NCBI RefSeq assembly: GCF_006345805.1
Contig: NW_021824248.1
Location: 1-19,415, forward strand
Direction of reading: 5' to 3'
From: Octopus sinensis
Lineage: Eukaryota
Length of the DNA stretch: 19,415 nucleotides
The position numbers and the translations under genes were made by a program. The notes beneath the pieces are model-generated. The model did no database searches and was not told where the DNA came from. It was given only the letters and a program-made list of their open reading frames with translations. This document shows positions 1 to 19,415 of the stretch, piece by piece. Position 1 is the first letter of the stretch; each line of letters begins with the position of its first letter.

Positions 1-146
1 TGGCAATGATCCCGCTCGGATGGAGCTTTAGCGGTTCACTGGCACGGGTGCCAGTCATCAATTTGGTTCACTTTCGATTTCACTTGCCCCAACAGGTCTT
101 CATAAGCAGAGTTTAGTGTCCAATGAAAGAAGGTTGGCATGTGCAG
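1..146 (-). mobile_element. 5'-side fragment of the (TGA)n-tailed SINE family (Meta-domain-like; family C)
   Basis: Its reverse complement shares GGCAAGTGA..ATCGAAA and the GTGCCAGTG internal repeat motif with the copies at 12522 and 7199. The window edge cuts it. Confidence 0.55.
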
Positions 147-190
147 ATATATATATATATATATATATATATCTATATATATATATAATA
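147..190. repeat. (TA)n microsatellite
   Basis: Direct reading of the sequence. Confidence 0.95.
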
Positions 191-490
191 TAATTCGAGA
201 CAAAACCACTATTTTAAAATCAAACAAGGAAAGACTTAATCAATACATAAAATTTTAATATAAATTAATAAACCGCCACTACAAGAATGTCAGTAGCAGA
301 CAGGAAACAATTGTAGTGGCGGTTTATTAATTATATTAAAATTTTATGTATTGATTAAGTCTTTCTTGTTTGATTTTAAAATAGTGGTTTTGTCTCGAAT
401 TATATTATATAATTTTTACTATAAAATTGGATTTAACCCTAAATCTGATTTTTCCCTGTAATTTTGGATTCATTCCCTAATATTTATTAT
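183..490 (+). mobile_element. Fold-back Penelope-like (pLTR-derived) element with 5' inversion
   Basis: Arms 183-284 and 311-410 are near-perfect inverted repeats (two 1-nt indels) around a 26-nt loop that carries most of a truncated hammerhead. The element is homologous to 13647-14044 in opposite orientation and is flanked by (TA)n. Confidence 0.75.
285..322 (+). ncRNA. 5'-truncated type-I hammerhead ribozyme (lacks the CUGA part of the core)
   Basis: GA-atgtc-agtagca-gacag-GAAAC-aatt-GTA-gtggcgg; the same layout as the intact copy at 13836-13896. Confidence 0.7.
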
Positions 491-753
491 ATATATATAT
501 AAATTCAGCAAAAACAATTAAGATTCAAGTGAGTTCCAATGAATTCACATGAATATGGTACTTAACTTAGATGCACCAGAATTCTTTATGGTATTAGCCA
601 TAAAATAATGTGGGGTGATTATAACCAAGAAAAAAGTATTTGCTGCAATATTTGCAGCTTCAAATAAAATTGCTCTTAGTATGAAACAATTGTACTAAAC
701 TACTAATCCATTCTTGTTGCTTTTTTCTTGGGTATATATATATATATATATAT

Positions 754-1060
754 AGAAAATAGAAAAGAGTGATAAACTACAGAAGGCTTGTTTTATAAGG
801 TTAAAGAATATATTTAAGTCGTTATGTTAGAAGAATGTTATAAAATTTTTCATACAGTAACATAGTTTTTGAAGAAATTACTGGTTTCCTGTTAACTTTT
901 CAAATTTCTCAAATATCTTTACCTACATTGTGTCATGTCACACTGCATGTATGTTACTATTTGAAAAATTTTATAACATTCTTCTCACATAACGACTTAA
1001 ATATATTCTTTAACCTTATAAAGCAAGCCTTCTGTAGTTTTTTTCGCTCTTCTCTTTTTA
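754..1060. mobile_element. Fold-back element (about 110-bp arms), probably Penelope-like pLTR-derived
   Basis: Arms 754-864 and 950-1060 are inverted repeats with few mismatches around an 85-nt loop. It is adjacent to (TA)n on the left. Confidence 0.6.
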
Positions 1061-1094
1061 TATATCAACACGTGCTTTCACACACCAACTTTCC

Positions 1095-1348
1095 ACCTAT
1101 ATATATAATATATATATTTTATATTATATATTATATATATATATCTATATATATATATATAGATTATATATATATATATATATATAATATATATAACACA
1201 TATTATATATATATATAACATATATATATATATGATATATATACATATATATATATATTATATACATATATATATATATATATAATTACATACATATATA
1301 TATATATATAATATATATATAATATATATATATATAATATTTGATATA
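1095..1348. repeat. Degenerate (TA)n microsatellite
   Basis: Direct reading of the sequence. Confidence 0.95.
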
Positions 1349-1623
1349 TGCACGTGTGTATGTGTGAATAAAAAGCAGAAAAGCATTAATTTCACATATA
1401 ATCAATGATTTAATTAGTCTTCTAACATCTGTTTCAATTGAATAAAACATCATTATGTAATTAGTGTACTAATTGACCAATTTGAAAGTGGTGTGTTACC
1501 CACATCTACAGGAGAAAATAACAGGAGAAAATGGCAACCAGGAATCTGTTCCTGGTTTGGATACAAATGGAATAATGAGACGAGAAGAGGACAGGAAAAA
1601 ATTTAAAAAAACTAAATTAATTA

Positions 1624-2190
1624 GGTACAGGAGTGGCTGCGTGGTAAGGAGCTTCCTTACCAACCACATGGTTCCGGGTTCAGTCCCACTGCAGGGCACC
1701 TTGGGCAAGTGTCTTCTACTATAGCCTCGGGCCGACCAAAGCCTTGTGAGTGGATTTGGTAGACGGAAACTGAAAGAAGACTGTCGTATATATGTATATA
1801 TAGGTGCAGAAGTGGCTGTGTGGTAAGGAGCTTCCTTACCAACCACATGGTTCCGGGTTCAGTCCCACTGCAGGGCACCTTGGGCAAGTGTCTTCTACTA
1901 TAGCCTTGTGAGTGGATTTGGTAGACGGAAACTGAAAGAAGCCTGTCGTATATATGTATATATATATATGTGTGTGCGTGTATGTTTGTGTGTCTGTGTT
2001 TGTCTCCCTAGCATTGCTTGACAACCGATGCTGGTGTGTTTACGTCCCCGTCACTTAGCGGTTCAGCAAAAGAGACCGATAGAATAAGTACTAGGCTTAC
2101 AAAGAATAAGTCCTGGGGTCGAGTTGCTCGACTAAAGGTGGTGCTCCAGCATGGCCGCAGTCAACTGACTCAAACAAGTAAAAGAGTAAA
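1624..2190 (+). mobile_element. tRNA/CORE SINE (family A, OR2-like) with a duplicated 5' module
   Basis: A-box TGGCTGYGTGG, B-box GGTTCAGTCCC, and CORE-like GGCACCTTGGGCAAGTG (compare MIR GTGACCTTGGGCAAGT). It has a central (TA/TG)n tract and a GTAAAAGA tail. Heads start at about 1624 and 1802. Confidence 0.9.
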
Positions 2191-2361
2191 AGGGAGTTAT
2201 TTTTATGTAAAATAAATGAAATAAAAGCAGTGGGTTTTTTTTTCCCACCCTTTTATAATTTTGATTCTGTGGTGCGAATATGTAATGAGAATTCCCGTGT
2301 TGACACATATAAAATGGAAGAAATTTAACACTTTAGCATTCAGATGGCTCAATGGATAGAG

Positions 2362-3584
2362 CAGTGGTTTTCAACCAGGGTTCCACGGAACCTTCAGGTT
2401 CCGCCAGTACAGTCCAGGGGTTCCGCAAGAAGTTACAAAACTCTAAAATCGGCAGTAATTTTTAATTGTCCTGTGCAGATATGTGTGCATAAGACTATTA
2501 AATTATTGCACAGGGGTTCCTCGAGCCAGTGGAATGTTTCCTTGGGGTTCCGCTCCAGCAAAAAGTTTGAAAAGCACTGATATAGGGGATTCACAAAATC
2601 AACTTCGATACAGGCATACTGGTGTGAACACAAATGGGTAGGGCTAAAAAGAGATCAAACTGTCCAGGCAGTGCAACAGGAAACTAGGGATACCTGACTG
2701 GCTGAATATATAGAGCAGTGGTTTTCAACCAGGGTTCCACCAGTACAGTCCAGGGGTTCCGCAAGAAGTTACAAAACTCTAAAATCGGCAGTAATTTTTA
2801 ATTGTCCTATGCAGATATGTGTGCATAAGACTATTAAATTATTGCACAGGGGTTCCTCGAGCCAGTGGAATGTTTCCTTGGGGTTCCGCTCCATCAAAAA
2901 GTTTGAAAAGCACTGATATAGGGGATTCACAAAATCAACTTCGATACAGGCATACTGGTGTGAACACAAATGGGTAGGGCTAAAAAGAGATCAAACTGTC
3001 CAGGCAGTGCAACAGGAAACTAGGGATACCTGACTGGCTGAATATATAGGGCAGTGGTTTTCCACCAGGGTTCCACCAGTACAGTCCAGGGGTTCGCAAG
3101 AAGTTACAAAACTCTAAAATCGGCAGTAATTTTTATTGTCCTTGCAATATGTGTGCATAAGACTATTAAATTATTGCACAGGGGTTCCTCGAGCCAGTGG
3201 AATGTTTCCTTGGGGTTCCGCTCCATCAAAAAGTTTGAAAAGCACTGATATAGGGGATTCACAAAATCAACTTCGATACAGGCATACTGGTGTGAACACA
3301 AATGGGTAGGGCTAAAAAGAGATCAAACTGTCCAGGCAGTGCAACAGGAAACTAGGGATACCTGACTGGCTGAATATATAGAGCAGTGGTTTTCCACCAG
3401 GGTTCCACCAGTACAGTCCAGGGGTTCTGCAAGAAGTTACAAAACTGCTCAAATCGGCAGTAATTTTTAATTCTCCTGTGCAGATATGTGTGCATAAGAC
3501 TATTAAATTATTGCACAGGGGTTCCTCGAGCCAGTGGAATGTTTCCTTGGGGTTCCGCTCCAGCAAAAAGTTTGAAAAGCACTG
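2362..3584. mobile_element. Array of four hAT-type MITEs (2362-2579, 2716-2915, 3052-3247, 3384-3584) separated by three 136-bp spacers
   Basis: TIRs CAGTGGTTTTCAACC and GTTTGAAAAGCACTG (13/15 match). The outer 8-bp TSD is GGATAGAG (2354-2361) / GGTTAGAG (3585-3592). The spacers are near-identical. Confidence 0.9.
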
Positions 3585-3809
3585 GGTTAGAGCATTAGGC
3601 TCACAGTCATGAGATAGTGAGTTCGATTCCTGGACCAGGCTGTGTGTTGTGTTCTTGAGCAAGACACTTTATTTCTCATTGCTTCTGTTCATTCAGCTGT
3701 AGAAATGAGTTGCAATGTCACTGGTGCCATACTATAACAGCCCCTTTGTTTTTCCCTTGGATAACATCGGTGGCACAGAGAGGAGGAGGCTGGTATGCAT
3801 GACTGATTA

Positions 3810-4048
3810 AAGGCGGCGAGCTGGCAGAATCGTTAGCACGTCGGGCGAAATGCTTAGCGGTATTTCGGCTGCTGTTACGTTGCGAGTTCAAATTCCGCCG
3901 AGGTCAACTTTGCCTTTCATCGTTTCGGGGTCGATAAATTAAATACCAGTTATGCACTGGGGTCGATGTAATCAACTTAATACCTATGTCTGTCCTTGTT
4001 TGTCCCCTCTATGTGTAGCCCCTTGTGGGTAATAAAGAGATAGAAATA
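3810..4048 (+). mobile_element. tRNA-derived SINE with Nin/Deu-like domain (family B, possibly OR1-like)
   Basis: Head AAGGCGGCGAGCTGGCAGAATCG, B-box GAGTTCAAATTCC, and core GCCTTTCATCGTTTCGGGGTCGATAAATTAAATACCAG. A perfect 18-bp TSD GGTATGCATGACTGATTA lies at 3792-3809 and 4049-4066. Confidence 0.9.
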
Positions 4049-4274
4049 GGTATGCATGACTGATTACTAGTCTTTCATAAAACAACCTTGCCTTGTCTTG
4101 TGCATTGGATGGGAACATTCTAGGTGTGATCCCATGGCCATACGTGACCAAAGGGGTCTTTACCCTTTACATACATACACACACACATTGTATAGATGTT
4201 TATATATGTATTTATGCATGTATGCCTGGGTCATTGCCAGTGCTGCCTGGCTGGATCCCCGGGCTGGTGGCATA

Positions 4275-4692
4275 CTTTACTTTTACTTTTACTTTTACTT
4301 GTTTCAGTCATTTGACTGCGGCCATGCTGGAGCACCGCCTTTAGTCGAGCAAATCGACCCCGGGACTTATTCTTTGTAAGCCCAGTACTTATTCTATCGG
4401 CCTCTTTTTGCCGAACCGCTAAGTGACAGGGACGTAAACACACCAGCATCGGTTGTCAAGCAATGCTAGGGGGACAAACACAGACACACAAACACACACA
4501 CACATACATATATATATATACATATATACAACAGGCTTCTTTCAGTTTCCGTCTACCAAATCCACTCACAAGGCATTGGTCAGCCCGGGGCTATAGCAGA
4601 AGACACTTGCCCAAGGTGCCACGCAGTGGGACTGAACCCGGAACCATGTGGTTTGTTAGCAAGCTACTTACCACACAGCCACACCTGCGCCT
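4275..4692 (-). mobile_element. Full-length family A SINE
   Basis: Reverse complement of the 7813-8228 copy along its whole length. Confidence 0.92.
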
Positions 4693-4698
4693 ATATGT

Positions 4699-5012
4699 AA
4701 AAGAACCATCCGAATGTGGTTGATGCTAGCACCCCAGTCCCGTTTGGCTCCTGTGCCAGTAGCACGTAAAAAGCACCATCCAAACGTGGCCAATGTCAGT
4801 ACCGCCTGACTGGCTCCCATGCCGGTGGCACATAAAATGTACCCAGTACACTCTCGGAGTGGTTGGCGTTAGGAAGGGCATCCACCTGTAGAAACACTGC
4901 CAGATCAGACTGGAGCCTGGTGCAGCCTACTGGCTTGCCAGTCCTCAATCAAACCGTCCAACCCATGCCAGCATGGAAAGCGAACATTAAACCATTAAAT
5001 GATGATGACGAT
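4699..5012 (+). mobile_element. Family C SINE (Meta-like core, TGA tail), 3' part
   Basis: GGTTGGCGTTAGGAAGGGCATCCA core, internal GTGGCAC..AAAAAGCACC repeats, ends in GATGATGACGAT. Confidence 0.85.
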
Positions 5013-5054
5013 ATATATATGTAATATATATATGTATATATAATATATATACAC

Positions 5055-5146
<92 letters not shown>

Positions 5147-5199
5147 CATATATATATACATATATATAATATTTATAATATATATATAATATATTACAT

Positions 5200-5232
<33 letters not shown>

Positions 5233-5432
5233 CATACATATATATATACATATATACAATATATATATATATATAATATATATATATACATACATATTAA
5301 TATATATATATATAAACGCTTATATATATGTATATATATATATATATATATACATATTATATACATATATACATATATATATATAATATATATATATATA
5401 TATAATATTTATATATATATATATATATATAA
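5013..5432. repeat. About 420-bp nearly pure A/T (TA)n tract
   Basis: Direct reading; contains a repeated TAAACGCTTATA motif. Confidence 0.95.
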
Positions 5433-5472
5433 ACGCTTATATGTTCATGTGTTATACATACATGTTTTTAAA

Positions 5473-5857
5473 TCATCATCATCATCATCATCGTTTAATG
5501 TCCGCTCTCCATGCTAGCATGGGTTGGACGATTTGACTGAGGGCTGGCGAACCAGATGGCTGCACCAGGCTTCAATCTTGATCTGGCAGAGTTTCTACTG
5601 CTGGATGCCCTTCCTAACGCCAACCACTCTGAGAGTGTAGTAGGTACTTTTACATGCCATCGACACAAGGGCCAGTCAGGCGGTATTGGCAATGACCTCG
5701 CTCGAATCTTTTACACATGCCACCGGCACAGGTGCCAGTAAGGCGATGCTGGTAATGATCACGCTCGAATGGTGTCTTTTATGTGCCACCGGCACGGAGG
5801 CCAGATAGCTGCTCTGGCAACGATCAAGCTCGGATGGTGCTCTTAACACCCTACTAG
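5473..5857 (-). mobile_element. Family C SINE
   Basis: (CAT)n-CGTTTAA..TCCATGCTAGCATGGGTTGGACG..GGATGCCCTTCCTAACGCCAACCAC followed by internal repeats. Confidence 0.88.
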
Positions 5858-5966
5858 CATAGGGCTCACAGTGTATAGCAATTTATAGATAGCTATGTAT
5901 GTATGTGTATATGTGTGTGTTTGTGTGTATACAGATTTGTGGTCAGTGTACATGTATAGATGTGTA

Positions 5967-6510
5967 TTTTTTTTTTGTATTTTTGTATCTAGTTTCAGCT
6001 CATGAGCCGTGGCCATGCTGGGGCACTGCCATTCGGTGTTGCTACATGATTTTACTTCACGAATGCTTTTTAGCAATTGACATTTGGTGCATGAGAGAGT
6101 TCGATGCAGCTGCTCTCATCTGCACCTCTTGCCGTGAAGTTGGTTCATTGGGGACACCTGACAGGAAGAAGTCCAGCTTTATTTTAACCCTTTAGTATTT
6201 AAACCGGCCCTATCTGGCCAAAATATTTAATCTGTTTTATGTTCAAACTGACCAGATCCAGGCCCTCACACCTACCCTACAATGTTATTCTACATTAAGT
6301 AATTACACCATCAAGATCTTGAAGATATGAGATAATGCATGATTAATTCAAATCAATGTGAATCAATAAGCATTATGTTTGATAGAATAATCAGAAAACT
6401 AAAGGGTTAAAGACATCTGCATCCACCCCATGCAGGTCTCTCAGATCCTTTGGGAGGATATTGAAGAGCTGTGGACCTCTGAAGCCCAGGCTATCACAGT
6501 ATCTTGGCCT
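5967..6510 (-). mobile_element. 3' fragment of a CR1-clade LINE (ORF2 C-terminus, 3' UTR and A-rich tail), split by a MITE
   Basis: After removing 6188-6410, the minus strand reads RYCDSLGFRGPQLFNILPKDLRDLHGVDADVFKIKLDFFLSGVPNEPTSRQEVQMRAAASNSLMHQMSIAKKHS* (stop 6057-6059). This matches the GP.LFN.LP...FK.KLD.FL..VP.EP...RAA.SNSL pattern of CR1-group ORF2 ends. Confidence 0.8.
6188..6406. mobile_element. piggyBac-like MITE (219 bp)
   Basis: TTAA (6184-6187), then CCCTTTAG ... CTAAAGGG, then TTAA (6407-6410). Confidence 0.85.
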
Positions 6511-7198
6511 AGTAAAAGTTTTGAAAACTTATACCTGCATTTCCTTTGTTAGTACCAAGATCGCTTTTAATGTGTGTTAGTATTGTTTATACATGCACAC
6601 GCACAAACACTGACTTCACACACACACACATACACATACACACACACATGTATGAGATGGGCTTCTTTCAGCTACTGTCAACCAAAATTCACCCACAAGG
6701 CTAATTATATAGATATAAAGTGAGTGGGGGGTGAGAAAGGGGTAGGGAGTGGGATCGATGCTACAATTCATAAGTTACACCCATGTTTGGTATGGATTTA
6801 TTGACTTTTTGTTCCCCGTGGAAGAGGGTTGGATGTTACACCATCTGTTTGCAATAAACACTTGTGTATATATGTGTGTGTGTGTGTGCACGTGTATGTA
6901 TGTGTCTGTTTGAGTGAGAATGTTATATGTACATGTGTGTGTGTGTGTATTTATATATACATGTGTGTATATAAATTCTCAAACTTGAGGGAATGGGTCC
7001 CTTAGATACTAACATGGGCCCCCATATATGGCGCAGGGGCCCACTTGCCATCAGGCAAGCTAGCAATCAGGCGAGTCTGCCACTGGATAGAATAGTTGGT
7101 GGAGGTTCATTTTCCATGGGTTCATAAATGAAATTTGAGCCCAGCAAAAAAAAGGGATGTACATTTGACAGGTTTTTTTCAGTTTCTTATTTCTCTAT

Positions 7199-7494
7199 TG
7201 CCCTTCCTAACGCCAACCACTCCATGAGTGTAGTGGGTGCTTTTTATGTGCCATCGGCACAGGTGCCAGACGAGGCTGGCAAATGGCCACAATCAGATGG
7301 TGCTTTTTACGTGCCACCGGCACAGGTGCCGGGCGGGGCTGGCAACGACCACGATCGGATGGTGCTTTTTATGTGCCACCGGCACGAGGCCAGTCGAGGC
7401 GGTACTGGCAACGGCCACGTTCGGATGGTTCTCTTACGTACTCCTGGCACTGGTATCACAGCTGCAATTTCCATTGATGTTGATCGATTTCGAT
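7199..7494 (-). mobile_element. Family C SINE lacking its tail, with internal tandem repeats of about 57 bp
   Basis: TGCCCTTCCTAACGCCAACCAC followed by repeated GGTGCTTTTTAYGTGCCA units. Confidence 0.85.
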
Positions 7495-7689
7495 GAGAGA
7501 GAGATAAAGTATGAGAACTGTCCATTGTCATGCATGATTGGATATGACACAATTTTTGTCAACTGCTTTCTTAGCACCTGTGTAGTCGCGCGAATAGACA
7601 CAGACCTGCTGTGAACTCTCACACCTTGACCTACATACACAACCAGGGTGTGGCAGTGGAGAACGAGAGAGAGCTGCACAAGCACACAG

Positions 7690-7765
7690 CTGGTTCTCAT
7701 TTACACCTGAGTTACCTGAAGTAATATGAAGTGGAGTGACTTGCTCAAGAACCCACAACAAAGAT
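7690..7765 (-). mobile_element. Old CORE-SINE-like fragment
   Basis: The reverse complement contains GTGGGTTCTTGAGCAAGTCACT, resembling the CORE motif at about 3648-3670. Confidence 0.4.
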
Positions 7766-7812
7766 CCTGCATCATACACTTTAACCTCCTTAATGCTTAT
7801 GTATGTGTATGT

Positions 7813-8228
7813 AGGTACAGGAGTGGCTGTGTGGCAAGTAGCTTGCTTACCAACCACATGGTTCCGGGTTCAATCCCACTGCGTGGTACATTGGGCAAGT
7901 GTCTTCTACTATAGCCCCGGGCCGACCAAAGCCTTGTGAGTGGATTTGGTAGACGGAAACTGAAAGAAGCCCGTCGTATATATGTATATATATATATATA
8001 TGTGCGTGTGTGTTTGTGTGTCTGTGTTTGTCCCCCTAGCATTGCTTGACGACCAATGCTGGTGTGTTTACGTCGCTTTCAATTAGCGGTTCGGCAAAAG
8101 AGACCGATAGAATAAGTACTGGGCTTACAAAGAATAAGTCCCTGGGTCGAGTTGCTCGATTAAAGGCGGTGCTCCAGCATGGCTGCAGTCAAATGACTGA
8201 AACAAGTAAAAGAGTAAAGAGTAAAGAG
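7813..8228 (+). mobile_element. Full-length family A SINE
   Basis: A-box TGGCTGTGTGG, B-box GGTTCAATCCC, CORE-like motif, central microsatellite and GTAAAAGA tail. Confidence 0.92.
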
Positions 8229-8377
8229 AATATTTATGTACAGTAATACCTCACTTTACGGGGACCTGCATTAGGAGGTCCCGCTTTGCGAGACCTAAGG
8301 TTTACAAGTTTTAGTTTATAACTAGCTGGCCCCGTGCCATCAAAAATGATAGCTAATCATAGTATTTTATATATATA

Positions 8378-9032
8378 CTAGCAGTGTTGCCCGGCGTTGC
8401 TCGGGTTTGTTTCGACCCTTTAGAATTGGGATTTTTGAAAAGTAAAAATTTAGCATTATGTAGCTTGTTATTCTCTTTAAGTGAACATTTTTCTGGTTGA
8501 AATACACCGAAAAATAGCGACACAGCAGTCAAAACATCGTAAAAAATAAGAATTTTCATAGAAAAAAGTACCTTTTTGATGTAAATAATTTTTGGTGCTA
8601 ACATGGTCCGATTTGAATTTTTTCTTCTACGGAAGGAAGAGCAAGCCTTCTTCTATCATACTCTCAATTTTGGTCAACTTGCGCTGCAGGGTCTCGGAGG
8701 AGATAGTGTTAGTTGAAGGCTACCAAACCTGCCACACACAGACAACTTCAGCTTTATATATATATAGATATACATATATACGACGGGCTTCTTTCAGTTT
8801 CCGTCTACCAAATCCACCCAAAAGGCTTTGGTTGACCCTTTTTGATGTAAATAATTTTTGGTGTTAACATGGTCCGATTTGAATTTTATCTTCTCCGGAA
8901 GGAAGAGCAAACCTTCTTCTATCATACTCTCAATTTTGGTCAACTTGCGCTGCAGGGTCTCGGAGGAGATAGTGTTAGTTCAAGGCTACCAAACCTGCCA
9001 ACACAGACAACTTCAGTTTTATATATATAGAT
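8378..9032 (+). mobile_element. Helentron/DINE-1-like non-autonomous element with a duplicated 3' half
   Basis: Starts CTAGCAGTGTTGCCCGGCGTTGCTCGGG (subterminal hairpin) and ends TTTATATATATAGAT at 8769. Segment 8571-8769 is repeated at 8837-9032. Confidence 0.6.
8770..8836 (-). mobile_element. Family A SINE fragment
   Basis: CGACGGGCTTCTTTCAGTTTCCGTCTACCAAATCCAC..AAGGCTTTGGT is the reverse complement of about 7925-7982. Confidence 0.85.
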
Positions 9033-9577
9033 ATGGATGGTAAATCAAATTAATACACTTGTCAAAGTTATCTAGTGGTTGTCTTTTGAGATGTAACATT
9101 GATCATCATTTGCTGCTGAAAGGATGCCGGTTCACACATACAAACATTCACATACTTCCCTTTTACACGCACACACATACACACATAATCAGAGTTGAAA
9201 CACTGTTTGATTTTTCTTTTCAGTGTTGAATGTTTACCATCCCACCACCACGTTTGCCATCACCCCTTCCTTCCTTATTCAGCTATCACCCCCTTCCTTT
9301 CTCATACATATGTTGTGACAGAGAAAAACACAAGCATACCATTATAGTAAATAAATATTAAAAAAATAAATTTTATCCTACATTAGTTATAAATTGAATA
9401 GTGTTCACTTCCGGATTCTCTCAGTCTGTGAAAGTTTCTAGTTCGAATCACATGTGTCTCGAGATGTGCCGAAGATTTTCTATTTTGGATATATTTGGGG
9501 TACTTAGGTCTGCTCAGGACTTAGTACTTGCTTTTTCCATGGGTATGAGTAAGTATTTCACTTATATCCCACGTATT

Positions 9578-9630
9578 TATCGCTGAAGAGGGGAAAATTC
9601 TTATGAATTAACCCCGAAATTGGACCAATA
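9578..9630 (+). ncRNA. Decayed type-I hammerhead ribozyme (Penelope-like pLTR remnant)
   Basis: tatcg-CTGAAGA-GGGG-(18 nt)-CCCC-GAAA-ttg-GAC-caata. The core and stem II are intact; stem III and the cleavage triplet are mutated. Confidence 0.6.
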
Positions 9631-9967
9631 CGGTAATAACGAATTTTTTAGAAATTTCTATCGGTTTGTTTCGAGACGCATAAATTATAATGGTTATTGA
9701 CAATTTTTGTCTTTTTTTCAGCATATTTGGCATTAGAATTTTTCTTTTGCCCTTATCTTGTAAATTATTAAATATAAAAAAGGTTAATCTGCCATCTTGT
9801 GCATATAGCAATGTTGCAACATGTGGCAACGCTGCAACACATGGCAACACTGGTTCTGACATGCCTGCACAGCTGCACATAGCGACGGAGTGACATTAAA
9901 TTTCATTGCTACTCTTGAAATTAATGTTTTGCTTAACGAGTTTCTTTACGAGATTCTTTAATGCATA

Positions 9968-10208
9968 CTCTTTACTCTTTTACTCTTTTACTTTTTTACT
10001 TGTTTCAGTCATTTGACTGTGGCCATGCTGGAGCACCGCCTTAAGTCGAGCAAATCGACCCCGGGACTTATTCTTTGTAAGCCTAGTACTCATTCTATCG
10101 GTCTCTTTTGCTGAACTGCTAAGTTTGCTAAGTTATGGGGACGTAAACACACCAGTATCGGTTGTCAAGCGATGTTGGGGGAACAAACACAGACATACAC
10201 ACACACAC

Positions 10209-10247
<39 letters not shown>

Positions 10248-10445
10248 CTTTTACTCTTTTACTTGTTTCAGTCATTTGACTGTGGCCATGCTGGAGCACC
10301 GCCTTAAGTCGAGCAAATCGACCCCGGGACTTATTCTTTGTAAGCCTAGTACTCATTCTATCGGTCTCTTTTGCTGAACCGCTAAGTTAAGGGGACGTAA
10401 ACACACCACCATCGGTTGTCAAGCGATGATGGGGCGACAAACACA

Positions 10446-10494
<49 letters not shown>

Positions 10495-10625
10495 CTTTTA
10501 CTCTTTTACTTTTTTACTTGTTTCAGTCATTTGACTGTGGCCATGCTGGAGCACACACATACATATATATGACAGGCTTCTTTCAGTTTCTTTCTGCCAA
10601 ATCCACTCACAAGGCTTTGGTCAGC
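9968..10625 (-). mobile_element. Family A SINE with a tandemly triplicated 3' module
   Basis: Units at 9968-10246, 10247-10493 and a partial unit at 10494-10552 share private variants (GACTGTGGCC; CCGCCTTAAGTCG and TACTCATTC in the two long units). A 5'-module piece follows at 10553-10625. Confidence 0.9.
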
Positions 10626-10883
10626 TAGTATATAAATAAAATAGTGTACATATTTATTCACAAAAGGGGGTGACCCTTAACAGGATACCTTACTTGCTAG
10701 AAAGGGCGTTTTTTGTCTTCTCATTCTGTGGATTATTTTTTACAAAACGAGATAAATATTTATTTTCAAAGTGAAAATAATTATCAAATTAAAATAACAT
10801 TAATTATAGCAAATCTCATTTGACTAATTGTGACCCGTGGCAGTGTTTATTCATGAATTAATTACAGGTGTAACATATTGGGT

Positions 10884-11578
10884 GAATTAGTGCCAGATGG
10901 AGCAGCAATTTTAGCATGAGCAAGCAACAAGTGTTCCTATTATTACCTCTGCCTTAGTGAAGGTATTGTTTTCAGTTGTGTTTGTTTGTTCGTTTCCTTG
11001 TCTGTGGACAAGATATCTCAAAAACCGCTTGATGGATTTGGGTGAAACTTTCAGGGATGTTTGGCCTCATGACTGGCATGAACTGATCAGATTTTGGGAT
11101 CAATCCGGTACCGAACAAGGATTCTGGATTATTTATTATATTTACTTTACATGATTTCGATCTTATGTTAACCTTCAAGTCTTTCTCAAAGTCTTTCTCA
11201 ATTATCTCCTTTTAGGCTGTAACTATTTTTAATGGGGAATTAGTGCCAGATGGAGCAACAATTTTAGCATGAGCAAGCAACAAGTGTTCCTATTATTACC
11301 TCTGCCTTAGTGAAGGTATTGTTTTCAGTTGTGTTTGTTCGTTTCCTTGTCTGTGGACAAGATATCTCAAAAACCGCTTGATGGATTTGGCTGAAACTTC
11401 CAGTGATGTTTGGCTAGATGACTGGCATGAACTGATCAGATTTTGGGATCAATCCGGTACTGGACAAGGATTCTGGATTATTTATTATATTTACTTTACA
11501 TGATTACGATCTTATGTTAACTTTCAAGTCTTTCTCAATTATCTCCCTTTAGGCTGTAACTATTTTTAATGGGGAATT
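10884..11578. repeat. Direct tandem duplication (353 + 337 bp) containing a Helentron/HINE-like core
   Basis: GAATT microhomology at 10884, 11237 and 11574. The core TTATTACCTCTGCC..GTTTTCAG..GATATCTCAAAAACC..GATGGATTTG..GAAAC..TTTTGGGATCAATCCGG resembles the widespread TTATTACCTCCGCC family. Confidence 0.85.
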
Positions 11579-11599
11579 TGTTAACTTTGGTTTGTATTA

Positions 11600-11795
11600 G
11601 GTAGACTTTGCCGTTCATCCTTTCGGGTTCAAAAAAATAAATACCAGCTGAATACTGGGGTCGATGCTATTGACTTTCCCCTTCTTCGGACATGTTGGCC
11701 TTGCAGAAAAACCTAAAACCCTTAATATAAAAAATGTATAAAGCAGCAAGCTCACAGAATCGTTAGCATGCTGGCCAAAATGCTTAGTGATTGGT
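11600..11795 (+). mobile_element. Two degraded family B SINE pieces (core at about 11600-11705, head at about 11741-11795)
   Basis: GACTTTGCCGTTCATCCTTTCGGG..ATACCAG..CTGGGGTCGAT; AAAGCAGCAAGCTCACAGAATCGTTAGCA. Confidence 0.65.
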
Positions 11796-12007
11796 AGTTT
11801 CTCCATTTCTTGCTTCCTCCATTTTGTCAACTCATGAGATTGTGCTTTGTGTGGCCTTTTGAGTCGTTTTTTTTACTCTTATTTCTAGCAATGCTAGTAT
11901 TATCTGTATCCTTGTTTATTGCACACACACACGCACACACACATGAACACACACACATGCACACACACACATGCACACACACACGCACACTCACACACAC
12001 ATATATA

Positions 12008-12448
12008 TACTGTTGTGTCTGGGGAGAGTCATTCTCTTTTGGTGCCTTATATATTTCTTTATTGCCCACAAGGGGCTAAACATAGAGAGGACAAACAAGG
12101 ACAGACAAAGGGATTAAGTCGATTATATCGACCCCAGTGCATAACTGGTACTTTTATTTATCGACCCAGAAAAGATGAAAGGCAAAGTCGACCTCAGCGG
12201 AATTTGAACTCAGAACGTAACGACAGACGAAATACCGCTAAGCATTCCGCCCGGTGCGCTAATGTGTCTGCCACCTTGCCGCCTTATAATTTAACACACT
12301 CACCAGTAAAATTTCCATTTATTTCCTTTTTTATATCAAAAAATTCTTTAAAAATAAAAAATAAAAACAGAAGTAAGTGGAAATTTTACCAGTGTGTTAA
12401 ATTATAAGGCACTAAAAGAAAATGACTCTCCCCAGACACAACAGCATA
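12008..12448. mobile_element. Fold-back element whose left arm is interrupted by a SINE
   Basis: 12008-12051 joined to 12289-12317 is the reverse complement of 12378-12448, with few differences. Confidence 0.75.
12052..12285 (-). mobile_element. Full-length family B (Nin-like) SINE
   Basis: Reverse complement of the 3810-4048 family; GCCTTATA is repeated at 12044-12051 and 12281-12288. Confidence 0.9.
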
Positions 12449-12521
12449 TGCTTCAACACACGAACTAACATAAAGAATCTTGCAAACCAAATCCAAAAAT
12501 GAAATATATATACATACACCA

Positions 12522-12947
12522 TTGAGGCAAGTGAGGATCAGAATCGAAATCGATCAATGGAAATCGATCAATGGAAATTGCAGATGTGTTACCAGTGCCG
12601 GTGGCATGTAAGAGAACTTTCCGTTTCGTGACCGTTGCCAGCACCGCCCCGTTTCGTGTCCATTGCCAGCCTCGCCTGGCCCTCGTGCCGGTGGCACATA
12701 AAAAGCACCATCCGTTCGTGGCCGTTTGCCAGCTCTGTCTGGCACCAGTGCGGGTGGCACGTAAAAAGCACCCACTACACTCACGGAGTGGTTGGCGTTA
12801 GGAAGGGCATCCAGCCGTAGAAACACTGCCAGATTTGACTGGGCCTGATGAAGCCTTCTGGCTTCACAGACCCCAGTAGAACCGTCCAACCCATGCTAGC
12901 ATGGAAAACGGACGCTAAATGATGATGATGATGATGATGATGATGAT
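12522..12947 (+). mobile_element. Family C SINE with a long (GAT)n tail
   Basis: Internal repeats, the AGGAAGGGCATCCAGCCGTAGAAAC core, and CCATGCTAGCATGGAAAACGGACG-(TGA)n. Confidence 0.9.
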
Positions 12948-13058
12948 AAACCCTCCTTCCCTTCTTTCCTGAGTGTCAAATAATACTTTAATTGTTCCAC
13001 GTCCTCGCGTTGCTGTGTTTTTTACTGTGTTTTCTTGTTTGGATTAACTATATATATA

Positions 13059-13530
13059 TATTGTTATATTTCGGAATGGTCATTTTGCCAGTTTAGCCAA
13101 TAAAAACACACGCACTATATATTTGGTGTTACTTTGCTTCAGTGTTATTTATTTTTTACATTAATCTTAATCTTATTTCGGCCAGAGTTCTTTCATCACA
13201 CTCCTGTGACCGCATCAGTGGTCCTTTGTTTTCTTCTTTCTTACTTGTGTCTCTCCTTACTAACCGTCAGCCATTTTGTATTTTTGAGTCGTTTTTTACT
13301 CTTATTTCTAGCAATGCTGGTATTATCTGTATCCTTGTTTATTACACACACACTCTAGCTGAAATAAGATTAAGATTAATGTAAAAAATAAATAACATTG
13401 AAGCAAAATAACACCAAATATATCGTGCGTGTGTTTTTATTGGCTAAACTGGCAAAATGACCATTCCGAAATATAACAATATCTGTTTCAACACACGTCT
13501 TCATATAAAAAATCTTGCACAACAAATATT
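13059..13530. mobile_element. Fold-back element (about 130-bp arms), Penelope-like pLTR-derived
   Basis: Arms 13059-13189 and 13353-13481 are inverted repeats. It shares modules with 11819-11930 and 12449-12495. Confidence 0.7.
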
Positions 13531-13534
13531 TAAA

Positions 13535-13535
13535 C

Positions 13536-13580
<45 letters not shown>

Positions 13581-13646
13581 TAATAATGATAATAATAATA
13601 ATAAGAAGAATAATAATTTATACATATAATATATATATCATATATT
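13535..13646. repeat. (TA)n and (AAT)n microsatellites
   Basis: Direct reading of the sequence. Confidence 0.9.
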
Positions 13647-14044
13647 ATAATAAATATTAGGGAATAAATCCAAATTTACAGGGAAAAATCAGATTTAGGA
13701 TTGAATCTAATTTTATAGTAAAATATTATATATATTAAATTAGAGACAAAACCACTATTATGCAATCAAACAAAGAAAGACTTAAGCCAATACATAAAAT
13801 AATTTATATAAATTAGAAATTTAACAATTATAAATAACCACTACGATCGTTTCATGTCTTATTTCAGCACATCTTTGAGACATTCTTCAGGTGGTTTCAA
13901 AACCTTCTTTTAAGATGTGCTGAAATAAGTAGTGGTTATTTATAATTGTTAAATTTCTAAATTTATATAAATTATTTTATGTATTGGCTTAAGTCTTTCT
14001 TTGTTTGATTTTGATAATAGTGGTTTTGTCTCTAATTTAATATA
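13647..14044 (-). mobile_element. Fold-back Penelope-like element with an intact hammerhead
   Basis: Arms 13731-13875 and 13912-14044 are inverted repeats; the right arm has a 14-nt deletion. Homologous to 183-490. Confidence 0.8.
13836..13896 (-). ncRNA. Intact minimal type-I hammerhead ribozyme
   Basis: Minus strand: aaccac-CUGAAGA-augucu-(18 nt loop)-agacau-GAAAC-gauc-GUA-gugguu. It has a 6-bp stem I, a 6-bp stem II, a palindromic ACGAUCGU stem III and a GUA cleavage triplet. Confidence 0.85.
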
Positions 14045-14062
14045 ATATCATATATTATATAT

Positions 14063-14306
14063 CATCATCATCATCATCATCGTTTAACGTCCGTTTTCCG
14101 CGCTAGCACGGGTTGGACGGTTTCGACCGGGGTCTGGGGAGCTCGGGACTGCCCCAGGCTCCAGTCTAGTCTGGCAGTGTTTCTACAGCTGGATGCCCTT
14201 CCTAACGCCAACCACTCCGCGAGTGTAGTTGGTGTTTTTTACGTGCCACCTGCACAGGTGCCAGAGGGGTCTGGCATCGGCCACGTTCGGATGGTGCTTT
14301 TTATGT
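14063..14306 (-). mobile_element. Family C SINE, 3' part
   Basis: (CAT)n-CGTTTAACGTCCG..GGATGCCCTTCCTAACGCCAACCAC. Confidence 0.88.
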
Positions 14307-14583
14307 GGGGGGGGGTGCAGAAATATAGGGGAGCACCAGTGGGGAGGGGTGGTCAGAGAATGATGACAGGTTCTAGGCAAGTAGAACGTAGGATATCGAG
14401 AGAGGGGTAATGCATGGTGAAATAGCGTATTGAAGAGGGGGGTTCGAAGAGTAGACACCTATATGGTGGTGGAGAAGCGACATCCGGTATAGATGGAGCA
14501 AATATAGAGATATCCGGTACTGGTGGTGGGGGTGGGCAGGGCGGGTGCACCGCGAAGATACGAAGTTTGATTTTAGATGAATG

Positions 14584-14584
<1 letters not shown>

Positions 14585-14619
<35 letters not shown>

Positions 14620-14668
14620 GAAATTAGATAGATAGAGAAATTTGATAAATAGTTAGACAGATAGAGAA
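14585..14668. repeat. (GATA)n microsatellite
   Basis: Direct reading of the sequence. Confidence 0.9.
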
Positions 14669-15026
14669 ACATAAGAGGGAGTATCCTGTGTAGATGGTGA
14701 GAACAGTGTTCACCGGTATTGGTGGTGAGGGTGGGAGGGCGGGCGCACCGCGCATTGGGAGAAGATGAGGTTTTAGGCGGCAGAAAGAAGACAGGATTGA
14801 GATGAAATGCTTTGCGGTGGTGTGAATAAGTTTTTGTGAGTGAAAGTTTTTATGCTTCAGCTAGCATTTGAGACAAAAGACAATGATAACGCTATTAGAT
14901 GGGGATACAATAATAATAAGGCTTGCAAAAACAATGAAAAGAGGAAACAGGTCGGGAACTTAGCTTGATGTTTTTCATCCTGTGGTATTGGCTAAGCCTG
15001 TGGAAGCGAGTGAAGGTGAGATATAT

Positions 15027-15027
<1 letters not shown>

Positions 15028-15065
<38 letters not shown>

Positions 15066-15157
15066 GTGACACCGCGCATTATACATACATATACTTGTTT
15101 ATATATATACCTATATATGTATATATTATATATATGTTATATACATACATATATATA

Positions 15158-15206
<49 letters not shown>

Positions 15207-15310
15207 TTATATATATATATGCCTATACACATGCATATATATTATATATATATATATCATCATCATCGTTTAACATCCGCTTTCCATGCTAGCATATAAA
15301 TATATATATA

Positions 15311-15350
<40 letters not shown>
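15028..15350. repeat. (GA)n and (TA)n tracts with a family C tail fragment (15257-15295)
   Basis: Direct reading of the sequence. Confidence 0.9.
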
Positions 15351-15352
<2 letters not shown>

Positions 15353-15420
15353 TGGTGCTATTAAGTTAGACATGGTGCGGGCCATTCATTGGTTAAAACA
15401 TATCTAAGTTATATATGTAT

Positions 15421-16272
15421 AGAGGGTGTGGTGAATTAGCTGTCGTCTAAATTACACACAAATGAAAAATAACACAGACATCTCATTTTGACTTATATTT
15501 AGTAAAATTACATAAGAATATCTTGAAATACTAAAGAATAAATTTATTCAATAAAATCGCCATTGGCTTCAGTCATGGCCTCCAGATGACTTCGGAATCT
15601 CCTGCAACTCTTCTAGATGGTTTCCTTATTTAAGTCAGTCAATGCTGCTATAATCCTTGCCTTCAGTTCATCTTTGGTGTTACAAGGAGTTTTGTTGGTC
15701 TCTTGCTCAATTGCCATCCACTCATGATAATCAAGGGGTTTGCAGTCTGGGGAGTCAGGTGGCCAGATGTTAGGGGTGATATGGTTGCAGAAATTGTCCA
15801 ACAGCCACGACTGGGTTCTCCTGCTTGTGTGGCATGGTGCAGAGTCCTGTTGCCAGACATAGGGTCTTCCAGCAGCCACCCTCTTGACCCAGGGCAGTAC
15901 AACTTCCTCCAGGCACTTGATGTAGGCCTCTGTATTGAGTGTGAGGCCATGTGGGAAGATGAATGGAGGCATAATGTAATCACTCCAAACACCATAATGC
16001 TGACTAGATATATTTTTTTATCACTCTTGGTACATGTTCTCAGATTGCACTGTCCTCAGATCGACACCCAAACATTCCGAAATGTTTGTATTGGAGCTTC
16101 CGGCATGAATGGCAAGCAGCACAGCATGCTTCCAAATTTCTGGCAGAGTGAAATGTGTTATGATGCTGTTTTTCTCACAGACTGTGCCCTACTGACCCTA
16201 CTATGCCGTGTAGTTGACAAAATCAAAAACAAATTAAAACTATAAAATGGTGACAGTTTACCCATCGCACTC

Positions 16273-16274
<2 letters not shown>
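15421..16274 (-). mobile_element. Internally deleted Tc1/mariner DD37D (maT) transposon
   Basis: Degenerate TIRs AGAGGGTGTGGTGAATTAGCTGTCG (15421) and GGTGACAGTTTACCCATCGCACTCCT (16249) enclose a transposase remnant; total length is about 850 bp. Confidence 0.75.
15544..15998 (-). pseudogene. DD37D transposase C-terminal remnant
   Basis: WQQDSAPCH...WPPDSPDCKPLD, with 37 residues between the 2nd and 3rd catalytic D. There is a frameshift between MVFGVIT and MPPFIF, and a TAG stop before KSCRRFRSHLEAMTEANGDFIE*. The N-terminus and first D are missing. Confidence 0.9.
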
Positions 16275-16356
<82 letters not shown>

Positions 16357-16360
16357 TATA
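16275..16360. repeat. (CT)n-(TA)n microsatellite
   Basis: Direct reading of the sequence. Confidence 0.95.
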
Positions 16361-17014
16361 TGTAGAAAAATACAAACTGGGACAAGAACGTAAAACATTT
16401 AGAAGACGATACAAAAAACATGGACGGGACATTTGAAGCTTTCAGTCAAGAACCGGATCATCCTCGCAATTTCGGCTGATTAATCTTGAGATCGCTCCGA
16501 TCCAGCCAGCCCCAAGGAAAAACTAAGCTACGAGCATTAGATTTCTTGGAAAAAGGATCGAATGTATACGAAACAAGGACAGAAAAACGGACGATGCCGC
16601 ACGAATATAAAATACAAAAAACAATAATAGTAATAACAGGACAAAAACAGTGGGTGTCTTACGACTAATAGACAGTACAACTTAGTTTAGCTGGCGTATT
16701 TGGAAAAAAATGCCTTTTTCGGCAGACGAAGACAACGATGTTCTCGTGGCACTGGTTAGAAGCCGAAAGGCTGGTTGACCAGCGGTCACGTGAGAGCAAA
16801 AGAGAGAGAAAAAAAAGGGGGCAAAGGAATCAAAGATATATATATATATACCCAGACACATACAAAGAGACGGAGACAGAGAAGGACCCATACTCATACA
16901 CACATAGATATAAATGCATTGACATACACATACAAATGAAAGGAAGATAAGGGGAAGAAAGCATAAAGAATATGTGTGTGTGTGTGTGTATATAATATAT
17001 ATATATATATATAT

Positions 17015-17397
17015 AGGCGCAGGAGTGGCTGTGTGGTAAGTAGCTTGTTTACCAACCACACGGTTCCGGGTTCAGTCACACTGCGTGGCACCTTGGGCAA
17101 GTGTCTTCTACTATAGCCTTGGGCCGACCAAAGCCTTGTGAGTAGACGGAAACTGAAAGAAGCCTGTCGTATATATGTATATATATGTATGTGTGTGTGT
17201 ATATGTTTGTGTATCTGTGTTTGTCCCCTCCAACATCGCTTGACACCTTAGCAGTTTGGCAAAAGAGACCGATAGAATAAGTACTGGGCTTACAAAAGAA
17301 TAAGTCCCGGGGTCGAATTGCTCGATTAAAGGCAGTGCTTCAGCATGGCCACAGTCAAATGACTGAAACAAGTAAAAGATTAAAGAAAGATAAAAGA
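17015..17397 (+). mobile_element. Family A SINE with small internal deletions
   Basis: GGCGCAGGAGTGGCTGTGTGG head through TGACTGAAACAAGTAAAAG tail. Confidence 0.92.
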
Positions 17398-17529
17398 TTA
17401 TATAGATAAATAGATAGATAGATATGTTTCTTTATTGGCAACACAAGGCTGAGAGAGACAGATAGATAGATAGAAAGAGAGAGAATGAGAGAGAGACAGA
17501 CAGACAGACAGATAGAGTGATAGATAGAT

Positions 17530-17718
17530 AGATCACTAGCCACTACACATACTTTATTTTCTCTCCTTGTTTCTCTCCTTGTTTCTTTCTGTGTAAGAGC
17601 GTAGGCTCAAAACATTAAAAGCTTTTTCACTTCCTGAGCATTAAACTAATACATCTGTTTGTTGTCTACAACACCTGTCTTCACCTTTTGTTTTTTTCTT
17701 GTGAATTCCCCACCCCTT
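17530..17718 (+). mobile_element. Possible Penelope-like pLTR remnant with hammerhead relic
   Basis: AAGAGC-GTAG-GCTC-AAAAC-ATTA relic at 17595-17617. The downstream TTCCTGAG..AA..AATAC motif resembles 12969-13050. It is embedded in (GATA)n. Confidence 0.4.
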
Positions 17719-17825
17719 AATAAATAAATAGATAGAGAGAGAGAGAGACAGATAAATAGATAGATACACAGACAGACAGACAGACAGATAGATAGATAGA
17801 TAGGTAGGTAGGTAGATAGATAGAG

Positions 17826-17864
<39 letters not shown>

Positions 17865-17885
17865 CAGACATATATATATATATAG

Positions 17886-17940
<55 letters not shown>

Positions 17941-17973
17941 CAGATAGATAGATTTATAGACAGACAGATAAAG

Positions 17974-18016
<43 letters not shown>

Positions 18017-18079
18017 CAAACATATATATATATAGATAGATAGATAGACATAGATAGATAGATAGACATAGATAGATAA

Positions 18080-18144
<65 letters not shown>

Positions 18145-18201
18145 CAGACATATATATATATATAGATAGATAGATAGATAGACATAGATAGATAGATAGA
18201 C

Positions 18202-18266
<65 letters not shown>

Positions 18267-18288
18267 CATAGATAGATAAATAGATATA
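17719..18288. repeat. (GATA)n/(GACA)n compound satellite with higher-order blocks
   Basis: Direct reading of the sequence. Confidence 0.95.
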
Positions 18289-18499
18289 CATTCACAAGTA
18301 TTGGTGATATTGTTAAATGTTGTGTAGCTACAATGAGAGATATTATGCCAGTGAATTAAGTGCAACAAAGAACTGTAAGAAAGAAAGAGGAATTCTGAGA
18401 TAATTCTTCTCCTGCAGAGACGGGGGAAGATTGTTTTGAGTGTTTGAATAAGAATCTGAAACTTTTAAGCCAGCTTGAACATGTCATTTGCTTTCTTCC

Positions 18500-19265
18500 T
18501 CCTTTCTCTCTCTCCTTGCTCCTTTCTCTGGATTTACATACACACACATGCGTACACGTGCACACACGCCACATGCATACGACAGACACACACCCACCCA
18601 CACCTTTCTCTCTTTCTCTGGATTCACGTACACACACACATGCACACACGTGCACACACGCACACATGCATACATACTCATGCACACACAGACAGACACA
18701 CACACACACACACACTTTCTCTCTTTCTCTGGATTCACATACTCACACACATGCACACACGCACACATGCAATACATACTCATGCACACACACAGGACAC
18801 ACACATACACAAACACACACACATGCATAAACATATACATGCATACACGCCACAAGCATACACCCACCCATGCATACAGACACACAGATATACACACATG
18901 CTACCACATATACACAGGCACAGCATACACACACACATGTAAAGGCACTGACACATACACATGCATACACACACACATTCACAGGCACAGACACACACAC
19001 ACATGTACACAGTACACACCATACACACACAAGGCGGACACACCACACACACACAGACAACACACACACAATGCAATGCAACACACAATCACAGGCACCG
19101 ACACACACACACATACCACACACACACACATACACACACACACATCCCACACACACACTTTGTCACAGTACACAGTGACACACACACACACACCACACAC
19201 AGAAGGCAGACACATATACACACAGACACACATACACACACACAATCATCATCATCATCATCATA
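18500..19265. repeat. Degenerate (CA)-rich satellite with three anchored units of 90-111 bp, ending in (CAT)n
   Basis: CTTTCTCTGGATT anchors at 18522, 18612 and 18723. Confidence 0.9.
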
Positions 19266-19415
19266 TACCATCATCTTCAAATATGGTTCTTTCACGATGT
19301 CCATGCACCGAATGGCTCCACAGGATCTGAGTAATAAATTAAGCTGCAGAGAAAGTCCATCCACATTATAACCAAGGACCATTCTGTGCTATTTTTTCAA
19401 TCCCTGCTAAAATAT

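Follow-up and report, generated by a model that had tools for sequence, protein, structure and literature searches.

A four-copy hAT MITE array within a SINE of Octopus sinensis: a candidate composite insertion with later expansion in place

Introduction

How short transposon-derived arrays originate and how they spread to new loci is still debated, and the direct evidence for composites made by transposase comes almost entirely from maize genetics. Composite Insertions of the maize elements Ac/fAc are produced by alternative (reversed-ends) transposition and aborted re-replication (Zhang et al., 2014, PMC4270019; 10.1101/2020.08.10.245175). They carry transposon termini at their borders, enclose donor flanks that have been switched and fused, and are themselves macrotransposons (PMC4270019; 10.1101/2020.08.10.245175). 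Macrotransposons of Ac are treated by Huang and Dooner (2008) and Wang et al. (2022). At the maize White Cap (Wc) locus, a Tam3L macrotransposon whose two outer 8-bp duplication copies match was subsequently amplified by unequal crossing-over and is present in 1–23 copies (10.1101/082677). Reversed-ends transposition of maize dhAT has generated tandem direct duplications with repeats of 116–148 bp and 1.26 kb, each beginning with a hAT element (Zhang et al., 2013, PMC3744419).

Tandem dimers of transposable elements have given rise to arrays, including one of roughly 16 copies of the hAT element hobo (McGurk and Barbash, 2018, PMC5932611), and tandem-repeat MITEs and MITE satellites are represented by DTC84 of clam (PMC3879986), gadMor-hAT-1784 of cod (PMC12368964) and the cases reviewed in PMC9659126.

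This study describes a MITE array of the octopus Octopus sinensis and compares it with these systems. The window is the whole stretch of DNA that was analysed, namely 19,415 nucleotides of contig NW_021824248.1 (assembly GCF_006345805.1) read on the forward strand. An initial annotation had proposed that a MITE and its donor-site flanks were amplified into a tandem array (or a small circle was rolled) that then moved as one unit, and had named as its alternative the insertion of a two-MITE composite that expanded in place.

Structure of the Array

The array occupies positions 2362–3584 and has the layout MITE-(136-bp spacer-MITE)x3, as delimited by end-motif searches and alignments; Tandem Repeats Finder describes it as a repeat of period 336 with 3.5 copies and 97% matches. 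All four MITEs are in direct orientation (forward strand, as are the spacers), and the borders are formed by the left end of MITE1 and the right end of MITE4. MITE1 (2362–2579, 218 bp; left end CAGTGGTTTTCAACC) is the sole copy with an 18-bp hairpin (CGGAACCTTCAGGTTCCG, 2386–2403), which is missing from MITE2 (2716–2915, 200 bp), MITE3 (3052–3247, 196 bp) and MITE4 (3384–3584, 201 bp; right end GTTTGAAAAGCACTG), the last of these being the furthest diverged and having four private changes. MITE3 carries four single-base deletions, possibly consensus errors, together with zero private substitutions, a pattern that looks like unpolished long-read consensus; base-level detail at this copy and the local assembly may be noisy.

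The spacers are 136 bp each. Spacer 1 (2580–2715) is composed of ATATAGGG, 120 bp and ATATAGAG, and is read below as foreign DNA that would derive from the flanks of a donor site; spacer 2 (2916–3051) has ATATAGGG at both ends (8/8), and spacer 3 (3248–3383) equals spacer 1 in every base. The three differ solely at position 135 (A/G/A), and the paired 8-mers at the spacer ends match at 7/8, 8/8, and 7/8 positions, so that each inner MITE lies between matching 8-mers (7/8 or 8/8). The layout given in the initial annotation is borne out by the coordinates, by Tandem Repeats Finder and by the unit alignments, and so are its spacers with duplication-like ends, which start with ATATAGGG and end with ATATAG(A/G)G.

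MITE Ends and Affiliation to the hAT Superfamily

The inverted ends of the MITEs start with CAGTG and agree at 13/15 positions (CAGTGGTTTTCAACC against CAGTGCTTTTCAAAC, the latter being the right end read inward). The short terminal inverted repeats of hAT elements reportedly begin with YARNG, and the octopus ends have this form. The target-site duplications are of the 8-bp length that characterizes hAT elements, both at the outer borders of the array (7/8) and at the inner boundaries given above. In the Buster family the duplicated target has the consensus nnnTAnnn (PMC3517528), and GGA-TA-GAG and ATA-TA-GAG, the outer and inner octopus targets, fit it with a central TA, which the initial annotation had likened to Charlie-type hATs; the comparison covers just these two sites.

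Several subterminal motifs of the form GGGGTTCC(GC) are present, and subterminal repeats can also be given as GGGGTTCCGC. The hairpin of MITE1 is perfect (CGGAACC-TTCA-GGTTCCG), and exactly its 18 bases are absent from MITE2–4. It holds two of the four GGTTCC/GGAACC motifs of the left end, including the copy that mirrors CGGAACC near the right end; should transposase bind these motifs, the array would retain a single intact left end, the outermost one.

The 19-kb window contains no ORF for a hAT transposase. An inverted-repeat scan of positions 2000–4000 at seed 9 gave no result because the MITE ends carry mismatches, and a literature search with the MITE end sequence returned no match. On the basis of its ends and target duplications, the element is probably a non-autonomous hAT MITE of about 218 bp, Buster/Charlie-like, with a hAT transposase as the likely agent of its movement.

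Outer Duplication and the Interrupted SINE

The array is bounded by a pair of 8-mers on the forward strand, GGATAGAG at 2354–2361 and GGTTAGAG at 3585–3592, the left copy with a central TA. They match at 7/8 positions, and random pairs of 8-mers from the same window reach at least 7/8 with P = 0.0026. The flanking DNA on both sides has the features of one interrupted SINE (forward strand), of which the left part (2333–2361, 5' limit approximate) contains an A box (TGGCTCAATGG, 2345–2355) and the right part (3593–3800, 3' limit approximate) a B box (AGTTCGATTCC, 3620–3630) and the core GTTCTTGAGCAAGACACTT. Each box agrees with its consensus at 10/11 positions (TRGCNNAGTGG for the A box). Independent support for the outer junction comes from the empty site: when the array and one 8-mer are deleted in silico, the distance from A box to B box becomes 44 nt, start to start, which is the canonical spacing of tRNA from position 8 to position 52, and the rejoined site rebuilds a D-arm, GCTC-AATGG(A/T)TA-GAGC. 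The SINE body is 75% identical to positions 7696–7769 of the window and 78% identical to positions 7188–7251 of a locus of O. bimaculoides (L003). ARAGORN calls no tRNA in the rejoined site and Rfam finds none in the right part, so the two boxes, the distance between them and the repeated body are the grounds for speaking of a tRNA-like SINE head.

These coordinates shift the point of insertion. The initial annotation had placed it within the A box of the SINE; it lies in the D-arm just 3' of that box, between the A and B boxes, and overlaps only the last two A-box bases. The claim that the outer duplication is unlike the inner one stands in part: the outer pair itself is present (7/8), but the marked difference is not, as the two share ATAGAG (6/8). 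For this reason the own two flanks of each edge MITE still match at 5/8 positions. The locus thus has one outer 8-bp duplication (7/8), with a target that is continuous after removal of the array, as in a composite, and edge flanks that match at 5/8 as well; the borders expose a 5' and a 3' end facing outward, as in a macrotransposon.

Extension of the true left element end into TGGCT..ATAGAG was considered and rejected, given that the right side has no counterpart and that the A-B spacing is restored only when the 8-mers are read as an 8-bp duplication. About 30 bp past the end of the interrupted SINE body, another tRNA-like SINE head, from a different family, begins and covers about 3823–3900.

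Origin of the Spacer and Likeness of the Two Targets

By BLAST, the spacer resembles the neighbouring SINE flanks over no more than some 20 nt at the junction, and it has no match in the rest of the window. It is therefore foreign DNA, and local duplication of one MITE together with its present flanks cannot account for the array; the earlier claim that the spacer came from elsewhere and has duplication-like ends is supported accordingly. From these ends, the spacer would represent the flanks of an earlier MITE site, and since both inner flanks carry the same 8-mer, both would come from one earlier insertion site.

Candidate local origins were discarded on the same comparisons. Duplication in place of a MITE with local flanks is ruled out by the spacer being unlike those flanks. 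The signature of an in-place reversed-ends tandem duplication is not seen, as the spacer is not local flank and the inner MITEs have matching 8-mers on both sides. Gene conversion between homologous SINE copies bearing arrays was rejected as well, since the sequence directly outside the array is not the one found next to the inner MITE ends.

The resemblance between donor and SINE targets extends past the 8-bp duplication, TGGCT(C/G)AAT(GG/AT)ATAGAG, with agreement at 14/17 positions (2345–2361 compared with the spacer ends, e.g., 2699–2715). The nine bases upstream of the 8-mer agree at 8/9 positions between the two targets (P about 0.001–0.002). When the spacer is permuted and aligned with the SINE, the best local alignment falls exactly across the insertion point, with a score that 17 of 500 shuffles reach. 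An origin of the spacer as a permuted tRNA-like SINE was set aside (alignment p ~0.03, box spacing of 31 vs. 44, no ARAGORN call). With n = 2, the likeness of the targets may reflect a preference of the family for a motif like the A box/D-arm, a decayed tRNA-like donor, or chance; for insertions of Ac, target specificity has been reported to be absent. The reading of the duplications as nested is slightly weakened by targets so alike (14/17), and it rests on two to three bases and on the SINE spacing argument.

Searches for Further Copies

BLAST within the window located neither the MITE nor the spacer outside the array. Protein searches with the ORF that spans flank, MITE4 and spacer, and with the six-frame translation of MITE1 plus spacer, gave no matches. 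Exact-pattern scans of viral and prokaryotic genome contigs yielded none, and that of metagenome contigs gave one chance match in a GC-rich bacterial contig. About 85 kb of animal loci, reached via relatives of the mariner remnant described below, contained no MITE or spacer, a sample far too small to decide on family status. These loci comprise the 20-kb O. bimaculoides locus L003, which shares many SINEs with the window and has neither MITE nor spacer, and five others; the contigs of ENA sample ERZ21867824 belong to another organism.

Variant Markers and Order of Events

The units were compared in a MAFFT alignment, in which column 108 of MITE3 was read by eye, its three 1-bp deletions there being misaligned. 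Column 12 is A in MITE1 and MITE2 and C in MITE3 and MITE4, the 18-bp block is present in MITE1 and absent from MITE2, MITE3 and MITE4, and column 198 is G in MITE1, T in MITE2 and MITE3, and G again in MITE4. At four further columns MITE1–3 agree with one another and MITE4 stands apart: column 63 (C; T in MITE4), column 82 (no insertion; +G in MITE4), column 85 (A; C in MITE4) and column 108 (G; C in MITE4). Between the edge MITEs, MITE1 and MITE4, there are 4 substitutions and 1 indel in addition to the 18-bp block, and the spacers differ by 0–1/136.

Variants are shared among units in a mosaic fashion (AACC at column 12, GTTG at column 198, and +--- for the 18-bp block). The inner MITEs have the 18-bp deletion as in MITE4, and MITE3 also its C12, together with the MITE1 states at columns 63, 82, 85, and 108, which amounts to a 5' region of the MITE4 type joined to a body of the MITE1 type. 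In this alignment they look like recombinants of two diverged edge MITEs, as would arise from unequal exchange, with the caveat that A12 in MITE2 and T198 in both inner MITEs are unexplained by a single MITE4/MITE1 crossover and need extra steps.

The expansion appears recent because the spacers differ at 0–1/136 positions. By a rough estimate, a mismatch within 8 bp has a chance of ~4% at the level of divergence of the spacers vs. ~18% at that of the edge MITEs. The marker pattern modestly favours insertion of a dimer with subsequent growth at the site over movement of the array as a whole. This order is argued from a few markers and a single mismatched base among eight, and gene conversion or homogenisation could also keep old spacers identical. 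The main proposal of the initial annotation, in which the entire four-copy array moved as one, is disfavoured by the mosaic inner MITEs, the near-identical spacers and an outer duplication that is already 7/8, and its alternative, a two-MITE composite followed by expansion in place, is favoured by the marker pattern and the outer mismatch.

Proposed Mechanism and Alternative Explanations

On this evidence, at least MITE-spacer-MITE must have come from elsewhere via the outermost ends of two different MITE copies. With moderate confidence, we consider that a hAT composite, of the macrotransposon or the Composite Insertion type, was inserted into the SINE and later expanded to four MITEs. Transposase would have brought together a 5' end and a 3' end belonging to two different MITE copies, and both copies would have been inserted into the D-arm of the tRNA-derived SINE, with formation of the outer 8-bp duplication GG(A/T)TAGAG. 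The 120 bp trapped between them would be the right flank followed by the left flank of the earlier site, each with its ATATAG(A/G)G. Because one earlier insertion site is indicated, the ends would be those of sister copies of one MITE or of two copies of a donor duplication.

The arrangement MITE-(switched flanks)-MITE could have been reached by tandem duplication at the donor site followed by macrotransposition or, in one step, by insertion of the ends of two copies into unreplicated DNA, after which re-replication would abort and the broken ends would be joined. We know of no documented Composite Insertion formed from a single element on sister chromatids. Unequal exchange would have begun between the two MITEs, continued between 336-bp units and produced four MITEs and three spacers. 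By analogy with the Composite Insertion pathway of maize, which is a single event, amplification at the donor site beforehand would not be required (PMC4270019). We infer both the route of composite formation and the order of insertion and expansion from the features described above.

Among the alternatives, construction of the four-MITE array at the donor site and its transposition as a whole by the outermost ends is unlikely, although it predicts the same anatomy of outer and inner duplications and the total of 1.2 kb is well inside the reach of a hAT transposase. The hairpin, with the GGAACC/GGTTCC motifs mirrored at the right end, is retained solely by MITE1 at the left edge, and crippled inner left ends would leave the outermost left end for use. 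However, transposase would have to pass over six inner ends, three right and three left, and an insertion later than the expansion would be expected to leave an outer duplication of 8/8; the expansion is recent by the spacers (0–1/136), yet the outer duplication is 7/8 and MITE4 has its four private changes. A further reading sees in the locus an ordinary insertion of a propagating non-autonomous hAT family with internal tandem repeats that contain end sequences and vary in number. Internal tandem repeats are a common feature of MITEs and non-autonomous hATs (PMC3879986, PMC12368964, PMC9659126) and, according to the maize authors, Composite Insertions can become single mobile elements (10.1101/2020.08.10.245175). 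This reading is improbable at the octopus locus, where every unit is a complete MITE with both ends and its own duplication, whereas the known cases hold their repeats between one pair of ends; the 19-kb window, the 20 kb of O. bimaculoides and the other collections yielded no further copy, but that sample is far too small to weigh against it.

It is still less probable that a solo MITE was inserted and that a later internal break was filled in with sequence from a same-family array at another locus, through synthesis-dependent repair or gene conversion, so that the spacers came in with no composite transposition. Such copying accounts equally well for the outer 8-mer pair, for the SINE being intact and for a spacer of foreign DNA, and it would explain why MITE1 has a resident-type 5' part with the hairpin and the remainder is of the deleted type. 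A MITE-spacer-MITE array would nevertheless be needed elsewhere, which merely shifts the question to another locus, and the absence of the four private changes of MITE4 from the inner copies is unexpected if MITE2–4 were copied in one tract. Mis-assembly of repeats, affecting the copy number or the whole tandem layout, is the least probable explanation and very doubtful: the deletions of MITE3 are typical of an unpolished consensus, but the units carry distinct and partly shared variants, the junctions with unique SINE flanks are exact at both ends, and an artefact would not yield matching 8-mers or a restored A-B spacing.

Comparison with Described Systems

The composite insertion favoured here resembles the maize Composite Insertions in having the 5' and 3' termini of two copies at its borders, with one 8-bp duplication outside, and an interior that would consist of donor flanks in switched order with a new junction. 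In contrast, the maize insertions measure 10–24 kb, involve two different neighbouring elements and were seen de novo, whereas the octopus unit is 0.55 kb, its borders are complete MITEs with the same 8-mer on both inner flanks, which points to one donor insertion, and the event is deduced from one assembled animal locus. As in the Tam3L macrotransposon of Wc, two hAT copies would have moved the DNA between them, and the matching duplication is found at the outer junctions and not around single border elements; the Wc unit is 28 kb long with genes and has a known donor locus, in contrast to the 336 bp of non-coding octopus DNA.

The hobo array shares with the reading favoured for the octopus locus a DNA transposon dimer as the seed of a tandem array grown by recombination. 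The dimers of McGurk and Barbash come from double insertion at one preferred site and lie about one target duplication apart, whereas 136 bp of foreign DNA lie between the octopus copies. The dhAT duplications are on the size scale of the octopus spacer, but their model (PMC3744419) holds exactly two repeats of local flank and a second element with a matching duplication on one side only, from which the octopus array differs. DTC84, pearl/CvA, miDNA4, Xstir and gadMor-hAT-1784 show the same link between MITEs and short satellite-like arrays, which is frequent in molluscs; their repeats are internal or partial-MITE monomers, unlike the octopus monomer of a whole MITE and a putatively flank-derived spacer.

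Repeat Content of the Window

The window is dense in SINEs and microsatellites, and many of its SINE copies are 87–92% identical to those of O. bimaculoides L003. Another small tandem derived from a transposable element is found at 9984–10554, where a 263-bp unit is present in 2.2 head-to-tail copies with 89% matches; the unit is an abundant SINE-like repeat that also occurs at 2040–2190, 4292–4437, 8068–8220, and 17247–17386. A 349-bp tandem duplication at 10879–11538 (1.9 copies, 94% matches) shows no transposon ends at its borders. An element with internal 63-bp repeats is represented by at least two copies in opposite orientations (7128–7496, +; 12554–12889, -; and also 5652–5770), and the ORFs of its two long copies have the motif ALPNANHS.SVVGAFYVP in common.

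The remnant of a mariner/Tc1-like (DDE_3) transposase lies at about 15426–16233 on the reverse strand (ORF 15613–15972). Its protein shares 66–68% identity with numerous ORFs from ENA and with a protein of O. bimaculoides, the best named relative, and its DNA is 82% identical to positions 10222–10645 of O. bimaculoides L003. Unusually long microsatellites occupy 1098–1349, 5011–5431, 15100–15350, 17720–18286, and 18630–19244, and comprise three (TA)n tracts of 250–420 bp, one (ATAG)n tract of 570 bp and one AC-rich tract of 600 bp.

Significance

The locus is a single non-coding site with no evident effect on a gene, and by analogy with the systems compared above it appears as a tidy and fairly ordinary example of a process already known for hAT elements. 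A more far-reaching reading, to which we give little credence, treats the 336-bp unit as a mobile satellite seed, in which arrays would be moved repeatedly by their outermost ends, since the 18-bp subterminal hairpin is gone from the inner left ends, and delivered preferentially to pol III A-box/D-arm-like sequences of the TGGCTNAATNNATAGAG type within SINE heads; if true, it would mean a targeted, transposase-driven spread of tandem arrays through a SINE-rich cephalopod genome. That the two target sites are so unusually alike may point to tRNA-like SINE heads as preferred targets. If confirmed, the composite insertion considered here would provide a miniature natural example from an animal in which composite insertion, outer duplication and array growth are seen at one place, and would indicate that MITEs are able to transduce host DNA.
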